From an uncultured delta proteobacterium (lineage in GTDB: Bacteria; Desulfobacterota; Syntrophia; Syntrophales; Smithellaceae): a stretch of DNA of 64,000 bases. How positions within the stretch are numbered: position 1 is the first letter of the stretch; each line of letters begins with the position of its first letter. The translations under genes were made by a program, and so were the position numbers. This document shows positions 1 to 64,000 of the stretch, piece after piece. The DNA is taken from contig CAVWEH010000005.1 of NCBI GenBank assembly GCA_963753975.1, positions 608,001 through 672,000 on the forward strand, read 5' to 3'. Under the pieces are notes generated by a model. The model was not told where the DNA came from, did no database searches, and saw nothing but the letters and a program-made list of their open reading frames with translations.

Positions 1-670
1 GCGCCGCATAGACCGCCGGAACCGTGCCGTTTCCGGGAAGTCCCAGGCCGAGCGCTTCCGTGACACAGTTCATGGAATTGGCGGTGTACATACCGGAACA
101 CGATCCACAACCCGGACAGGCGCAATCTTCCAACTGTTTCAAACTGGCTTCGGTCATTTTTTTGGCTTTAACTGCGCCCACGCCTTCAAAAACGCTGATA
201 AGGTCAACGGCTTTTCCTTCCATTTGTCCCGCAAGCATCGGGCCGCCGCTGATAAAAATAGCCGGAATGTTCAAGCGCAGAGCCGCCATGAGCATTCCGG
301 GAATAATCTTATCGCAGTTGGGAATGAAAACCAGCGCGTCAAAAGGATGAGCTGTGGCCATGATTTCAATGGAATCGGCGATCAACTCGCGGCTGGCGAG
401 AGAATATTTCATGCCGGCATGTCCCATTGCTATGCCGTCGCAAACTCCGATCACCGGAAATTCCACCGGAGTGCCGCCGGCCATGCGGATTCCCGCTTTG
501 ACATCCTGAGTGATTAAATCCAGATGGATGTGTCCGGGAATAATTTCATTGGCGGAATTGACGACGCCGATTAGCGGCCGCTCTATTTCTTCATCGGTAT
601 AGCCCATGGCCTTAAAAAGCGAGCGATGCGGGGCGCGCTCCAACCCTTTTTTCATGAGATCGCTTCTCAT
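1..670 (-). CDS. ilvD: dihydroxy-acid dehydratase, 3' part outside window
   Basis: Manual translation from ATG at 670: [23 protein letters not shown]...PGHIHL...[25 protein letters not shown]...[12 protein letters not shown]...[18 protein letters not shown]. Not in the ORF track because it runs off the window edge. Confidence 0.97.
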
Positions 671-726
671 AAATTTACTCCTTAGATGCGAAGTCCGGCG
701 CATGCCGGAGATTTCTTACAAAGATG

Positions 727-1782
727 TCATTTTTTTCTTCTCTCTGGTCTCAATGCCCTTACAGCCGCGCCAGCCTGCCACATTTCGGATTCGCGCATTT
801 CTTTTAGTTCAGCCTCCAGTTTTTCCTTATAATCCGGGGCGCTATTGGCTTTGAGCACTATTGCCGTTTCCTTTCCCTTGGCGACTGATTTGTAAAGTTC
901 CTCAAATACCGGTTCCACCGCCTTGCGGAATTTATGTCGCCAATCCAGTGCTCCGCGCTGAGCTGTGGTGCTGCAATTGGCGTACATCCAATCCATGCCG
1001 TTTTCAGCCACGAGACGGATCAGGCTCTGCGTCAGTTCTTCCACGGTTTCATTAAAAGCTTCGCTCGGAGTATGACCGTGTTTGCGTAATTCGTTGTATT
1101 GCGCCTCCATCATTCCGGCCAACGCTCCCATCAGTACGCCGCGCTCGCCGGTCAGATCGCTGTATACTTCCATTTGAAAAGTCGTGGGGAACAAAAATCC
1201 GGAGCCGATAGCGATACCCAGCGCCAATGTCCTTTCTTTGGCGCGGCCGGTAGCGTCCTGATGAACGGCGAAGCTGCTGTTGATGCCGCTTCCGTCCAGG
1301 AAATTTCTACGAACGCTCGTTCCGGAGCCTTTGGGTGCCACCAGAATCACATCCACAAAATCAGGCGGAATTACACCGGTCTGATCTTTGTAAGCGACGG
1401 AGAAGCCGTGTGAAAAGTAAAGAGCATCGCCTTTTTTGAGATTTGCCTTGACTTTTGGCCACAACATCATTTGTGCGGCATCGGATAGCAAGTATTGAAT
1501 GATGGTTCCCCGCTTGACAGCTTCTTCAATCGGGAACAGGGTCTTGCCGGGAACCCACCCGTCCTTGATTGCTTTGTTCCATGTAGTTTTATTCTCTTCA
1601 CGCTGCCCCACAATCACATTGATTCCGTTGTCCCGCATGTTGAGCGCCTGCGCCGGACCTTGGACGCCGTAACCAATCACCGCAACCACTTCATTTTTCA
1701 AAACCTGCTGCGCTTTCTTTAGAGGAAATTCTTCCGCCGTGATTACTTCTTCTTGAACGCCGCCAAAATTAATTTTCGCCAT
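727..1782 (-). CDS. ilvC: ketol-acid reductoisomerase
   Basis: VIGYGVQG NADPH motif, FSHGF, VAPKG, SDLTGERGVL, EAFNE, CSTTAQRG; lies in the ilv operon. Confidence 0.96.
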   Translation of the reverse strand: MAKINFGGVQEEVITAEEFPLKKAQQVLKNEVVAVIGYGVQGPAQALNMRDNGINVIVGQREENKTTWNKAIKDGWVPGKTLFPIEEAVKRGTIIQYLLSDAAQMMLWPKVKANLKKGDALYFSHGFSVAYKDQTGVIPPDFVDVILVAPKGSGTSVRRNFLDGSGINSSFAVHQDATGRAKERTLALGIAIGSGFLFPTTFQMEVYSDLTGERGVLMGALAGMMEAQYNELRKHGHTPSEAFNETVEELTQSLIRLVAENGMDWMYANCSTTAQRGALDWRHKFRKAVEPVFEELYKSVAKGKETAIVLKANSAPDYKEKLEAELKEMRESEMWQAGAAVRALRPERRKK

Positions 1783-1829
1783 ATAACCTCCCTGCTATTT
1801 ATGTAAATAGAATTTGGTTTGTTAAAGGA

Positions 1830-2315
1830 TCAGCTTTTTAAGTTCAAAGCCACGATACCGGTTCTTGTAATATCGGTTATACCAAGAGGTTCCAGCCGGG
1901 CAAGAGCAAGATCGATTTCCGGTTTATCGCCCGTGATTTCCAGAATTATAAAAGCATCATTGGATGCTATTACCTTCCATTTGTAGGTGTCAATTGCTTT
2001 TTTTATCTGTTCTTTTTTATCATCGGCCAAATTCAGGCGAACCAGAATCATTTCGCGGTGAACAGATTCGACATTGGTCAAATCGTCGACCTGGATGACG
2101 TCGACCAGTCTTTGCAGTTGACCTTCGATTCTGGAAATAGTTGCCTGATTGCCGATAGTGGCCATTACTATTTTCGATACTTCGTATTGGGTGGTCGTGT
2201 TCACGCAGAGACTTTCAATGTTGTAGCCTTTGCCGCCCAGTGTTCCCGCGATTCTCGCCAACACGTCCGGTTTATTGTAAACAAGTATCGAGATTATGTG
2301 CTCTTTCTTTTCCAT
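1830..2315 (-). CDS. ilvN: acetolactate synthase small (ACT regulatory) subunit
   Basis: VYNKPDVLARIAG...GYNIESL, QLQRLVDVIQV, REMILV, C-terminal TRTG. Confidence 0.93.
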   Translation of the reverse strand: MEKKEHIISILVYNKPDVLARIAGTLGGKGYNIESLCVNTTTQYEVSKIVMATIGNQATISRIEGQLQRLVDVIQVDDLTNVESVHREMILVRLNLADDKKEQIKKAIDTYKWKVIASNDAFIILEITGDKPEIDLALARLEPLGITDITRTGIVALNLKS

Positions 2316-2343
2316 GCCGATTAACCTTTCTCTCTATTTTTTA

Positions 2344-4047
2344 TTAATTAATCATTTCTCTGGTGCCCAGCTCCATTTCACTGATGGATTCACCCGGGCG
2401 CACCATAGGATAAACGCATTCTTCACGGGCAACCTGAAAATCCATCAAGACCGGTTTATCGATGGAAAGCCCTTTTTGTAAAATCGATTCCACCTCTTCC
2501 GGTTTTGTGGCGCGCAATCCTATGATGCCGTACGCTTCAGCCAATTTCACGAAGTCCGGCGCATAAGTCATATCCGTATGCGAATAGCGTTTTTCATAAA
2601 ATAATTCCTGCCACTGGCGCACCATGCCCAGATAGCCGTTATTCAAAAGAACGACCTTAACGGAAATTTTGTATTGAGCCGCAGTCGCGAGTTCCTGAAT
2701 ATTCATTTGGATGCTGCCGTCGCCGGCTATATCCACGACCTGTTTATCGGGAAATGCGCACTTGACGCCGATAGCCGCGGGCAGGCCGTAGCCCATTGTG
2801 CCCAGTCCGCCGGACGTGATGAAAGTGTTGGGTTTATCAAACTGGAAAAATTGTGCCGTCCACATCTGGTTCTGACCCACTTCTGTGGTGATGATAACAT
2901 TGCCTTTAGTCAATTTGTGGAGCGTTTCGATGACATACTGCGGTTTGATAACCTTGCCGTTTTGACAGTACGTCAGTGGAACTTTTTCCTTCCATTCGGC
3001 AATTTGTTTTAGCCATTCGTTCCTCCCTTTAGCTGCCGGAGAATAGTTGTGTTCGGCCAAAAATTTTATCATATCCTGAAGCGTTGCTTTTGTTTCGCCG
3101 ATAATCGGCAAATCGACGACGACATTTCTGTTGATGGAGGAAGGATCGATATCGATTTGAACGATTTTGGCATTGGTGGCAAAAGTCTCGATTGTCCCGG
3201 TGACGCGGTCGTCAAACCTCACGCCCACAGCGATGAGCAAATCGCAGTGGCTGACGGCCATATTCGCGTAGAAAGTGCCGTGCATTCCCAGCATGCCCAG
3301 CCACAGTGGATCAGTTCCCGGAAAGGAGCCCAAACCCATCAAGGTGCCGGTGACGGGAATTTGATAGTGTCTGGCGAGTTCGGTCAGCTCCGCCGCCGCT
3401 TTGCCCAGAATAACACCGCCGCCCGTCATAATTAAAGGCTTTTTGGCCTGAGCCAGCATTTCTAAGACCTGAGCCATTTTCTTCGGAGCCGGCTTGTGAA
3501 ATACATCATAGTTTCTGATCTTGATGCTGGCGGGATCATAGTCAGCTTCCGTCGCCATCACGTTTTTAGGTAAGTCCACCAAAACCGGGCCCGGTCGCCC
3601 GGAGCGCGCGATATGAAAGGCTTCCTTGATAGTGGAAGCAAGCTCTTCCACGCTTCTCACCAGGAAATTGTGTTTGGTGCAGGGACGCGTTATACCCGTA
3701 ATATCGGATTCCTGAAAAGCATCGTTACCGATTAATCCCGTCGGCACTTGCCCCGTAAAAACAACGATGGGTATGGAATCCATGTTGGCGGTCGCGATGC
3801 CGGTAACGGTGTTGGTGGCTCCCGGACCGGAAGTTACTAGGCAAACTCCCACTCTTCCGGTAGCGCGGGCATAGCCGTCGGCCGCATGTACCGCTCCCTG
3901 TTCATGGCGAACTAAGACATGTTTAATTTTGCTTTTATAAAGTTGATCATAAATATCCAGAACAGACCCGCCCGGATATCCGAAAATGATATCCACTTTT
4001 TCTTCTTCCAGCATCTTCAGCAGAATTTGTGAACCTTTTAATTTCAT
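2344..4047 (-). CDS. ilvB: acetolactate synthase large subunit
   Basis: FGYPGG, RHEQGAVHAADGYAR, TSGPGATN, GDGSIQMNIQEL TPP motif, LGMVRQWQ. Confidence 0.97.
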   Translation of the reverse strand: MKLKGSQILLKMLEEEKVDIIFGYPGGSVLDIYDQLYKSKIKHVLVRHEQGAVHAADGYARATGRVGVCLVTSGPGATNTVTGIATANMDSIPIVVFTGQVPTGLIGNDAFQESDITGITRPCTKHNFLVRSVEELASTIKEAFHIARSGRPGPVLVDLPKNVMATEADYDPASIKIRNYDVFHKPAPKKMAQVLEMLAQAKKPLIMTGGGVILGKAAAELTELARHYQIPVTGTLMGLGSFPGTDPLWLGMLGMHGTFYANMAVSHCDLLIAVGVRFDDRVTGTIETFATNAKIVQIDIDPSSINRNVVVDLPIIGETKATLQDMIKFLAEHNYSPAAKGRNEWLKQIAEWKEKVPLTYCQNGKVIKPQYVIETLHKLTKGNVIITTEVGQNQMWTAQFFQFDKPNTFITSGGLGTMGYGLPAAIGVKCAFPDKQVVDIAGDGSIQMNIQELATAAQYKISVKVVLLNNGYLGMVRQWQELFYEKRYSHTDMTYAPDFVKLAEAYGIIGLRATKPEEVESILQKGLSIDKPVLMDFQVAREECVYPMVRPGESISEMELGTREMIN

Positions 4048-4094
4048 TTATTTACTCCAATATTGCCGATTAAATTTGCACTTATGCTTAAATT

Positions 4095-4131
4095 AAAAAA
4101 GCCGCTGATTTCTCTTAAGAAAAGCGGCTTT
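4095..4131 (-). terminator. intrinsic terminator/attenuator hairpin upstream of ilvB
   Basis: Minus strand AAAGCCGCT-N16-AGCGGCTTTTTT. A second hairpin, CCGCGGG-N9-CCCGCGG followed by CTTTCTTATTTT, lies at 4150-4172. Confidence 0.8.
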
Positions 4132-4187
4132 GCTATAAAAATAAGAAAGCCGCGGGATTTAGGGGCCCGCGGTTCGTATCTTTTATG

Positions 4188-4295
4188 TTATTTCTTAAAG
4201 ATACAGAGAGCGGCAGACCCCCTGAGTACTACTACGAGTACCCTAACAACATTAATTATTAGGTTATTGCCGCAGTTTAAATCTTTAAGAAACAT
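4188..4295 (-). CDS. ilv operon leader peptide (35 aa)
   Basis: MFLKDLNCGNNLIINVVRVLVVVLRGSAALCIFKK*. Run of Leu/Ile/Val codons, AGAGG RBS upstream, terminator hairpins downstream. Confidence 0.8.
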   Translation of the reverse strand: MFLKDLNCGNNLIINVVRVLVVVLRGSAALCIFKK

Positions 4296-4322
4296 AATCT
4301 AATTCCTCTTATATCTGCACCT

Positions 4323-4351
4323 TTAATAACTAAAAAAAAAGTTCTTGTCAA
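4323..4351 (-). promoter_or_regulatory. sigma70 promoter for ilv leader
   Basis: TTGACA (4351-4346), 17 nt, TATTAA (4328-4323). Confidence 0.6.
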
Positions 4352-4358
4352 GGCATTT

Positions 4359-4620
4359 ATTGTGAAACTCCAATCCTAATGAAACTCAGATATTATCCCG
4401 TCGCGGGATGTCGCGTTTGTGAAAAGAGCCTTCGGCTCCTTCTAGGGGGGACTTCACAAACGCAGTGCAGTAATATCTGTCAGTTGAATTATCCCACGTG
4501 CGAAGCTAAGTGGGACTATAGTGTAATGAGACCCAAGTTTCAGAAACAGATTGCATAACCTAAAGGTCACAAAATGCTGAAACTTGTAGGTCGAATTATC
4601 CCGCAAAGCGGAGGGCTGTT
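4359..4620 (-). repeat. structured dispersed repeat (REP/MITE-like), copy 1, composite
   Basis: Reverse complement shares ATTGGAGTTTCACAAT, GGGATAATTCAACTGAC and TTTAGGTTATGC blocks with 12330-12441 and 39001-39158. Internal inverted repeats include GCGTTTGTGAA/TTCACAAACGC and CAGATATTA/TAATATCTG. Confidence 0.65.
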
Positions 4621-4648
4621 TTATGTCCGTGGTAATTTTTCCGAATTT

Positions 4649-6688
4649 TTACCGGAATAAATCTTCTTTTTCTTCGAGGAAATCTTTGGAGTTTTCACTC
4701 GGCTGCGCGCTATCCAGAAAACATTCGTAAATAGTGCCGTTTTCCGACTCGCTCGCCGGTTTTCCCGTTTTTGCGTCAACCTTTACGAATACGATTCCGT
4801 CCGGCGTGGGAAAAGTTTCCACCGGCGTGTTTTTCAGCACTTTTTCCATGAAATATAACCAAATAGGAGCCGCCGCCCTTCCACCTACTTCTAGTTTGCC
4901 CAAAGATATTTCCTGATCGAAGCCCACCCAAATTCCGGTAATAAGGGAAGGAGTAAATCCGATAAACCAGGCGTCACGAAAATCATTCGTCGTTCCTGTT
5001 TTTGCGGCCACCGGTCTTCCTATGCTTTTAACTCGTCTGCCGGTACCGCTTTCTACAACATCGCGCATAATGTAAGATGTCATGAAGGCTATTCGGGGAT
5101 CAATAACCTGTTCGGACTGAGGTTTAGTTTCTTCAAAAACGTTGCCGGTGCGATCAACAATTTTTTTAATAAAATAAGGAGTTACCTTTTTACCCTGGTT
5201 TGCCAAAACATCATAAGCTCTTACAAGTTCCTCCAGGGTTACGCCTGATACACCAAGTGCGAGCGATAGTGTCCGCGTTATAGGAGAAGAAATGCCCATA
5301 TTCGTGGCATAAGATGCTGCGTAATCAACGCCGATTTCTTGTAAAATCTTAATCGTCACAATATTTCGCGATTGAACGAGAGCCGTTCTCATGGTCGTAG
5401 GCCCCAAGAATTTTTCATCGAAGTTTCTTGGTTTCCAAAGGCCGTCTTCTGCAGTCGGATCTTCTATGATAATAGGAGAATCAACAAAGCGCGTCGAAGG
5501 ATTCAATCCTTTGTCGAATGCAGCCGTATAGATCAACGGCTTAAAAGCGGAGCCGGCCTGCCTGCGGGATTGGGTCGCACGGTTGAATTCGCTCTTATTA
5601 AAGTCGCGGCCTCCGACCATCGCGCGAATAGCGCCGGTTTTCACATCCATGCTAAATAGGGCGCCCTGCACCAGCCCGCGCTCGTATTTTTGCCTGTCTT
5701 CCAATTCCGTCAAACCTTTTTCCACGGCATCACGCGCTTCTTGTTGCGCGGACAGATTCAAAGTCGTATATATTGATAGACCTTCCTTATATAAAACGTC
5801 GGCGCCGTATTTTTCCTGCACGTAGCGGCGGACATTTTCCACAAAATAAGCTGCGACTTTATCTTTGGGTTTCATCGGCCGCAACTGCAGCGTAGCGGCA
5901 TATGCTTTTTCCATTTCTTCCTTGGATATGTAGCCGTCTTCCACCATGCGCGAAAGAACGTAAGCTTGTCTTTGCTTTGCTTTATCAAAATAGAGAAATG
6001 GAGAATACGTATTAGGTGCTTTCGGCAGACCGGCTAAAAGCGCCGCCTCGGGCAGGGTCAATTCCTTGGCAGTTTTGCCAAAGTAACCGAGCGCCGCCGA
6101 TTCTATTCCGTAAGTTCCGTGTCCCAGATAAATCTGATTCAAATATAAATTTAGAATTTCATCTTTGGAAAGATACTTATCGATTTTGTAAGCGAGAATC
6201 ACTTCCTTAAGTTTGCGGATGTACTTTTTTTCCGGTGAAAGATACATCATCTTTGCTACTTGCTGGGTAATGGTACTTCCGCCCTGGACGATGTGCCCCG
6301 CTTCAAAATTTTTGAACAGTGCGCGAAAAATACTTTGAATATCCAGACCCTGATGCTGGTAGAAACGGGAGTCTTCCGAGGCAACAAAAGCATAGTCGAC
6401 GATCTTCGGAACTTCTTCTATTTTCACTATTTTTCTATCTTCCAGGAAAAACTCATCAATCAGCTCATTGTTGTCATCGTAAACTCGGGAAGCTATGCTG
6501 GGGCGGTAATCTTTAAGCGTATCAATGCTGGGCAGATCTAAAGTCAGGGCATAGTAGATAGTAGTTCCGCCAACTGTTACGAATAAGATAATGAGGATTA
6601 AGCCCAGAAAAATGGCAAAAAGCGTGGAAAGCTTCTTAATTTCCCCATCATTTTCGATACTTAATTTTATACGACGTCGTATGGTCAT
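4649..6688 (-). CDS. mrcA: penicillin-binding protein 1A (transglycosylase/transpeptidase)
   Basis: EDSRFYQHQG, GGSTITQQ, RKLKE, SAFK (SxxK), SRN, KTGT. Confidence 0.93.
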   Translation of the reverse strand: MTIRRRIKLSIENDGEIKKLSTLFAIFLGLILIILFVTVGGTTIYYALTLDLPSIDTLKDYRPSIASRVYDDNNELIDEFFLEDRKIVKIEEVPKIVDYAFVASEDSRFYQHQGLDIQSIFRALFKNFEAGHIVQGGSTITQQVAKMMYLSPEKKYIRKLKEVILAYKIDKYLSKDEILNLYLNQIYLGHGTYGIESAALGYFGKTAKELTLPEAALLAGLPKAPNTYSPFLYFDKAKQRQAYVLSRMVEDGYISKEEMEKAYAATLQLRPMKPKDKVAAYFVENVRRYVQEKYGADVLYKEGLSIYTTLNLSAQQEARDAVEKGLTELEDRQKYERGLVQGALFSMDVKTGAIRAMVGGRDFNKSEFNRATQSRRQAGSAFKPLIYTAAFDKGLNPSTRFVDSPIIIEDPTAEDGLWKPRNFDEKFLGPTTMRTALVQSRNIVTIKILQEIGVDYAASYATNMGISSPITRTLSLALGVSGVTLEELVRAYDVLANQGKKVTPYFIKKIVDRTGNVFEETKPQSEQVIDPRIAFMTSYIMRDVVESGTGRRVKSIGRPVAAKTGTTNDFRDAWFIGFTPSLITGIWVGFDQEISLGKLEVGGRAAAPIWLYFMEKVLKNTPVETFPTPDGIVFVKVDAKTGKPASESENGTIYECFLDSAQPSENSKDFLEEKEDLFR

Positions 6689-6699
6689 AATTTTACCAA

Positions 6700-7455
6700 C
6701 TATTCCTCTTTATTTTCAGAATTTTCTTTTTTCTTTGCGGCAAATCTGGCCACAAATATACTCACTTCATACAAAAACATCAAGGGTATTGCCATCAGTA
6801 TCTGACTTAAAGCATCGGGTGAAGGCGTTAAAATTGCGGCAACGATAAAAATTATTAAGATAGCGTATCTTCTTTGCCGGGAAAGCATCTTAGCGGTGAC
6901 TATGCCCAGTTTGGCCAAAAAGAAAATAAATATAGGCAGTTCGAAGGATATTCCAAAGCCCAGCAAAAAGGTTACAAAGAGCGAAAGATAATCACTAAAG
7001 GAAATCATGGCCTGCAGATACTGATTGTTAAAGCTGACGAAAAATTCGAAGGCCGGCGGCAGGACGACAAAATAGCCGAATAAAACACCTCCGATAAAAA
7101 GCAAACTGGAGGAAAGGACAAAAGGGACCACGTATTTTTTTTCCTTCGGCAGTAATCCGGGCGCAATAAATTTCCATATTTGGTAAAGGATGAAAGGGCT
7201 CGTAATTATCAGGGAAGCAAAAAAAGCCAGTTTCATATAAACAAAAAAGGCCTCGGTCAGTCCCGTATAAATAAGATAACCGTTTTTAGGAAGGACTCTG
7301 GTGAGTGGTTTGGTAATTATATCGAAAATCGAATCCTTATAATAATAGCAGGCGCCAAAACCGATAACCAGGATAATTAAAATGCGGAAAATCCTTTTAC
7401 GCAACTCTATTAAATGTTCAGTCAGGGACATCTTGTGATCTTCGTTGGGTTCCAT
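6700..7455 (-). CDS. tatC: twin-arginine translocase subunit TatC
   Basis: MSLTEHLIELRKR, YQIWKFIAPGLLPKEK, FELP, TPSPDA. Confidence 0.96.
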   Translation of the reverse strand: MEPNEDHKMSLTEHLIELRKRIFRILIILVIGFGACYYYKDSIFDIITKPLTRVLPKNGYLIYTGLTEAFFVYMKLAFFASLIITSPFILYQIWKFIAPGLLPKEKKYVVPFVLSSSLLFIGGVLFGYFVVLPPAFEFFVSFNNQYLQAMISFSDYLSLFVTFLLGFGISFELPIFIFFLAKLGIVTAKMLSRQRRYAILIIFIVAAILTPSPDALSQILMAIPLMFLYEVSIFVARFAAKKKENSENKEE

Positions 7456-7508
7456 AATTTATACGTTAAGTTTTTGTTGGGAATCAGGGAAGCTTATTTT
7501 GAAATCAA

Positions 7509-7781
7509 TCACTTGTCTGCTTCTTTATGGGCAGGCGCCGGTTTGGTCTCTTCGATATCGGCCTTCTTCAATGAAAGTGAATCTTTCAGTCCGTCATCTT
7601 TTTGTTTTTCATCGTTCTGCAATGTTTGTTTGAGGTCATCGGTGATTCCGTCTGCGGCTTTGCGCAATTCACTGAAACTTTTTCCCAGTGTTTTGGCCAA
7701 ATCCGGCAATTTTTTTGGCCCGACAACAAGCAGAGCAATTATTGCAATTATAATAAGCTCCTGTATTCCGATGCCGAACAT
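7509..7781 (-). CDS. tatB: twin-arginine translocase TatA/TatB family (TatB-like)
   Basis: MFGIGIQEL, transmembrane helix, VGPKKLP, amphipathic helix; directly upstream of tatC. Confidence 0.75.
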   Translation of the reverse strand: MFGIGIQELIIIAIIALLVVGPKKLPDLAKTLGKSFSELRKAADGITDDLKQTLQNDEKQKDDGLKDSLSLKKADIEETKPAPAHKEADK

Positions 7782-8000
7782 GATTGTTAACTCCTAAAAA
7801 ATTGAAAAAACAGTCTATATATTGATTAGTGTTTTTGTCAATGTTTTTTGCGCTAGATGTCGCGGTCCAGTCATCCTGAAAATAACGACATGAGCCCCGA
7901 GAGATTGATTTCGGCGAAAGGGGAAATATTTTGCTCTTTACGCCTATTTATGATAAACGACCGATAATTTTTTAGGCCATAGTGAGGAAAGAAGGTACAC

Positions 8001-9056
8001 ATGTCCAGGAAAACAGGAATTGTCAAAGATCAGCGTTACTTGCAGCATTCGGCCGGATTTGGCCATCCGGAAAGTCCGGAAAGACTCGCGGCAATCTATG
8101 AAATGCTGGATAATCCCTCGATGGCCTGGAAATTCAAGGAAATTGAACCGCGCGAAGCCACGCACAAAGAAATTGAAACCATCCATACCCCCTCCTATGT
8201 TGAATATGTTGCCGGTACCGCGGGTGAGCGTAGTGTATTTCTCGATCCGGATACAGCAACCAGTCCGGAAACATATACGACAGCAAAGCTGGCTGTTGGT
8301 GGTGTCTGTAATGCCATTAATAGTGTTATCGCTGGCGATGTGGATAATGCCTTTGCTTTCGTGCGGCCGCCGGGCCATCATGCAGAAAAAGACAGAGCAG
8401 CAGGGTTTTGCATCTTCAATAATATTGCCATCGGGGCGATGCATGCCATCTTAAAACACAACATGAAAAGAGTGCTTATCGTGGATTGGGATTTGCACCA
8501 CGGCAACGGCACGCAGCACAGCTTTTACAGTGATCCGCGAATTTTGTATTTTTCCACGCATCAGTATCCATATTACCCGGGAACGGGAAGTTTACAGGAG
8601 ATCGGCCGGGGTAAGGGAGAAGGTTATACGGTTAATGTCCCAATAAGCGGCGGCGCCGGAGATGCCGACTATGTTAAAATATTCCGTAAAGTTTTAGAGC
8701 CGGTTGTGCTCGAATTCAATCCTGAAATCGTTCTTTTATCTGCGGGCTTTGATATTTATTTTCAGGATCCCCTGGGCAGCATGCGCGTAACGCCGGAAGG
8801 GTTTGCCGCTCTAACGCGTATTTTGCTCACGATAGCCGATTCCTGTTGCTGTGGGCGCTTAGTGGCCGTGTTGGAGGGCGGATATCACATCGTAGGTCTG
8901 ACCAAGTCGGTGAAGGCTGTTTTGGAAGAGATGCTGGATGAAACGCACATTTCGCAAGAGAAACTTTCTTCTTTAGAACGGGAAGCCGATGAAGATACCA
9001 ACCAAATCATCAAACAGGTCATATCGAGAATTAATCCATACTGGAAAGTGTTTTAG
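8001..9056 (+). CDS. histone deacetylase family protein
   Basis: HPESPERL, RPPGHHA, GFCIFNN, DWDLHHGNGTQ, SAGFD, LEGGY. Confidence 0.95.
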   Translation: MSRKTGIVKDQRYLQHSAGFGHPESPERLAAIYEMLDNPSMAWKFKEIEPREATHKEIETIHTPSYVEYVAGTAGERSVFLDPDTATSPETYTTAKLAVGGVCNAINSVIAGDVDNAFAFVRPPGHHAEKDRAAGFCIFNNIAIGAMHAILKHNMKRVLIVDWDLHHGNGTQHSFYSDPRILYFSTHQYPYYPGTGSLQEIGRGKGEGYTVNVPISGGAGDADYVKIFRKVLEPVVLEFNPEIVLLSAGFDIYFQDPLGSMRVTPEGFAALTRILLTIADSCCCGRLVAVLEGGYHIVGLTKSVKAVLEEMLDETHISQEKLSSLEREADEDTNQIIKQVISRINPYWKVF

Positions 9057-9068
9057 GGAGGACTCACG

Positions 9069-9357
9069 TTGAAACTAAGCTCGCAGGAAGTGGAATATGT
9101 GGCACATTTAGCCCGCCTGGAAATAACGGAAAAGGAAAAAGATAAAGTTTACCGCACAACTCAACGATATTTTGCTCTACATAGACAAGCTCAATGAATT
9201 GGACACCAAGGGTGTGGAACCGATGAGCCACGCTATCGCCGTGACTAACGCATTTCGCGAAGATAATATAGTGGATTCCATCGGAACGGAAAAGTCGCTG
9301 GCCAATGCGCCGGATGCTCGTGGGGAGTTTTTCCGCGTGCCGAAAGTAATAGATTAA
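9069..9357 (+). CDS. gatC: Asp/Glu-tRNA amidotransferase subunit C, frameshifted near 9144 (probable sequencing error)
   Basis: TTG start after GGAGG gives MKLSSQEVEYVAHLARLE. One extra A in GATAAAGTTT; the other frame continues to FFRVPKVID*. Length 289 = 288+1. Confidence 0.88.
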
Positions 9358-9441
9358 AAACAATGGGCACCGAAAGTAATCGACTGACGACGCGCCGTCC
9401 TACGATATTCTTTAAGCATTTATTGGTGATTTAAGGCATTT

Positions 9442-10899
9442 ATGGAATTACATGAGTTAACCATTCACGAATTACAGGAAAAAATAAAAGAAGGCAAAAC
9501 ATCGGCAGCGCAGGTTATCCAGTCCGTATTTCAAAGAATCGGCACTGTGGAAAAGCGGGTGCACTCATATATCCGGCTGATGAAAGACGAAGCCATGTCT
9601 GCGGCTGACAAAGCCGACAAAGATATTAAAAAAGGCGACATTAAAGCCTTAACCGGCATTCCTATAGCCCTAAAAGATATTGTCTGCACCAAAGGAATCA
9701 CCACAACCTGCGGCTCGCATATTTTGCATAATTTCGTTCCTCCTTATGATGCCACAGTTGTGGAAAAGCTCCGGGATGCCGGCGCCGTGTTTGTCGGTAA
9801 GGCCAATATGGATGAATTTGCCATGGGTTCTTCCACGGAAACCTCGCATTTCGGTCCAACCAGAAATCCGTGGGATTTGGCAAGAATCCCCGGCGGTTCG
9901 AGCGGCGGATCGGCAGCAGCAGTTGCCGCCGATGAATGCATTGCTTCCATCGGCTCCGATACCGGCGGCTCTATCCGTCAGCCCGCGGCGCTTTGCGGTA
10001 TTGTCGGACTCAAACCGACTTATGGCCGAGTGTCGCGTTTTGGTCTGATTGCTTTTGCTTCGTCGCTCGATCAAATCGGCCCTTTTACTAAAGATGTGGA
10101 AGATTGTGCCATCATGATGAATGTTCTGGCTGGTTACGATCCGAAAGAGTCGACTTCCGTCGCCGCGGAAGTGCCGGATTATCGGCAATATGTGAGGCGA
10201 GATATTAAAGGCTGGAAAATAGGAATTCCCCGGGAATATTTTGTCGAAGGTATTGATCCCGAAGTAAATTCCGCCGTGCAAAAGGCAATTTCCGTGCTGG
10301 AAAAAAGCGGCGCAAAAATTGTGGGAATTTCCTTGCCGCATACCCAATACTGTTTGGCCGTCTATTATATTATCGCCCCGGCGGAAGCGAGCTCCAATCT
10401 GGCGCGCTATGACGGCGTAAAATACGGTTTCCGATCGCCGGACAGCGGAGATTTAATGGATATGTATAAAAAAACGCGAATGCAGGGATTCGGTGCCGAA
10501 GTTAAAAGAAGAATTATGATCGGCACTTATGCTCTATCTGCCGGATATTATGATGCCTACTATAAAAAAGCTTCGCAGGTACGATCATTAATCAAACGGG
10601 ACTTTGAAGAAGCCTTCAAAAATTGTGACGTAATTCTCACCCCCACAACGCCGACACCGGCCTTTAAAATCGGTGAAAAAACCGATAATCCGCTGCAAAT
10701 GTACCTCTCCGATATTTTCACCATTTCCGGAAATCTCGCGGGAATCCCCGGAATTTCCGTTCCCTGCGGCTTTACGCCCAGCGGCTTGCCGATTGGTGTG
10801 CAATTTTTGGCCGGCCATTTTGAAGAAGGAAAATTAATTCAGATAGCCTCCGCCTATGAGGAAAGCGCGAAGATCGAAAAAAGGAGGCCGCAGCTATAA
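9442..10899 (+). CDS. gatA: Asp/Glu-tRNA amidotransferase subunit A
   Basis: Amidase signature [42 protein letters not shown]. Confidence 0.97.
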
Positions 10900-12329
10900 T
10901 GGATTTTGAAGCGGTCATCGGCCTGGAAATACACGCCCAGCTTATAACGGATACAAAAATATTTTGCGGCTGCTCCGCGAAATTCGGCGCGGCTCCGAAT
11001 AGTCATACCTGCCAGATTTGCCTGGGAATGCCGGGGGTTTTGCCGGTGTTAAATAAAAAGGTTGTCGAATTTGCCATGAAGATGGCCGTGGCGACCAATT
11101 GTGAAATCAATAAATCCTGCAGTTTCGCCCGCAAGAATTATTTTTATCCTGATCTTCCCAAAGGTTATCAGATATCGCAATATGCATATCCGCTCGCGGA
11201 GCATGGTTACGTGATCTTGGATGTGGAAGGAAAGCAAAAGAAAATCGGCATTACCAGAATTCACATGGAAGAAGATGCCGGGAAACTCCTGCACGATGAG
11301 CATAATCCCGTCAGTTACGTCGATTTTAACCGCACCGGCGTTCCCTTAATCGAGATTGTCAGCGAACCCGATATGCGTTCGTCCGAAGAAGCGGCCGACT
11401 ATCTCAAGCGCCTGCATGAAATCCTTGTTTATCTGGAAATTTGCGACGGCAACATGGAAGAAGGATCTTTTAGGTGCGATGCCAATGTATCCGTGAGAGA
11501 AAAAGGACAAAAAGAATTTGGCACCAGAACGGAACTGAAAAACATGAATTCTTTCCGTAATGTGCAGCGTGCGCTGGAGTATGAGATCAAGCGGCAGCAA
11601 TATATTGTGGAAAACGGCGGCGCCGTAGTGCAGGAGACGAGGCTTTGGGACGATGCGCAGGGATCGACCACTTCGATGCGCAGCAAAGAAGAAGCGCATG
11701 ATTACCGTTATTTTCCCGATCCCGACTTGGTTCCGGTTTTAGTGGACAAGGCGTGGGTGGAAAAAATCAGAAAGCAGATTCCGGAATTGCCGCAAGCGAA
11801 AAGGGAGAGATTTGTCAACGATTATCAGATTCCCGCCTACGATGCGGGTGTGTTGACGGCCGATAAAGCCCTGGCTGATTATTATGAAGAAGTCGTGAGG
11901 CTTTGCGCTAAGCCTAAAGCCGCGAGCAATTGGGTGATGGGTGATGTTCTGCGATTCTTAAATGAGGAAAAACGCGAAATCAAAAGTTGCCCCATAACAG
12001 CGGCGGCGCTGGCCGAAATGATCAGCCTGATTGAAGAAGGAACAATCAGCGGGAAAATGGCTAAAGACATAGTCGAGGAAATGTATAAAACCGGCAAACA
12101 GCCGAAAAAGATCATCGAAGAAAAGGGCCTGGTGCAAATTACCGATGAGGGAGAGCTCATCAAAACCATTTCCTCTATAATGGAAGCCAATCCCCAGCAG
12201 CTCAAGGATTATCGCGGCGGTAAGGAAAAGCTCTTCGGCTTTTTTGTTGGTCAGGTGATGAAGGCTACACAGGGGAAAGCCAATCCGCAGTTGGTGAATG
12301 ATCTTCTCAAAAAAATACTTGCCGGATGA
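10899..12329 (+). CDS. gatB: Asp/Glu-tRNA amidotransferase subunit B
   Basis: [50 protein letters not shown]. Confidence 0.97.
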
Positions 12330-12441
12330 TCACGGGTATTAATCCCAAAGCAAGTTGCGGATTATAGCACCCTTCGCTGTGCGGGATTGTTCAACTTGCC
12401 AATTCCGCTGTGCTTCGCTTCGGAATTGGAGTTTCACAATG
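12330..12441 (+). repeat. structured dispersed repeat, copy 2
   Basis: TCACGGGTAT...GCGGGATTGTTCAACT...GCTTCGCTTCGGAATTGGAGTTTCACAATG; homologous to 39001-39158 and to the reverse complement of 4359-4620. Confidence 0.65.
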
Positions 12442-13488
12442 ATTAAAACAATCGCCTGGAAAAACAAATCCGTTATTTTGATCGATCAGAAAGCCCTGCC
12501 TGTAACTGAACGCTACGTAACATGCCGAAGTTATCGGGAAGTTATTTCCGCGATTAAAGATTTAACCGTGCGCGGCGCTCCGGCTATCGGAGTGGCTGCG
12601 GCAATGGGCGCGGCTCTGGGAGCTTTGCGCCTTGGGCCGTTGCCGCCGGAAAAATTTCGACAAAAATTTATCGCTATTTGCGATGAAATCGCGCGGGCGA
12701 GGCCGACAGCGCGGAATCTTTTTTGGGCTTTGGAGCGCATGAAAAAGCACCTGGACCAAGAGATTCGAACCGGCAAGACTGATTTGGCAAGGGAACTTGT
12801 TCGCGCAGCGCAGCGCATTTATGCTGAAGATGTAGAGGCGAACCGTCAAATAGGGAGGCGGGGCAGAAAACTTCTGACTGCTGGAGACAGCATCTTGACT
12901 CATTGCAATGCCGGCGCTTTGGCGACAGCCGGTTACGGAACAGCGCTGGGTGTGATCCGCGCAGCCCATGAACAGGGTAAGAAACTGCATGTTTATGTGG
13001 ATGAGACCAGACCGGTCTTGCAGGGAGCGCGGCTTACCGCTTGGGAATTGAAAAAAGAAAAAATACCCTTCACTTTGATTACGGATAATATGGCCGGATT
13101 TCTTATGCGGCAGGGTAAAATTAATAAGGTCCTTGTAGGTGCGGACAGAATTGCCGCCAATGGCGATATAGCCAATAAAATCGGTACCTATTCGCTGGCC
13201 GTTTTGTCTCAGGTGCACGGCATTCCCTTTTACGTTGCCGCTCCCCTTTCGACAATCGACGTCTCTTTAAAAACCGGAGCCGCCATACCTATTGAAGAAA
13301 GAAGAAGCGAAGAAGTAACTTGTTTGTTCGGAGTGAGAAGCGCACCAAAAGGAATAAAAGTTTATAATCCGGCATTCGATATTACACCAGCTGAGTATAT
13401 TACGGCGATTATCACGGAAAAAGGTATCGTCACAAAACCATATCGCGTCTCCATTGCTCGCATTTATAAAGGGAAAAAACATTTATGA
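12439..13488 (+). CDS. mtnA: S-methyl-5-thioribose-1-phosphate isomerase
   Basis: Start MIKTIAW; VRGAPAIG, RPTARNL, THCNAGALAT, ETRP, GADRIAANGD, NKIGT, NPAFD. Confidence 0.95.
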   Translation: MIKTIAWKNKSVILIDQKALPVTERYVTCRSYREVISAIKDLTVRGAPAIGVAAAMGAALGALRLGPLPPEKFRQKFIAICDEIARARPTARNLFWALERMKKHLDQEIRTGKTDLARELVRAAQRIYAEDVEANRQIGRRGRKLLTAGDSILTHCNAGALATAGYGTALGVIRAAHEQGKKLHVYVDETRPVLQGARLTAWELKKEKIPFTLITDNMAGFLMRQGKINKVLVGADRIAANGDIANKIGTYSLAVLSQVHGIPFYVAAPLSTIDVSLKTGAAIPIEERRSEEVTCLFGVRSAPKGIKVYNPAFDITPAEYITAIITEKGIVTKPYRVSIARIYKGKKHL

Positions 13489-14105
13489 AATTATTTCTTT
13501 TTGATTTTGACGGTGTCCTCGTTGATTCATTGGATGTCTATGAAAAAACAGTGACTGATTGCCTGATAAAAATAAACCATCCGCTAACGCGCGGCCGAGA
13601 AGAGTTTTTGGAGCTGTTTGAAGGTAATTTTTATGAATCGCTCGTGAAAAAAGGCGTGGACTTAGATGCTTTCATGAAAGCTTCCGTCGATATTATCGCG
13701 CAAGTTAACATCAGGGACATAAAACCAGTTGCGGCTGTCGTGCCGGTGGTCGAAGAGTTGTACAAAAAAAATTGCCTCGTTGTTATTTCATCCAATGACT
13801 CTTCTTCAATCAAAAAAGCTTTAGAGTTGTTTCACTATAATGGATACTTTCGGGAAATTCTCGGCTCCGACTTCATGTTTTCTAAAAAAGAAAAGATTCT
13901 TTACGTCATAAAAAAGTATCGGGTAGCACCGCAAAGTATTTATTACATCGGCGATACGACCGGAGATATCAAGGAAGGAAGGGAAGCCGGGGTAAAAACT
14001 GTCGGGGTGACGTGGGGCTGGCACAGCAAAGAAAAAATGGCCGCGGCCAAACCGGATTACCTTTGCGAGAATCCTCAAGAGTTGCTGCAGTTAAACGAGA
14101 ATTAA
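13485..14105 (+). CDS. HAD-family hydrolase (phosphoglycolate phosphatase-like)
   Basis: FDFDGVLVDS motif I, SSN, IGDTTGDI. Confidence 0.9.
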   Translation: MKLFLFDFDGVLVDSLDVYEKTVTDCLIKINHPLTRGREEFLELFEGNFYESLVKKGVDLDAFMKASVDIIAQVNIRDIKPVAAVVPVVEELYKKNCLVVISSNDSSSIKKALELFHYNGYFREILGSDFMFSKKEKILYVIKKYRVAPQSIYYIGDTTGDIKEGREAGVKTVGVTWGWHSKEKMAAAKPDYLCENPQELLQLNEN

Positions 14106-14155
14106 ATTCTGGTTCTTTGTTTCCCTCAAAATGGTAACCTGATAACTGATCTTGA

Positions 14156-15064
14156 TTAGACTTGGGTGCAGAAATCCTTCAGGTGTGTTTCCACCAGGCG
14201 TTGTTTATCAAAATCTTTGAGCTTCAGGTATTTAGGAGTGGTTCCCGCAAAAGCGCATTTCGGTACAAGGCCGATTAATTCGGACTCCAATATCTCTGCG
14301 CTGCGTTCGGCTGCTAATTTCTCAACCTCATCATAAATAGCTTTCAGCGGTGTCTCTTTGCAATTGATCAGGTTTATCGATACCTGTGCGATATCGCGGC
14401 TTTTCAAGATTACGCCAATTGCCCGCACATGCTTCAAACCGCCGCCCTTTTCCCTGATTTGCGAGGCAATTTTTTGCGCCAACCGCAAATCAGCGCACGT
14501 AAGATTGATGTTGTAGGCGACCAACAGTTCCCTCGCCCCTACAGCAGTTGCGCCCGCCCGCGCGTTAAATGCAGGCTTACCTACATCGGGAGCGTCATCA
14601 GGGTTAGTCATTTTACTTTGCAGTGCTTCATAACCGCCGCGGCGAACGTCGGCCAGTTCGCATCGCCCGGGCACCATCGCCGCCTGCCCGTAAAAATACA
14701 CTGGGACACCGCAGCGTTCATATAACTGTTTGCCGAAAGTATGTGCTAAATCAGCGGCGTCCTTCATCTTTGTTTTCCCCAATGGAATAAAAGGTACGAC
14801 ATCGACCGCGCCTAACCGCGGATGTACTCCAGCCTGTTTGCGCATATCGATCAACTCCAGAGCCTTGCCGCAAGCGGCAAGAGCGGCTTCCAGTATATCT
14901 TCGGGCTTTCCCAAAAAAGTGAAGACGCTCCGGTTATGATCGGCATCGCCGCTGAAATCAATCAGCCGCACGCAGGGGAACGATTCGAAAACCTTCGCAA
15001 TCGCTGCAATCTTTTTTTGACTGCATCCTTCGCTGAAATTTGGCACACATTCGATGATTTTCAA
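14156..15064 (-). CDS. ftcD: glutamate formimidoyltransferase
   Basis: ECVPNFSEG, DHNRSV, HPRLGAVDVVPF, ESELIGL. Confidence 0.92.
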   Translation of the reverse strand: MKIIECVPNFSEGCSQKKIAAIAKVFESFPCVRLIDFSGDADHNRSVFTFLGKPEDILEAALAACGKALELIDMRKQAGVHPRLGAVDVVPFIPLGKTKMKDAADLAHTFGKQLYERCGVPVYFYGQAAMVPGRCELADVRRGGYEALQSKMTNPDDAPDVGKPAFNARAGATAVGARELLVAYNINLTCADLRLAQKIASQIREKGGGLKHVRAIGVILKSRDIAQVSINLINCKETPLKAIYDEVEKLAAERSAEILESELIGLVPKCAFAGTTPKYLKLKDFDKQRLVETHLKDFCTQV

Positions 15065-15067
15065 TTT

Positions 15068-15712
15068 TTATACCTGATAAATTTTAACTTTTGGCAATTC
15101 CAGGCAAGTAAGTTTCCCGCCATAAACAGCGCCCGTATCGATGCCTATCTTGTTCGCCATGATTAGAGGATTGCTCATGGGAGTGTGACCGAAAATGACC
15201 CGCCTGCCGAAATCATACTCCGAATCGATAAACTTATACCGCACCCAGAGTAAATCATCTATTGTCTGTTTGTCCAGCGAAATTCCGGGTATTAAGCCGG
15301 CGTGAACAAATATATAGTCTTTCGTCTGGTGATAGGGTAAAAGCGACTGATAAAAAAGCAAATGTTCTGCGGGAATTTTCTTCTTTCTTGCGGCTGGTGA
15401 ATCCGAGCTTCTAATGTCATAATCAGACAAGGTATATTTGCCGCCATTGTATAAGTACGTTTCCTCGTCTTCACCTTCCAGATAATTTAAAAGCATTTGC
15501 TCATGATTGCCTAAAAGACAAACAACTCTTCTAAATTGTTTCTGCAATTGCAGCACATAATCGACAACATCTTTGTTAAAACTTCCCCGGTCAATATAAT
15601 CTCCAATGAAGATAAGCGTATCTTTCTCTCGGTTGGCTGCGATAAGCCCGATCAGTTCCCGGAGCTTTTGAGCACAGCCGTGAATGTCAGCTATGGCAAA
15701 TATTTTATTCAT
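15068..15712 (-). CDS. metallophosphoesterase, Ser/Thr phosphatase family
   Basis: DIHG, GDYIDRG, GNHE, HAG, FGHT, IDTGA. Confidence 0.92.
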   Translation of the reverse strand: MNKIFAIADIHGCAQKLRELIGLIAANREKDTLIFIGDYIDRGSFNKDVVDYVLQLQKQFRRVVCLLGNHEQMLLNYLEGEDEETYLYNGGKYTLSDYDIRSSDSPAARKKKIPAEHLLFYQSLLPYHQTKDYIFVHAGLIPGISLDKQTIDDLLWVRYKFIDSEYDFGRRVIFGHTPMSNPLIMANKIGIDTGAVYGGKLTCLELPKVKIYQV

Positions 15713-15738
15713 GAGACCTAGCCGAAATATTATAGAAG

Positions 15739-16665
15739 TTAATCGAAAAGAGCCGCGACGAAATCGTTACTGTCAAAAACGCGCAAAGCGTCCAGGCTTT
15801 CACCTACTCCGATATAGCGAACAGGCAAGGAAAGCTCACTCGCTATTCTAACTATTATACCTCCTTTAGCCGTTCCATCTAATTTGGTCAAGACAATGCC
15901 GGTTATGCCGATTTCCTCCTTAAACATTTTTGCCTGAATCACGGCATTTTGACCGGTCGTCGCGTCCAGAACCAGTAATATCTCGTGCGGCGCATCCGCC
16001 ATCCTTCTGCCGGCGACTTTTTTTATCTTTTTGAGCTCTTCCATCAAATTTACTCTGGTGTGCAGACGTCCGGCCGTATCAATAATAATAACTCCGGCAA
16101 ATCCACTTTTAACTTTGCCCAGAGCGTCAAAAACAACCGCGGCGGGATCGGCATTCATTTTTTGTTTGATCACGGACGCACCCGCGCGCTTACCCCAAAT
16201 CTCCAATTGTTCTATCGCCGCCGCCCGAAACGTATCGGCGGCGACAAGCATTACTTCATGGCCATCTTTGCGCAGCAAATTAGCCAATTTCCCGATAGCG
16301 GTGGTTTTACCGCTGCCGTTTACGCCGACAACCATAATGACATAGGGCTCTCCTTTGGGGATAGCTAAAGGTTTCTCCATCTCCTGCAAAATAACGGCTA
16401 TTCGTTCCCGCAAAATGGTTTTTATTTGCTTCGCATCGCCGAGTTCCTGACGGTTAATTTTTTCTTTTACCTCGTCAATTAATTCGTGAGCAAATTGCGG
16501 ACCCATATCCGCCGTAATCAATAATTCTTCCAACTCTTCAAAAAGCGCCTCGTCCAGATGTTTTTTGCCGAAAAGGAGATAATCCAGATTTTTCGCCAGA
16601 GCGGCACGCGTTTTTGTAAGCCCTGTATTTAATTTTTCCCCAAAGCCGTTCTTTTCCATCGACAT
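15739..16665 (-). CDS. ftsY: signal recognition particle receptor FtsY
   Basis: GVNGSGKTT, DTFRAAA, DTAGR, TKLDGTAKGG. Confidence 0.96.
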   Translation of the reverse strand: MSMEKNGFGEKLNTGLTKTRAALAKNLDYLLFGKKHLDEALFEELEELLITADMGPQFAHELIDEVKEKINRQELGDAKQIKTILRERIAVILQEMEKPLAIPKGEPYVIMVVGVNGSGKTTAIGKLANLLRKDGHEVMLVAADTFRAAAIEQLEIWGKRAGASVIKQKMNADPAAVVFDALGKVKSGFAGVIIIDTAGRLHTRVNLMEELKKIKKVAGRRMADAPHEILLVLDATTGQNAVIQAKMFKEEIGITGIVLTKLDGTAKGGIIVRIASELSLPVRYIGVGESLDALRVFDSNDFVAALFD

Positions 16666-16758
16666 AACTTTCGTCGCTTTATTAATTAATAACGGTTTTT
16701 TGTTTGTAAGTAAAGGAATGATGCGTGAGAAAAAAACACCAGGATACCAGGTAAGGTA

Positions 16759-19700
16759 TTAGTTTAAATTTACGGATACCAGTGAAGAAATACCGTGTTT
16801 CTGCATAGTCACGCCGAAAAGCGTATCGGCAACTTCCATGGTGGTCTTGTTGTGCGTAATCATAACGATCTGGGATTTTTGCGCGACATCTTTGATTAGG
16901 TTATTAAAGAGATTGGTGTTGGCGTCATCCAGAGCGGCATCAACTTCGTCCAAAACCAAAAACGGAGAGGGGCGGTGCATTAAGATGGCAAAAATAAGGG
17001 CGACAGCCGCCAGCGATTTTTCGCCGCCGGAAAGCAAACCGACGCTTTGCGCCTTTTTGCCGGGAATTTGAATATCGATATCTACGCCTGTTTCCAACAA
17101 ATCGTTTTCGTCGGTCAAGAGAAGTTCTCCGCGGCCACCCGGGAATATATGCGCGAATACTTCTTTGAAACAGGTATTAATGGCGGCGAAGGTATCGGCA
17201 AATCTGGTACGGGAAATTCTATTGATTCGGGTAATCGTTCTTTGCAAAGTATTGAGGGAGGAGTTCAAATCCGAAATTTGTGTCGATAAGAATTGATACC
17301 GCTTATCCAGTTCTTCATATTCATTGAGGGCGAGCAAATTGACTTCGCCGAAACCATCTATTGCTTGCTTATCCTTTTCCAGGACACTGTTCAACTCTTC
17401 TATCTTTTCTCCATCAACCTTCGTAAAGGAGGAAAACATACTTTCCCAATCAACATTGTATTTTTCTCTAATTGCTCTGGTCACGTTATCGGCATTTAAC
17501 GCCGCTTCCCGGCACTGGATTTCCATATCGTTTATTTTCTGGCGCAGATCATCAAGCTTCTTTTTAGTTTCCCTTATTTCATTTTCTTTCGCTTTCAGTT
17601 GCTCATCTTCATTGCTCTGTCCCGCCTTCTTTTTGGAAAGGACTGCTTCCTGCGCCTCAAACCCCCTGTAAAGTTCCTGGAGATTCGCTTGTTCCGTTTC
17701 TATTGTTTTGGCTAATTCGTCCAACTGCATGTCGCAGGAAACTATTTCTTCCTTTTTGGCCAGGATTTCATTTTCGATAGATTTAATATCATTTTGCAGC
17801 CTGAAAATTGTGCGCAAATCGGCTTCTTTTTTTTCATCTAAAGAAGCTAATTCGATTTTTTTGCCGGTTAAATAACGTTCCTGTTCGTCAATGGCCGTGC
17901 GGGATTGCTCTTTCTTCGCGTTGAAAGAAGAAATTATTTCATTTATCTCTTTTTCTTCTGCATCTTTGCGTGAAACATCGGAGTTAATTTGCTGCATTTT
18001 TTCCCGGGCTTCGGTTTCTTCCGCTTTAATATTTTGCCGATTGAACTCCAACGCAGCGAGTCTTTGCTTCGTTGTCTTCACTTCATCATCAAAGCGTTCC
18101 TGGTCTTTTTTTCTGCTGTTAATATCGATTTCCAGCGAGTGAATGCCGGCTTTTATTTGACCGATTTCCTCTTCCCACTGGGCAAGTACTAACGCAAGCT
18201 TGTTTTTTCGGCTCGTTTCCGTATCCAAATTGGAATTGAGCGCCGCTAATTCAGTTTCCAGCTCGGCAATTTCTCTTTTTGTGGATAAAAGACTTTTTTC
18301 CACCGCTGCTCCGCTGCCGCCGCTTAATACTCCCTGCGGGCTGATAAGATCGCCCTCCCGCGTGACAAACGTTCCGCGGAAACCGTTTTTCTTCCAAAGC
18401 GATAAGCCGTTTTCAATTGTGGGTATCAGTAGAACATCGCCCAAAAGGCAATCGGCAATTTTTTTAAAGTCCTCTTTAACTTTAATTTTTTGCAGTAAGG
18501 GCTCCGCTTCCCGGGGATGTTTGGCGCTTGTTAATTCCTCGTTATGGTTTCTTGCTTCCACCGGCACAAAACTGCCCCTGCCCAATTGGTAGTTTTTCAA
18601 ATAGTCAATTGCCCATACACCATCTTCCTGGCTTTTTACTATGACATATTGCAGTTTTTCCCCCAGCACTGCTTCCACAGCCGCTTCGTATTCCCGGGGA
18701 ACATTGATGTGGTCGGCCACGACGCCGTAAAACTTATCGCGGCTATCCTTACTTTCGATGACGACCTTAATTCCTTCATTGCCCCACTTATAGGATTCCT
18801 GAAATTCTTTTAGAGAATTTAAACGAGAGGATTGAGCGCCGGTTTTCTCCTTGATTTGGGCGATCTTTTCCTCGCTTAACTGCAAATCCGCTTTAGACTT
18901 TTCGATTTCGCCCGATATTGTCTCTCTTTTTTCTTCCAGTTGATGGATTTCTTCGCCGCCGCTGATCAGGCCTTCGTTTACCGATTGCAGCTTGCCGGTT
19001 AAATCGCCCAGTTTGTTCTTGCCCTCATTGATTTCCCGGCTTTCTCTTTCTTCGCGCTTTTTTAAATCCTCGATATTTTTACCCAGAGAGGAAACCATAT
19101 TTTTGAGTTTAGCTTTTTCGGTAACAACATCGATGTATAAGATTTTCTTTTCTTCCAGTTGATTATTTATTTCTTTATCCGTATTAATCAGTTCCTGAAC
19201 TTTTTGCCGGCCTTCGTCATGTTCTTTTTTAAGGGTGGCAATCAAGCTTTCCGCTTTCGTTACACTTTCCTGCATATTTTTAATTTCGGCATCTAACCCC
19301 GATGCTTTTGTGCGCAGTTGTTCGATTTCCGCCAGATCTTTTTTCTTGCGTTCGGAGATGTCGCTCATTTGATGGCGGGCGAATTCGATATTTTTTTCTT
19401 TGATGCTGATAGTGTTTTTTATTTCATAGAGCTCTTGCTGATTTTTGGCGATGGATTCTTCGTTTTCCAACAGCTTCGTTTTGAGTTCTTCCAAAGCCGA
19501 TTCTTTGGCTTCGAGATTGGCGCGAATGCCCGATTCCTGATCTTGCATTTCATTGCGTCGGGCTTGCAATAAAGAGCCTTTTTCGAAAAGCTCGGTATAT
19601 CCTTGCAGGGCAATCGTTAATTCCGTTTCTTTAATGCGCTCTTTTATAACCTTGTATTGTTCCGCTCTTTTAGCCTGGCGGGAGATGGCGTTGAGTTGCG

Positions 19701-20307
19701 CTTTTACTTCCTTAATAATATCGTTGAGCCGCAGCAAATTTTGTTTGGTTGCTTCCATTTTGCGGACCGCGGCATCTTTGCGGCTTTTGTATTTGGATAC
19801 TCCGGCGGCGTCTTCAATATATAATCTTCTATCCTCGGGCTTGGCTTCGACAAGGCTCGCCACATTTCCCTGTTCGACCAGGGAATAGGTTCTTGCACCG
19901 ACGCCTGTGCTCATGAAAAATTCCCGAACATCCAGAAGCCGGCAAGGAACCCGGTTGAGATAGTATTCGCTTTCGCCGTCGCGGACAACTTTGCGCGAAA
20001 TTGATATTTCACTCAATTCGGAATAATCGCCGGGAAAGGTTTGTCCATTGGCAGCCAGAGTCATGGTGACTTCCGCCACGCCGACGCCTTCCGATTCCTG
20101 ACTGCCGTTAAAAATAACATCATCCATTTTTTTCCCGCGCAGAATTTTAACCCTTTGTTCACCCATTACCCAGCGGATGGCGTCAACGACGTTGGACTTT
20201 CCACAACCGTTAGGTCCGACGATAGCCGTAATGCCTTCGGAAAAATCCAAAACGGCCTTGTCCCGAAATGATTTAAACCCCAATATTTCCAGTTTCTTTA
20301 AGTTCAT
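16759..20307 (-). CDS. smc: chromosome segregation protein SMC
   Basis: GPNGCGKSN Walker A, long coiled coils, hinge, LSGGEK, LDEVDAALD. Confidence 0.97.
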   Translation of the reverse strand: MNLKKLEILGFKSFRDKAVLDFSEGITAIVGPNGCGKSNVVDAIRWVMGEQRVKILRGKKMDDVIFNGSQESEGVGVAEVTMTLAANGQTFPGDYSELSEISISRKVVRDGESEYYLNRVPCRLLDVREFFMSTGVGARTYSLVEQGNVASLVEAKPEDRRLYIEDAAGVSKYKSRKDAAVRKMEATKQNLLRLNDIIKEVKAQLNAISRQAKRAEQYKVIKERIKETELTIALQGYTELFEKGSLLQARRNEMQDQESGIRANLEAKESALEELKTKLLENEESIAKNQQELYEIKNTISIKEKNIEFARHQMSDISERKKKDLAEIEQLRTKASGLDAEIKNMQESVTKAESLIATLKKEHDEGRQKVQELINTDKEINNQLEEKKILYIDVVTEKAKLKNMVSSLGKNIEDLKKREERESREINEGKNKLGDLTGKLQSVNEGLISGGEEIHQLEEKRETISGEIEKSKADLQLSEEKIAQIKEKTGAQSSRLNSLKEFQESYKWGNEGIKVVIESKDSRDKFYGVVADHINVPREYEAAVEAVLGEKLQYVIVKSQEDGVWAIDYLKNYQLGRGSFVPVEARNHNEELTSAKHPREAEPLLQKIKVKEDFKKIADCLLGDVLLIPTIENGLSLWKKNGFRGTFVTREGDLISPQGVLSGGSGAAVEKSLLSTKREIAELETELAALNSNLDTETSRKNKLALVLAQWEEEIGQIKAGIHSLEIDINSRKKDQERFDDEVKTTKQRLAALEFNRQNIKAEETEAREKMQQINSDVSRKDAEEKEINEIISSFNAKKEQSRTAIDEQERYLTGKKIELASLDEKKEADLRTIFRLQNDIKSIENEILAKKEEIVSCDMQLDELAKTIETEQANLQELYRGFEAQEAVLSKKKAGQSNEDEQLKAKENEIRETKKKLDDLRQKINDMEIQCREAALNADNVTRAIREKYNVDWESMFSSFTKVDGEKIEELNSVLEKDKQAIDGFGEVNLLALNEYEELDKRYQFLSTQISDLNSSLNTLQRTITRINRISRTRFADTFAAINTCFKEVFAHIFPGGRGELLLTDENDLLETGVDIDIQIPGKKAQSVGLLSGGEKSLAAVALIFAILMHRPSPFLVLDEVDAALDDANTNLFNNLIKDVAQKSQIVMITHNKTTMEVADTLFGVTMQKHGISSLVSVNLN

Positions 20308-20380
20308 AGTTAATCATTAGCGCAACGATAAAAATTTGTAAAATCTTAACAAAAGAAATTTCCTTTGTAAAGAGAAAATA

Positions 20381-20425
20381 CAACAAAATGTGGTGTTGAT
20401 ATAATTATACCACAATATGTAGTAC
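20381..20425. promoter_or_regulatory. tandem NrdR-box-like sites upstream of smc
   Basis: CAACAAAATGTGGTGT (20381-20396) and CCACAATATGTAGTAC (20410-20425) resemble the consensus acaCwAtATaTwGtgt. Confidence 0.45.
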
Positions 20426-20694
20426 TTTGATCTTTTTTGCCTTTTTCCCGGAGCTTCCCGTTCACCGGGCAATCTTATAGGCGGAAATGTGCCTGATAAC
20501 GTTAATTTTGCGGTCAAAAAGCATGTCCAACCTACGATGAAGATTGCGGCTTAAATTGTATATTATTTTCAGGAGTCCATCTCATATAGCTAAGCACAAT
20601 GCAAATAAAAAGTTTGTTTGTATGCCGATGTAAGGAGAATCGGCATAATACGATATGCAAGATATGCTACCGGGTACCTTAAATTAGCGATGGT

Positions 20695-21543
20695 TTATGA
20701 CTGGAGATAGCTGTGCAAACCGGGAAGATAATTCACTCCCAGATAGGTGAACAAAATAGATACGAAGCCGATAAGGGCAAGCACGGCCAGGCGTTTTCCC
20801 CGCCAGCCTCGGACATACCGGGCATGCAACATAATTGCGTAGATGAGCCAGGTGATGAGGGACCATGTCTCTTTAGGGTCCCAACTCCAGTAAGAGCCCC
20901 AGGCGTAATGAGCCCAGATGGATCCGGTCATGATTCCAATGGTGAGAAAGACAAAACCCAGAGCTATACTCTGATAAATTAATGCATCAAGGATGGCCAG
21001 AGACGGCAGCTTTCCAGGAAAGCCGGATGGCTTCTCTTTATCATCTTTTTCCATGTTTTTCAGCAGGTAGAGCAGGCCGCAGGCGAAGGCCACGGTGAAG
21101 GCGGCGTAACCCATAAAACAGGTTACGACATGCGTTGTCAGCCAGTTACTTTGCAACGCGGGAATGAGGGGCTCGATGCGATTGTTGATATCGGGTGAGA
21201 TGGAGGCATAAGCCATGGCCAGAAATGCTATGGGTACGGCAAAGACACCTATGCTTCTATTTTTGGTGCGCCATTCGAGAATAAGGTAAATCAAAATAAT
21301 TGCCCACGCGAAGAAAATCATGGATTCGAAAAGGTTCGCGAGAGGCGCATGTCCTATTCCCAGATCGTAGGATGATTTCCATCTTAAAAGCAGCGCCAGC
21401 GTTTGCAGCACCAGTCCCGTCCAGGCTAAAAAAGAAGCGGCGCGTCCCCAGAATTCTTTTCCGAAAATCATCCGGAAAAGATATAAAACAAAGGAGGCAA
21501 AATAGGCAAAAGTAACCCAGCTTAAAATCATCAAGTGGTTCAT
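20695..21543 (-). CDS. ccsA: system II cytochrome c biogenesis protein (CcsA/ResC family)
   Basis: WGSYWSWDPKETWS tryptophan-rich motif, LQSNWLTTHV, GLHSY; probable start MNHLMIL. Confidence 0.92.
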   Translation of the reverse strand: MNHLMILSWVTFAYFASFVLYLFRMIFGKEFWGRAASFLAWTGLVLQTLALLLRWKSSYDLGIGHAPLANLFESMIFFAWAIILIYLILEWRTKNRSIGVFAVPIAFLAMAYASISPDINNRIEPLIPALQSNWLTTHVVTCFMGYAAFTVAFACGLLYLLKNMEKDDKEKPSGFPGKLPSLAILDALIYQSIALGFVFLTIGIMTGSIWAHYAWGSYWSWDPKETWSLITWLIYAIMLHARYVRGWRGKRLAVLALIGFVSILFTYLGVNYLPGLHSYLQS

Positions 21544-22881
21544 GCTTTCAACTCCTGAGCAATCCGCCTGCACAAATTATCTATTTGCCGCTCGAGTACG
21601 GCGCTATTGCGGTTGCTTCGGCCGGCAACACTGATTCGGATTTTTGTTCCTTCTTGCTCCATCTGTACCCAAAGGCGTTGATGCGACCAAAAAAAGACGA
21701 GCATTAGACCGGCAACCATAAGCGCTGCTCCAACCGCGACCAGAGGAACGCCGGAATCACTAACAATACGCAAACCGGTGTAGTATTCTTGTTCGATCCG
21801 GTTAAGGGAAAAGACTAAGGGTCTGAAAAGGCCGGGATTGAAGATAGGTACTTTAGATGTGAGACCGGGATTGGCCGCCGCAATCTCGTCGATGTGCTGA
21901 AAAACCCAGAATTGGACATCCTTTTGCGGTGAAGTAATCCTGAGTTTTACAGCCGGTCCCAGTTGCATAATGTTTTCTTCGACGCGCAAGACAGTGGCCT
22001 TGGCGTTTTGTTCCCGTATGTCAAACGTATCGCCTGCCGTAAGAACTATTTCTCTGTTTTTCTTGCCGGCTGATTGTATATGTAATTACAGCCTTAATTT
22101 CCGACGATGTGCCGTAACTTTCCTGATAAAAATGCAGTCCCTCGAAAGTAATGGGATGATTGACCAATAGAGATCCCTGCTGGATCACTTGCCCCTTCTT
22201 GATAAAGCTCAAATCGGAGCGGTAAGTTTTTGGAGCGCCGTTTTCGTAAAATTCAACGGTAAATTTATCACAGCGTACTGAAAAATCGAGTTTAAGCATT
22301 CCTTTCCCATCCGCGAGCTCGGCAACATTTACCGATTCGCCTTCTTTGATATTTACGTTGGCCGTGAAGCCAAAGATAGAACCGATGATAGCCCCCGCAA
22401 TCATTAGCAGAATACTCAGATGCACCGCGTAAACGCCAAAAAGAGAATAGCGTCCCCGTTCACCATAGAAAAGACGTCCTTTTTCTTCAGCAATTTTTTG
22501 AACAGATTTATATTTTGCTTTTAGACAGGATTCGATGGTTGTGCTGATTCTGTTTGTTTCTTTATCTGTGATGATCAACTGGCTTGGAGGCAGGTTCTCG
22601 AAGAGGCCCGCCGGCTCCGGGAAAGGTGAAGATTTATATTGTTTAAGGGATAGAGGAAAACGGTTTATGGAGCAAACGATCAGATTGAGCGATAAAAGCC
22701 CCATCAGTGCATAAAATATCGGCGAGTGATAAAGGTCGGTCAACCACGCAAATTTCTGCGCTGTATCTTGCTGGGGGATGAAAGTAGCTGTAATAAAGAC
22801 AAGGACAATTAGAACCAGAAGGACGATTGTCAGTTTTACGGAAGAAAAAAATGACCACAGAGGGTTTAACTTCTTTGGCAA
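21540..22881 (-). CDS. resB: cytochrome c biogenesis protein ResB/Ccs1, frameshifted near 22075 (probable sequencing error)
   Basis: NLIVCSINRF, VHLSILL, VNHPI...FYQESYG; the other frame continues to YTGLRIVSDSGVPLV...HQRLWV. Length 1342 = 1341+1. Confidence 0.85.
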
Positions 22882-23030
22882 CAGAGGTTCTCCTTCTTTA
22901 CCAGTTTATTTTAAATATCATCTAATATCTTTCGTGTCAAAAAGAACGTCGTATCGCTTTTTGCTAATGAAGAAAAAAATAGGGCACTGACCTAATTTGC
23001 CGACCGGCCCGCATTCTTAAACCGGTTTTT

Positions 23031-23678
23031 TTATTTACGGCCAATCATCAGAAACATTTTAAACAAACGGGTCTGGCCGTCGCTAATTGGTTTTTCAACC
23101 TGAGCAGCCACCCGATGCCGAACATCACGAAATCCCGCGTCTATGAACAGTTGCTGCAAGACTTCCCGATCAAATCCGAAGTGAAATACGCCATCATTAT
23201 TGCTGTGAAACTGGCCATCGTCCAAATCCAGATCGGCAATACACAGGGTTCCGGAAGGATGTAAAGCCTGATAGAACAGTTTCAACAGAGGACCGATCTC
23301 TTTAATATGATGCATGGTCATACTGCTCACAATCAGATGATAAGAACCGTCCAGAACATCACCCTTGTCCAGATCAAGATATTTGGCTTTTACATTGCTC
23401 AGGTTTCGTTCTTTGATCTTTGTTTTAAAGGCGTCGAGCATTCCCCGAGAACTATCCACACCGATTAGGGAACGGACAAAAGGCTGTAAGGCAAATGTCA
23501 GAAGTCCCGTGCCGCAGCCAAAATCCAGAACGTCCATACCGGGCGTTAAGGTTATCTCCTGAATCACACTCTGAGCTATGTCCTGAGCGACTTTTACACG
23601 TTCAGGAACCTGATCCCAAAGGGTTGCTTCCTGATCGAAATTTCGTTTTTTGGTTTTTATCTCAATTTTTTTCGACAT
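23031..23678 (-). CDS. class I SAM-dependent methyltransferase
   Basis: VLDFGCGTG, GVDSS, SSMTMHH. Confidence 0.9.
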   Translation of the reverse strand: MSKKIEIKTKKRNFDQEATLWDQVPERVKVAQDIAQSVIQEITLTPGMDVLDFGCGTGLLTFALQPFVRSLIGVDSSRGMLDAFKTKIKERNLSNVKAKYLDLDKGDVLDGSYHLIVSSMTMHHIKEIGPLLKLFYQALHPSGTLCIADLDLDDGQFHSNNDGVFHFGFDREVLQQLFIDAGFRDVRHRVAAQVEKPISDGQTRLFKMFLMIGRK

Positions 23679-23792
23679 TTATTATGCCTCGGCTGTTTAT
23701 TGCTGTTTTGACGATAGATACATTACCGCAAAAATACAAGAACAATCATTTATTCATCTGAAAATTCCCGGAAGCAGGAAAAATTTTAGCCC

Positions 23793-23821
23793 TTGACAAG
23801 TTATGAGCATATGCCTATAAT
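23793..23821 (+). promoter_or_regulatory. consensus sigma70 promoter with overlapping palindromic operator
   Basis: TTGACA (23793-23798), 17 nt, TATAAT (23816-23821); near-palindrome TTATGAGCATATGCCTATAA at 23801-23820. Confidence 0.8.
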
Positions 23822-23846
23822 AGCTTGAAAGGAGCAATAAAGAAGA

Positions 23847-24194
23847 ATGCCCCGACCCAAGTGTTGCCGTCATGTTTGCGGCATTCCGAATAAAAATTAT
23901 TTCAAGCCACGGGGAATACCCGCTTCCGATCTGGAAGAGGTCGTGCTGAATCTTGATGAATACGAAGCGGTTCGTCTGGCGGATTACGAACAGTTTTATC
24001 AGGAAGAGGCAGCGGCCGGAATGAATATTTCCCGCCAAACATTCGGCAGAATCATCGAAGCGGCGCACAAAAAGATTGCCGATGTCCTGATCAACGGAAA
24101 GGCATTGAAAATTGAAGGCGGCGAAGTTGCTCTTGACGAAACAAAGCCGTGCGGCTACGGAAAAGGACGCGGGGCTAAGAAAGATACCCAATAA
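23847..24194 (+). CDS. DUF134 family predicted DNA-binding protein
   Basis: MPRPKCCR..., FKPRG, DEYEAVRLAD, QEEAAAGMNISRQTF (HTH), IEGG. Confidence 0.9.
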   Translation: MPRPKCCRHVCGIPNKNYFKPRGIPASDLEEVVLNLDEYEAVRLADYEQFYQEEAAAGMNISRQTFGRIIEAAHKKIADVLINGKALKIEGGEVALDETKPCGYGKGRGAKKDTQ

Positions 24195-24216
24195 TATTTT
24201 TTTAAAGGAGAAATTT

Positions 24217-24579
24217 ATGAAAATCGCATTACCATCAAACCAGAACCAGATTGACGAACATTTCGGACATTGTGAACACTTCACGGTCTTCACGATTGAC
24301 GAACAGAAGAAAATTCAGTCGGAGGAAAAAATCGCCTCGCCCGCCGGTTGCGGCTGCAAATCCAACATCGCCCAGACACTCGCCGACAAAGGCGTAAAAC
24401 TCATGCTGGCTGGCAACATGGGACAAGGAGCTGTTAATGTATTGAACAGCCACGGAATTGATGTTTTACGTGGATGTTCAGGCGATGTGAAAGCAGTTAC
24501 TGAATGCTGGCTTACAGGCAATCTGAAAGATTCGGGAATCGCCTGCAGTCAGCATGAACACGGATGTCATGAAGATTGA
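24217..24579 (+). CDS. NifB/NifX (FeMo-cofactor biosynthesis domain) family protein
   Basis: MKIALP...HFGHCEHF, GCGC, AGNMGQGA, His/Cys tail; AAGGAG RBS. Confidence 0.87.
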   Translation: MKIALPSNQNQIDEHFGHCEHFTVFTIDEQKKIQSEEKIASPAGCGCKSNIAQTLADKGVKLMLAGNMGQGAVNVLNSHGIDVLRGCSGDVKAVTECWLTGNLKDSGIACSQHEHGCHED

Positions 24580-24717
24580 TATCACGTTCAGCAAGCATTT
24601 TGTATAAGTAAGACGCGAGCAGAAACCGTCGCAAGCAGTGACAGCGCTTGCAGGATCAGAAAGAATGTTGTAATTTTTTTTACGTTCGGTTATATTTGAA
24701 AGAGGTAAATCTTTCAT

Positions 24718-26076
24718 ATGAACACTCGTCAATCCAAAAAAAATATTCTTTTTAATCTTGGTGACGAACAAAATATCATTCTCGATTCCATTGCCGATGG
24801 CGTTTTTACTGTCGATCAGGAATGGCACATTACATCCTTTAACCGCGCGGCGGAAAAGATTACGGGCGTTTCCAGGCAGGAAGCCGTCGGCCAACTCTGC
24901 AAGGATGTCTTGAAAGCGGATATTTGTGAGAAAAGTTGCTGCCTGCGCCTGACCATGAAAACAGGGAAGCCGATTGTTAATAAAAAAGTGCATATTATTA
25001 ACGCTGATGGCAGAAGGTTTCCCATCAGTATTTCCACAGCCCTGCTACGAGACAAAGACGGCACGCTTCTGGGCGCGGTTGAAACCTTTCGGGATATCAG
25101 CGTTGAAGAAGACCTGCGTAAAGTCATCAAAGCAAAATATTCTTTTGCGGATATCATCTCGAAAAACCATAAAATGCTTCAACTGTTCGATATTCTTCCC
25201 GACATTGCGGTAAGCCAAAGCACGATTCTGATCGAGGGGGAAAGCGGCACGGGAAAAGAACTTTTCGCCCGCGCAATGCATAACCTTAGCCCGAGAAAAA
25301 AGCAGCCGTTTATTGCTGTTAATTGCAGTGCCCTGCCGGACACTTTGCTGGAGTCGGAACTCTTCGGTTATAAAGCGGGCGCATTTACCGACGCGAAAAA
25401 AGACAAACCTGGCCGATTCCGCTTGGCCGAAAACGGCACTCTGTTTCTCGACGAAATCGGAGATATCACACCGGCCATGCAGATGAGACTTTTACGCGTT
25501 TTGCAGGAAAAAACCTACGAACCACTGGGCGCGACGGAAACTGTCGAGCACAATGTGCGCATGATCGCGGCCACTAATAAAAATCTTGAGGAACTTATCC
25601 GACAGGGGCGCTTCCGGGAAGATCTGTTCTACCGGATTAACGTATTTAAAATTACCCTCCCCCCGCTGCGCGAACGCATGGAAGATATTCCCTTGCTGGC
25701 CGAACATTTTATTTCCAGCTTCAATGCGCTTCAAAAAAAGGATATTGCGGGTGTAAGCGACGAGGCCATGGCTGTTTTAATGGCTTATGCCTATCCGGGC
25801 AATATCCGCGAACTGGCCAATATTATCGAAAGGTCTTTTATTCTTTGCAAAACAGGATTCATCGAAAAAAAGCATCTGCCGGAAGCGCTTTTTATAGGAT
25901 CCGCAGGCCGTGCTGCAAACGATTTCCTGTCTCTCAAAGATATGGAATCCACCTATCTGATTAATGCCCTCAGGCAAAACAACTGGAATCGCCTGCAAAC
26001 CGCAAGACAACTGGGTATGCATAAAAGCACGCTGTATCGCAAGATCAAATCCATGGGTCTTTCTCTTCCCCGATAA
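24718..26076 (+). CDS. PAS-domain sigma-54 enhancer-binding activator (OrpR-like)
   Basis: PAS domain with C-x8-C-x3-C (CKDVLKADICEKSC), GESGTGKE, GAFTDA, LDEIGD, C-terminal HTH; upstream of ORP genes. Confidence 0.9.
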   Translation: MNTRQSKKNILFNLGDEQNIILDSIADGVFTVDQEWHITSFNRAAEKITGVSRQEAVGQLCKDVLKADICEKSCCLRLTMKTGKPIVNKKVHIINADGRRFPISISTALLRDKDGTLLGAVETFRDISVEEDLRKVIKAKYSFADIISKNHKMLQLFDILPDIAVSQSTILIEGESGTGKELFARAMHNLSPRKKQPFIAVNCSALPDTLLESELFGYKAGAFTDAKKDKPGRFRLAENGTLFLDEIGDITPAMQMRLLRVLQEKTYEPLGATETVEHNVRMIAATNKNLEELIRQGRFREDLFYRINVFKITLPPLRERMEDIPLLAEHFISSFNALQKKDIAGVSDEAMAVLMAYAYPGNIRELANIIERSFILCKTGFIEKKHLPEALFIGSAGRAANDFLSLKDMESTYLINALRQNNWNRLQTARQLGMHKSTLYRKIKSMGLSLPR

Positions 26077-26087
26077 TTGTTATAATG

Positions 26088-26103
26088 GTTGCATTAATGC
26101 AAC
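26088..26103. promoter_or_regulatory. perfect 16-bp palindrome, candidate upstream activator sequence
   Basis: GTTGCATTAATGCAAC, about 110 bp upstream of the sigma-54 promoter; degenerate copy GTCGTATTATTGCATC at 26119-26134. Confidence 0.6.
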
Positions 26104-26210
26104 TTAGTCGCGATAATAGTCGTATTATTGCATCTTCATTCCTCTTAAAACAAATCAATAAAAAATTATAAGTTATTGTTGTTACTAATTTAATTAAAAA
26201 CTTTACCTTT

Positions 26211-26226
26211 TGGCATTTGCCTTGCA
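26211..26226 (+). promoter_or_regulatory. sigma-54 (-24/-12) promoter
   Basis: TGGCATTTGCCTTGCA, with GG-N10-GC spacing. Confidence 0.85.
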
Positions 26227-26286
26227 ATTCTTTTTACACATGAAAGCAAATTGCGCCACCAATCAAACCGGAAAGGCACAAAAAGG

Positions 26287-26679
26287 ATGAAGATTGCCCT
26301 GTCTGTATGGAAAGATTATATCTCTACCGTTTTTGATACGGCGGATCAGCTTTTGGTTCTGGAAATCGACAGGGCAGACGGCCAGAAACGAACGATGGTT
26401 AAATTGAACATCGCGGATGTCGCGGGAAGGGCAAACCAGATCAAGGAAAAGCAAATAGAAGTATTGATTTGTGGTGCAATTTCCCGGTCCCTAGAAGCGT
26501 CGCTCATCTCACTTGGTATTCGGGTATATGCTTTTGTGCGAGGGCCCGTGGAAGAGATTCTTGCCGCCTATCAAAGCGGCAGTTTGGATCATGTGATCTT
26601 TGCAATGCCCGGCTGCCGCGGGCGCGGGTGTTCGGGCAACCGCAGGCAAAACCGCCCGAGGAGAAGCAACTGGAGGTAA
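26287..26679 (+). CDS. NifB/NifX family protein (ORP cluster)
   Basis: MKIALSVW...ISTVFD, LICGAIS, MPGC followed by an Arg/Gly tail. Confidence 0.8.
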   Translation: MKIALSVWKDYISTVFDTADQLLVLEIDRADGQKRTMVKLNIADVAGRANQIKEKQIEVLICGAISRSLEASLISLGIRVYAFVRGPVEEILAAYQSGSLDHVIFAMPGCRGRGCSGNRRQNRPRRSNWR

Positions 26680-26759
26680 GTTGCGATGCGGCTTTACGGA
26701 TGGCTGTTGTCGCGACCCGCGATAAGAAAAGGCTCTCAAACAACAAGGAGGAAAAACCA

Positions 26760-26912
26760 ATGATTGGAAGAAATCGCGGCGGAAGAGGAATGGGAGGCGC
26801 TGGTGGCACTTGCTTATGCCCGCAATGTGGTCATCGCCAACCGCATGGGCGAGATGTGCCATGCACTCAGGTAAAATGTCCGCAGTGTGGGAGGACAATG
26901 ATTAGGGAATAA
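26760..26912 (+). CDS. small Cys-rich metal-binding protein (50 aa)
   Basis: MIGRNRGG...CLCPQCG...PH...PC...CPQCG...MIRE; AAGGAGG RBS. Confidence 0.75.
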   Translation: MIGRNRGGRGMGGAGGTCLCPQCGHRQPHGRDVPCTQVKCPQCGRTMIRE

Positions 26913-26937
26913 TGTCATAAAAATGGAGGCTACGACA

Positions 26938-27159
26938 ATGCCAAGAGGAGACAAAACCGGACCGCAGGGTAAAGGACCGGGAACAGGGCAAGGAAAGGGG
27001 CGCTGTGGATGGAAAGGCTCTCCGCGATCAGTGGGTAAACCCGGACAAGGCCAGGTGCAGAGCCAGAGAGAAGGTCAAGGTCGGCAAAACCGGTCTCGGT
27101 CGAAGAAGACAAAAACAAGGATAAAAACTTATTTAAGAAAGGAGAATGATCATGCCTAG
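26938..27159 (+). CDS. DUF5320-like small protein
   Basis: MPRGDKTGPQGKGPGTGQGKGRC; GGAGG RBS. Confidence 0.65.
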   Translation: MPRGDKTGPQGKGPGTGQGKGRCGWKGSPRSVGKPGQGQVQSQREGQGRQNRSRSKKTKTRIKTYLRKENDHA

Positions 27160-27526
27160 AGGAGATGCAACAGGCCCCACGGGAATGGGACCAATGACCG
27201 GCCGGGGGGCCGGATATTGTGCAGGTTATAATATGCCTGGTTATTTAAATAACGCCGGAGGACGCGGTTTCGGTATTGGCTTTGGACGCGGATTTGGTTT
27301 CGGCGGCCGCGGTGGTCGCGGCGGCGGATTCGGGTGGCGAAATCGCTTTTTCGCTACCGGTGTACCAGGCTTTGCGTGGTTTGGTGGTACTGCCGCGCCT
27401 TATCAAAATCTTGATCCGGAGACAGAGAAGCAAGCTTTGAATTATCAGGCAGAGGCATTACAATCAGAAATGGACGCAATTAGAAAACGTCTGGGCGACT
27501 TAGAAGGAAAAGCCAAGACAAAATAA
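27152..27526 (+). CDS. DUF5320 family Gly/Arg-rich protein
   Basis: MPRGDATGPTGMGPMTGRGAGYC, GRGFG repeats, C-terminal coiled coil. Confidence 0.85.
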   Translation: MPRGDATGPTGMGPMTGRGAGYCAGYNMPGYLNNAGGRGFGIGFGRGFGFGGRGGRGGGFGWRNRFFATGVPGFAWFGGTAAPYQNLDPETEKQALNYQAEALQSEMDAIRKRLGDLEGKAKTK

Positions 27527-27650
27527 TTTCCACCCGCTCAGCTTTTTTCAACAGCAGGATTTTGGAATAAGCGACACAACGATCGCGTCATCTACTTTGA
27601 ATGGCGCGGTCGTTGTCGACTGTTTCCGTTAAGCTTAAGGGGAATAAGCA

Positions 27651-28013
27651 ATGAAAATAGCATTTACAACTTCAGGAAATGATTTGAGCTCTCCACTGGA
27701 CAGCCGTTTTGGACGGGCGCCGAAATTTCTCATCTACGATCTGGAGGCGAACATCTTCGAAATCGTCGATAATGAGCAGAACCTGAATGCGGCGCAGGGC
27801 GCAGGCATCCAGTCCGCGCAGAGCATCGCCCGCCTGGGTACGAAGGCGCTCATCACCGGGCATTGCGGCCCGAAAGCGTTTCGCGTGCTCATTGCGGCAG
27901 GTATCAAAATCTACAACACATCCGCCGCGACTGTATCGGAAGCGTTGAACCTTTACGTTGCCGGTAAACTGGCCGAGGCAACATCCGCCGACGTTGAAGG
28001 TCACTGGGTATGA
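27651..28013 (+). CDS. orange protein (ORP)-like NifB/NifX family protein
   Basis: LDSRFGRA, AAQGAGIQ, TGHCGPKAF, C-terminal DVEGHW. Confidence 0.85.
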   Translation: MKIAFTTSGNDLSSPLDSRFGRAPKFLIYDLEANIFEIVDNEQNLNAAQGAGIQSAQSIARLGTKALITGHCGPKAFRVLIAAGIKIYNTSAATVSEALNLYVAGKLAEATSADVEGHWV

Positions 28014-28501
28014 ATCTGTGTGATATTCTTTATTGGTCTATCGGCATTATCCACAGCGAGCATACGATTGTGGAAAAAACGCCCATCCAACCTGTTTACG
28101 CCAAAGGGTGCAAGGGGTATGTCGATCTGTGTCCGGAGTTTGTCGATGGTTTGCGTGATCTTAGCGATTTTTCGCATATTTATCTGATTTACCATTTTCA
28201 CCAGGCGCGTTCTGTCCAACTTCTGGTCAAACCGTATCTTCAGAATATTGAACACGGCATTTTTGCCACACGTGCGCCGTTCCGCCCTAATCCTATCGGT
28301 TTAAGTGTTGTGGAACTGCTCGGCATTGAAGGCAATATTTTGCATTTGGACGGCGTGGATATCCTGGACGGCACACCGCTTCTGGACATCAAACCCTACA
28401 TAGCCAAGTTTGATCGGTTCGAAGTGAGTCGAAGCGGATGGCAGGATGAAGTGGACGAAGCTACCGCTCATAAGCGCGGGAAAAGGGATTATAAAAAATG
28501 A
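28010..28501 (+). CDS. tsaA: TsaA/TrmO family (tRNA m6t6A37 methyltransferase-like)
   Basis: IGIIHS, TPIQ, FSHIYLIYHFH, GIFATRAPFRPNPIGLS, DGTPLLDIKPY. Confidence 0.88.
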   Translation: MNLCDILYWSIGIIHSEHTIVEKTPIQPVYAKGCKGYVDLCPEFVDGLRDLSDFSHIYLIYHFHQARSVQLLVKPYLQNIEHGIFATRAPFRPNPIGLSVVELLGIEGNILHLDGVDILDGTPLLDIKPYIAKFDRFEVSRSGWQDEVDEATAHKRGKRDYKK

Positions 28502-29105
28502 AGCCGACACTTATTGCAACCGAACTCAGAGCGCATGCCCCATTTACAGCATTTGGAACAGTAACGGGCATTGTAATTATGGCCGCTTTTATTCAATTTC
28601 AGATATCGAGGGAAATTTCGGCCACGCTCTTCTGGTCCTTCCATCCTCTGCACGTGCTGGTAAGCGCTTTAGTGACTACCGCTATGTACCGGCTGCGTTC
28701 AAAAGGAGAAATTTTACCCACAATCATCATCGGATATTTAGGTTCCGTAGGCATCGCAACACTCAGCGATTCCCTAATTCCTTTTGTCGGAGAATGGTTA
28801 CTAAATATGCCCCATCGCGGCGTTCATCTGGGCTTTATCGAAAAATGGTGGCTGATCAATCCGCTGGCGCTGGCCGGTATAGCGCTGGGATACATAAAGC
28901 CAACAACGACATTTTCTCACGCAATCCATGTTTTTTTAAGCACCTGGGCGTCGTTGTTTCATATTCTGATGGCATTAGGAACATCCATCGATGTCGTGTT
29001 ATTTTGGTGGCCGTCTTTTTATTTTTAGCGGTTTGGATACCCTGTTGCACCAGTGACATTGTTTTCCCTTTGCTCTGGATTAAAAAAGCAGGAGACACAA
29101 CATGA
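28498..29105 (+). CDS. His/Cys-containing membrane protein, frameshifted near 28995
   Basis: HAPFT, FHPLHVLVSA, IATLSD, HAIHVFLST; the hydrophobic C-terminus FLAVWIPCCTSDIVFP lies in another frame. Confidence 0.65.
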
Positions 29106-29947
29106 AAATTTCCATTGCTTCGGGAAAAGGCGGCACAGGTAAAACCACCGTCAGCGTCAATCTGGCGCGCGTGTTTAATACCGATATCCTGCTTGCAGAT
29201 TGTGATGTGGAAGAACCCAACGCGCATTTGTTTTTGAAAACAACTGGTCTTAGCGAAGAAGTCGCCTCTATTTTGGTTCCGAGCGTGGACGAAACATCAT
29301 GCAATGCATGTGGTGAATGCGCGAAAATCTGTGAATTTTCTGCAATCGTCAGTTTTGGAACGCTGCCGCTTGTTTTTCCGGAGATGTGTCACGCTTGTGG
29401 CGGGTGTGCCAAGGTGTGTCCGACTGGTGCGATCATAGAACAGAAACGGCGCATTGGCGTTGTTGAAACATCGCGAGTGGGCAACATCACCCTGATTACG
29501 GGAAGGCTGGATGTTGGTGTGGCTATGTCTCCGCCGTTGATCCGGGCAGTTAAAGAACGTTTGCAAAATAATATACCGGTAATTCTGGATGCGCCTCCGG
29601 GAACTTCGTGTCAGGTAATTGCTTCCATTCGCGATACCGATATGGTTTTACTGGTTACGGAACCCACACCGTTTGGCTTGCACGATCTTAAGCTTGCCGT
29701 GGATATGGTGCGCGAGCTTAAAATTCCTTTCGGTGTCATCGTCAACCGTATGGGTAGCGGGGATAACCGTGTGCACGATTATTGCCAAAAAGAAAAAATA
29801 CCAATCTTACTGGAAATACCGGATGACCGGCGAATAGCCGAGGCTTATTCTAGGGGAATCCTTATGGTGGATGCTTTGCCGGGATACGGGAAGCTTTTTA
29901 ATAAACTGCTTGAAAAAATTAACAGAGAAAAAGTGAGGAAGAATTAG
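29102..29947 (+). CDS. MinD/CobQ-type P-loop ATPase with inserted 2x[4Fe-4S] domain (Orp3/4-like)
   Basis: SGKGGTGKT, DCDVEEPN, CNACGECAKIC, CHACGGCAKVCP, DAPPGTSC, TEPTPFG. Confidence 0.88.
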   Translation: MKISIASGKGGTGKTTVSVNLARVFNTDILLADCDVEEPNAHLFLKTTGLSEEVASILVPSVDETSCNACGECAKICEFSAIVSFGTLPLVFPEMCHACGGCAKVCPTGAIIEQKRRIGVVETSRVGNITLITGRLDVGVAMSPPLIRAVKERLQNNIPVILDAPPGTSCQVIASIRDTDMVLLVTEPTPFGLHDLKLAVDMVRELKIPFGVIVNRMGSGDNRVHDYCQKEKIPILLEIPDDRRIAEAYSRGILMVDALPGYGKLFNKLLEKINREKVRKN

Positions 29948-29950
29948 ATT

Positions 29951-30208
29951 ATGCCAACTTATGAATATGAATGTACCAGCTGTAGTCTGCGCTTCGAGGA
30001 ACAGCAAAGCATCAAGGACGCTCCGCTTGAACAATGTCCCGAATGCGGGGGAAACGTCCGGAGGCTCGTGAGCGGCGGCAGCGGTTTTGTGATGAAAGGC
30101 CAGCATTCCAGTCGCCGCGATTCAGCAAAGAGCTGTTCGCTCGAAGAAACGGGCAGAACCTGCTGCGGCGCAACAAGTCGTTGCGGACAGTCGCATTGCG
30201 GAGATTAG
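29951..30208 (+). CDS. FmdB family zinc-ribbon protein
   Basis: MPTYEYECTSC...CPECGG; Cys-rich tail. Confidence 0.88.
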   Translation: MPTYEYECTSCSLRFEEQQSIKDAPLEQCPECGGNVRRLVSGGSGFVMKGQHSSRRDSAKSCSLEETGRTCCGATSRCGQSHCGD

Positions 30209-30212
30209 AAAA

Positions 30213-31163
30213 ATGAGTTCAAGCGATTTTAAATATCTTTATGGTCCCGTTCCGTCTCGAAGGCTGCGACGTTCACTGGGGCTTGACCTCGTACCGTTCA
30301 AAACCTGCACGTATGATTGCATCTACTGTCAGCTGGGACGGACAACGAATAAAACGATCGAGCGGCAGGATTTCTTTCCCGTCGTTGATATTTTGGCTGA
30401 GTTGAAAAATAAACTGGCGACGGGCGACAATCCCGACTACATCAGCGTCGCCGGTTCCGGAGAACCGACACTGCATTCAGGAATCGGCGAGCTCATTGGG
30501 AAAATCAAGGAACTCACAAAAATCCCCGTGGCTGTTCTGACCAACGGCTCCTTGCTTTATCTGCCCGATGTCCGAACAGCGCTGGCTAAGGCCGATTTGG
30601 TCATTCCATCGCTTGATGCCGGAGATGAAACTCTGTTTCGTTACGTTAACCGACCGCATCCAGACATTGTGTTCGAAGACATGGTCAACGGCATGATTGA
30701 ATTCACCCGGCATTTTCCCGGCAAGGTCTGGCTGGAAGTCTTTTTGCTTTCCGGTATCACCGGCATGATTGCTGAAGCGCGAAAAATCGCCGCATATGCC
30801 AAGCAAATCGGCGCGCAGAGAGTTCAGCTCAACACGGTAAGCCGGCCATCGGCGGAAGACTTTGCCTGCGCGGTGGAGGCCGGGCAGCTGAAAAAATTTG
30901 CCAAACTTTTTTCACCTCCGGCAGATATTATTGCGGATAACGAAACTGTGTATGCTTCCATATCAATTGCTAAAGATATTGCAGGCGACGACATTGTCAA
31001 CTTGTTGGCTAGACGTCCCTGCGCGCTAACAGGTGTTTGCTCGGGACTGGGCCTGCACCCGCACGACGCGGTTAAAAAGCTCAAGAAGCTCATTGATGAA
31101 AAACGGATCACAACGCTGCGTACCAGCCATGACGTATTCTACACGATAGCGGAGAAATTTTGA
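30213..31163 (+). CDS. radical SAM protein
   Basis: YGPVPSRRL, CTYDCIYC (CxxxCxxC), GSGEPT, LTNGS. Confidence 0.9.
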   Translation: MSSSDFKYLYGPVPSRRLRRSLGLDLVPFKTCTYDCIYCQLGRTTNKTIERQDFFPVVDILAELKNKLATGDNPDYISVAGSGEPTLHSGIGELIGKIKELTKIPVAVLTNGSLLYLPDVRTALAKADLVIPSLDAGDETLFRYVNRPHPDIVFEDMVNGMIEFTRHFPGKVWLEVFLLSGITGMIAEARKIAAYAKQIGAQRVQLNTVSRPSAEDFACAVEAGQLKKFAKLFSPPADIIADNETVYASISIAKDIAGDDIVNLLARRPCALTGVCSGLGLHPHDAVKKLKKLIDEKRITTLRTSHDVFYTIAEKF

Positions 31164-32035
31164 TGAAGGAACTAGTGATTATCAGCGGCAAGGGCGGGAC
31201 AGGCAAAACCAGCGTCACAGCTTCATTTGCCGCGCTGGCCAAGCGTCCGGTAATCTGCGATTGCGATGTGGACGCGGCCGATTTGCATCTAGTACTGGTA
31301 CCGCAAATTATCGAAGAACATGAATTCATGAGTGGTCATGAAGCAGTCATTCGTCAGGCTGACTGCATTGCTTGCGAAATTTGCCGGGATATCTGCCGCT
31401 TTGACGCGGTTAAGACACAGCAATCCTGCGAAGGCGATCTTTTGTTTTCCATTGATTCCGTGTCCTGCGAGGGATGCGGAGTGTGTGTGCACTTCTGCCC
31501 GGAAAAAGCGATTGATTTTCCAGAACGTATGTGCGGCAAGTGGTTTGTTTCTGAGACGCGTTGTGGCCCGATGGTGCACGCGCGTTTGGGTGTGGCCGCC
31601 GAAAATTCCGGCAAGCTCGTTTCCACGGTACGCCGGGAAGCCCGCCATTTGGCCGAAGAAGAAAATTATAAAATGGTGATTGTGGACGGCCCGCCGGGCA
31701 TCGGTTGTCCGGTAATTGCTTCCGTCACCGGTGCAACGCAGGTTCTGGTGGTCACGGAGCCGACAGTTTCCGGCGAGCATGATCTGGAAAGAGTGTTGGC
31801 TCTGACGCGCCATTTTCAAATCCCCGCAGCCATTTGCGTCAACAAGTGGGATATTAATCCCGATATGACTCAGCGCATTGAAGAAAAAGCGCAAAAGACC
31901 GGTGCGCTCATTGCGGGGCGCATCCGTTATGACAGCGCTGTCACCCAGGCTCAGATTCAGCAAAAAGCGGTAGTGGAAATTGAGGCGGCCTGCGCGCAAG
32001 ACATTATACAAATCTGGAAAAAGCTAAATGTGTAG
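31160..32035 (+). CDS. second MinD/CobQ-type P-loop ATPase with 2x[4Fe-4S] domain (Orp3/4-like)
   Basis: SGKGGTGKT, DCDVDAADL, CIACEICRDIC, CEGCGVCVHFCP, ENSGKLV, DGPPGIGCP. Confidence 0.88.
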   Translation: MMKELVIISGKGGTGKTSVTASFAALAKRPVICDCDVDAADLHLVLVPQIIEEHEFMSGHEAVIRQADCIACEICRDICRFDAVKTQQSCEGDLLFSIDSVSCEGCGVCVHFCPEKAIDFPERMCGKWFVSETRCGPMVHARLGVAAENSGKLVSTVRREARHLAEEENYKMVIVDGPPGIGCPVIASVTGATQVLVVTEPTVSGEHDLERVLALTRHFQIPAAICVNKWDINPDMTQRIEEKAQKTGALIAGRIRYDSAVTQAQIQQKAVVEIEAACAQDIIQIWKKLNV

Positions 32036-32050
32036 GAGGAAATAGTAAAA

Positions 32051-33343
32051 ATGGACGAAGTTATCGATTTCGACAAATTTTATTTGACGGCACAGCGACA
32101 CGCCAACGATCCGCACAATCTCGGCGCGCTTACCGATTTTAACGGTAACGCGAAAATCACGGGTCCCTGCGGCGACACGATGGAGTTTTGGCTTGACGTG
32201 CAAAACGGAAAAATTAAAAAGGCATGGTTTATCACCGATGGCTGTGCTCCCTCACTGGCCAGCGGCAGTATAGCCACATGTCTGGCCGAAGGGAAGACTA
32301 TTCCCGAAGCCAAAGCTGTAAGCCAGCAGGATATTCTCAAGGCGCTGGGCGGCCTACCGAAGGATTCCGAGCATTGCGCGCTGCTAGCTGTGAATACCTT
32401 GAAAGCGGCCTGCGAGAATTATGAAAAGGGAGCGCAATCCAAGACAGGAAGCGTCAAGAGTAAAACCTGCGATACTTGTGGTGATTCTAGCTGTTCTGCA
32501 TCCAAGCAAAACAAAGACGAATCTCCGGAAGAATTCGCGGATCGTCGCAGACTGCAAGCCAAACTTTGCCGTATCCGCCATAAAATTATCGTGCTTTCCG
32601 GCAAAGGCGGCGTCGGCAAAAGCACCGTCGCGGTTAATCTGGCCACCGCGCTGGCGCTGGAAGGCCTGCGCGTGGGACTGCTAGATGTGGATATTCACGG
32701 GCCAAGCATTCCCACTATGCTGGGACTCGAAAATGAAACCCTTCAGGGCAGTGACAGTGGATTGCTTCCGGTGGAACTGGGGAATATGAAAATCATGTCG
32801 ATTGGCTTTCTACTGAAAAACCCCGACGATGCCATCATCTGGCGTGGTCCGATGAAAATGGGAGTGATCAAACAGTTTCTCACGGATGTGGAATGGGGCG
32901 ATCTGGATTATCTTATTGTGGACGCTCCTCCGGGCACTGGCGACGAACCGCTTTCCATATGCCAATTAATTCAGCCATTGGATGGTGCGGTGATCGTCAC
33001 CACACCCCAGAAGGTGGCGGCGGTGGATGTGCGTAAATCCATCAGTTTCTGCAGGCAGGTCAACGTACCCGTGCTGGGCGTTATCGAAAACATGAGCGGT
33101 TTTGTCTGCCCGAAATGCGGCGAAATCACGCAAATATTTCCGGCTGGCAGCGGCAGAATAATAGCGGCGGATATGAAAGTTCCTTTCCTGGGGGCGATTC
33201 CGATGGATCCGAGCATTGCCCAGTCCGGTGATGACGGTCGCGCGTTTATAAATCATTACGCGTCCAGCGCGACGGCAAAGCTTATGCAGGACATCATCGA
33301 TCAGATTACAAACTTGGATAAAACAAATAAACTAAATTCATAA
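32051..33343 (+). CDS. NifU/IscU-like domain fused to Mrp/NBP35 Fe-S carrier ATPase
   Basis: N-terminal GPCGD, DGC, EHCA; then SGKGGVGKST, WRGPMK, DAPPGTGD, ENMSGFVCPKC. Confidence 0.88.
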   Translation: MDEVIDFDKFYLTAQRHANDPHNLGALTDFNGNAKITGPCGDTMEFWLDVQNGKIKKAWFITDGCAPSLASGSIATCLAEGKTIPEAKAVSQQDILKALGGLPKDSEHCALLAVNTLKAACENYEKGAQSKTGSVKSKTCDTCGDSSCSASKQNKDESPEEFADRRRLQAKLCRIRHKIIVLSGKGGVGKSTVAVNLATALALEGLRVGLLDVDIHGPSIPTMLGLENETLQGSDSGLLPVELGNMKIMSIGFLLKNPDDAIIWRGPMKMGVIKQFLTDVEWGDLDYLIVDAPPGTGDEPLSICQLIQPLDGAVIVTTPQKVAAVDVRKSISFCRQVNVPVLGVIENMSGFVCPKCGEITQIFPAGSGRIIAADMKVPFLGAIPMDPSIAQSGDDGRAFINHYASSATAKLMQDIIDQITNLDKTNKLNS

Positions 33344-33355
33344 GGAGGAAATACC

Positions 33356-33694
33356 ATGAAAGTTGCAATACCGTTAGCCGAAGGAAAGTTGACCACGCAT
33401 TTTGGACACTGTGCGAGTTTCGCCATCATCGAAGTTGACGACAAAACCAAGAAAATTTTAAAACGCGAAGACATTGCTGCGCCTGAGCATCAGCCCGGTC
33501 TTTTGCCGCCCTGGCTGGCCGAACGCGGCGCAAATGTGATCATTGCCGGCGGCATGGGCAGCCGCGCACAGGAATTGTTCGCCGCACAAGGTATAAAGGT
33601 TCTTGTTGGCGCTGGTGCGGAGACGCCGGAAAAACTGGTCAACGATTACCTGGCTGGCACGCTGCAAGCCGGCGAAAATGTCTGCGATCACTAA
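33356..33694 (+). CDS. NifB/NifX family protein
   Basis: MKVAIP, HFGHC, PEHQPGLLP, AGGMG, C-terminal NVCDH. Confidence 0.87.
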   Translation: MKVAIPLAEGKLTTHFGHCASFAIIEVDDKTKKILKREDIAAPEHQPGLLPPWLAERGANVIIAGGMGSRAQELFAAQGIKVLVGAGAETPEKLVNDYLAGTLQAGENVCDH

Positions 33695-33715
33695 GATCAA
33701 AGGAGAATCAACGCT

Positions 33716-34669
33716 ATGGCGAAAACGACATTAAGCGCTGTGGACAAAGTCAAGATTCTGACCTTGCAGGACAACTATATCGAAATGACGGCGATGGACA
33801 ACAGCGCTCTCATTTCGCGCGCCATGCCGCTTAAAGAAGGAGAAATACGTGCCTCCATTTTGGCGGAGCACGGTTTTTCGGCGCTGGTCAAAACCACGGC
33901 GGAGGGCAAAACGCACACGCTGCTTTTTGACTTTGGATTTTCCGAAGACGGGGCAGCCAAAAACGCGGCCACGCTGGGATTCAACATGCATGAGGTTGAA
34001 GCAGCGGCTCTGTCCCACGGACACAGTGATCACACCGGCGGCATGAAAAAACTCACCGGTCTTATCGGTAAAAAAGATATTCCCTTTGTTGCGCATCCAT
34101 CCGCTTTTAAATTTCCCCGTTATTTAAAATTTAGCGAGGAACTCAAAATCAACTTCCCTAAATTGACGCGGGAAATGGTTGAGTCTTTGGGGTATCGTGT
34201 CATCGAATCCGCAAATCCTTATCCGCTTGTCGACAATACAATTCTTTTTTTGGGAGAAATCCCGCGCCAAACGGATTTTGAAAAAGGCTTTCCCATTGCC
34301 CACTGGCAGAAAGACGGAAAAGAACTGTGGGATGCCATTGAAGACGACACGTCTATTGTCATGCATCTGAAAGACAAAGGACTGGTTATTCTTTACGGAT
34401 GCGCGCATGCGGGTATCGTGAACACGGTTCAATACGCGGTGGAGGTCACCGGTATCGACAGGGTTCATGCGGTCATGGGCGGGTTTCACCTCTCCGGATC
34501 GTTTTTTGAACCGATTATTGACCGCACCACCGAGGAGCTTCAGAAATTTCATCCGGCCTATGTGATCCCGATGCACTGCACAGGCCGTAAGGCCATCATG
34601 GCGATGGAAAAACAAATGCCGGACCAATTTATTTTAAATATGGCGGGAACGAAACTCACCTTCACCTGA
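33716..34669 (+). CDS. metallo-beta-lactamase fold hydrolase
   Basis: EHGFS, LFDFG, SHGHSDHTGG, GCAHAG, GGFH, PMHCTG. Confidence 0.88.
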   Translation: MAKTTLSAVDKVKILTLQDNYIEMTAMDNSALISRAMPLKEGEIRASILAEHGFSALVKTTAEGKTHTLLFDFGFSEDGAAKNAATLGFNMHEVEAAALSHGHSDHTGGMKKLTGLIGKKDIPFVAHPSAFKFPRYLKFSEELKINFPKLTREMVESLGYRVIESANPYPLVDNTILFLGEIPRQTDFEKGFPIAHWQKDGKELWDAIEDDTSIVMHLKDKGLVILYGCAHAGIVNTVQYAVEVTGIDRVHAVMGGFHLSGSFFEPIIDRTTEELQKFHPAYVIPMHCTGRKAIMAMEKQMPDQFILNMAGTKLTFT

Positions 34670-34801
34670 AAATTCGTGAAGCGCGCCAGCCCGGCAGGGA
34701 ACCCCGGCGTATGCCTGGGCATGCCCGGTGAAACGTATTTCGTAAAGCGTAAATTGAACGAAACATACTTCCGCTTGAACAATTACAAACAAGGAGATTT
34801 C

Positions 34802-35296
34802 ATGGAGAAAAAAGCGTTTCAGGATTACTACCCAGACCATTTTAGCTATTGTTACGGTTGCGGCCGCCTCAATGAAAATGGCCTTAGAATAAAAAGCTAT
34901 TGGGACGGAGATGAATCCGTTTGCATTTATGAGCCGAAAGATTATCATGCGGCTGTTCCCGGTTACGTGTACGGAGGGCTGATTGCTTCGCTTATCGACT
35001 GCCATAGTATGGGAACTGCCGCAGCCGCGAAATACCGTGCCCAAAACCGCGAGATGGATACACTGCCTGCTTTGCGCTTTCTCACGGCGTCTTTGCATGT
35101 GGACTATCTCCTGCCTACACCGCTGGGCGGGCCTCTGGAGATTCGTGGCCGGGTCAAGGTGATTAAGGGACGCAGGATCATCGTGGAAGCATGGGTGATA
35201 GCGGACGGCAAAATCTGCGCGCGGGGTGAAGTAACCGCCGTTCAAGTACCCGAGCATTTGACACCCGCTGATCGAAAAATGTCCTCATTGATTTAG
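34802..35296 (+). CDS. PaaI/hotdog-fold thioesterase
   Basis: CYGCG...NENGL, YGGLIASLIDCH, TASLHVDYL; AAGGAG RBS. Confidence 0.85.
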   Translation: MEKKAFQDYYPDHFSYCYGCGRLNENGLRIKSYWDGDESVCIYEPKDYHAAVPGYVYGGLIASLIDCHSMGTAAAAKYRAQNREMDTLPALRFLTASLHVDYLLPTPLGGPLEIRGRVKVIKGRRIIVEAWVIADGKICARGEVTAVQVPEHLTPADRKMSSLI

Positions 35297-35396
35297 ATCA
35301 ATGTAATAATATTTGCAGACTGTTATCATTTGAATTTAAAAGACCGAGGTTTTATGAGCGATCTCTAAAATATTTCTAAAAGATAAGGAGAAAAAA

Positions 35397-35882
35397 ATGG
35401 AATACAGCATTATGCTTTTTATGTCGGGACTCATTGCTGGGATATTATTGACAGCCGTTATTGTTTGGCTGTCAATGCCTAAGATGATGTTGGTGACACA
35501 TCAGAGCAGGTATCAGAGTGTTGAGGAGACTTGCCAGCAACTCAAAACCGCTATTGAAGCTAATGGATGGTCGTGTCCTGCAATACGTGACATGAATATG
35601 ACAATGTCCAAACAGGGTGTTCAAATGGACAGACGGGTAATGATCGTAGAGTTATGCAAGGCGGAGTATGCTAAGGATGTTCTGTCCACGAATCCGGAGG
35701 TGTCTACACTCATGCCCTGCGCATGGGGCGTTTATGAAGGAGACGATGGAAACGTTTATATTACGGGAATGAATATGGGCCTTATGGGAAAAATGTTCGG
35801 AGGAAATATAGCCAAAGTTATGGGAGCTTCAGTGGCAAAGGATGAAAAGCGAATGCTTAAGGACATTATTAGAGTAGTATAG
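35397..35882 (+). CDS. DUF302 family protein with N-terminal membrane anchor
   Basis: N-terminal TM helix, ELCK, LMPC motifs. Confidence 0.75.
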   Translation: MEYSIMLFMSGLIAGILLTAVIVWLSMPKMMLVTHQSRYQSVEETCQQLKTAIEANGWSCPAIRDMNMTMSKQGVQMDRRVMIVELCKAEYAKDVLSTNPEVSTLMPCAWGVYEGDDGNVYITGMNMGLMGKMFGGNIAKVMGASVAKDEKRMLKDIIRVV

Positions 35883-36019
35883 CAGCAAATTTGGAGAGGT
35901 GCATAGAACTCTTTACAATAACGCGGTGCCGCACATTATCGGAGAGAATATATATTTGTTGGAAACAATTATTTCTATAAGAAAAGCAACTAAAATGTTT
36001 AAGAACACAGGAGGAACAT

Positions 36020-37725
36020 ATGACAAAAAGAAAAAGAATTGTAGTGATCGGCGGCTCAGCTGCTGGCCCCAAGGCGGCGGCAAAAGCCAGAAGAATCGAC
36101 AACGATGCGGAAGTTGTCATTCTGCAAAAAGATGCGGATCTTTCCATGGCGTCCTGCGGTTATCCTTATTATGTCGGCGGATATTTCAATGACCGCAACA
36201 TGCTTTTGTGCACGCCCACGGGCGTTGTTCGAAATCCGATGTTTTATCTCAACGCCAAGGACATCGACGCACGAGTAAACACGGAAGTCACAGCCATCGA
36301 CCGGAAAAACCATTCCGTTTCGTTTCAAAAATATTGTGACCGGCGAAACCGGCACCATTGACTTATGACAAACTCGTCATCGCCACCGGTTCCGTCCCGC
36401 AAATGCCGCCGGTGCCCGGCGTGGAACTCGAAGGCATTACCACCCTGCAATCCATGAAAGACGCCGACTTTCTGCGCAAAGTCCGCGACGAAGGAAAAAT
36501 CAAAAAAGCCGTCGTCATCGGCGGCGGGCTGATCGGCATCGAAACCTGCGAAGCCCTGCAACTGGCGGGTATCGAAATCACGGTGATTGAACTTTTGCCT
36601 CAGCTGCTCACGTTTCTGGACTGGGAACTGGCCAAACTCGTGGAAAACCATGTCAGGAGCAAAGGCGCCAATGTCATCACGGACAACGGCATTGCCGAAT
36701 TCCTCGGTGAAAACGGCAAACTGACGGCGGTCAAACTGCAAAACGGCACGGAACTGCCCTGTGAACTGGCGGTTGTGGCCATCGGCGTCTATCCCAACGT
36801 CAAACTGGCCAAAGAAGCTGGTCTGAAAATCGGCGAATCTGGGCGGCATTGATGTCAATGAATATATGCAGACTTCCGATCCGGATATCTATGCCGTCGG
36901 CGACTGCGTGGAAACGGTCAACAGAATTACCGGTAAAAAAGTGCTCGCGCCCTACGGCGATCTGGCCAACCTTCAGGGACGTGTGGCGGGAGAAAACGCC
37001 GCTTCGAAAAACTGCGTGACATTTCCCGGAACGATTCAAACCGGCATCTGCAAGGTCTTCGATTATGCGGCAGGCTCCACCGGACTTTCCGAAACAGCGG
37101 CAAAAAGACTCGGATATTCAGATATCATCACGGTCATCAACGCCAGCCCCGACAAGCCGGGGTTTATGGAAGGAAAGCTTCTGGTCACCAAGCTCATTGC
37201 CGATACAGAAAACAGGCAGAGTGTTGGGCGCTCAGTGCATCGGTCCCGGCAATGTCAGCAAGCAAATCGCCCAGTGGGCAATGGCCATCCAGGGAAAACT
37301 GACCGTTGAAGATATCATCAATGCGGATCTGCCCTATGCGCCGCCTTTTTCTCTGGCTATCGATCACTTCATCGCCACGGCGCACATTATGCAGAATAAA
37401 ATGAAAGGCAGGCTGAAGGGCATTAGTTGCAAGGAAGTACAACGAGAAAGTGCTAAACAATGAAAAACCTTTCCTCATCGACACGAGAGGGCCGGAAGAA
37501 TTCGAGGAAATGCGCCTGGGCATCGGCGAGACGCTTATTCCCCTGGGCGCGCTGCGCAAGCGATTGAAGGAACTTCCCGAAGATAAGAACAAGGAAATCA
37601 TCTGCTACTGCAAGATTTCACTGCGCGGCTACGAAGCGGCGCTGGCGCTGGAAGGCAATGGATGGAAAAACGTCAAGGTCATGGAAGGCGGCATCATGGC
37701 CTGGCCGTATCCGAGGGAAAAATAG
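36020..37725 (+). CDS. CoA-disulfide/persulfide reductase-like flavoprotein with C-terminal rhodanese domain, five +1 frameshifts (probable sequencing errors)
   Basis: GGSAAG, SMASCG, ATG, GGGLIG, GDC, YAPPFS, rhodanese YCKISLRG spread over several frames. Shifts near 36324, 36358, 36842, 37207 and 37441; 1706-5 = 1701 nt in frame. Confidence 0.85.
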
Positions 37726-37728
37726 ATC

Positions 37729-37967
37729 ATGAATGAGATGCCCCTGAAAAGCAAATAGCCAGTTCTATGATTTTGCTGGATGCCATCTCGCGGTGGCCCA
37801 CGACTGAGACGGTCTTTCGCCGGTATGACGAAGCGGCAGGTGTTTGCCTGTGCTGCACCTGCTTCTTCGATACGATCGAAGATATTACCGACAAATATCA
37901 TCTCGACGTTGCCGGGTTTATGCGCGATATCGAGGATGCCGCAGCAGGAAAAAAGCCGTTCGTGTAA
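37729..37967 (+). CDS. small Cys-containing protein (DUF1858-like); N-terminus probably frameshifted near 37748
   Basis: MILLDAISRWPTTETVF...GVCLCCTCFFDTIED; the upstream ATG at 37729 is one base out of frame. Confidence 0.5.
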
Positions 37968-38017
37968 CGTCTTTTGATTAAACAGAAATTAAGCCTTTTT
38001 TAAAAGGAGGAAATAAT

Positions 38018-38911
38018 ATGAAAAAAAATATTTTCTCAAAAATCCCTCTGATTATTTTTCTCCTCTTGCTGCCTTGCGCGGGTGGGGCAAGAGAAATCGC
38101 GCCGATTGTCTCCGCCGACTGGCTTCTGACCAATCTCAAAAATCCAAAATTGATTATTCTCGATGTCCGCCGGGTGGAAGACTACCGCGAGGGACACATC
38201 CCGAAAGCGCTCAGTGCCTTTTACGGTGCATGGGCATATAAAAAAGATGGTCTTTTTGCAGAGATCCCTGATCTGGACGACCTCAATGACACCATCGGCT
38301 ACGCAGGCATCAGCCAGGATTCCTGGGTTGTGGTCACAGGCAAAGTGGACACACCCCGGTTGAGCTATCAAAGCGCCCGGGTGGCCTGTACGCTGCAATA
38401 CGCTGGTTTGGTGAATGTGGCGCTCCTCGACGGCGGCATGAACAAGTGGATCGCGGATAAAAAGCCTCTATCCACAGACATTGTCCGCACGAAAGAAACC
38501 CCCTTCCAGGGAAAATATCGAAAGGGGCACTTTGCCGATAAGGATTATATTAAGAGCCGACTGGGCAAGATCGTTCTGCTGGATGTCCGCGAACCCGAAT
38601 ATTTCACCGGCAAGAAGAAGATGGACTGTGTCCCCCAAAGGGGAAGAATTCCGGGTGCCTTTAATCTACCTACCTCCTGCGCCTTTAATAAAGACGGCAC
38701 GTTCAAGACTAAAGAGGGGTTGGCTGTGATTGCTGAGGCCGCTGCGAATAAAGATAGATCAAAGGAAATCGTCACCTACTGTGACATCGGTCAGTGCTGC
38801 CCGGTATGGTCATACCTGCTTGCCGAAGTATTGGGCTACACCAATGTCCGGCTTTATGTCGGTTCCATGCAGGAATGGATGCAGGACCCAAATGCGCCCG
38901 TTACGCGCTGA
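38018..38911 (+). CDS. exported tandem-domain rhodanese/sulfurtransferase
   Basis: Signal peptide, IVSADWL, GHIP, LLDGG, DVR, RIPGA, active loop YCDIGQC, YVGSMQEW. Confidence 0.9.
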   Translation: MKKNIFSKIPLIIFLLLLPCAGGAREIAPIVSADWLLTNLKNPKLIILDVRRVEDYREGHIPKALSAFYGAWAYKKDGLFAEIPDLDDLNDTIGYAGISQDSWVVVTGKVDTPRLSYQSARVACTLQYAGLVNVALLDGGMNKWIADKKPLSTDIVRTKETPFQGKYRKGHFADKDYIKSRLGKIVLLDVREPEYFTGKKKMDCVPQRGRIPGAFNLPTSCAFNKDGTFKTKEGLAVIAEAAANKDRSKEIVTYCDIGQCCPVWSYLLAEVLGYTNVRLYVGSMQEWMQDPNAPVTR

Positions 38912-39000
38912 ATTTATCAGGTACAATCTGAACCTAATATTCTTCCCATCTGGTGGGCAAGGTCTGGGGGAGTTTGGAAAACAAGCATGGTGTTCGATTA

Positions 39001-39158
39001 AATCACGGGTATGACCCCCAAAACAAGCTTTGGAAATCAATTTTGCAACAAGCTGCGGGGTATGATATTCTCTGCTTCGCGGGATTATTCAACTGACCAA
39101 TTCTGACGTGCGACTTTTAGGTTATGCGCTTCGCTTTCGGAATTAGAGTTTCACGAAT
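39001..39158 (+). repeat. structured dispersed repeat, copy 3
   Basis: AATCACGGGTAT...GCTTCGCGGGATTATTCAACTGACCAATTC...TTTAGGTTATGCGCTTCGCTTTCGGAATTAGAGTTTCAC. Confidence 0.65.
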
Positions 39159-39297
39159 AAATCCAAAAATAGCCGGCGGGCGGCGGTTAAGTGAACTGCT
39201 TGCCGCTTACAGATGCATTTTATGTAAGCTATTTTTTTGGACACGGAAGAGGTTTTTCTTATCATTTTGAAAATATTTTTTATTAGGAGGTAAGTCC

Positions 39298-40002
39298 ATG
39301 AACATCGGTGACTTGGACAAAACTTTTCATTTCATTATAAAGCGTATGGTGGAAACCGGGCGAGCTCCCCACTACACGGAAATAGCGAAAGAACTGGGCG
39401 TCTCCATGGAGGAGGGGCGGAAGATCATGCAAGAGCTTTTTACCAAGAGGGTGCCGGGATGGCTTGCTCCAAGTACGGATTTCATCGCTTCGTTCGCGCC
39501 ATTTAACAGTCAACCTACTCAGTTTCGCATCACTATCGAAGGCCGGCAGAAATGGTTTGGCCAATGAGCATTCGAATCGCTGGCGGTCTGCTGGCTTTTC
39601 CCGGGTAAAAAGGTAGAAATTGATACCCCTTGTCTTGATTGTGGGGAACCCATTCATGTGGAGATTCGAGATGGGATGATCTTGAAGGCCGAGCCAAAGG
39701 AGATAATCGGATATGTAGCTGTTCCATTTGCCAAGTGGGCTCAAGATACAAGCTATGCCTGAACGACCATGACTTTCTTCCGGTCGGAAGAACATCTTCG
39801 CAACTGGGCGCTCTTTAAGCCCGATACTGAGGAGGGGATTATTCCACTGCCTGACTTACTCAAACTCTTTTCCGGCAAAATGTTTCGCCGGAGAATGGAC
39901 CCCGACTATCTTTCCCGCATGCGGGAATATGGCCTGGATTTTTGGACAACTCTTCAAGAAATCGGCAAGGTCGGCCCTTTCTGGTCGCTGAAGAAATCAT
40001 AA
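39298..40002 (+). CDS. MerB (organomercurial lyase)-like selenoprotein, 234 aa, Sec90 and Sec155
   Basis: One frame from ATG 39298 (AGGAGG RBS) to TAA 40002, with TGA at 39565 (WFGQ-U-AFE) and 39760 (SYA-U-TTMTFFRSEEH). These match the MerB W-C-A-L-D and F-C-x-x-x-x-F-F motifs, and a SECIS-like hairpin follows each. Confidence 0.85.
39579..39595 (+). promoter_or_regulatory. SECIS-like hairpin for UGA 39565
   Basis: 11 nt after UGA: GCUGGC-GGUCU-GCUGGC (two G-U pairs); loop resembles E. coli fdhF SECIS. Confidence 0.7.
39775..39792 (+). promoter_or_regulatory. SECIS-like hairpin for UGA 39760
   Basis: 12 nt after UGA: UUCUUCC-GGUC-GGAAGAA, perfect 7-bp stem. Confidence 0.78.
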
Positions 40003-40074
40003 TCGCCTGCTCGTCCGCCGGTCGGCAATCCGGTCGGCGGATGCAGGGATTGAAAAAATAAATGGAGGTCTTTA

Positions 40075-41106
40075 ATGTATGCCTTGAAATTTAAAGAAAG
40101 AGTTTGCGCTACCTGTCCTTCGGCCGACTGTCTCCTGAAGTGCCAGTACATGTCCTTTAGCGGACATAAAGAAGCGCATAAGGAGATGATGAAGGTTGTT
40201 CGCGGTGAGGATTCCCGCATATTGCGCGAGTGTACGACTTGTTATGCCTGCGAGGAATATTGCAGAAGAAGAAATCATCCCTTTTATCTCATCAGTGAAC
40301 GCCGGGAAGAAAAAGGCATGTTCACCGCGCCCCGCCCCATCACCAATCAGTGGATTAATATGACCAAGATGCAGGGCAAATATATGGTCGGCCAGGTGAA
40401 GGACAAGGTGCTTTCCTGCTGCTACATTCCTGCTCTGGGGATGCTGGGGCAAGGGGAAATTTTCAAGGACGTCGCAACGGCTGCCGCTTTCGGCGCGGAA
40501 TTCATGTGTCCCGCCGTCCACACTCATTTTGCCCGCATGGCGGTTATCAAAGAGCGCCTTCCTGTCGTCATTGAAAATTTTAAGAAATTAGGCGCAAAAG
40601 AGGTTATCTGCCTGCATGATGAATGCTACGGCACCTTTACTTCCATTGCCTCCGCTTACGGAATTCACGTTCCGTTTAAGCCGGTTTATTACATGGATTT
40701 TTTATTGGAAAAAATGAAAGAACTCAAAGGCAGGATCAAGCCGCTTAATATTAAAGCCGCTTATCAACGTCCCTGCTCCAACAGGCTCATTCCGGATAAA
40801 CTGCCCCTGGTGAAAAAAATCCTGAATTTAATCGGGGTCAAACTGCCCAAGAGGATATATCAGGATGAGAATTGTCTTTGCTGCGGAGAAATTATCCGGT
40901 CTGTTTCCGGCTACAAACTGGCGGATGATGTGCAAAAAAGAAATATAGACGATATGCTCGAAAGCGGTGCCGAGTATTGCGTTTTCAACTGTCCGGCTTG
41001 TCAGTCATCGCTGTCGGAGAAGGTTATCAAGAAAGGGTTGAAGCCGATCCATATTATTGATCTGTGCAAGATGGCCATTGGTGAAAAGGAAAGGGAGGTG
41101 AAGTAA
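40075..41106 (+). CDS. Fe-S/CCG-domain oxidoreductase subunit (HdrD/GlcF-like)
   Basis: CATCPSADCLLKC, CTTCYACEEYC, HDEC, QRPC, CLCCG, NCPAC. Confidence 0.82.
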   Translation: MYALKFKERVCATCPSADCLLKCQYMSFSGHKEAHKEMMKVVRGEDSRILRECTTCYACEEYCRRRNHPFYLISERREEKGMFTAPRPITNQWINMTKMQGKYMVGQVKDKVLSCCYIPALGMLGQGEIFKDVATAAAFGAEFMCPAVHTHFARMAVIKERLPVVIENFKKLGAKEVICLHDECYGTFTSIASAYGIHVPFKPVYYMDFLLEKMKELKGRIKPLNIKAAYQRPCSNRLIPDKLPLVKKILNLIGVKLPKRIYQDENCLCCGEIIRSVSGYKLADDVQKRNIDDMLESGAEYCVFNCPACQSSLSEKVIKKGLKPIHIIDLCKMAIGEKEREVK

Positions 41107-41107
41107 G

Positions 41108-42487
41108 ATGAGCGACATCCTGAAATCGCTAATCGATATCGTTGGAGAAAAAGGTGTTTCCAATACGCCTGAAGAGCTTTGGTTCTACTCGCGTGACCCC
41201 GGAGTTTTGACACCACATCTCCCCGACTACGTAGTGGCGCCTAAAACAACGGAGGAAGTGCAGAAGATCGTTTTGCTTGCCAACAGGGAAAAAATTCCCA
41301 TTGTGCCCATGGGAAACGGCATGTCCCTGACTGGTCTGGTGATCCCGTTGAGGGGCGGCATCGTTCTGGACATGAAGCGGATGAACAAAATTCTGGAGGT
41401 AAATCAAATGGCCCGCTACGCCGTGGTGGAAGGGGGAACATCGCAGGGTGTTCTCAAAGCCTACCTGCAGGATCACCATCCTCAACTACGCCACAGCATA
41501 CCCGACGCGCCGCCGGCGACAACCATCGCCGCAAATGCCGCTCTCCACGGCCAGGGCCGCCTGACCCAGCAATATGGTTTCAACTCCGATATGGTCACGG
41601 GCATGGAGGTTGTCCTGCCCACGGGCGAAGTCTGTTTGATCGGCTCTCCCTCATTGGGCCCTTACTGGTTTTCGAAGGGGCCCACGCTGCCCGACCTTTC
41701 CGGCCTCTTTCTCGGCTGGCTGGGAACGACAGGCATCATCACCAAAATCGGCCTTCGCCTCTACCCGAATAAAAAGATTCGGGACGTAGAGTTATTCGTG
41801 ACCGATCGGGTGGACATGATCCCCGACATCCTTTATAAGCTTACTCACCTGGAAATCCTGGAAGACGTGAACGTCTGGTTTCAGCCCAAACCCCTTGTGT
41901 TTCAGGGCAATTTTCACATCACCATCTTCTTTACGGGAGATACAGATGAGGAGATCGTTTTTAAGCGGCATATGATCTGGGATGCCCTGCAGGAGTATAT
42001 GGATTCCAAAGACGGAGGTTTCATGGGCGTCCAGTACATGAAAAATATGCTATTGGAGATGCCGAGCCGGGGGGTCGCCGATTTTGCCGATGTTCCGAAA
42101 GGCGGCGGATTTGAGTATTCAGGACCGATAACCATCATCGAACACTTCCCTCGCTACGCGGCCAAGGTTGTTGAACTGGCGAAGAAATACGACGTCCTGT
42201 ATGCCAGCGCGGCCCGTCTCATCTCCGGCGGGCATTGTATGATGTTCAGCATCTCTTTTGCCTTCAATCGCAATGACCCGGCTATGATGGAGCGAGTGAA
42301 GCACGCCCTGGACGAGGCCATGGCCTTCGCCTTGGAAATGGGCGGCATTCCCTGGAAACCGAATTTTGTAGAGCAGAAAATGACTCTGGAGAAAATGGAC
42401 CCCACGGCCCGGAAGCTCCTTCATATGATCAAGAAGAACCTGGATCCTCAGGGCATCATGAATCCCGGCAATTGGGAGGTAAACTAA
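41108..42487 (+). CDS. FAD-binding oxidoreductase (GlcD/D-lactate dehydrogenase family)
   Basis: PDYVVAP...EEVQKIV, GNGMSL, GMEVVLPTG, GTTGIITK, IKKNLDPQGIMNPG. Confidence 0.88.
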   Translation: MSDILKSLIDIVGEKGVSNTPEELWFYSRDPGVLTPHLPDYVVAPKTTEEVQKIVLLANREKIPIVPMGNGMSLTGLVIPLRGGIVLDMKRMNKILEVNQMARYAVVEGGTSQGVLKAYLQDHHPQLRHSIPDAPPATTIAANAALHGQGRLTQQYGFNSDMVTGMEVVLPTGEVCLIGSPSLGPYWFSKGPTLPDLSGLFLGWLGTTGIITKIGLRLYPNKKIRDVELFVTDRVDMIPDILYKLTHLEILEDVNVWFQPKPLVFQGNFHITIFFTGDTDEEIVFKRHMIWDALQEYMDSKDGGFMGVQYMKNMLLEMPSRGVADFADVPKGGGFEYSGPITIIEHFPRYAAKVVELAKKYDVLYASAARLISGGHCMMFSISFAFNRNDPAMMERVKHALDEAMAFALEMGGIPWKPNFVEQKMTLEKMDPTARKLLHMIKKNLDPQGIMNPGNWEVN

Positions 42488-43665
42488 TGGCTGACGTACA
42501 TAATATAGAACATCAAGAGATCGTCCACCGGTGTTTCCGTTGCGGATATTGTAAATTCCCGAGCGACTATGTCGATTTCAACTGCCCGTCTTACAAGGCT
42601 TTCGGATGGGATACCTATTCTGCGGGCGGGAGGATGTGGCTCATCAGAGCCTGGCTGAGTGGCGAAATTAAAACGAGCCCCCATTTTGCCGAAATACTTT
42701 ACTCCTGCGTAGCATGCGATAATTGTAAGAATCAGTGCGTTTTCCCGAAATTCAAAGATTTTCTGCCGGAAATATTCCAGGAAACTAAAGTGGAACTGGT
42801 CAACGAAGGCAGGATTCCGCCGGAGGTTCGGGATTATTTCAAGGCCGTCGCCACCAACGGCAACCCTTACAAACTGCCGCAGTCGGAAAGAGGCAAATGG
42901 ACCGAAGGAACAGAATTAAAAAAATATTCGGGTCAGGAGTATCTCTTTTATGCGGGCTGCGTCGGTTCCTACGACGAAGTGGGACAAAAGATGGCCCGCA
43001 GCGTGGGGAGTCTGCTGGTTGGCGCCGGCGTGTCCCTGGGCATTCTGGGGAGTGAAGAAACCTGTGACGGCAACGAAGTCAAAATTCTCGGAGAGATGGG
43101 TCTTTTTACGCAACTGGCCAATGACAATATCAAGAAATTTAAGTCACAGGGCGTTAAGAATATTATCACCCTTGATCCCCATGCCCTGAACGTCTTCAAG
43201 AAAGATTATCCCAAACTGGGAGGGAGCTTTAAGGTACTTCACTATACGGAAATACTGGCTGGGTTAATCAAGGCAAAAAAAATTCCCCTTTCTAATTATT
43301 CGGCGAAAGTCACCTACCACGACCCCTGCTATTTAGGCAGGCATAATCAGATTTATGGTCCTCCGCGGGAGATACTGAAATCAATTCCCGGCCTCGAATT
43401 GGTCGAAATGCGTCGTAATTCTCTGAACGCGTTTTGCTGCGGAGGGGGAGGAGGAAACTTTTTTACGGACATTTTGGGTACAGGCGTTGACAGTGCGGGC
43501 CGTGTCCGTGTTCGGGAAGCTCTGGAGACAGGCGCCAATATTATCGCTGTAGCTTGTCCGAGCTGTGCCAAAATACTTATGGATGCTGTGAAGATGGAAA
43601 AGCTGGAAGACAAGCTGGAAGTTTTGGGCATCGCCGAAATCGTCGGGAGAGCCCGCAAAAAGTGA
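42487..43665 (+). CDS. Fe-S/CCG-domain oxidoreductase subunit (GlcF/HdrD-like)
   Basis: CFRCGYC, CVACDNCKNQC, YAGC, YHDPCYLGR, CCGGGGG, ACPSC; start overlaps upstream TAA. Confidence 0.88.
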   Translation: MADVHNIEHQEIVHRCFRCGYCKFPSDYVDFNCPSYKAFGWDTYSAGGRMWLIRAWLSGEIKTSPHFAEILYSCVACDNCKNQCVFPKFKDFLPEIFQETKVELVNEGRIPPEVRDYFKAVATNGNPYKLPQSERGKWTEGTELKKYSGQEYLFYAGCVGSYDEVGQKMARSVGSLLVGAGVSLGILGSEETCDGNEVKILGEMGLFTQLANDNIKKFKSQGVKNIITLDPHALNVFKKDYPKLGGSFKVLHYTEILAGLIKAKKIPLSNYSAKVTYHDPCYLGRHNQIYGPPREILKSIPGLELVEMRRNSLNAFCCGGGGGNFFTDILGTGVDSAGRVRVREALETGANIIAVACPSCAKILMDAVKMEKLEDKLEVLGIAEIVGRARKK

Positions 43666-43679
43666 AGAAAGGAAAGGGT

Positions 43680-44210
43680 ATGGATAAAGAAGATATACTC
43701 AAGGAAGTCTATGATAAAGCGAAGGGATACGAGCTCAAAGGAGGAAACTGCGCGCAGTGCAGTATTGCCGCTATTTTCGAAATAATGGGAGTGGAAGATG
43801 AAGGAGTATTCAGAGCCGCGACAGGTTTGGCCGATGGCGTGGGCTTAAGCGGAGATGGTCATTGCGGAGCACTTTCCGGAGGGACGATGGCCATCAGTTA
43901 CTTTTTCGGCAGAAGTCGAGAAGATATCGGCAGGATGGGCAAACAGATTAAGGCCTTGCTTCTGGCAAAAAAGCTTCATGATGAATTTGTGGAGAAATTT
44001 TCCACGTGCCGGTGTGCCGATATTCAGAAAAAACAGTTTGGCCGTTTCTTTAATCTCTATGATGTGGAAGAGATGAAGGCGGCCTTTAAGGCGGGCATGC
44101 CGGAAAAATGCTCGACGCTGGTAGGAGAGACGGCGCGAATAGCCCTGAAAATTATTCTCGATGAGCAGGAAGCAAGAAAGGCAAAGCAAGATGAACTTCC
44201 TGTTTTATAG
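43680..44210 (+). CDS. C_GCAxxG_C_C family putative redox-active protein
   Basis: NCAQC, HCGALSGG, CRCADI, KCS. Confidence 0.85.
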   Translation: MDKEDILKEVYDKAKGYELKGGNCAQCSIAAIFEIMGVEDEGVFRAATGLADGVGLSGDGHCGALSGGTMAISYFFGRSREDIGRMGKQIKALLLAKKLHDEFVEKFSTCRCADIQKKQFGRFFNLYDVEEMKAAFKAGMPEKCSTLVGETARIALKIILDEQEARKAKQDELPVL

Positions 44211-44482
44211 GGACGAATTTTTGCCCGTTGTTACCAAAAACCAGGAGTATTTTATTTATGGCGTAATGAACTGTAAGATTATTCTCCGGTGCGAAACGGC
44301 TTACCGACATCCAACATCCCGAACAATTGCAGCCATTTCTAGAAGCCTTTAAAAAATATACGGACCTTCTGCCAACGGAATATCAAAGCTATTTCCGAGG
44401 CATATAAACGCACCGATTTCATCACTTGCCTGTTTAGGTACAAAATTAAACCGGTATTTTAATTAGCTCTCACTGTTTTTTA

Positions 44483-44686
44483 TCAGGACTTCTTTATCGT
44501 TGAAATTTTAAAAGGTACATATAACGGGCAAAAACCGATCAGGCTCGTTACTATAAACACAACTGCCAGAATGCCCAGAATAATTGCCGCAACGCCCGTA
44601 ATGCTGCCTGTCAGATAAAGGATAATGACAGCTATAGCCAACAATGTTCTAATAATCCGGTCGATAGTCCCCATGTTCTTTTTCAT
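44483..44686 (-). CDS. DUF2892 (YgaP-like) small membrane protein
   Basis: MKKNMGTIDRIIR...two TM helices...GFCPLY...IST. Confidence 0.9.
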   Translation of the reverse strand: MKKNMGTIDRIIRTLLAIAVIILYLTGSITGVAAIILGILAVVFIVTSLIGFCPLYVPFKISTIKKS

Positions 44687-45021
44687 ATGCTTCTCCTTTC
44701 TTTAGCTCGGTAAATGAGGAAAATAATCATGAACACTTTGCAGGATATCGCTCATATTCCAGCAAATACCTGCCCCGGTTGCAAAATTATACACCGTTCC
44801 TAATGACCGTTTTTTTTGTCACCAATATTTCCCTCAAACACTATAAATTATCATAGTACTACTGGAAACATGATCACGATATTGAAAATGTCAACCGCTT
44901 TTTTGCTTACTTTCCACAGCGGGTTTTTTCTTCCTGTCCTAAACCGACAAACCCGTTCGCTCATGTGGAGAGCGCAGGCATGGCAATAGCCACATCCGTC
45001 TTATATTATTTTATAAAATCC

Positions 45022-45065
45022 TTGACAGAGTGGATCAGTACGTTTAGTATACCCCATAGGGTATA
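45022..45065 (+). promoter_or_regulatory. sigma70 promoter overlapped by CsoR-family operator
   Basis: TTGACA (45022-45027), 17 nt, TAGTAT (45045-45050); inverted repeat TATACCC-CATA-GGGTATA (45048-45065). Confidence 0.8.
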
Positions 45066-45066
45066 T

Positions 45067-45330
45067 ATGAATCCAGAAAGAAAAAAGGTTTCCAACCGCC
45101 TACGACGGATTGAAGGGCAAATTCGAGGACTTCAGCGTTTAATTGAGGAAGGAGCGCCCTGTATTGACATTTTAACTCAGGTATCAGCGGTTACATCTGC
45201 CATTAAGAAAACAGGTGGCGCCATATTTTCCAATTACATGAAAACATGTATAGAGGAATCTGCAGGTAATCCAAAAAAAATGCATAAAGATTTTCGTGCT
45301 GCATTATCCATGTTTATTGATTTATCCTGA
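45067..45330 (+). CDS. CsoR/RcnR family repressor, CstR-like (Cys/Cys, no His)
   Basis: NRLRRIEGQIRGLQRL...PCIDILTQVSAV...NYMKTC; probable start MNPERKK. Confidence 0.88.
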   Translation: MNPERKKVSNRLRRIEGQIRGLQRLIEEGAPCIDILTQVSAVTSAIKKTGGAIFSNYMKTCIEESAGNPKKMHKDFRAALSMFIDLS

Positions 45331-45395
45331 GTAGTTAATTTATTGTAGAATTGCTTTATCATTTATCGTCTCGCTAATCGGCGAAAGGATAGGGT

Positions 45396-46658
45396 ATGGC
45401 AGGTTTCACCAAAGCTCTGATGATTCTCAATATCAAATCCGCGTATGAACGCGTTGCATCCGGCGGATGGGTTTATCTTACCTTCGTTTGCATCTTCGGT
45501 CTCCTGTTGCTCATCGGTATTGGGGCTGGAATCCACGCCTTGTTCATCGCCGGCACGCGCCATACTTACGGAACCTATCGCGAAGTTCCTGTGGCTCTCC
45601 TCATTTCCACGTATGTATATTTTGTCGTTGCCTCCACGGGACTTTGCCTCGTTTCGTCAATAGGGCATCTTTTCGGCTTTCGTCAATATGTGCCCATCGC
45701 CAAGCGCGCCATTTATCTGTCAATTATGACTATCTTGGCCGGTTTTCTGGTCATCGGACTGGAAATCGAGCATCCTTTCCGCATGGTCATATATAATATC
45801 CTCTCTCCTAACATGAGTTCCAATATTTGGTGGATGGGAACACTTTATAGTTTTGCCCTGGTTTTTCTGACTATCGAATTTATTTTTCTTTTGCAGGAAA
45901 TAAAAAATAAAAAAGCCATAGTTGTGTGTTTGCTGGGGGTAATTACCGAAGTAGCCGCCAACAGCAATCTGGGAGGCGTTTTTGCCATGATGCACGGCCG
46001 TGAATACTGGTACGGCTCCTATCTGCCCGTCTACTTTGTTGCGTCCGCCATGATGACGGGTTGTGCCTTTATTATATTTTTTTTCGTTCTGTCCTACTGG
46101 ATCAACAGGAAAACCATGGATCAGCCAACCGAAAAAGCGCTCACGTCTGTGGGAAAGCTCGCCATTCTTCTGCTCGTAATAATCATGCTTTTCACTTTCT
46201 GGAAAATGATGATTACATCTGTCGGCGGGTTGACGGAGATTGCAGCTATGAACGCGCTTATCAGCGGTCCTTATGCCTTCCGTTTCTGGGGGGTTGAAGT
46301 GTTCGGAGGGATGATTATCCCGCTTGTTTTATTGCTTATATCCAGGACAAAAAATATGATGATCATGTTTATAGCGTCGGTATTTATGATCTTCAGCATT
46401 TTTTTCATGCGCCTGGATATGGTTGTCGTAGGACTGATTGTGCCTCTATATCTCGATCTTGGCGTTGCTGAATATTCCAAGCTGTATGCGTATACGCCGA
46501 GCGTTCATGAAATTATGGTAGTTCTGGGCGGCGTCGGCTTTTGCGTTTTAGCATTCCTTTTGGGTGAGAAGATTTTTGATGGATTTAAGCATACGGAAAT
46601 CAACCATATGCCTGAGCCGATAGCGATCGATGTTAACAAAACGGAAGAAGTGCCATGA
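45396..46658 (+). CDS. NrfD/PsrC family quinol-interacting membrane subunit
   Basis: About 10 TM helices, STYVYFV, LEIEHPFR, SSNIWWMG, REYW. Confidence 0.87.
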   Translation: MAGFTKALMILNIKSAYERVASGGWVYLTFVCIFGLLLLIGIGAGIHALFIAGTRHTYGTYREVPVALLISTYVYFVVASTGLCLVSSIGHLFGFRQYVPIAKRAIYLSIMTILAGFLVIGLEIEHPFRMVIYNILSPNMSSNIWWMGTLYSFALVFLTIEFIFLLQEIKNKKAIVVCLLGVITEVAANSNLGGVFAMMHGREYWYGSYLPVYFVASAMMTGCAFIIFFFVLSYWINRKTMDQPTEKALTSVGKLAILLLVIIMLFTFWKMMITSVGGLTEIAAMNALISGPYAFRFWGVEVFGGMIIPLVLLLISRTKNMMIMFIASVFMIFSIFFMRLDMVVVGLIVPLYLDLGVAEYSKLYAYTPSVHEIMVVLGGVGFCVLAFLLGEKIFDGFKHTEINHMPEPIAIDVNKTEEVP

Positions 46659-47407
46659 AAAAAAATCGGTCCCAAGGCGGAGTGAAAGAAAAAGAGCTTC
46701 CGAAATATCCTCTTGATCAGGAACGCAGAAATTTTCTGAAGATGGGTCTTGTGATAACGGGCGTCGTAGCCTCCGGCTCTGTTTTATCTCTGATATCGAA
46801 CGTGGGGAAAGCGTATTCCTTCGATGCGTACCGAAAGAAGTATCCTTACAAGCCGCATTACAGCATGGTCATTAGGCAGGATCGCTGCATCGACTGCAAA
46901 CGATGCATGGAAGCCTGTGTGGCTACTAACCGTGTGCCCGACTATGGATGGAGGACGATGATTCTGGAAAAAAAAGTTCCCGAGTCCATGGATGAAAGAT
47001 GGGACTTTATACCGATACTATGCAACCAGTGCAATGATCCTCCCTGTGTGCGTACTTGTCCGACAATGGCAACTTATAAGGATAAAACCAACGGCATCGT
47101 CATGATGGATAATAAGAAATGTATCGGATGCAAGTCCTGCATGATGGCCTGTCCCTACGATATGCGCTATTATAACGAAGCCAAGAAAGCGATTGATAAA
47201 TGCGACTTCTGTTTTGAAGCGCGGCTTTCCAAAGGCATAAAGAACGTGGCCTGTTCGGAAGCCTGCCCCGCCGATGTCCGTGTATTCGGCGATCTGTCCG
47301 ATCCTGAAAGCAGAGTCTATGAACTTATCCACCAACTGCAAAAGCCGGTTTGGGTGTTGAGGGAAGAAGTAGGCGCCAAACCGAATATTTTTTACATGAA
47401 GGGCTAG
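46655..47407 (+). CDS. NrfC/PsrB-type 4x[4Fe-4S] protein with Tat signal
   Basis: RRNFLK, CIDCKRCMEAC, CNQCNDPPCVRTCP, CIGCKSCMMACPY, KCDFC...CSEACP. Confidence 0.9.
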   Translation: MKKNRSQGGVKEKELPKYPLDQERRNFLKMGLVITGVVASGSVLSLISNVGKAYSFDAYRKKYPYKPHYSMVIRQDRCIDCKRCMEACVATNRVPDYGWRTMILEKKVPESMDERWDFIPILCNQCNDPPCVRTCPTMATYKDKTNGIVMMDNKKCIGCKSCMMACPYDMRYYNEAKKAIDKCDFCFEARLSKGIKNVACSEACPADVRVFGDLSDPESRVYELIHQLQKPVWVLREEVGAKPNIFYMKG

Positions 47408-47418
47408 CTTAGGATAAG

Positions 47419-49239
47419 ATGAAAAAAAGTTATATTTTTCTATTTTTGTTGATATTTTTCTGCACAACGAATGTTTGCATGGCCAAGCAGGAGACTTTCT
47501 CCGACGGAGGGGGTATTCTCTATACGGAACCATTGAAGGCTGTTATTTTCCGGCATCAATACCATGTGGATGTTAAACATATTACCTGCGATAAATGCCA
47601 CAGCGGCCTCTTTGAGATGGAAGCCCTCAAAGTTCAGGGAGAAAATGATTTCACTATGAAGTCCCTGGATGAAGGAAAGTATTGCGGAGCATGTCATAAC
47701 GGGAAGGATGCTTTTGCCTCGAACACCGAGTGCACCAAATGCCACGTTCGTCTGGACGATTGGCAAGGACGAGTGGGGTATCTCAAGGGGAACCCTATGC
47801 CGTATAAAATCCCTGTTTACAATACTTCCATTTCCTTCGGGCAGGGTGAAATGAAAGTCCGCTTCAATCACGAAAAGCATTCATCGCCTTTGAGCTGCCG
47901 GGATTGCCATTCGCAGCTCTTTCGAATCAAAAAAGGTTCAAACAATATAACCCTTCTGAATCACAATCCGCAAAAATACTGTTTTGGCTGTCATGATGGG
48001 AAAGAGACCTTTTCCTGGTATAGCTGCAATAAATGCCACAAAAACTGGACGGAAATTGCCCAGGTCGGCCCCCTGAAAACAAAGGCCGACAAAGGCAGTT
48101 GCTACAAATGTCATACCAGCGCGAGCGAAATGAAAGCCCTGGTAAAACCGCCGTTAATACAGAGCGAGGGAGAGGGGTGAGCAGGACCACCTCCCCCGGT
48201 TCGGGCGGAAGATTATTACAAGGGTTATATGGTAAATCCGGCGTGGATGGGCAAGGATTTTCACCTGGGCATGGAATGCGTTTCCTGCCACAAGGGAGAT
48301 GACAAAAGCCAAACAAAGGAAGCAGCCCACGCGGGATTTGTGCGCCAGCCGTCCGATAATCTGGAAACCTGCGGCATATGTCATAAGAAGACAGCCGCAA
48401 ACTACGCCAAAGCTCTTCATTACACCAGTTTGGGACAGTATGAAGGCGTCAAGCACAGGTTTTCCGCAGAAGAACTGAAAACCTTTGACAGTAAGGTTTT
48501 TAATCAATCGTGCCGGACATGCCATGCATCCTGCGGTGATTGCCATGTCAAATCGCCGCCTGTTTCCGGCATTACCACCGGGCTCTTGCAAGGCCACAAA
48601 TTCGTAAAGAAAAACGAAGGCAAGACCTGCGCTTCCTGTCACGGCGGCCGCGTTTATCCGGAATTTACGGGAGAATACGGTGGCACACCCGATATCCATT
48701 ATCAGAAAGGCATGATTTGTGTGGATTGTCACAAAAAGACCGAAATGCACGGGGACGGCACAATGTATAAATCCAAGCAGGAAGTCAAGGAGCGCCCCCG
48801 CTGTCAGTCTTGCCACAAAGATAAAAAATTTCAGCTCGCCCACGAAATACACAAGGATACGGTTAGCTGTCAGGGCTGCCATTCGTCGGGTCCGTATCGC
48901 CAGTGCTACAGCTGTCATCTGGATACGGGATCTTCATCCAAACCGGGTTTTATTTTGGGTTTAAATCCGCATGACAAGAAGACGTTGACGACGCTGAGGC
49001 TTGTTCCAACTGTAAGGACTACATTTAATCAGGCCGGAATCAAAATGGAAAACTTCGATACCCTGCCGAACTACTGGAATTCGGCGGTGCATAACATCAC
49101 GAAACGGACGGAGCGGACACGATCCTGTGATTCCTGCCATGTGGCAAAAGAAGGATTCCTTAAGCGCGAATCGCTTATTAAGGATGGTTCAAAAGCGAAT
49201 GAGGAGTTAATTTACAACATTAAACCAAGCAGCAAGTAG
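47419..49239 (+). CDS. 17-heme cytochrome c selenoprotein, 606 aa, Sec254
   Basis: ORFs 47419-48180 (7 CxxCH) and 48229-49239 (10 CxxCH) share a frame, separated only by TGA 48178-48180 (SEGEG-U-AGPPPPV). A SECIS-like hairpin follows, and the second ORF has no signal peptide. Confidence 0.8.
48192..48209 (+). promoter_or_regulatory. SECIS-like hairpin for UGA 48178
   Basis: 11 nt after UGA: UCCCCC-GGUUC-GGG(C)GGA. Confidence 0.65.
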
Positions 49240-49253
49240 ATTAGGAGGGTTTT

Positions 49254-50147
49254 ATGAGAAAAACAAGATGGTTAAAAGCAGTACTGATTTTCACTTTGTT
49301 ACTTTTGCCGCTCGCGGCGATGGCCAGAAGCATCGATCCCATTGTTTCCACGGACTGGCTGCAAAAGAATCTGAAAAACGCAAAAATAGTCATCGTGGAT
49401 GTGCGCAAGGTGGAAGACTACAAGGCGGGCCACATTCCGGGTGCGGTCAACGTATTTTACGGCTCCTGGGCAATTAAAAAAGGCGACTTGCTCAACGAAC
49501 TGCCGCCGATTGACGACCTGGCCGATGTCATCGGAGGAGCGGGAATAGACAAAAATTCTCTGGTCGTAATTGTCGGGAAAACGGAAAAAGTTCCCGATCA
49601 GTTTGATATGACCCGCGTTACCTGGACATTGAAATATGTCGGCGTTCCCAATGTAGCCATTCTCAACGGCGGGGAGGATCAGTGGGCAAAAGAAAATAAA
49701 CCCCTATCCGAGGATATGGTAAAGGCTAAGGCAAAACCATTCAAGGCTTCTGTCAATAAAAATCTGTACGTGGATAAAGCTTTTGTGCTGGCCAAAGTCG
49801 GCAAAGTAATTATTGTGGATGCCCGTGGCCCCGCTTTCTTTGAAGGGAAAGAAAAGCTCCCTTTCGTGCCCAAAGTAGGACGAATCAAAGGAGCAGTTAA
49901 CCTCCCCGTGGGACAATTGTATACGCCGGAAGGTTTGTATAAAGCCAAGGCGGAGCTTGCTGCACTGGCCGAAAAAGCGGTGGGCAAGGATATGAAAAAA
50001 GAAATCATCGTCTATTGCGATACCGGAAAGACGTGTACTTCGTGGGCCTTTATTATGACCGATATGCTCGGTTACAAAGATGTGGGAGTCTACGACGGAT
50101 CATTTATGGAATGGGCGGCTGATCCGAGCGCACCAATCGAACCATAA
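49254..50147 (+). CDS. exported tandem-domain rhodanese/sulfurtransferase
   Basis: Signal peptide ending AMA, IVSTDWL, GHIPGA, ILNGG, active loop YCDTGKT, YDGSFMEW; paralog of 38018-38911. Confidence 0.9.
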   Translation: MRKTRWLKAVLIFTLLLLPLAAMARSIDPIVSTDWLQKNLKNAKIVIVDVRKVEDYKAGHIPGAVNVFYGSWAIKKGDLLNELPPIDDLADVIGGAGIDKNSLVVIVGKTEKVPDQFDMTRVTWTLKYVGVPNVAILNGGEDQWAKENKPLSEDMVKAKAKPFKASVNKNLYVDKAFVLAKVGKVIIVDARGPAFFEGKEKLPFVPKVGRIKGAVNLPVGQLYTPEGLYKAKAELAALAEKAVGKDMKKEIIVYCDTGKTCTSWAFIMTDMLGYKDVGVYDGSFMEWAADPSAPIEP

Positions 50148-50175
50148 CAAAGAAAACAAAGAAGTTGTGTTCAAG

Positions 50176-50210
50176 AAGAAGCCCGATGGAATTTTTCCAC
50201 CGGGCTTCTT
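50176..50210. terminator. bidirectional terminator/palindromic repeat, copy 1
   Basis: AAGAAGCCCGATGGAA-TTT-TTCCACCGGGCTTCTT between convergent genes. Confidence 0.8.
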
Positions 50211-50233
50211 TGTATATTATATGTGCTTAAGGA

Positions 50234-50593
50234 TTACTTCTTAGTTCCCGGCAGCGTTAAAGAGTACTCATAGATAAGTTTCATGTCCTCATCGGAGATT
50301 TTATCTTTAGGAAAAGGAGGCATCACGCCTTTTGATCCATCGGCTTTTAAGGGATTTCTATTATAAGCGGTGAAGACGGCAAGACTTTTCATTTTGGCCG
50401 AACCTATAAGCGGTATAGCTGGATTGATTTTGTTTCCACCATTGGGATGACAGGCGCCGCAACGGAGGGCATAAAGTTTCGCTCCGTCCGGCTCGGCTAA
50501 GGCCGTGCTAACGGGGGGAATCATTGTTTCTCCGAAGACTACCCCCCCGGCGATGGTGAAAATAAACAAAAACCAGATTGTTGATTTTTTCAT
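50234..50593 (-). CDS. monoheme cytochrome c (c6/c553-like)
   Basis: Signal peptide, GAKLYALRCGACH, distal MPPF. Confidence 0.88.
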   Translation of the reverse strand: MKKSTIWFLFIFTIAGGVVFGETMIPPVSTALAEPDGAKLYALRCGACHPNGGNKINPAIPLIGSAKMKSLAVFTAYNRNPLKADGSKGVMPPFPKDKISDEDMKLIYEYSLTLPGTKK

Positions 50594-50760
50594 AATACCT
50601 CCAGATTTTTATTCAGATGGTGGCTGCTTTTTCGTCTAGTAGCCTGGTTTATTAGGTTATTTCTACACTAGCCTCCCGGTAATGATCTGTAAAGTTAAAT
50701 TTTTGCAAGTCAACGAACCGGGAAGATATTATCATAAAAATTGTTTGTCTCTACATTTTT

Positions 50761-52013
50761 TTAATCATTTCCTTTTGTCTGCAGCACGGGGAAAATCTTA
50801 TTGAGAATCCAGAAGAAGATAAACGGCAGCACCGCGACGAGCAGGGCGCCGGCCAGCCCTTCTTTAAAAGTATCAAGGCTGCGAGGAATGATGGGCATCT
50901 GGTAATCCATATACCCGGAGAAAGTCAGCGAAAAAGACTGGCCGCCGATGACCACGTTCCATCTCATCATGAAGACCCCGAAAAGCACCAGCAAAAGCGC
51001 CGGGATTATTCTGCGGACTGTCAGACCGGGGAGCAAAAGAAGGATGAAGGGGACCAGGTTTCCCAAAAAATATTGGAGCACAAAAATATTTATAAAATCT
51101 TTTCCATAGATGACATTCCTCAGGATGTCCCATGATTTTACCGCTGTGTAGCCGCGAAAGACCAGGTCCAAGAGCTCCAGGCTGATCGAGAAGATCATAA
51201 AGAAAATGAGATATTTCACAGTTGCCTGCATCGTGTTCATTTCCACGCCTTTAATCTCTTTGAATGTATTGCCTGCGTCATTAGCTTTTTCCCGGGAAGC
51301 GACAAATTTTTTAATTTCCATAATGATGATGTAGATCAGCAGGCAGAGGGCGACGCCGGAAACAATGGCCGACATGATAAAAATAACCGGCATGAGAGGG
51401 GTCATCCACAGGGCGTTGGCTTTTACCGAACCGAAGATGAAGCCGGCATACCCGTGAAGAAAACAGGCAATCGGCACACCGACTCCCGCCAGTATCTTGA
51501 TGGCTTTGGCGTCCAGCTTCAGGCTGGCAGCGCTTATGTCCAAGGCGCCGAGGGTAAGGATTGTGTGTACCATGTATTTTATTTTTTCGGCCAAACTCTT
51601 ATTCGCCTTGTCTTTGAGTCTTAATGATACTTCCACCAGATGTTTCCGGAAAAGAAACCACAGTTCGGAGGCTACTACCGATGCATAAGCAAACAGGACG
51701 ACGCCAAAAGCAGCGATCGCCGAAGTGAAGTGCGGTGTAAAAACCACATATAAACTTCTTTCGGGGTGCGTCCTAGGTGTAATAGCAGAGGCAGTGGTGC
51801 AACGATTAGCAGGGCGAAAGAAAAGACCAGGGAGAATCCGGCAATTTCTTTCAGCGGTTTTATATCGAAGAGATGATACAGAGAGGAAAGGACAAAAGCA
51901 CCGGCCACGAGTCCCGTCATGAACGGATACATGACTATCTGAATGGCCCAATAAATGTACTCATTGGGATAAACAAAAAGTTCTTTGATTGTCCATAATT
52001 CTTCCAGAACCAT
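50761..52013 (-). CDS. NrfD family membrane subunit, frameshifted near 51773
   Basis: N-part YPFMTGLVAGAF...PLLLHL and C-part HPERS...TPHFTSAIA...HGYAGFIFG...MRWNVVIGGQ in different frames. Confidence 0.8.
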
Positions 52014-52016
52014 TTC

Positions 52017-52791
52017 TTACCTCACTTCATCGCCAAGCCCGATATAGTAAACTTTGGGATCTGTTCCGTATTCCGGTTTGTGGATTGCTACCTGCTGCGT
52101 ACGGATGATGTTTGTCACGGGATCTCCGGCATCTTTGATATTGCCGATCTGCCTTGCCCCCGTCGGGCACGCCTGAACACAGGCCGGCTGCATGCCGTTG
52201 TTAATCCGGTGATAACAGAAATTACATTTATCCGCCACGTGGTGGACTGGATGAAAAAATCTCATACCGTAGGGACAGGCCATGATACAGTAACCGCAAG
52301 CCAATACACCACTTCCGGTCTATCAGCACCACACCGTCGGCATTCTGGTAAGTCGCGCCTACCGGACATACCTGGACACATGAAGGCTTTTCGCATTGGT
52401 TGCAGAGTTTGGGAACGAAAAATGCCTTTTTAATTTTCCCCTGCGGAATATCTTTAAACTTACCGCGTCCCAGATCGATCCGACCGGTAGTGAATCCGTA
52501 CCGCGCCTCTTTGGGAGTATCGGCGAATACTTCTCCTTCTCCGGTTACGACATATCGTTCAACCCAGGTTCGCGAGACATCGGCATCAAAGGGGATTTCG
52601 TTTTCCAGCTTACAGGCCTTTACACAGAAACCGCAGCCGATGCATTTATAGGTATCGACGAGAAATACAAAGCGAAGGGGCGAGGTCCAGGCATGAACAT
52701 CGGGGGGCCGGAAAATTCCGTCCAGTCCTTTGACCAGCACCATGGCGGCGGTTCCTTTTATGGCCAATATTATAAAATCTCTCCTGTTCAC
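52017..52791 (-). CDS. NrfC-type 4x[4Fe-4S] protein with Tat signal, frameshifted near 52298
   Basis: MNRRDF, CIGCGFCVKAC, CNQCEKPSCVQVCP; CIG/CGYCIMACPY split by one extra T; 775 = 774+1. Confidence 0.85.
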
Positions 52792-52800
52792 CGGTACCTC

Positions 52801-53262
52801 CTAATGGGGTTTGGATGCCTCATGTGGTTCGTGGCAGAGCACACATTCTAACCCGGGATTGTGCTGATCCGGGTTAATGCCTTTGATCTGTGACCTTAGG
52901 CTGTTGGGATAGACAAGACGGGTATGGCACCTAAGGCAGAGCTCCCGGCTTCGGTCCAGGGCAAGTTTCAGCGGATCAGCTGGATGGGAAAATGCCGGAC
53001 CATGGCAGTTTTCACATTCAATATTTTTATGCTTTGAGGAAGAAAGCTTTTGCGCCTGCCCTGCGTGACAGGCACTGCAGAATTCTCGGCCTTGATATTT
53101 TACCGTAAAATTTTTCCATTCCTCAATATTGGATTGCCGGTACCAGCCATACGTATACCCTTGCTCATGAGTTCCAAAATCATTGGGCACCCAGAAGCTT
53201 CTGGCGATTAAAATGATTGCCGCAAGAGCCAAAACCACATACAGAGGCCGCAGTACATGCAT
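52801..53262 (-). CDS. membrane-anchored tetraheme cytochrome c
   Basis: N-terminal TM helix; CSACH, CENCH, CLRCH, CVLCH. Confidence 0.88.
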   Translation of the reverse strand: MHVLRPLYVVLALAAIILIARSFWVPNDFGTHEQGYTYGWYRQSNIEEWKNFTVKYQGREFCSACHAGQAQKLSSSKHKNIECENCHGPAFSHPADPLKLALDRSRELCLRCHTRLVYPNSLRSQIKGINPDQHNPGLECVLCHEPHEASKPH

Positions 53263-53336
53263 AAGCTAAAATTCTCCAAGATTGCCGGCGATAATCATAT
53301 TCTCCTGCTCAAGGAATGTGTGATTCACTCCCGTAT

Positions 53337-55412
53337 TTAAAAACGGTAAGAAAGCGTCACAAATCCCACGTGGGACTCGTAAGAAGGATTATTATAAGCT
53401 CCCGTCAGGTATGCCCCGCTCGTGACATACTGATACCCGTCATACTGCGCATCATTATAATCATATTTTTCATAGGCATAACCTGCCGCAACGGATAGCG
53501 ATTTCGTCACATTATAGGAAAGTCTGATGAAAAAACAGGAAAGCTTGTAGCCATCCCAGTTGGAAAGATCGATATTGTCCTGAGTTCTGCCCGCCGGAAG
53601 AGGATTTGCACCCAAGAGATAGGTGTAATCGACGGAACCATCGGCCTGCAGATAGCTGTATTCGAGCAATAGAGTAAGTTTTTCCGGAACAATAAATATT
53701 TCGGCGCCCGCCGAGTAACTGTAGTTTTCGTCCTTCTGCGCTGCCGTCCAATTAAAGTTTGTCGGTGTCGGCGGCAGTGACGGGTCAACTGCGCCTGTTG
53801 TCTGCCGCTGGAACTGGTCCTGCCGGATGCGTTCATAATCGAAAGAGCCGAATAGCCTGATTCGCTTGTTGATCAGATAATCAACATCGATCAGGAATTC
53901 ATCACCCCTGTCACCGGTCAATCCTAAAATAGTATCGGGATAATTCGTTTCCCTGTGCTTGTAACTTAGGCTGATGCTGAAGTTGTCGGTGGGGAAAAAG
54001 TCCAGGCTGGCCTTATAGGTATCCCGAGTTTTTCCGGCAGCGTCGAAACGTCTGATGAAGGTTTCAATATCGGTCGGGTCAGTAATCTGGAATTCCGCTC
54101 TTCTGTCCAGCCTTTCGTATCCGATACGGGCGGTCAAAAAATCAAATCCCTTCCATCTAAGTTCGCCGCTGAAGAGATCATCCCTGTTATCGGGGATGTC
54201 TTCTCTCTCTCTGCTGATTGTTGAATGATTGTAAGCGCCAAGGAAATAAAATTTTGCCGGTAGCTGAAAACCAAGTTCCGTGCCGTATTTTACTCTCCGG
54301 TAGCTAAATAGGGTGTTGGTGAATGTTGCGGGTGTCTGGGTTGTATCCGTTATTGTAATAACATCCGATTTATTTTCCCGGTCGTCATATTTAAAGAAAA
54401 ATTTGGCATCTAGGAAAGGCAGCGGCTTCGATGTGACTGAAGTAGCGATGCTGTTTGTGTCGACCTGGCCGTTAAAGAGCGGAGTGCTCAAAGTGATGTT
54501 GTTCAGTCCTGTGGCGACAACATATGAATTACTCAACAGGGCATCCGATTTGGCGCTGGCCGTAGCCAGATCAACATTGAACTTGCTGTTTAAAGGCAAT
54601 TTAAGCGCGCCCTTGAGGTTAACTTTGTAGTAGTTGTTATCCGGCGGCATCGAATATGTATCTGTCACCGACGCCGTAGTACCATTAGAGGGGTTGCGGA
54701 AATAAAGGTTTGTGTTGGAGTCGGTGAAGCTGCTGTAAAAGTAGCCCAGGGAAATGTATAAGGGATTGTGGACATATCCAGCCAGCAAATTAATGCTGTT
54801 TGTTTTGTAATCAATCGGTGCCGGAAGCTCTATAGCAATCCCGCCAGGCGTTGTTCCCGCGGCACCGAGGGGATAAATGCCCGCTCGTTCATCTGCAGCC
54901 ACGGAGAAATCCACGAAAAAGGGCTTCAAGACATCGAGCTTGAATCCAGCACCGTAATCTTTCCGTTTTGTCGAGTAATCGAATGTATTCCAGGTACTGG
55001 TATTAGTGCTGGGCGGATGGGTGGGGTAGGTCAGATTGTTAGTCCCCGCGCCTGAATACAACGTTAGCGCATCATAGGTGAAATTGTGGGGAATTTCATC
55101 GTAGTTAACGTTGAACTTGAAGGCTCCCCATTTCCCGCCTTCCAGGTTATAACTCTGAGTATCGTAGAACATGTTACGGCTGTAGAAATCCACATAATAT
55201 TTATCGTCATCATATTTGATTTTAACGTCGCCGTAGAGGCCATCCTGGATGTCTCCGTATTCGTTAAATTTAGCTTTATTGCCGTTGATGTGGGTGAGAG
55301 TGCCCTGCGCGCTGATTTCACCGGAAAATTTATCCTCCTGCTCTTCGGCAAAGGCCGGACTCAAGGAGAACAAACCGAGTAAAAGAACTGATAAAAATAT
55401 TTGTCTTTTCAT
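53337..55412 (-). CDS. MtrB/PioB family outer-membrane beta-barrel
   Basis: Signal peptide MKRQIFL...AFA, AKFNEY, PAPIDY, PPDN, alternating beta strands, C-terminal LSYRF; adjacent to decaheme gene. Confidence 0.85.
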   Translation of the reverse strand: MKRQIFLSVLLLGLFSLSPAFAEEQEDKFSGEISAQGTLTHINGNKAKFNEYGDIQDGLYGDVKIKYDDDKYYVDFYSRNMFYDTQSYNLEGGKWGAFKFNVNYDEIPHNFTYDALTLYSGAGTNNLTYPTHPPSTNTSTWNTFDYSTKRKDYGAGFKLDVLKPFFVDFSVAADERAGIYPLGAAGTTPGGIAIELPAPIDYKTNSINLLAGYVHNPLYISLGYFYSSFTDSNTNLYFRNPSNGTTASVTDTYSMPPDNNYYKVNLKGALKLPLNSKFNVDLATASAKSDALLSNSYVVATGLNNITLSTPLFNGQVDTNSIATSVTSKPLPFLDAKFFFKYDDRENKSDVITITDTTQTPATFTNTLFSYRRVKYGTELGFQLPAKFYFLGAYNHSTISREREDIPDNRDDLFSGELRWKGFDFLTARIGYERLDRRAEFQITDPTDIETFIRRFDAAGKTRDTYKASLDFFPTDNFSISLSYKHRETNYPDTILGLTGDRGDEFLIDVDYLINKRIRLFGSFDYERIRQDQFQRQTTGAVDPSLPPTPTNFNWTAAQKDENYSYSAGAEIFIVPEKLTLLLEYSYLQADGSVDYTYLLGANPLPAGRTQDNIDLSNWDGYKLSCFFIRLSYNVTKSLSVAAGYAYEKYDYNDAQYDGYQYVTSGAYLTGAYNNPSYESHVGFVTLSYRF

Positions 55413-55423
55413 CGTTATACCTT

Positions 55424-56347
55424 TTACCGGAGAAAGTATTGTCCCCTCACCGAAGGCCCCATGCTTCCATGAATGTTGGTATGGCAATTCAGGCAACCGC
55501 GGGCAATCATCCTGTTGGATGCAGAACCCTGGAATGTTTCAAACCTGGTGTAAATTGTTCCGGGATGGCGAGTGGCGTCGTGGCAGCTCTGACAGAGCAA
55601 TGGCGGCTTCGAGATTAGAAGTTTCCCGTGATTGCTGCCGTGGGGCACGTGGCAGGTCAGACAATTTTCGGCAACCGGCGGATGTTCCCACAGGAATGGC
55701 CCACGCTTTTCGGCATGACACTGGAAACAGAGTTCATTTACCGTGTCCGCCTTTATCATATTCGGCCCTGATGAGCCGTGCTGGTCATGACACTGGGTGC
55801 ATTTTACGAGGCCTTCCTTCACCGGATGATGCGATTGTTTATTGACTTGAGCTCGAATATCGGCATGGCAGGTGAAGCAAAGAGCCGGTTCACTGGTCTT
55901 TAAATTGTATTTCGTTCCGGAGTGTCCGCTGTGGCAATCACTGCAGGAAACCCCGTTGACTTTATGTCTGCTCAGATCCCAAAAAGGTACGGCTCTCGAA
56001 TCCTGATGACAGGAGAGGCATTTGGCCTGCTTTATTTCCGGAGCATCATTCTTCGCGAAGGCAATCAAGCCGGCTCTCTGAGTGCCGCCTGTCTGTACAT
56101 GCGCAAGCCCCGGACCGTGACATGCTTCACAACCATAGCTGTTGGCTGGATTTCCGGGAATTGCCGTCTTGGAGTGTGTTGATTTCAAATAACTATCATA
56201 ATTTTTTTGGTGACAGGCCCGGCAGACGTCGATACCGGCATAATCATCAGCGGCAGCCGCGGATTGTTGAAAACCTACTGTTATTATGATCAGAAGGGAA
56301 AAGATAAAAAGAGAAAACAGCAAACTTTTGATTTTTTTTATCTTCAT
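55424..56347 (-). CDS. DmsE/MtrA family periplasmic decaheme cytochrome c
   Basis: 10 CxxCH, CEACHGPG, SHHPV, CFQCHAEKRGPFLWEHPPV, PHGS, CHTNIHGS. Confidence 0.93.
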   Translation of the reverse strand: MKIKKIKSLLFSLFIFSLLIIITVGFQQSAAAADDYAGIDVCRACHQKNYDSYLKSTHSKTAIPGNPANSYGCEACHGPGLAHVQTGGTQRAGLIAFAKNDAPEIKQAKCLSCHQDSRAVPFWDLSRHKVNGVSCSDCHSGHSGTKYNLKTSEPALCFTCHADIRAQVNKQSHHPVKEGLVKCTQCHDQHGSSGPNMIKADTVNELCFQCHAEKRGPFLWEHPPVAENCLTCHVPHGSNHGKLLISKPPLLCQSCHDATRHPGTIYTRFETFQGSASNRMIARGCLNCHTNIHGSMGPSVRGQYFLR

Positions 56348-56637
56348 AAAATAATCTTAAATTACTTGTTTTCCTCAAACCGGCAAGGATTCAAAATCAA
56401 TTTTTAAAAGATAGCTATTATATTAGTTGTGATTTTCATGATGTCAAGAAGATTTTGGCCGTAAAATCTGAGGTGTAGTGTCGATGTTGCTCAGCGGGTG
56501 TAAATTCGGCAGCAGTTGCATTCTCCCGGACTTTTTCATATCATATGCTGACTTTAAATATCAGTACGTAAAAAGAGCATCACGCAAATGTTCAGTTGCT
56601 TGTTGGCTTTGTTCTATTTCACTGGCAAGCCTTCAGC

Positions 56638-58191
56638 TTACGCCCGTGGTTTATCGGTTCTTGCGGTCAATAACAGCAGGATGCTGGATAGCGCAAGATA
56701 GGCCAGAGCGAGCATGTAGTGTGCCGGGGAGTGAACCCGCCAGGGCAGATAAAGTTCACCGCTGGGTAGCACGGAATGGATAATGCCGAAGAGCGTCAGC
56801 ACGGCGCAAATAGCAGCACATAGAGCCGCCAGGCGCGCTTTATGATCGATGAGAAAGGCCAGCATGCTGCCCCAGAGAAGTCCCGTAAGAATAAATCCGT
56901 TACTGAGCATCGTCAGTGTTTGATGCAGGAGCTGCAGATGCAGCGGCAGTTTGGCCGGCGTGGCACCCATTGCACTCAGAAACTGGCCCAGAATTATAAG
57001 TACCAGGCTGGCAATGACCGGCAGAAAACTTAAGCTTACCGCCGGAGAATGGGATGGCGGCGAATCCTTGTAGGCCTGACGGATAATTTCGAAACCGATA
57101 AAAATAAAAATGGGTGCAATAACCGCTCGCGGGATGAGGCTGACAAAAAGGTAAAGCAGTCCAACCGCAGAGCCGATACCGATGAGCAGTCCGGTGAGTA
57201 GCGTATACCACCAGGTCGCGCCCATTTTTTTGTATGCCGGATGGCCGATATAGGGCGTGGTCTGCGCCACACCGCCGAAGAAAGAAGCGATGAGCGACGT
57301 AAATGCCTCAGTGAGCAGGATGTCTCTGGCGCGGTAGTCGTCGCCTGCCAGACGAGCGCTTTCCGTGTTATTAATGCCGCCGATAATTGTGATGATGCCG
57401 AAGGGGATAGCAAGGGGCAGATACTGGATACTCCGCGGCAGAGTTTGGAGAAAGTCGATGGAAAATGCAGGTAGAGAAAAATTCATCTCCAAAGACGGCG
57501 CGGTAAATTCCGGCAGGTATCCACCGTAGCCCAGGGCAAAATGAATCCCCGTGCCCAGAAGTACGGCCACCAGAACGCCGGGCAACTTTCCGGGCAAGTG
57601 CATCTTGCTCAAAAGCGCGGTAAAGATAAGTCCCAGAGCCACCATGCCGACGACGGCCTCATTGAATATTTCAATCATCGGCAGAAATCCGAGCAGCAGA
57701 AGCCCGATTCCGGCGATCGGTCCCAAGAGTCCCGCTGTGGGAATAATGCGCTGAACCCAGCCGCCGAAAAAAGAGGTGAAGATTTTAACAACGCCGATCA
57801 TGAAGAGGGTGGCCATGCCGATATGCCAGGTGAGCTGAGCGTCATGGGTGGCGATATAAGCCGGGCCCAGAACGGCGTAAGCAATGCCGATAGTTGAAGG
57901 CGTATCTATACCCAGAGGCATCGCCGTGACATCGGCGCGCCCCGTTTTTTGTCTCAAACGGATGGCGAGCCACGTGTAAACAAGATCGCCTGCGAAAATC
58001 CCGACGGCCGTGCCCGGGATCATGCGAGTCAGGATCATGTCCGCCGGATAGTTGAAAGTGAAGACTAGGATCGCGCTAAAAAATATCAGCACCCCGACAT
58101 TGTCGAGAAACAGGGCAAGAAAGGCGGTTGTTTCTCCCCAGAAACTATGTTGATTGTCGGTATTTTCAACATTCATAGTAACGCTCCGCAT
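56638..58191 (-). CDS. permease, NCS2/AzgA-like nucleobase transporter superfamily
   Basis: Many TM helices, DVTAMPLG, NNTESARLAGD, TPYIGHPAYKKMG. Confidence 0.75.
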   Translation of the reverse strand: MRSVTMNVENTDNQHSFWGETTAFLALFLDNVGVLIFFSAILVFTFNYPADMILTRMIPGTAVGIFAGDLVYTWLAIRLRQKTGRADVTAMPLGIDTPSTIGIAYAVLGPAYIATHDAQLTWHIGMATLFMIGVVKIFTSFFGGWVQRIIPTAGLLGPIAGIGLLLLGFLPMIEIFNEAVVGMVALGLIFTALLSKMHLPGKLPGVLVAVLLGTGIHFALGYGGYLPEFTAPSLEMNFSLPAFSIDFLQTLPRSIQYLPLAIPFGIITIIGGINNTESARLAGDDYRARDILLTEAFTSLIASFFGGVAQTTPYIGHPAYKKMGATWWYTLLTGLLIGIGSAVGLLYLFVSLIPRAVIAPIFIFIGFEIIRQAYKDSPPSHSPAVSLSFLPVIASLVLIILGQFLSAMGATPAKLPLHLQLLHQTLTMLSNGFILTGLLWGSMLAFLIDHKARLAALCAAICAVLTLFGIIHSVLPSGELYLPWRVHSPAHYMLALAYLALSSILLLLTARTDKPRA

Positions 58192-58359
58192 TTCATATCC
58201 TGAAAAATAAACCTCTTAAACCCGCCCCTTATAACACAGCTATATAGCTAAAACAGCACTGTTTGACAATTCAATTTATCAATCAACGCGTGATTTAGGG
58301 AATGGACGACGGATGCCAGCGCTCCAATAGGACCGTAACGAAAAAGTATTTCAACTAAC

Positions 58360-58400
58360 ATGAAGAAGCCCGGTGGAAAAATTCCACCGGGCTTCTTCAT
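58360..58400. terminator. perfect palindrome/terminator, copy 2
   Basis: ATGAAGAAGCCCGGTGGAA-AAA-TTCCACCGGGCTTCTTCAT; near-identical to 50176-50210. Confidence 0.8.
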
Positions 58401-58498
58401 TATCACTTAGATTTATTTGTTCTGTCAAATCATTTCCTATTGCAAGCCAATATGTGTTTGCAATGTTTTCATGAAAGAAGAGTGGCCGTTGAGTTCAC

Positions 58499-59410
58499 TT
58501 ACAACTGTTCAGCTTTCCTATTTTTCCAATGATTAGGAAGATCTGGAGGCTGACCTTTGAAATCTGGATTTATAATACAAATTCTGTCTGGTGATTGACT
58601 TTTGTCACTTAAAGTTGCCGGTACCTTCATGCGGATAATCTGATTTTCCAAAAACAGTTTTCTTTTCTTAATAGGAATATGATTACAAAAATTAAGCTCC
58701 CAACCATATTGGCTATATAACATTCCCTCTACATGAAAAAAATATTTCTCCTGGGAAATATTTATTGCATGGTTCCGACATTGTTTGTTTTTACAAGAAC
58801 GCTGAAGTCGTTCAAGCACATCACTTCGTCCCGTCGAAAAGTGCATTGCTACCTCCTTTTTTCCATTCCATGGCAGATCAAGGGCAAAATGACGAAATGC
58901 ATCAATTGACGGCTGCGTAAATAATTGCCTGATTGTTAGATTATCCACGCCTTGATTTTTCAGAAGGTAAGCTAATGCCCCAATAGATATTTTTGCAATC
59001 CCTCGACTATACTTTACCTGCTCATAGGGATTAAATAAACCAACCGGAAATGCGATTGCAAAGACATTTTCGCGAGGTATATGTGTATCTGTTTCTATGT
59101 CATATATATATTGGAATCCAGTGCTCACCTCTGGATCCAAATCTTCACGATAAGAAAACCTGAATAACTTGATAGATCCGTCGGCTAGGAGAGCTTCCCC
59201 TGATCGTTTGAGTGCCTTAGTTTCATGGTATCTCACCCAGTAAAGGATATCTCTTGCATCATTATCAAATATCAAATTAGATCGTTTATTACTGTCTGCG
59301 CATACTGGTAGCCATTGGCTTTCTGGGCCATCAATAGATTTTGGGATGAAATGTTCTTGAGTCGGAACATCGTTATGGTTATCATTACAAAGGAAACAAT
59401 AATAAGTCAT
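58499..59410 (-). CDS. hypothetical protein with HNH-like N-terminus
   Basis: CFLC-x8-EHFIPKSI...VCADSN; visibly AT-rich; C-terminus not recognised. Confidence 0.6.
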   Translation of the reverse strand: MTYYCFLCNDNHNDVPTQEHFIPKSIDGPESQWLPVCADSNKRSNLIFDNDARDILYWVRYHETKALKRSGEALLADGSIKLFRFSYREDLDPEVSTGFQYIYDIETDTHIPRENVFAIAFPVGLFNPYEQVKYSRGIAKISIGALAYLLKNQGVDNLTIRQLFTQPSIDAFRHFALDLPWNGKKEVAMHFSTGRSDVLERLQRSCKNKQCRNHAINISQEKYFFHVEGMLYSQYGWELNFCNHIPIKKRKLFLENQIIRMKVPATLSDKSQSPDRICIINPDFKGQPPDLPNHWKNRKAEQL

Positions 59411-59548
59411 GTACCATCATCCATTGCTTCGAATTGATCTGCTAAATAAAAATAATAGGGAGATTCTATTTTTTGCGTTTATAAACTAACAACTCAATTT
59501 ACCATAACCCAATAACCTGACCACCTGAAGGTGGCGCGAGGTCACGCG

Positions 59549-59584
59549 TATCATAAATTCCGGATGTTCAACACAAAAAACCAC
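59549..59584 (+). repeat. imperfect direct repeat, copy 1
   Basis: TATCATAAATTCCGGATGTTCAACACAAAAAACCAC; 33/36 identical to 60281-60316. Confidence 0.75.
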
Positions 59585-59690
59585 GGGATATTTCGTCAGA
59601 AAATCATTCTATACGAGCTATAAAGTTATCGATTTTCCGGTGGAATTATATGGGATCAGCATATAAGGCCTGCACTGCTGATCGAATTCC

Positions 59691-60197
59691 TTACGATTTG
59701 TTTTGTGACGCCAATGTTTTGAGATAATCGATCAGCATTAGCGCGTCTGCGGCCACTAAACGGCCGATTGGTCCAGTGCTATAAACGGCGCCTTCGATGG
59801 TGCCATCCGGTCTGATAATGAAGCCGGTTGCATGGAGGAACAATTTCTTATCGTCGTAAAAGGCCCCGGTCATGCCGGCAAAGTTCTTTGCATCCATACC
59901 GTATGCCAACGGGAAGGTCAGTTTACGGCGTTCAACCATCTTTTGGGCTTCTTCCAGGTTATCGATAGAAGCGCCGATAATTTTGATGCCCTTTTCACTG
60001 AATTCATTAAGACGTCCCTGAAAATCAGCTAACTGCTGATTGCAGAATGGTCACCAGCGTCCCCTGTAAACGAGCAAGACCCACCAGTTTCCGCTCTCTT
60101 TCTCGGGCAGGGTCAACGTTGTGCCGTCGATAAGCTTGAATTCCATCTTGGGGAAAAGATCGCCACCGTCAAGTTTCTTCATTTCTGTCTGAGCCAT
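59691..60197 (-). CDS. peroxiredoxin-like (AhpC/TSA, redoxin) selenoprotein, 168 aa, UxxC motif (Sec49)
   Basis: MAQTEMKKLDGGDLFPKM...LLVYRGRW-U-PFCNQQL; TGA at 60053-60051 is in frame with ORF 59691-59939; AAGGAGG RBS. Confidence 0.88.
60023..60041 (-). promoter_or_regulatory. SECIS-like hairpin for UGA 60053
   Basis: 9 nt after UGA: AAUCAGC-AGUUA-GCUGAUU, perfect 7-bp stem. Confidence 0.65.
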
Positions 60198-60280
60198 AAT
60201 TTCCCTCCTTTTATTATTTTCTAATAATTAATATCTGAACTTCGCTTTTTCCGACAACCTAGAGGTCATACGTAACCCAA

Positions 60281-60316
60281 TATCATAAATTCCGCGTGTT
60301 CAACACAAAAATCCAC
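60281..60316 (+). repeat. imperfect direct repeat, copy 2
   Basis: TATCATAAATTCCGCGTGTTCAACACAAAAATCCAC. Confidence 0.75.
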
Positions 60317-60573
60317 AAAATATTTTTTCAAGGAATCATCGATAAACGGCGGATATTCTTCCGTAACCTTTGTTAAATTATGCACGGACATTTGTTTGTC
60401 GTAATATGAGGCATCCCTGCTTGCGGTTCGAAGAATATCTCCTTGACTACTGAAATAGTTGCCCTTATCTTGGTATATAGTTTATGGATTCCCATGAGGC
60501 GCTGATTGCTTGGCTCGTTTTAAGATAGTCAAGCGTAATCCGGTAACACGATTAAAAGGACGGGAGAATTTTA

Positions 60574-61815
60574 ATGAGTGAGAAAGAGGACCGACTCAGT
60601 ACTGCTCAGGGCATCCAGCTCTGTCGATTGCGCGATGAATATGCCCGGCCGCGGTCTTATATGGCGGTGGCCCTGGCTTCTTTCGCGCTTCTGGCGGCGG
60701 CCACTATCCCCACGCCTCTCTATCAGCTCTATCGCGAAGCTTTTCACTTCTCGGATTTTACGTTAACCCTCATCTTCGGCATTTATTCTTTCGGTGTCAT
60801 CCCGGCACTCCTGGTCTTCGGTCCTCTGGGTGATGCCATCTGCCGACGCCGCGTCCTGCTTGTCGCCATCTGCACGGCGGGCGCGGGCATTGCCATCTTG
60901 GCGGCCGCCCAAGGAGTAGCCTTGCTTCTGGCTGGACGCGTACTCGTCGGGGTGGCTATTGGCGCAATGCAGGGCAATTCGAGTGCGGCCCTGGTCGAAA
61001 TGCAGCCGCGAGGAGATCGGCGGCGAGCGGGGGTTATGACTGTGATGAGCACGATCGGCGGGGCGGCCGCCGGCACCCTCGTCAGCGGTTTTATGGCCCA
61101 GTATCTGCCCGATCCGTTTTTGCTTGCCTATATTCTGGAACTGGGTCTCCTGGCGATAGCGTTTGTGCTGGTGGCGACTATTCAAGAGGCCGCAAGCCCT
61201 GTTTTCTCTTTCGTCAGCTTTCATCGTCCTCATGTTCCCCGGCGTATTGCCGCCGGGTTTATGGTAGCGAGTCTTTCAGGAGGCTTGATATGGTCCATCG
61301 CCGGGCTCTTCGTAGCTTTGGTGCCGAGTTATGTTTCCAATCTGCTGCACACGCAGAATCTTGCGCTGGGAGGCTCTCTGGTGGCCGTGATGTTAGGCTC
61401 AAGTATTCTAGTGCAGGTGATTATGAGTAACCTGTCGAGCTTTCGTCTCCAGGTGTTCGGCCTGGGATGCGCCGTCATCGGAATGGCCTCAATCGTCGCG
61501 GCCTGGCATTTTTCGTCCCTGGTGTTGATGATTTCGGGTTCGATTGTTTGCGGCGCCGCAATCGGCATGGCCTATCTTGGATCGATTTCCGAAATCAACC
61601 GGCTGGCGGCGCCGGAAGAGCGCGGCAGCGTGAACTCTCTCTACTTCGTAATCGTCTATCTGTTCTTCTCCCTTCCGACGATTGTCCTGGGATTTGTCGC
61701 TACCCATCTGGGCCTGTATGGTGCGATCTTTACCTTTTCCGGCACCGTCATAGTTTTGACACTTGCTGAGATAGTCTGGCTCACGATCCGGCAAAAATCG
61801 GCTGCTCCCGGATGA
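60574..61815 (+). CDS. MFS transporter
   Basis: About 12 TM helices, PTPLY, GPLGDAICRRRV motif A, GRVLVG; visibly GC-richer than neighbours. Confidence 0.9.
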   Translation: MSEKEDRLSTAQGIQLCRLRDEYARPRSYMAVALASFALLAAATIPTPLYQLYREAFHFSDFTLTLIFGIYSFGVIPALLVFGPLGDAICRRRVLLVAICTAGAGIAILAAAQGVALLLAGRVLVGVAIGAMQGNSSAALVEMQPRGDRRRAGVMTVMSTIGGAAAGTLVSGFMAQYLPDPFLLAYILELGLLAIAFVLVATIQEAASPVFSFVSFHRPHVPRRIAAGFMVASLSGGLIWSIAGLFVALVPSYVSNLLHTQNLALGGSLVAVMLGSSILVQVIMSNLSSFRLQVFGLGCAVIGMASIVAAWHFSSLVLMISGSIVCGAAIGMAYLGSISEINRLAAPEERGSVNSLYFVIVYLFFSLPTIVLGFVATHLGLYGAIFTFSGTVIVLTLAEIVWLTIRQKSAAPG

Positions 61816-61968
61816 TTTTTGCCGGCCAAACATTTTTTTGATAGTTTTCAACTGCCATTCTGCTACTGATTATTCGTTATTGTATATTCAGATCACTGGA
61901 TCTAGGCTGGAAGCATTGAAGAAGTACCGTACAAAAAAATAAAATGTTTAACAGCAAAAAAGGAGAAG

Positions 61969-62412
61969 ATGATGAAGACACTCACTGCCTTAGTTATGAT
62001 ACTGGCTTTTGCGGTGCCGGCCTTGGGAGGAACGTTGGAAGAGAAAAACAAGAAAATCGTCCGCGAATTTTATGAAATGGCCTTTAATCAGCACAAACCG
62101 ACGGAAGCTGCTAAAAAATACATCGGCAACAAGTATATTCAGCACAACCCCAATGTTCCCAATGGGGCGGCGGCATTTTACGGATATTTTGAAGGATTTT
62201 TCAAAGAGCATCCCCAATCCCGTGTGGAAATCAAAAGAATTATCGGCGAAGGAGATCTTGTAGTTCTGCACCTGAATTCCAAACTGGACGATAAAGATCG
62301 AGGCAGAGCCATCGTCGATATCTTCCGCATTGAAGATGGGAAAATTGTTGAGCATTGGGATGTGATTCAAGATGTTCCGGAAAAATCGGCCAACAACAAC
62401 ACCATGTTTTAG
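61969..62412 (+). CDS. exported SnoaL/NTF2-like protein
   Basis: Signal peptide, NKKIV, YIQHNP, EGDLVVLH, DIFRIEDGKIVEHWDV. Confidence 0.88.
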   Translation: MMKTLTALVMILAFAVPALGGTLEEKNKKIVREFYEMAFNQHKPTEAAKKYIGNKYIQHNPNVPNGAAAFYGYFEGFFKEHPQSRVEIKRIIGEGDLVVLHLNSKLDDKDRGRAIVDIFRIEDGKIVEHWDVIQDVPEKSANNNTMF

Positions 62413-62535
62413 AAATACATAAAAGAATTTTTCCAAGGAAGCGTTGGCTGGAGCTCCTTTATTTTCATGGTTTGCATTAAAACCAAACGCGGGAGCATGA
62501 TCGCGATTGCGTGCCTGCTCTTATCAGAGAGATCA

Positions 62536-63138
62536 TCATTTGCGATATTTCTCGATTATCTCTCTTCTCCTGAAACAATCAAGAGCGTGGTCGTTTACTA
62601 AGCCGGTAGCCTGCATGTGCGCATAGCAAATGGTTGAACCCAAAAATTTAAAACCTCTCTTCTTCAAATCTTTGCTTAACGCATCGGACTCATAGCTCGT
62701 CGCGGGATAATCCGATAATTTACGCATCTTATTTACTTTTGGTTTTCCGCCGACAAAACTCCATATATACTTGGAAAACTTTCCAAACTCTTTCTGAACT
62801 TCGAGAAATTTATGCGCATTATTTACTGTAGATTCAATTTTCAATCTATTTCTGATGATGCCGGGATTTTGCAGCAGCTCTTCAATCTTTGCCCGATTAA
62901 ATCCGACAATCTTTTCCGGTTCAAAATTTTTAAACGCAATGCGGTAATTTTCTCTTTTTTTTAGAACTATGTACCAGCTCAAACCTGCTTGAAAAGCTTC
63001 CAAAGACAGAAATTCGAATATCAACCTATCGTCATAAACCGGAACACCCCATTCTTTATCGTGGTATTCAACATAATCGACTTTACTTAAATCAACCCAG
63101 GGACAACGGCACATATCTTCTTTACTCTTTGTTTTCAT
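62536..63138 (-). CDS. tag: DNA-3-methyladenine glycosylase I
   Basis: RCPW, YHDKEWG, LEAFQAGLSW, IIRNRLKI, GFKFLG, VNDHALDC. Confidence 0.94.
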   Translation of the reverse strand: MKTKSKEDMCRCPWVDLSKVDYVEYHDKEWGVPVYDDRLIFEFLSLEAFQAGLSWYIVLKKRENYRIAFKNFEPEKIVGFNRAKIEELLQNPGIIRNRLKIESTVNNAHKFLEVQKEFGKFSKYIWSFVGGKPKVNKMRKLSDYPATSYESDALSKDLKKRGFKFLGSTICYAHMQATGLVNDHALDCFRRREIIEKYRK

Positions 63139-63329
63139 TTGCCACCAAACTCGCATCAAGGATTTATATAATAATTTCTTTTTTTCGCTAATTTGAACAT
63201 CCTAGTAGCGGGTATCCTTTTTTTCAAGAGGAAATCGTTACATAATGAATTGAATATCTGCGTACTTCATTTGATGTTGCAGTAATAAAGACTAAGAAGG
63301 TTCGACAATTTGCGTATTGATATAGTGCG

Positions 63330-63369
63330 GGCATCAGCGAATCGTCTTTGCTGATGATTCGCTGATGCC
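63330..63369. other. 17-bp-stem hairpin downstream of the last gene
   Basis: GGCATCAGCGAATCGTC-TTTGCT-GATGATTCGCTGATGCC; no U-tract. Confidence 0.55.
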
Positions 63370-63443
63370 GTGGTTAAGATGTTTCAATGCTGTGTCCGGA
63401 AATGATTCATAATCGGGGTAGAACCACGAATCGCAGTCTTCAG

Positions 63444-64000
63444 TTACTTCACGGTATATCCCCGGGCATCGAGACAGGCACCCATCGCACGATCATATTC
63501 TGCGCGCTTCTGGTTCGGATGAGCTTCGGGCGCACTGCCGGGCGGCTGGGTCGGGTCATAATGTGTCTGATCTACAGCCCAGCGGTGACACTCATAACGA
63601 TCATTTGATTGTTGCTTTTCGCTCTGGCCTTTGCGGGGATAGATGAACAACCGTTCTTCCGTTGCCGGGGCCTCAACAACTTCACCCTTCGGCGGCTCAA
63701 CAACCTGATAGCCGCCCGTGGTTTGAGTATAATATACTTCATTGGCATAGTAGTAAGGTAAACCACCTACCCAAAGCGTCGTGTAGTACAGTGGTAAAAA
63801 GGGAACTACAAGACCGAAGGGCGGTGCAACGACAATGAAGCGTGGACCGTATGGGCGGTACCAGACACCTCCGTAGAAGAAATATCGTGAGCGGCCATAA
63901 GGCACCGCTCGGTAGCCGCTGGGCAGACTTCTAAAGTACTGACCGCGTGCCGGGTAGGCATGATTATGGTGATAACGTGAATCCATGAACTCATGACGGC
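63444..64000 (-). CDS. hypothetical Tyr/Pro-rich protein (DUF6515-like), 5' end probably outside window
   Basis: YFFYGGVWY, VVAPPFG, YYYANEVYY, IYPRKGQS...DRYECHRWA...ACLDARGYTV. Confidence 0.65.
   Translation of the reverse strand, partial: RHEFMDSRYHHNHAYPARGQYFRSLPSGYRAVPYGRSRYFFYGGVWYRPYGPRFIVVAPPFGLVVPFLPLYYTTLWVGGLPYYYANEVYYTQTTGGYQVVEPPKGEVVEAPATEERLFIYPRKGQSEKQQSNDRYECHRWAVDQTHYDPTQPPGSAPEAHPNQKRAEYDRAMGACLDARGYTVK

Follow-up and report, generated by a model that had tools for sequence, protein, structure and literature searches.

A widespread clade of MerB-family genes with predicted selenocysteine at both metal-ligand positions

In this study, we analysed a stretch of 64,000 nucleotides, here called the window, and found that positions 39298-40002 of its plus strand hold a real and intact two-selenocysteine gene of the MerB family, whose clade is widespread. 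The encoded protein belongs to the MerB superfamily by its Pfam model, by its fold and by the chalcogen ligands at the positions of Cys96 and Cys159, and the clade is distinct from the selenoprotein SaoL as well as from canonical MerB. Judged from sequence comparison, selenocysteine (Sec) is almost certainly inserted at both in-frame UGA codons. As an overall explanation we slightly favour a single cytosolic 234-residue selenoprotein with a MerB fold that would act as a MerB-type lyase.

A MerB-family reading frame with two internal UGA codons

By direct translation, 39298-40002 (+) is a single 234-codon frame closed by TAA, and the only in-frame stops inside it are TGA, at codon 90 (site 1) and codon 155 (site 2). 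Translation table 11 breaks this frame into two ORFs, 39298-39567 (89 aa) and 39769-40002 (77 aa), as had been recognised in a first-pass annotation of the window, which described one frame split by gene callers. The promoter and terminator scan found one promoter-like site against a shuffle mean of 1.6, which is no excess, and no terminator at the gene. The features discussed here are as follows.

39238..39265, plus strand: sigma-70-like promoter candidate, TGGACA / 16 nt / TATCAT (10/12 matches; weak)
39285..39290, plus strand: ribosome-binding site AGGAGG, 7 nt upstream of the ATG (read from the sequence)
39298..40002, plus strand: coding sequence of the predicted di-selenocysteine MerB-like protein, 234 aa, then TAA (Pfam MerB, AlphaFold model, Foldseek)
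39298..39495, plus strand: N-terminal winged-helix-like domain, about residues 1-66 (AlphaFold model, Foldseek)
39565..39567, plus strand: UGA codon 90, predicted Sec at the MerB Cys96 position (alignment to MerB, locus comparison; Cys, encoded by TGC/TGT, in the sister clade)
39574..39576, plus strand: Glu93 codon GAA, aligned with the MerB proton donor Asp99 (profile alignment)
39574..39600, plus strand: SECIS-like hairpin 1, 3 + 6 bp, loop GGUCU (pairing conserved in relatives)
39631..39642, plus strand: C112-L-D-C115, in which C112 corresponds to the buried MerB Cys117 and C115 is without a MerB counterpart (alignment)
39760..39762, plus strand: UGA codon 155, predicted Sec at the MerB Cys159 position (alignment to MerB, locus comparison)
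39775..39792, plus strand: SECIS-like hairpin 2, 7 bp, loop GGUC (pairing conserved, with compensatory changes)

The read-through protein matches the Pfam MerB model (PF03243) with 83.7 bits against a cut-off of 27, in one stretch (residues 70-190) that runs across both TGAs, and its gene is the only PF03243 gene in the genome. Searched against the PDB, a profile of 78 family members matched MerB2 (5c17) at E 2.2e-10 (43.9 bits) and MerB (1s6l and 3f0p) at E 1.6e-3. The alignment behind this profile also served as input for an AlphaFold model of the read-through protein, which reached a pLDDT of 94.9 and a pTM of 0.90. When the model was compared with the PDB by Foldseek, the best 11 matches were all MerB or MerB2, with E-values down to 1.1e-10 and TM scores by target of 0.54-0.70; the next match followed at E 0.32, and the matches from there on are confined to the N-terminal winged-helix-like part. 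This domain is built in the model from helices 3-20, 26-33 and 37-49, followed by strands 54-56 and 63-66, and it resembles the DNA-binding domains of LexA, DtxR and MntR only weakly (Foldseek, E > 0.3). The MerB-like nature of the protein and its N-terminal winged helix, both of which had been proposed from the letters alone, were therefore recovered by profile and structure searches.

It has been established that Cys96, Cys159 and Asp99 of MerB are essential, with the two thiolates binding mercury and Asp99 giving the proton that frees the hydrocarbon, and that Cys117 is a buried, structural residue (PMC10114901). In the profile alignment to 5c17 and 3f2g, U90 falls on Cys96, E93 on Asp99, U155 on Cys159 and C112 on Cys117, while the MerB2 residue aligned with Glu93 is Ser. 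The protein thus shows the motifs U90-A-F-E93, U155-x4-FF and C112-x-x-C115, and the alignment agrees with the earlier proposal of Sec at both catalytic positions, of Glu in place of Asp and of an additional CxxC. Among 121 rows, made up of the query and the 120 listed of 177 database matches, the Glu93 position is occupied by Glu in 113 and by Asp in 6, and C112 and C115 are both present in 120. Both cysteines are invariant in our alignment A4, as are E93, F92 and W99, and the invariance of these last three residues fits a catalytic site better than a mere binding site.

Conservation and decoding of the UGA codons

The protein search gave 177 matches, 120 of which were listed and aligned. Among these 120, 72 end precisely at residue 154, 69 of them with Cys at site 1, 46 are full length with Trp at both Sec sites, and two (P0039 and P0089) are full length with Cys at both. 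At the level of DNA, a match at E <= 1e-10 was found in 49 of 401 sampled genomes of the phylum, and 43 matches with exactly two in-frame TGAs were present in 38 of the 401. When 30 loci from other genomes were aligned, the two TGAs occupied the same pair of columns in 29; the remaining locus, L045, carries a single TGA together with Val at site 2 and a TAA, and has a decayed appearance. Contigs representing one genome per species hold at least 520 stretches encoding a relative, and of the best 80 of these, which were examined, 77 have TGA at both sites. Two of the other three combine TGC with TGA, and the third combines TGA with GTA and has Gln at the Glu93 position. Because the same columns recur in 29 of 30 and in 77 of 80 loci of other genomes, the TGAs are conserved beyond chance, and the pair persists in relatives down to about 54% protein identity. 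Going by record labels, the carriers are mostly Thermodesulfobacteriota (Syntrophales, Syntrophobacterales and Desulfobacterales), and single carrier records are labelled Acidobacteriota, Poribacteria, Dehalococcoidia, Nitrospinaceae and others.

The first-pass annotation had asked whether homologues carry Cys or TGA at both sites, and both states were found, TGA/TGA in the 77 loci and Cys/Cys in the two database proteins. It had also held that Trp at these codons in homologues would speak against selenocysteine. Such Trp does occur in the 46 listed proteins; however, TGG was seen at either Sec site in none of the relatives' loci examined as DNA (the 30 loci, the best 80 and the sister clade described below), and the reading of the 46 as true Trp proteins was rejected on this ground. 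Since no examined locus has TGG, their Trp residues most likely arose where gene callers translated TGA with table 4 on short contigs, the DNA examined being that of other loci.

A further sample was drawn with a pattern demanding Cys at site 1, which yielded 120 metagenome loci (L130-L249). In this Cys/Sec sister clade, site 1 is TGC or TGT and site 2 is TGA in all 110 metagenome loci in which site 2 is visible. In a FastTree tree of 167 rows the state of site 1 changes three times, and the set with Sec at both sites (U/U) and the set with Cys at site 1 (C/U) form largely separate clades.

Among indexed sequencing runs, none held more than 0.28 of the sampled words, so that the source strain is absent from the index. 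The contigs from four runs that reach a likeness of at least 82% come from relatives, and among the differences listed for the relatives' contigs none falls on either TGA. Two records of relatives from a metatranscriptome library (RNA library X17) span the sites, record 17 (39529-39602) site 1 and record 18 (39591-39978) site 2; since such libraries can contain DNA, these contigs are at most a weak hint of transcription.

The source genome (2.43 Mb in 6 contigs, 95% complete) possesses the selA, selB, selC and selD functions for which the first-pass annotation had suggested looking. Its tRNA-Sec scored 73 bits and has the anticodon TCA according to ARAGORN, SelB scored 364, SelA 597 and SelD 383 bits, all four are above cut-offs, and SelD has an in-frame TGA of its own. 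In the 64-kb window itself ARAGORN found no tRNA. TGA terminates 13 of 41 long ORFs in the window and is therefore no general sense codon. SelA was found in 35 of the 38 carrier genomes; the remaining three, in which SelB is above cut-off and a search for SelA gave nothing even at E 1e-3, are drafts in 40, 390 and 590 contigs. As SelA is present in 371 of the 401 genomes, this co-occurrence has no discriminating power.

Bacterial SECIS elements are stem-loops located just past the UGA, with a G in the apical loop. The hairpins that had been noticed 11-12 nt past each TGA, with a GGUC loop, fit this pattern: the upper stem of hairpin 1 (39579-39584/39590-39595) lies 11 nt past the UGA above a lower stem (39574-39576/39598-39600), the stem of hairpin 2 (39775-39781/39786-39792) begins 12 nt past the UGA, and the G-bearing loops are GGUCU and GGUC, respectively. 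The folding energies of the two 56-nt stretches were no better than those of shuffled sequences (z +1.03 and -0.38), and an Rfam scan of 38000-42000 at E <= 10 gave five matches at chance level, none of them to a SECIS family. It is therefore the comparison with relatives that carries the case for the hairpins. Across 29 sequences, 99.6% of cells in hairpin 1 are paired, as compared with 27-65% when the partners are slid, and all changes are one-sided. In hairpin 2, 98% of cells are paired and two pairs show compensatory double changes (8 cells), which was matched by 0 of 500 shuffles.

Because coding constraint might mimic pairing, the U/U set was compared with the Cys-at-site-1 set as a natural control. 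Hairpin 2 is paired to 97.1% in the U/U set and to 98.5% in the Cys/Sec set. In the latter it shows compensatory swaps at three pairs, CG to GC in 8, CG to UA in 16 and CG to AU in 8 sequences, some of which also alter amino acids. Of the distinct U/U sequences, 94 of 98 have an intact upper stem in hairpin 1, as opposed to only 26 of 91 distinct Cys/Sec sequences. In the Cys/Sec set the loop of hairpin 1 is scrambled, and the Leu codon within it is CTG in 39 of 91 sequences, compared with 89 of 98 in the U/U set. A clade that keeps hairpin 2 and is mostly without hairpin 1 indicates that each hairpin is tied to its own UGA. As the two sets are largely separate clades, the contrast in hairpin 1 is partly one between lineages, and the persistence of hairpin 2 in both lineages provides an internal check on it.

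Function and its alternatives

In the window, the gene is flanked by a two-domain rhodanese on one side and a CCG / FAD-oxidase / Fe-S gene set on the other, and no mer gene was seen among its neighbours. The neighbouring gene at 36020-37725 is frameshifted. Across 81 loci no conserved partner gene was found, the commonest non-self neighbour, a HisKA_3 histidine kinase, being present in 11, followed by an acyl-CoA dehydrogenase (8 loci) and a B12-binding radical SAM protein (5 loci). The neighbourhood was therefore dropped as a functional clue; nothing outside the protein points to a substrate, and the function must be read from the protein itself. The genome has no MerA above the cut-off (best score 362.8 against 454.45 bits). 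Its HgcA scores 470.8 bits against a cut-off of 275, so that the organism is a predicted mercury methylator. hgcA is present in 19 of 38 carriers and in 100 of 363 non-carriers (odds ratio 2.63, Fisher p 0.008, ignoring relatedness and genome size), and half of the carrier genomes are without it. This co-occurrence is weak and uncorrected, and we claim no support from it for a role in mercury metabolism.

According to the explanation we slightly favour, the ribosome would pass both UGAs, each recoded to Sec via its own downstream stem-loop, which would be read by SelB and tRNA-Sec. The selenolates of U90 and U155 would then take the place of the mercury-binding thiolates of Cys96 and Cys159 of MerB, with Glu93 standing in for Asp99. 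In an organometal(loid) compound, for which methylmercury is the obvious candidate, the two selenolates could hold the soft metal or metalloid and weaken the carbon-metal bond, upon which Glu93 would protonate the leaving carbon. The tightly bound metal might finally be removed by C112-x-x-C115, by cellular thiols or by sulfide. By their affinity, the selenolates would help the enzyme to compete with sulfide and thiols for methylmercury in anoxic habitats, and the invariant CxxC might aid in metal release. For the chemistry proper, a protonolysis of the carbon-metal(loid) bond predicted from active-site residues, we regard the chances as evenly balanced. The geometry of the MerB active site is kept and an invariant carboxylate stands at the proton-donor position, which fits protonolysis better than plain binding or thiol-type redox chemistry. 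Bis-selenolate mercury complexes are very stable, and product release is thus a chemical problem for the lyase reading. Also counted against it were the lack of a mer context and of a conserved partner, the non-orthology to MerB and SaoL, and the mostly redox nature of selenoproteins.

Three other explanations were weighed against such a lyase. It could be supposed that there is no selenoprotein at all, and that the gene is broken by two nonsense mutations, consists of two small genes or uses TGA for another residue. The two ORFs under table 11, the Trp at both sites in 46 of the 120 listed database homologues, the hairpins with neither significant single-sequence energy nor an Rfam match, and the frameshift in the neighbouring gene (36020-37725) could all be taken in this sense. 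However, the two TGAs keep their columns in relatives down to about 54% protein identity, as nonsense mutations would not, TGG occurs at neither site in any examined locus and Cys is found there in homologues. In addition, the presence of each hairpin follows that of its TGA, 13 of 41 long ORFs end in TGA as an ordinary stop and the Sec machinery is complete, so that this reading is extremely improbable and close to refuted.

A redox enzyme, in which U90 and U155 would cycle between two selenols and a diselenide, or would form a selenenyl-sulfide with C112/C115, and in which the MerB scaffold would have been turned to the reduction or isomerisation of a sulfur or selenium substrate, seems unlikely to us. 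This would be consistent with the invariant extra CxxC, which resembles a resolving pair, and with the neighbours in the window (rhodaneses, Hdr/GlcF-like CCG proteins, a C-GCAxxG-C-C protein and an NrfD/DsrO-like module), although this neighbourhood is not conserved among relatives. We know of no redox member of the MerB fold, and protonolysis requires a carboxylate such as the invariant one found at the proton-donor position. Among catalogued prokaryotic selenoproteins, the majority are described as redox proteins or as having CxxU/UxxC-type motifs (PMC13188914, section 7), but C112, one of the would-be resolving cysteines, aligns with MerB Cys117, which is buried and structural (PMC10114901). 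The protein might also be a non-catalytic binder of very high affinity for a soft metal or metalloid (Hg, As or Se), serving as a scavenger, as a chaperone that hands the metal on or as a winged-helix metal sensor. For such a binder speak the two selenolates at a proven metal site, a solitary gene that has a promoter-like site of its own and no partner in an operon, the weak Foldseek matches of the N-terminal winged-helix-like domain to metal-dependent repressors and the weak enrichment in hgcA carriers. However, MerB shares the N-terminal domain, and we know of no DNA binding by MerB. Furthermore, the repressor matches lie at E > 0.3, the helix that would have to recognise DNA (residues 37-49, MEEGRKIMQELFT) is acidic and the invariant Glu93 would be superfluous for binding alone, and we consider this explanation quite unlikely.

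Returning to the MerB-type lyase, if this reading is true, the gene would be a candidate for the anaerobic breakdown of methylmercury or other organometal(loid)s, and the pathways of anaerobic demethylation have been called uncharacterised in a review (PMC10114901). A bolder proposal is that anaerobes have in this family their missing organomercurial lyase independent of mer, a di-selenolate enzyme that would work without MerA and take methylmercury from sulfide and thiols; we think this rather improbable. Were it true, the enzyme would work in sulfate-reducing and syntrophic bacteria, many of which are also mercury methylators, and would help to set net methylmercury in anoxic sediments and soils. 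Irrespective of its function, the family is common, with the at least 520 stretches in the one-genome-per-species data, and its design is widespread in anaerobic sediment bacteria. Databases hold the gene as short 'hypothetical' pieces or with Trp in the active site, because annotation cuts the frame or, in some pipelines, applies the wrong genetic code.

Comparison with known systems

The closest precedent for a selenoprotein of this fold is SaoL (NCBIfam NF040728), described as a MerB-like 'selenocysteine-assisted organometallic lyase' (Haft & Gwadz, bioRxiv 10.1101/2022.07.06.499078). It is likewise a MerB-fold protein of anaerobes with Sec at the metal ligand equivalent to Cys159, it is also truncated at UGA in databases, and its function is described as inferred only. 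According to that report, the single Sec of SaoL is part of a Cys-Sec dipeptide at the Cys159 position, whereas the Cys96 and Asp99 positions stay Cys and Asp, and SaoL is the marker of a conserved locus of nine SAO genes (SaoB, P, C, E, T, X and others) (10.1101/2022.07.06.499078). The protein described here differs from SaoL in having two Sec, the second of which is preceded by Ala (Y-A-U), Glu in place of Asp and an extra CxxC. It scores 51.7 against the NF040728 cut-off of 140, with only residues 13-136 matched, and models of the SAO families gave no match at E <= 1e-5 with 15 neighbouring proteins. The sub-cut-off score and the lack of a CU dipeptide and of SAO neighbours rule out that the protein is SaoL, which the first-pass annotation had correctly cited as a reported Sec-containing MerB-like protein.

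With MerB of plasmid R831b (EC 4.99.1.2; PDB 1s6l, 3f0o, 3f0p and 3f2f) the protein shares the fold, the three active-site positions and the N-terminal helical domain (Foldseek E 1.1e-10; TM 0.58 by query and 0.67 by target; about 17-21% identity). It differs in that both Cys ligands are replaced by predicted Sec and Asp99 by Glu, and in that it occurs without a mer operon or MerA. The scores with the NCBIfam MerB models NF009710 and NF033555 (40.2 against 193 and 34.0 against 200) lie below the equivalog cut-offs, and these scores, Glu at the Asp99 position and the lack of a mer context rule out canonical MerB. Taken together, the change from Asp to Glu and the scores below the NCBIfam cut-offs make the protein an orthologue of neither MerB nor SaoL. 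The nearest solved structure by sequence is MerB2 of Bacillus megaterium (5c17), a natural variant at the Asp99 position with Cys instead of Sec and a mer context; it has been reported that this position is Ser in MerB2 and that its activity is much reduced (PMC10114901).

In the main-text literature searched, we found no MerB-family selenoprotein other than SaoL and no published description of a di-Sec MerB-like family. In Table 1 of the 2026 inventory PMC13188914, which covers 119 families or subfamilies split by Sec position, SaoL, with its CU motif and one Sec, is the sole MerB-family entry, and the Cys/Sec sister clade was not found in that catalogue either. The same table lists the UxxU metal-binding protein (NF041115) and MbdU (NF045648), in which two Sec are thought to bind one metal (PMC13188914). 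Both models gave no match with the read-through protein at E <= 1 and represent different families, and no model of NCBIfam release 20 claims the protein. The present family would extend the short list of multi-Sec bacterial proteins, with both Sec as ligands of one predicted metal site and each served by a separate recoding hairpin that lies within the coding sequence.

The nearest relative of the di-Sec clade is the Cys/Sec sister clade, whose database entries of about 155 aa end at residue 154. The two have the architecture, Glu93, the CxxC, the TGA at site 2 and hairpin 2 in common, and they differ in that the sister clade encodes Cys by TGC or TGT at site 1 and mostly lacks hairpin 1. The sister clade thus provides a natural experiment on the cost that a SECIS element imposes on the coding sequence.

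Copies and database relatives of the di-TGA gene

In the sample of 401 genomes from the phylum, the di-TGA gene is present twice, on separate contigs, in five genomes (G327, G388, G384, G169 and G297). Two copies appear to be in decay: in the copy at L045, a locus from the phylum sample, only a single TGA is present, the second selenocysteine site (codon 155) encodes valine and a TAA is found in addition, while in the copy at L060, from the set with one genome per species, the second site is GTA and the position of Glu93, which aligns with the MerB proton donor Asp99, is occupied by Gln. Among the 120 listed of 177 database matches, 46 proteins of the di-Sec MerB-like family (within P0002-P0047 and P0094) have Trp at both selenocysteine positions. 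This is most likely due to gene callers picking table 4, in which TGA is read as Trp, on short contigs, and such calling would silently enter a wrong residue at an active site.

On either side of the gene, two inverted repeats were spotted by eye:

39205-39229 (+): inverted repeat GCTTACA-N11-TGTAAGC, a short way upstream of the promoter-like site (39238-39265)
40015-40040 (+): inverted repeat rich in GC, closed by a CAAT loop and without a T run, a short way 3' of the stop codon; not called in the terminator scan

Selenocysteine and mercury genes elsewhere in the genome

Three genes lie outside the window on the same contig (C5) of the source genome (G000):

G000:C5:598520-599893: SelA, approximately 8 kb ahead of the window start
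G000:C5:32823-33752: SelD, with an in-frame TGA
G000:C5:164910-165896: HgcA, 470.8 bits against a curated cut-off of 275

The in-frame TGA marks SelD as a predicted selenoprotein itself, and with HgcA this far above its cut-off the organism is a predicted mercury methylator. No match to MerA reached its cut-off in this genome.

Neighbouring genes and a possible sulfur or selenium respiratory module

36020-37725 (+): CoA-disulfide-reductase-like gene (Pyr_redox_2 plus its dimerisation domain) with a C-terminal rhodanese fusion
43554-44210 (+): member of the C-GCAxxG-C-C family (TIGR01909; score 55.2 bits, cut-off 47.4)
38018-38911 and 45396-50147 (+): two two-domain rhodaneses, an NrfD/DsrP-like membrane protein, a DsrO/TtrB-like Fe-S protein and two c7-type multihaem cytochromes

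Reading the reductase-like gene requires at least four frame hops; its catalytic motif, SMASCGYPYY, contains the Cys and no TGA. Because the long genes surrounding it are intact, the frame breaks look like local decay rather than a general assembly error. The C-GCAxxG-C-C family has selenoproteins among its members; the copy described here has no in-frame TGA within the ORF as called. The rhodanese, membrane protein, Fe-S protein and cytochrome genes may form a sulfur or selenium respiratory module, and their products show weak, sub-cut-off similarity to ExtH, ExtM, ExtN and ExtO, which belong to the Ext operon for selenite/tellurite reduction.

Follow-up and report, generated by a model that had tools for sequence, protein, structure and literature searches.

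The five co-oriented genes at positions 39,298 to 44,210 of the window (the whole 64,000-nucleotide stretch of DNA analysed here) are probably three separable units, brought together in one lineage as an operon-like block. The first unit is the gene of a MerB-like protein with two selenocysteines (Sec), an optional first gene that has been kept in the window's family. The second is a trio of oxidoreductase genes, CCG1, FAD and CCG2, and the third encodes a Cys-rich protein of the C_GCAxxG_C_C family. The trio is an autonomous unit and the MerB-like gene mostly stands alone. The preliminary description had proposed a new five-gene system. Its gene set and the linkage within the family are borne out, but the linkage is missing from most of the range of the MerB-like gene and the units are separable.

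Organization of the gene block

All five genes are called as open reading frames on the + strand, and the last four are 14 nt or less apart or overlapping, as had been described. The MerB-like gene is separated from CCG1 by 72 nt, the FAD gene begins 1 nt after CCG1, and the C_GCAxxG_C_C gene follows CCG2 by 14 nt. If CCG2 starts at a TTG it overlaps the FAD gene by 16 nt; with the ATG at 42487 as its start the overlap is 1 nt. The features of the block are as follows.

39238..39265, + strand: match to a sigma-70-like promoter (TGGACA, 16 nt spacer, TATCAT, 10/12; consensus match only), upstream of the MerB-like gene
39298..40002, + strand: 234-aa MerB-like selenoprotein; the MerB Cys96/Asp99/Cys159 positions are occupied by U90, E93 and U155
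39565..39595, + strand: UGA 1 (39565-39567, U90) and SECIS-like hairpin, stem-loop at about 39579-39595 with loop GGUCU (RNA fold)
39760..39792, + strand: UGA 2 (39760-39762, U155) and SECIS-like hairpin at about 39775-39792, 7-bp stem with loop GGUC (RNA fold)
40000..40052, + strand: strong hairpin starting at the MerB-like stop codon (-33.7 kcal/mol, z -5.8)
40075..41106, + strand: CCG1, HdrD-like, 343 aa, a pair of Cys4 motifs at the N terminus and a CCG domain at the C terminus (Pfam CCG, 33 bits against a cut-off of 20.6)
41108..42487, + strand: 459-aa FAD-linked dehydrogenase, VAO/PCMH superfamily, lacking an EHG motif (Pfam, structure model)
42472..43665, + strand: CCG2, Fe-S protein of the GlcF/GlpC/HdrD type, 397 aa, Fer4_8 and two CCG domains (Pfam)
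43680..44210, + strand: C_GCAxxG_C_C family protein, 176 aa, all-Cys form (PF09719, 80.6 bits against 27; TIGR01909, 55.8 against 47.4)

Seven sigma-70-like promoter matches were found against 6.3 expected in shuffles, and the one upstream of the MerB-like gene is to be read as a consensus match only. The Rfam search of 35-50 kb gave nothing relevant, its sole match being a chance lncRNA (E 0.71). A multihaem selenoprotein encoded downstream was considered as ExtKL, an assignment that NCBIfam rejected.

The MerB-like selenoprotein

The open reading frame is translated through its two in-frame TGA codons, and neither is there by chance, because two in-frame TGAs are present in all 44 matches (E <= 5e-44) among 401 genomes of the phylum, the hairpins 3' of both are conserved, and the genome carries SelB (363.9 bits against a cut-off of 242.25) and tRNA-Sec. 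The apical loop after the second TGA is GGUC in 113 of 120 homologous loci, and that after the first is GGUCU or GGUCA in 72 of 120. The conserved UGA and the hairpin of a bacterial selenoprotein are present, as are SelB and tRNA-Sec of the Sec machinery, in agreement with the di-Sec reading put forward earlier.

The identity of the protein is given by the Pfam MerB domain (PF03243) at residues 70-190, with 83.7 bits against a cut-off of 27, and by its structure model (pLDDT 94.2), whose 11 PDB matches at E <= 0.001 are all MerB or MerB2 chains (TMt 0.55-0.69). In the alignment to these chains U90, E93 and U155 fall on Cys96, Asp99 and Cys159, the catalytic triad in the numbering used in bioRxiv 10.1101/2022.07.06.499078. 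The catalytic Cys/Asp/Cys is replaced by Sec/Glu/Sec, which are chemically analogous residues. E93 is nearly invariant among 21 sequences, and a C112-x-x-C115 pair is invariant in the alignment. The protein falls below the NCBIfam equivalog cut-offs for MerB (NF009710, 40.2 against 193 bits; NF033555, 34 against 200). The family is widespread in Thermodesulfobacteriota, with at least 551 loci among species-representative genomes, and in its tree the phyla are intermingled: among the Thermodesulfobacteriota rows stand others labelled Poribacteria, Abyssobacteria and Dehalococcoidia.

The whole 2.43-Mb, 95%-complete genome contains no MerA over the cut-off (the best match, outside the window, has 362.8 against 454.45 bits) and no MerT, and neither merR nor merP was seen in Pfam scans of the open reading frames at 27.6-53.3 kb. 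The gene does not lie in the merA and merT context of a mer operon, as the preliminary description had concluded from the lack of merA, merR, merT and merP in the window. HgcA is encoded in the genome (470.8 bits against a cut-off of 275).

The trio and the C_GCAxxG_C_C protein

Both outer subunits of the trio are of the HdrD/GlcF type. CCG2 combines CCG domains (85.6 bits against 20.6) with the two [4Fe-4S] Cys motifs of Fer4_8 (37.5 against 27), and CCG1 combines one Pfam CCG domain with invariant Cys4 motifs. The residues invariant in 29 CCG1 orthologues are C11/C14/C19/C23, C53/C56/C59/C63, C269/C270 and C302/C306/C309. The best NCBIfam matches of CCG2 are all far under their cut-offs (TfrB, 118 against 385; LdhH, 98.5 against 800). 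Sec had been suspected in CCG1 orthologues on account of internal stops; seven such loci were aligned, in the two whose stop falls inside the alignment it lies at the C-terminal end, and the idea was dropped.

The middle subunit has the FAD_binding_4 (109.5 bits against 26.4) and FAD-oxidase_C (42.2 against 21.2) domains, and reaches 112.4 bits with the GlcD model TIGR00387, the cut-off of which is 567.9. EHG is the metal/catalytic motif of GlcD and the D-2-hydroxyacid dehydrogenases. The FAD protein and its 32 aligned orthologues all lack such a string, whether EHG or GEHG (0/33 with one), in agreement with the earlier observation that the C-terminal GEHG appears to be missing. The structure model (pLDDT 81.4) matches mouse D-lactate dehydrogenase with TMq 0.82 and the eugenol, vanillyl-alcohol and 4-ethylphenol enzymes with 0.79-0.84, so that the fold alone does not separate the protein from the 4-phenol oxidases. 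For the C-terminal half, p-cresol methylhydroxylase (E 8e-4) is, weakly, a closer match than D-lactate dehydrogenase (E 0.2). The earlier label 'GlcD-like' is too narrow: by fold, D-lactate dehydrogenase is no closer to the protein than are the vanillyl-alcohol, eugenol and p-cresol enzymes.

Of the 11 full-length linked loci within L121-L135, 10 have a C_GCAxxG_C_C orthologue of 70-85% identity downstream of the trio (the contig of L122 ends first). In the phylum sample a gene of this family is near the trio at only 8 of 40 loci.

Autonomy of the units across the phylum

The phylum sample consists of 401 genomes, 39 with and 362 without the MerB-like gene, and adjacency to the trio was examined at the best 80 of at least 551 MerB-like loci. 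CCG1, FAD and CCG2 stand in the same order at 39-40 of 40 trio loci from many families across the phylum, none of which has a MerB-like gene within about 8 kb. Loci with the trio only are found also among close relatives, the trio lacks the MerB-like gene in 19 of 40 genomes of the window's family, and FAD-CCG2 pairs with 43-55% identity occur in Promethearchaeota MAGs too. The MerB-like gene is likewise found by itself. Among 121 MerB-like loci 88 are without the trio, 17 are linked to it and 16 are unresolved, which makes 88 of 105 resolved loci unlinked, and none of 15 further loci is linked. No gene family recurs as a neighbour in more than six of 41 MerB-like loci. The trio is absent altogether from 25 of the 39 MerB-like holders in the sample, the MerB-like gene from 31 of the 45 trio holders, and the two are unlinked in all 13 other genomes that have both. 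The five genes are not one indivisible system, because the trio is autonomous, the MerB-like gene is mostly alone and the 13 other genomes are all unlinked. Across the phylum the MerB-like gene and the trio can each do without the other, so that cooperation between them, if there is any, would be facultative or regulatory, and not that of an obligate five-gene machine.

Linkage in the window's family and beyond

The MerB-like gene lies directly upstream of CCG1 in 17 of the 21 genomes of the window's family that have both, in four genera, and the order seen in the window recurs at 14 named Syntrophaceae/Smithella-type MAG loci. The block is kept at seven linked loci (L125, L126, L128, L130, L133, L134 and L135) that lack the window's flanking genes within 8 kb. 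Outside the family, two unrelated contigs (L174 and L141) show the same order, with the MerB-like gene beside a deeply divergent trio. Their MerB-like genes belong to separate starred subclades of the MerB-like tree, and their trios to a different deep subfamily. A single clade for the 17 linked CCG1 rows was rejected by the AU test (p 6e-5), the group having been named after the tree was seen.

Repeated juxtaposition of this kind is what functional coupling would predict. A true functional system in this lineage, much like the one first suggested, in which the MerB-like protein cleaves a carbon-metal or carbon-metalloid bond and is regenerated by the CCG-FAD-CCG enzyme and C_GCAxxG_C_C thiol shuttles, is nevertheless rather doubtful. 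It would account for the adjacency with short spacers in the family, for a block that persists as its flanks change, and for the two extra junctions with a non-orthologous trio. The genome-level co-occurrence also favours it, the trio being present in 14 of 39 MerB-like holders and in 31 of 362 genomes without the gene, an odds ratio of 6.0 that is overstated by the non-independence of kin. However, adjacency within the family can be explained by plain descent, and each of the two extra junctions was seen once, on a co-assembled MAG contig, and has unlinked nearest kin. The frequent occurrence of either unit without the other across the phylum, and the separation of the two in all 13 other genomes that hold both, also weigh against it, as does one family genome (G489), in which a decayed MerB-like remnant with three stops adjoins an intact CCG1.

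The preliminary description had made its proposal depend on the linkage of the MerB-like and oxidoreductase genes being conserved elsewhere. It is conserved in the family and recurs in L174 and L141, but it is absent from 88/105 resolved loci, from the 15 further loci and from the 13 genomes with separate copies. The pairing is kept in one family and rare elsewhere, so that a shared pathway is possible only, and functional coupling between the MerB-like protein and the trio is a possibility that we hold on the unlikely side.

The spacer between the MerB-like gene and CCG1

None of 200 shuffles folds as well as the hairpin that begins at the MerB-like stop codon, and it is unique in the genome. 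It is followed by no U-tract on its 3' side, the ribosome-binding site of CCG1 lies 12 nt further on, and the terminator scan did not call it. Relatives have a variable hairpin in this position, closed by the inverted repeat AATCTCC...GGAGATT. The outer stem is paired in 84% of cells as against 33-54% when slid, with no covariation, and RNAalifold found neither a supported consensus hairpin nor compensatory pairs in ten spacers. The fold is weak in L002. The spacers of linked loci are 65-92 nt long, and the consensus scan found no sigma-70-like promoter match on the + strand between the two genes. Short spacers, no promoter match and no U-tract are compatible with co-transcription of the MerB-like gene and the trio. 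The great stability of the hairpin between the genes in the window counts against a functional system. No conserved leader was seen upstream of CCG1 in loci with the trio only.

The hairpin would have a different meaning if the MerB-like gene were a mobile cassette of one gene, inserted upstream of the trio in the family's ancestor and passively handed down since. It would then be the cassette's own terminator or stabiliser, and L174 and L141 would be due to chance or to assembly chimeras. Stable hairpins after the stop codon are indeed found in unlinked MerB-like loci too (17 of 88 with z < -2), phyla are mixed in the MerB-like tree, and within the family the gene is patchy, being present in 23 of 116 genomes. 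Passive inheritance is quite improbable even so: about half of the linked loci keep the block where its flanks are gone, chance would hardly bring two independent landings to exactly the same side of the trio, and no recombination-site motif was recognised on inspection of the spacer.

Proposed function

In the preferred reading, that of three separable units joined in one lineage, we infer the chemistry, any co-transcription and any flow of electrons to the selenoprotein from the observed genes. The MerB-like protein would be a stand-alone MerB-type lyase with selenocysteines as its two metal ligands and Glu in place of the catalytic Asp. If it works as MerB does, its two selenolates would hold an organometal, most probably an organomercurial, and the carbon would be protonated. 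The trio would form an autonomous soluble dehydrogenase, in which an HdrD-like Fe-S/CCG subunit stands on either side of a VAO-type flavoprotein. The flavin may take electrons from a small organic substrate and pass them via [4Fe-4S] clusters to the clusters of the CCG domains, which would act on a thiol/disulfide-type acceptor. A candidate for this acceptor is the C_GCAxxG_C_C protein, which accompanies the trio in the window's clade.

Were the units to cooperate, the lyase might be regenerated by reduction of an Se-Se or Se-metal-Se state, or the released organic product might be oxidised, and the complex would stand in for MerA in an anaerobe with HgcA. Thiol/disulfide chemistry is that of the CCG domains of HdrB and HdrD, which suits such a role; the presence of HgcA is in keeping with it, and with neither MerA nor MerT in the genome any bound metal would need another outlet.

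Anaerobic turnover of methylmercury in sediments and peat is attributed to organisms without a classical mer operon, and we know of no enzymes for it in these organisms. The MerB homologue described here, whose metal site would have two selenolates, is a concrete candidate, and the window's genome encodes HgcA as well. It is unlikely that in hgcA-carrying Syntrophaceae/Smithella-type syntrophs the di-Sec protein heads an operon whose flavin/HdrD-like complex and C_GCAxxG_C_C proteins regenerate it, together giving MerA-independent, strictly anaerobic breakage of carbon-metal bonds, such as methylmercury demethylation. The window shows where a redox partner of the MerB-like protein might be sought, and at the same time sets bounds to the idea. 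As a separate enzyme of wide distribution, the flavin/Fe-S trio is worth a study of its own.

Comparison with known systems

The MerB-like protein shares with MerB (PF03243; PDB 3F0P/3F0O; MerB2, 5C17) the Pfam domain, fold matches to MerB only and the three aligned catalytic positions. It differs in having Sec/Glu/Sec where MerB has Cys/Asp/Cys, in scoring below the NCBIfam MerB cut-offs, in the lack of merA and merT in its genome, and in having about 45 additional residues at the C terminus and the invariant C112-x-x-C115.

The closest described selenoprotein is SaoL (NF040728), the MerB-like protein of the SAO locus, which has one Sec in a CU dipeptide and lies in a nine-gene neighbourhood in anaerobes (Haft and Gwadz, bioRxiv 10.1101/2022.07.06.499078). 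Both are MerB homologues of anaerobes, with Sec at the site equivalent to Cys159. Unlike SaoL, the protein described here has two Sec residues, with U155 preceded by Ala, and scores 51.7 bits with the SaoL model, the cut-off of which is 140. The nine-gene SAO neighbourhood was not found, and no transporter genes of the SAO kind lie within 27.6-53.3 kb. In the parts available of the published prokaryotic selenoproteome tables of 2022 and 2026, only SaoL is listed under MerB, and the double-Sec family is missing.

The portions available of the literature on HdrD-like/FAD/CCG enzymes of sulfate reducers hold no description of the trio. It resembles GlcDEF glycolate oxidase, D-lactate dehydrogenase with an Fe-S/CCG partner and HdrD in that a FAD_binding_4 gene stands beside a gene with Fer4 and two CCG domains, and the FAD protein has the fold of D-lactate dehydrogenase (TMq 0.82). 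It differs from these enzymes in the lack of EHG (0/33), in its low score with the GlcD model (112 against 568), and in always having a second HdrD-like subunit, CCG1.

The five-gene block

The preliminary description had placed five co-oriented genes in one block, and this is confirmed: the open reading frames all lie on the forward strand, and all five proteins score above the Pfam cut-offs. The host genome spans 2.43 Mb in 6 contigs and is 95% complete. The block is comprised of the following features.

39298-44210, +: the five-gene block (ORF analysis)
39298-40002, +: first gene, MerB-like (related to organomercurial lyase MerB); frame of 234 codons, in-frame TGA at codons 90 and 155
40075-41106, +: CCG1, HdrD-like, 343 aa (Pfam), after a 72-nt spacer
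41108-42487, +: FAD protein, 459 aa (Pfam), 1 nt beyond CCG1
42472-43665, +: CCG2, Fer4 and two CCG domains, 397 aa (Pfam), overlapping the FAD gene
14 nt beyond CCG2, +: C_GCAxxG_C_C protein, 176 aa (Pfam)

The NCBIfam profiles gave no named equivalog for the MerB-like protein, CCG1, the FAD protein or CCG2.

CCG1, the FAD protein and CCG2 form a three-gene dehydrogenase, the trio. Of 40 loci with a CCG1 orthologue, drawn from many families across the phylum, 39-40 have the order CCG1-FAD-CCG2, and in none does a MerB-like gene lie within about 8 kb of the trio. The further neighbours differ: C_GCAxxG_C_C proteins (8 loci), acyl-CoA synthetase (7), an MBL-fold protein (6) and a sigma-54 activator (5). 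Promethearchaeota MAGs carry FAD and CCG2 pairs at 43-55% identity. On Asgard contigs L218-L233, mostly without CCG1 in front, identity to the window's proteins is 43-50% for FAD and 34-37% for CCG2.

Linkage of the MerB-like gene to the trio

The outcome of the linkage check varies with the sample. Linkage is not conserved when the phylum is sampled evenly: all four partner genes are absent from 38 of 40 MerB-like loci, and at most 6 of 41 loci share any one neighbour family. At one locus (L072) FAD and CCG2 lie on the opposite strand, 3.5 kb from the MerB-like gene, and at another (L070) only CCG paralogues are near it. By tally, 39 genomes of this sample hold the di-Sec gene, 45 the trio and 14 both; the window's genome aside, all 13 dual holders have the two on different contigs or show no MerB-like gene beside the trio.

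Within the window's family the adjacency is kept. Among 116 family genomes, the MerB-like gene occurs in 23, a CCG1 orthologue in 40 and both in 21; in 17 of these 21, from four genera, the two are adjacent and co-oriented, and in 3 genomes they are on different contigs. A survey of the best 80 of at least 551 MerB-like matches in species-representative genomes found 14 linked loci (L121-L130 and L132-L135; MerB-like identity 73-87%) in MAGs labelled Syntrophaceae, Smithella or Smithellaceae. In these the MerB-like gene comes first and CCG1-FAD-CCG2 last, some loci having an additional C_GCAxxG_C_C gene between the two; in 10 of 11 full-length linked loci the trio is followed by a C_GCAxxG_C_C gene. 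Seven linked loci keep the block though the window's flanking genes are absent within 8 kb. The trio stands alone in 19 family genomes and the MerB-like gene in 2, and a named Smithella MAG has them on separate contigs (L131 and L216). In genome G489, a MerB-like remnant (residues 143-233, with TGA, TAG and TAA stops; C1:509898-510158) adjoins an intact CCG1, and the genome has a second di-Sec copy, itself intact, at a distance of about 180 kb.

The proposal that the five genes form a new system, with the MerB-like protein coupled to the oxidoreductase, is partly supported, by adjacency in the family; the gene distributions exclude obligate cooperation of the two. Facultative cooperation, for which the 17 adjacent pairs speak and against which the many unlinked copies speak, is possible but less likely. 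The best reading, favoured with some reserve, is a family-specific operon-like block: an autonomous dehydrogenase, the C_GCAxxG_C_C protein that accompanies it, and a di-Sec lyase that is optional and can stand alone.

The same junction occurs on two contigs outside the family, L174 (gap 190 nt) and L141 (gap 257 nt), both singletons on co-assembled MAG contigs. In the MerB-like tree they fall in separate well-supported subclades whose remaining members are unlinked. Of 15 relatives of the L141 MerB-like gene, 0 are linked, and the L174 flavoprotein has no full-length relative above 53%. The trios of both contigs belong to a different deep subfamily in the trees of FAD and CCG1. Constraining the 17 linked CCG1 rows, a group chosen after the tree was seen, to one clade is 345 log-likelihood units worse (p-AU 6e-5). 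Two or more lineages of the trio are therefore part of such a junction.

The spacer hairpin

A hairpin starting in the MerB-like stop codon (40000-40052; -33.7 kcal/mol, z -5.8) occurs once in the genome. It has no U-tract on its 3' side, and a terminator scan gives no call. In most short-spacer relatives (L121-L135 spacers), a 7-nt inverted repeat, AATCTCC...GGAGATT, also starting in the stop codon, closes a variable hairpin in the same position; it pairs in 84% of cells compared with 33-54% in slid controls, and shows no covariation. The 5' arm of the repeat has complementarity to the ribosome-binding site of CCG1 as well, a pairing that RNAalifold prefers. Unlinked MerB-like genes too have stable 3' hairpins.

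Genomic context

The neighbourhood of the block has a sulfur theme. Two of its features are as follows.

36020-37725, +: CoA-disulfide-reductase-like gene with C-terminal rhodanese, frameshifted, spread over at least four reading frames
47419-49239, +: multihaem c-type cytochrome with one Sec, TGA at codon 254 (context GEGU-AGPPPP)

The first, in pieces at 36020-36361, 36358-36852, 36866-37309, 37065-37463 and 37450-37725, represents a pseudogene or else reflects indel errors of the assembly. Other neighbours are two rhodaneses, a YgaP-like membrane protein, a CsoR-family repressor and NrfD and NrfC homologues. The cytochrome sits in an NrfD-NrfC-cytochrome-rhodanese string downstream of the repressor; it has homologues in G394 (59%) and L129 (83%), and NCBIfam does not call it ExtKL. 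In G394, a genome from the same taxonomic order, the MerB-like gene lies beside a multihaem cytochrome/rhodanese cluster without the trio. Upstream, 27651-34666 (+) holds an Fe-S assembly-type string: two Nitro_FeMo-Co (NifB/X-like) proteins, a radical SAM protein, a TrmO-like protein and three P-loop proteins of MinD/ParA type that carry ferredoxin inserts or a NifU domain.

Outside the window the genome encodes HgcA, the corrinoid protein of mercury methylation (G000:C5:164910-165896; 470.8 bits, cut-off 275). In the phylum sample HgcA exceeds the cut-off in 19 of 39 MerB-like holders, compared with 100 of the 362 remaining genomes (odds ratio 2.5, kin being non-independent), a weak lead.

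Comparison with known enzymes

The trio flavoprotein has the VAO/PCMH fold and resembles both mouse D-lactate dehydrogenase (TMq 0.82) and the eugenol, vanillyl-alcohol and 4-ethylphenol enzymes (TMq 0.79-0.84). For its C-terminal half, p-cresol methylhydroxylase (E 8e-4) is a marginally closer match than D-lactate dehydrogenase (E 0.2). The EHG motif is found in 0 of 33 orthologues of the flavoprotein.

Two TGAs are present in all 44 strong MerB-like matches from 401 phylum genomes; a few members of the family have C/U or C/C instead of U/U. Gene callers truncate members at residue 89 or 154 or translate TGA as W. The hairpins 3' of the two TGAs are nearly identical: of 120 loci, 113 have the loop GGUC at the second TGA and 72 have GGUCU or GGUCA at the first. 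The genome encodes SelB and tRNA-Sec. Literature searches found no description of a double-Sec MerB, and the parts consulted of two selenoproteome reviews give only SaoL, the selenoprotein of the nine-gene SAO locus, under MerB. Identity with SaoL was rejected (51.7 bits, cut-off 140; no CU dipeptide, no SAO neighbourhood).

The AlphaFold model (21-sequence input; pLDDT 94.2) matches only MerB/MerB2 among solved structures at E <= 0.001 (11 chains). U90, E93 and U155 occupy the aligned positions of Cys96, Asp99 and Cys159 in MerB (numbering as it appears in the consulted part of bioRxiv 10.1101/2022.07.06.499078), and the MerB2 equivalents match too. C112-x-x-C115 (PCLDCG, with Asp between; 39631-39642) is invariant in 21 members, and a role as an additional metal or redox site is possible; the two MerB/MerB2 chains compared have a single Cys in the aligned stretch.

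Follow-up and report, generated by a model that had tools for sequence, protein, structure and literature searches.

Two multiheme cytochrome frames that share a register and are parted by one TGA raise the question of whether that codon ends a protein or encodes selenocysteine and, if the latter, what such a selenium-bearing cytochrome would do. The locus lies on the + strand at 47419–49239 of the window (the whole stretch of DNA that was analysed, 64,000 nucleotides). On translation it forms a single frame of 606 codons whose only stops are codon 254, a TGA in the peptide context SEGEG-TGA-AGPPPPV, and a terminal TAG. It encodes 17 CXXCH motifs, seven upstream of the TGA (C57, 89, 105, 160, 188, 203 and 228) and ten downstream, which confirms the arrangement of a 7-heme and a 10-heme frame described in an earlier note on this DNA. 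A probable Sec-pathway signal peptide, MKKSYIFLFLLIFFCTTNVCMA, read by eye, occupies 47419–47484 (+), and the open reading frame called after the TGA (48229–49239, beginning MVNPAWMGKDF) has no hydrophobic leader by eye, as that note had also observed. All 34 cysteines of the mature part fall inside CXXCH motifs; judged by sequence, the UGA-encoded position (GEG-U-[AG]G) is the only non-heme chalcogen residue of the core.

The TGA is retained across a broad set of relatives, of which a search of species-representative genomes with a single DNA pattern confirmed at least 584. One TGA each was present in all 19 relatives' matches that span the site, in 137 of the 140 order-level matches listed that span it (the other three having none) and in all 45 phylum-level matches, with no TAA or TAG in either of the last two sets. 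Among the best 80 cross-phylum loci, which were retrieved with a Cys-type query, 75 have TGA, three have TGT or TGC (L123, L141 and L145) and two are unassignable. One homologue of the TGA form, at locus L154, belongs to an isolate, Anoxynatronum buryatiense. In all TGA-bearing loci read, the aligned position of the codon is identical, and it is retained down to ~31% identity. Twelve of 36 aligned distant or uninterrupted homologues carry Cys in the Sec column or one column beside it (P0131, 136, 137, 143, 144, 146, 152, 161, 168, 173, 174 and 188), and His, Met, Tyr and Gln also occur in the column among distant homologues. In the uninterrupted homologues one continuous protein comprises the signal peptide, one heme, the linker and the ten hemes. 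Homologues thus supplied both the conserved TGA and the Cys counterpart that the earlier note had suggested looking for, and single units were found where it had envisaged, as the contrary case, two genes with TAA or TAG stops and a second signal peptide. Close variants that lack Sec have Ala, Arg, Trp, Ser or Tyr at the column, not Cys. SelA is kept in two of three genomes with such variants (G056 and G093) and none was seen in the third (G257, 74% complete); loss of Sec following loss of the Sec machinery does not explain the variants, since G056 and G093 retain SelA. Because close non-Sec variants exist, two of them in SelA-bearing genomes, the Sec residue is dispensable while the cytochrome is kept.

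An origin of the TGA in faulty assembly or sequencing, or in a nonsense mutation that recently made the gene a pseudogene, is in practice refuted: the same codon occurs in more than 130 other genomes, and nothing specific favours an error, although in one relative (G013) the gene looks broken and carries an additional TAA. Independent DNA, in the form of metagenome contigs from three runs of three studies, bridges 48178–48180 with no difference there among those listed; in this comparison no piece covers the whole gene, and run X6 does not reach the site. The sense codon that the earlier note had thought reads might reveal was not among the differences listed. The sequencing runs listed as carrying this DNA included no RNA run.

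After an 11-nt spacer (48181–48191), the TGA is followed by a putative SECIS-type hairpin, UCCCCCGGUUCGGGCGGA at 48192–48209 (+), with 7 bp, one bulged C and a GUU loop (−9.3 kcal/mol), the loop type being either GUU or GGUUCG. Against dinucleotide shuffles its own stability is unremarkable (z 0.23, 0.57 and −0.43). Single-sequence folding was discarded as SECIS evidence on these values, and the significance of the hairpin comes solely from comparison across genomes. Among 41 close unique sequences the 4-fold degenerate sites within the stem are invariant (T in 41/41, G in 41/41), and all four bases occur at the three such sites of the spacer. Pairing holds in 96.8% of cells across 79 triloop-type sequences, a percentage that is inflated because these sequences were picked for fitting the register with at least 5/6 pairs; the selection does not affect the both-side changes seen in five of the six pairs (45 cells). 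None of 500 shuffles reached the observed covariation, and slid registers gave 0.004–0.042 versus 0.309. Neither register is fitted by six of 129 unique TGA sequences, and GU stands in the loop of all 53 and all 79 sequences of two comparisons. With its 11-nt spacer and compensatory changes in five of six pairs, the hairpin is confirmed where the earlier note had placed it. Comparable hairpins are borne by the MerB-like and Prx selenoprotein genes of the genome. A strict perfect-stem scan of the genome found MerB-like, Prx and OsmC-like candidates and missed the cytochrome gene itself because its stem is bulged. Like the E. coli fdhF-type SECIS, the cytochrome hairpin is a small stem-loop set a short distance past the UGA, and its apical loop contains G and U; the difference is in stem sequence, the stem here lying wholly inside codons for the conserved PPPVKAE or VAPLEP. 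In the E. coli element, which Liu and colleagues are said to have described in 1998, the stem-loop reportedly follows the UGA at 11 nt and likewise has G and U at its apex.

The genome encodes tRNA-Sec (anticodon tca), SelA (507 bits), a SelB wing (72.9 bits) and a SelD of the Sec type (383 bits), itself with one TGA. Given the conserved position of the codon, the covarying hairpin, the Cys found at the column and this complete machinery, we consider it very probable that the TGA at 48178–48180 (+) is a selenocysteine codon, Sec254 in the motif GEG-U-AG, read by SelB and Sec-tRNA(Sec) under the guidance of the putative hairpin. The alternative, that it is a true or regulated leaky stop yielding a 7-heme product and a 10-heme protein that is separately started or made by near-cognate read-through, with no selenium involved, could draw on the splitting of the gene by gene callers everywhere, on the ATG that stands 16 codons past the TGA and on the unremarkable single-sequence folding. 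We regard it as highly improbable, however, as every interruption in the order-level matches listed and the phylum-level matches is a TGA, with TAA and TAG absent, homologues conserve the peptide that separates the TGA from that first ATG but not the ATG itself, the second half has no leader, the covarying hairpin keeps a fixed spacing, Cys homologues are known and the Sec machinery is complete. If the apparent stop is Sec, the two cytochrome frames form one exported 17-heme protein: the 606-residue product would leave through its single N-terminal signal peptide and mature into a 17-heme periplasmic cytochrome. Its expected mass is about 66 kDa plus the 17 hemes, versus about 27 kDa for a 7-heme product. 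The TGA, hairpin, Cys column and machinery likewise support the earlier proposal of one read-through gene in which the 10-heme half relies on the signal peptide of the 7-heme half.

Hemes 1–6 lie in two c7-type triheme domains (47527–48045, +), a lineage-specific N-terminal fusion recognized by PF14522 (E 1.7e-41, 140.3 bits), by TIGR04257 (144.3 bits versus a cut-off of 40, in two stretches) and by PDB 3ov0 (E 2.3e-39), found with phmmer against PDB sequences, a search that matched no other part of the protein; the two c7-type repeats reported earlier are thereby borne out. Heme 7 (CYKCH, 48100–48114, +) is heme 1 of a conserved 11-heme unit, its C7, C10 and H11 being invariant in the alignment, and the decaheme domain with hemes 8–17 follows at 48181–49236 (+; AF2 pLDDT 89.4). 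Sec254 is flanked by hemes 7 and 8 and sits on a coil loop with pLDDT 58–69 in the AF2 model, not at the end of a heme wire as had been supposed. It lies 22 residues past the first core CXXCH, the stretch between the two lacks a conserved His, and conserved His outside the motifs number only nine for the 11 core hemes. Open frames of 604–611 aa, the 17-heme form, were present in 13 of the 140 order-level matches spanning the site, and c7 domains occurred only there. Read from the alignments, the conserved unit is one of 11 hemes, in which a single heme is followed by a Sec loop rich in Gly (GEG-U-[AG]G) and then by the decaheme domain; specific to this lineage are the six further c7-type hemes and, upstream, the NrfD/NrfC genes. 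A 17-heme Sec cytochrome, as first described, therefore holds for this gene by its 17 CXXCH motifs but not as the conserved unit, which is an 11-heme selenoprotein.

Structural comparison of the decaheme-domain model in the VIA wide search gave one clear fold match, the octaheme tetrathionate reductase (OTR) of Shewanella oneidensis (1sp3_A; Z 9.9, rmsd 4.1, 262 residues aligned over model residues 58–385), the next match having Z 4.5. Foldseek against the PDB returned no match at E ≤ 0.001, with OTR at rank 1. The alignment begins at model residue 58, so that the Sec loop is outside it. OTR (PDB 1sp3) is a periplasmic sulfur-compound reductase and shares the fold, but it has eight hemes versus ten in the aligned domain here, and the cytochrome does not match the OTR model TIGR04315. 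In a weak profile alignment (10.7 bits), the GKKN stretch of OTR is an insertion absent from the Sec-cytochrome family, and no Cys of the family aligns with OTR C64. These would correspond to the active-site Lys56 and Cys64 of OTR, reportedly described by Mowat and colleagues in 2004; the catalytic heme of OTR is Lys-ligated. TIGR04315 has been listed with Sec-containing members (PMC13188914). Profile searches against the PDB gave matches only at the level of heme motifs, including one to 9wt8 (E 0.002).

That entry belongs to MccSep (ExtKL, GSU2937-2936, of Geobacter sulfurreducens; PDB 9wt8-9wtc), a polysulfide and selenite reductase which is the one solved Sec cytochrome, with a Cys ligating a heme and Sec free (PMC13510729, Mihara et al., Sci Adv 2026). 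MccSep resembles the present protein in being a periplasmic multiheme cytochrome c with one Sec, a UGA annotated as a stop between ORFs, a hairpin of SECIS-like form and a clustered rhodanese gene. It differs in having five hemes and an Ig-like stem versus an 11-heme core (17 hemes in total) with an OTR-like fold, a Sec motif DGUP near the C-terminus versus GEGU[AG]G near the N-terminus, and a heme-ligating Cys239 where no Cys lies outside CXXCH here. NF040886, the MccSep/ExtKL model, gave no match at E ≤ 0.01 with the protein or the whole genome. The Sec cytochrome belongs neither to MccSep/ExtKL nor to any of the other heme selenoprotein families listed. The dodecaheme GSU1996-type c7 polymers (PDB 3ov0; TIGR04257) share the two triheme domains at residues 37–209; they are without Sec, and here the c7 part is an N-terminal add-on absent from most family members. 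No description of the family was found in the literature searched, and the BSepDB family table or Haft and Tolstoy 2025 may list it.

The neighbouring genes on the + strand include, by family-model matches, an NrfD-type membrane quinol-interacting subunit (45396–46658) and an NrfC/DsrO-type periplasmic 4Fe-4S subunit (46655–47407). Directly upstream of these is a CsoR/RcnR-family repressor (44965–45330, PF02583 E 2.6e-25) that may possibly regulate the operon. Downstream of the cytochrome lies a periplasmic tandem rhodanese (49254–50147, PF00581 E 1.1e-34) with an invariant active-site Cys255 (YCDTGKT). It matches the ExtH model weakly (84 bits, below the 200-bit cut-off), and the likeness of the operon to DsrJOP consists of two matches that fall short of the cut-off, one to DsrO (168 bits) and a weak one to DsrP. 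A same-strand rhodanese stands downstream of the cytochrome in 26 of 30 order-level loci, and a homologue of the rhodanese described here occurs within 2.5 kb in only 18 of the best 80 cross-phylum loci. In P0169 the rhodanese is fused to the cytochrome, and P0175 has a partial rhodanese-like N-terminus. An MtrB/PioB porin and an MtrA-like cytochrome are encoded 4 kb from the cytochrome gene.

Taken as a whole, these data are best explained by a Sec read-through gene whose product is a Sec-dependent sulfur or selenium reductase, a reading to which we assign a probability of roughly 0.6. For the mechanism itself we lean, by slightly better than even odds, towards a Sec-dependent reductase of sulfur or selenium compounds fed by NrfD/NrfC. 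Menaquinol electrons would pass through NrfD/NrfC and the c7 wire to the decaheme domain, and a selenolate on the mobile loop would attack the sulfane sulfur of polysulfide, thiosulfate or tetrathionate, or selenite. Part of the substrate could be delivered as persulfide by the periplasmic rhodanese, and the Se-S adduct would be reduced at a nearby heme without a distal histidine, with release of sulfide. In considering function we counted as clues the rhodanese linkage and fusion, the OTR fold and the nine His for 11 hemes, together with the absence of Cys outside CXXCH and the low-confidence coil that forms the Sec loop. MccSep, the working model here, offers a precedent for a polysulfide reductase that combines Sec with heme and has a rhodanese encoded nearby (PMC13510729).

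Sec might instead bind the iron of one heme as its distal axial ligand. Such a natural His/Sec heme would tune potential or gate electrons, and Sec would not be a free nucleophile. The shortfall of distal His, the 22-residue stretch after the first core CXXCH, which lacks a conserved His, the possible ligands Cys, His, Met and Tyr at the column in distant homologues and the below-cut-off resemblance of the operon to DsrJOP would all suit this role; yet Ala, Arg, Trp, Ser and Gln, which are unable to ligate iron, are also found at the column, the loop is rich in Gly and of low model confidence, and in MccSep it is Cys that ligates the heme, with Sec free (PMC13510729). We consider the ligand role unlikely. 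DsrJ, TsdA and MccSep have His/Cys hemes that parallel such a His/Sec heme. Less probable still is that Sec is real and the substrate is not a sulfur compound (nitrite, hydroxylamine, arsenic or metal oxides), or that the protein is only an electron wire to the neighbouring porin-cytochrome conduit. The incomplete spread of rhodanese among the best cross-phylum loci and the nearby MtrB/PioB and MtrA-like genes fit such roles, as does the promiscuity of OTR-fold enzymes toward N and S substrates described in PMC13510729; against them, rhodanese linkage and fusion recur, and electron transfer needs no selenol or thiol, yet the TGA persists at low identity. Returning to the Sec-dependent sulfur or selenium reductase, a bolder form of it would make this the first heme-selenium enzyme of the tetrathionate-reductase fold, with a mobile N-terminal selenolate arm swinging between the rhodanese persulfide and an open or Sec-ligated heme, perhaps the first natural His/Sec-ligated heme; we think this form unlikely.

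In its bolder form the reading would define a Mo-free, quinol-linked sulfur/selenium reductase spread over many anaerobic phyla, among them Chloroflexota, Desulfobacterota, Actinomycetota, Bacillota and Calditrichota. If true, the reductase reading would provide a second, unrelated way, after MccSep, of joining selenium to multiheme chemistry. It would be a candidate Mo-free route for the reduction of sulfur and selenium compounds in syntrophic and other anaerobes, bearing on sulfur cycling and selenium demand in methanogenic and sediment communities. It would likewise mean that a selenoprotein has been mis-split in hundreds of genomes. Databases cut the Sec cytochrome in two, which would make a case for a Sec-aware family model. 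A protein-cluster search returned generic cytochrome clusters only, of 311–452 aa, and public names, which cover just the C-terminal half, read 'cytochrome c3 family protein' or 'hypothetical protein'.

The gene at window 47419–49239 (+) translates as a single frame of 606 codons ending in TAG, whose sole interruption is the TGA at codon 254 (nt 48178–48180). Seven CXXCH motifs lie upstream of this codon and ten downstream, in one frame as the earlier note had read them, and all 34 cysteines of the mature 17-heme protein fall inside these motifs. A hydrophobic leader is visible by eye at the N-terminus, and the ORF at 48229–49239, the gene-caller version of the second half, lacks one, in agreement with the note. 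The two c7-type triheme repeats that the note placed at the N-terminus of the whole frame were likewise recovered, through PF14522, TIGR04257 (two stretches) and PDB 3ov0 (E 2.3e-39). The unit conserved across the family has 11 hemes: heme 7, the Gly-rich selenocysteine (Sec) loop and the decaheme domain. A few uninterrupted homologues of 387–420 aa run unbroken from a signal peptide and one heme through the same linker to ten hemes, and heme 7, linker and decaheme part are thus one unit. The 17-heme form (open frames of 604–611 aa) accounts for 13 of the 140 site-spanning order-level rows listed, all from the window's family, and co-occurs with NrfC upstream, plus NrfD wherever the flank extends far enough.

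Database homologues are almost exclusively 335–351 aa long and start just past the stop position, so splitting of the gene at the TGA is general among annotations. Its conservation was followed by six-frame searches of whole genomes, reading through stops. Among 41 relatives, all 19 site-spanning matches carry one TGA. At the order level, 143 of 301 genomes have a match; the tally covers 150 listed rows (8 further rows lie outside it), and of the 140 that span the site, 137 have TGA (one has two), three have no stop, and none has the TAA or TAG that the earlier note had named as evidence against read-through. At the phylum level, where six genomes are shared with the order-level set, 46 of 401 genomes match and 45/45 site-spanning rows hold one TGA. 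The codon is therefore conserved, as the note had proposed to check. A scan with an alignment of Cys-type proteins confirmed at least 584 relatives in species-representative genomes; the best 80 loci (TGA in 75, TGT/TGC in 3, not assignable in 2) come from Chloroflexota, Desulfobacterota, Actinomycetota, Bacillota, Calditrichota, Phycisphaerae and others. The codon occupies the identical aligned position in all TGA-bearing loci read, where it is part of a G-E-G-U-[AG]-G motif. Metagenome contigs from three independent runs bridge 48178–48180, with no difference there among the differences listed (82 further rows lie outside that listing). Two homologues are irregular: L080 (G197:C25:7672-8835) has two in-frame TGAs, and L017 (G013:C1:47188-49003) is probably a broken copy, given its extra TAA and split match.

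The hairpin said to begin 11 nt after the TGA is present at 48192–48209 (7 bp, one bulge, GUU loop, −9.3 kcal/mol). Its stability does not exceed that of shuffled sequence (z 0.23, 0.57 and −0.43), and on its own this single hairpin proves nothing. Across all homologue groups the hairpin starts 11 nt past the TGA (in three paralogues the distance is 9 nt), and GU occurs in the loop of all 132 sequences tabulated. In 41 unique close sequences with a six-nucleotide loop, tallied apart from the covariation set, the stem reads UCC(G/C)CC-6 nt-GGCGGA, with invariant 4-fold degenerate sites (T 41/41, G 41/41), while the spacer's three 4-fold sites use all four bases. Homologues of 31–41% identity build the stem from other letters (GGCUCC-GUU-GGAGCC, GCCUCC..GGAGGC, ACCUCC..GGAGGU, CCCUCC..GGAGGG). 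Covariation was scored in 79 sequences, a selected set: of 129 unique TGA sequences, 82 match the register at five or more of six pairs, and the three paralogues were taken out of these; 96.8% of cells are paired, and both sides change in 5/6 pairs (45 cells). None of 500 shuffles reached the observed level, and slid controls gave 0.004–0.042 against 0.309. Neither register fits 6 of the 129. The paralogues, second copies L077–L079 (G153, G163, G278; 46–49% identity; motif G-[YH]-G-U-AGPPPRV), carry CCUCCG-CGGGUUA-CGGAGG at their 9-nt spacing and a distant rhodanese homologue downstream.

The genome encodes tRNA-Sec (anticodon tca), SelA (C5:598760–599854, ~8 kb before the window start), SelB and, outside the window, a Sec-type SelD with one in-frame TGA (C5:32823–33752, +); an OsmC-like ORF with TGA in AATAA-U-MMG also lies outside it (C4:245784–246374, −). 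Cys occupies the Sec column, or the column next to it, in 12 of 36 aligned uninterrupted homologues (GEG-C-GG, ES-C-GG, GE-CC-GG and similar); W, Y, H, M, Q, A, S or R is found in others. The three residue states need at least 24 changes on a FastTree of 181 rows, where the Cys rows make up 7 distinct groups and the Sec rows 42; since the database proteins were chosen for being uninterrupted, state proportions on it carry no meaning. We put the probability of Sec insertion at UGA 254 at roughly 0.93, and regard a true stop or an assembly error as practically excluded. In close homologues L062 (G257), L063 (G056) and L064 (G093) the codon is replaced by GCA (Ala), CGA (Arg) or TGG (Trp). Their hairpin is intact with GCA and TGG and has one mismatch with CGA, and two mismatches occur in the hairpin of one of the two Cys loci of GEGCGG type, a pattern consistent with a Sec codon that was lost recently. 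SelA persists in two of these three genomes (G056, G093); the residue can thus be lost and the protein kept, which counts against an indispensable role for Sec in every lineage.

AlphaFold2 modelled the core with confidence (pLDDT 89.4, pTM 0.86), the Sec-bearing coil apart (blocks 21–40: 69 and 58). In this model the decaheme domain (residues 58–385) matches octaheme tetrathionate reductase (OTR, PDB 1sp3) far above all other folds (Z 9.9, rmsd 4.1 over 262 residues; next entry Z 4.5); Foldseek alone gave only E 0.057. Models for ExtKL (NF040886), GSU2204 (NF041027) and OTR (TIGR04315), families listed as heme selenoproteins in the accessible part of a 2026 review (PMC13188914), the GSU2204 family being of MtrB/PioB type, had no match in the protein or genome. 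The Sec 11-heme/17-heme family was not found by term in the accessible parts of PMC13188914, PMC5029168 and PMC13326102, nor was a description found in the literature searched; the family might be named in the BSepDB family table or in Haft and Tolstoy 2025.

The cytochrome gene is followed by one for a tandem rhodanese (49254–50147, +), which has a leader and whose active-site Cys is invariant. In 26 of 30 order-level loci a homologue lies downstream in the same orientation; across phyla one lies within 2.5 kb in only 18 of the best 80 loci by tblastn with the window's rhodanese, a query that may miss distant ones. Database homologue P0169 fuses the cytochrome to rhodanese domains, and P0175 starts with a rhodanese-like piece. 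We group the protein with the multiheme cytochrome selenoproteins that are linked to rhodanese and to the chemistry of sulfur.

Exported presumably as a single chain, the cytochrome would receive quinol electrons through NrfD/NrfC and then its c7 domains. Sec might act as a mobile nucleophile attacking sulfane sulfur or selenite with help from the rhodanese, and the reduction would take place at a heme close by. We lean only slightly towards this scheme, which draws on MccSep, a Sec enzyme with five hemes for which reduction of polysulfide and selenite has been demonstrated (PMC13510729). A rival reading makes Sec an axial heme ligand. Conserved non-motif His residues number nine (core H61, 83, 113, 172, 206, 223, 254, 257 and 337) against eleven core hemes, so the distal site of at least one heme is probably open or unusual; conservation extends to R126, D204 and R306 and, to a lesser degree, to M211. 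A different substrate, or pure electron transfer, is the other rival to nucleophilic attack by Sec.

Upstream genes encode NrfD, an NrfC/DsrO-like subunit and, directly before the operon, a CsoR/RcnR-family repressor (44965–45330, +). By eye it has Tyr four residues before the second Cys, where copper-sensing CsoR has His; a sensor of the persulfide type (CstR-like) is a possible reading. A second tandem rhodanese (38018–38911, +) lies 8 kb upstream, and between it and the operon are CCG/FAD-oxidase/Fe-S genes (40075–43665), a C_GCAxxG_C_C protein (43554–44210) and a YgaP-like membrane protein (44483–44686, −). Downstream, on the opposite strand, is a second NrfD/NrfC/c3 set, whose NrfC-like 4Fe-4S gene (52017–52791, −) is split into overlapping frames (52228–52791, 52017–52304) by a frameshift or assembly error within ...DRKWCIG / CGYCIMACPYG.... 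An MtrB/PioB-type outer-membrane porin (53337–56347, −; PF11854, E 3.8e-89) adjoins a multiheme cytochrome with paired CXXCH, placing a porin–cytochrome conduit beside the operon. Hairpins similar to that of the cytochrome occur in two known selenoprotein genes of the genome, both within the window. A MerB-like (alkylmercury lyase family) ORF (39298–39759, +; PF03243, E 7.7e-14), probably a known type of selenoprotein, has its TGA (39565–39567) in FGQ-U-AFE, followed in a strict scan by an 11-nt spacer and a hairpin with a GUC loop. The AhpC/TSA-type peroxiredoxin (59694–60197, −; PF00578, E 1e-21), a probable Prx-like selenoprotein, has an in-frame TGA (60051–60053) in RW-U-PFC, then a hairpin with an AGUUA loop.
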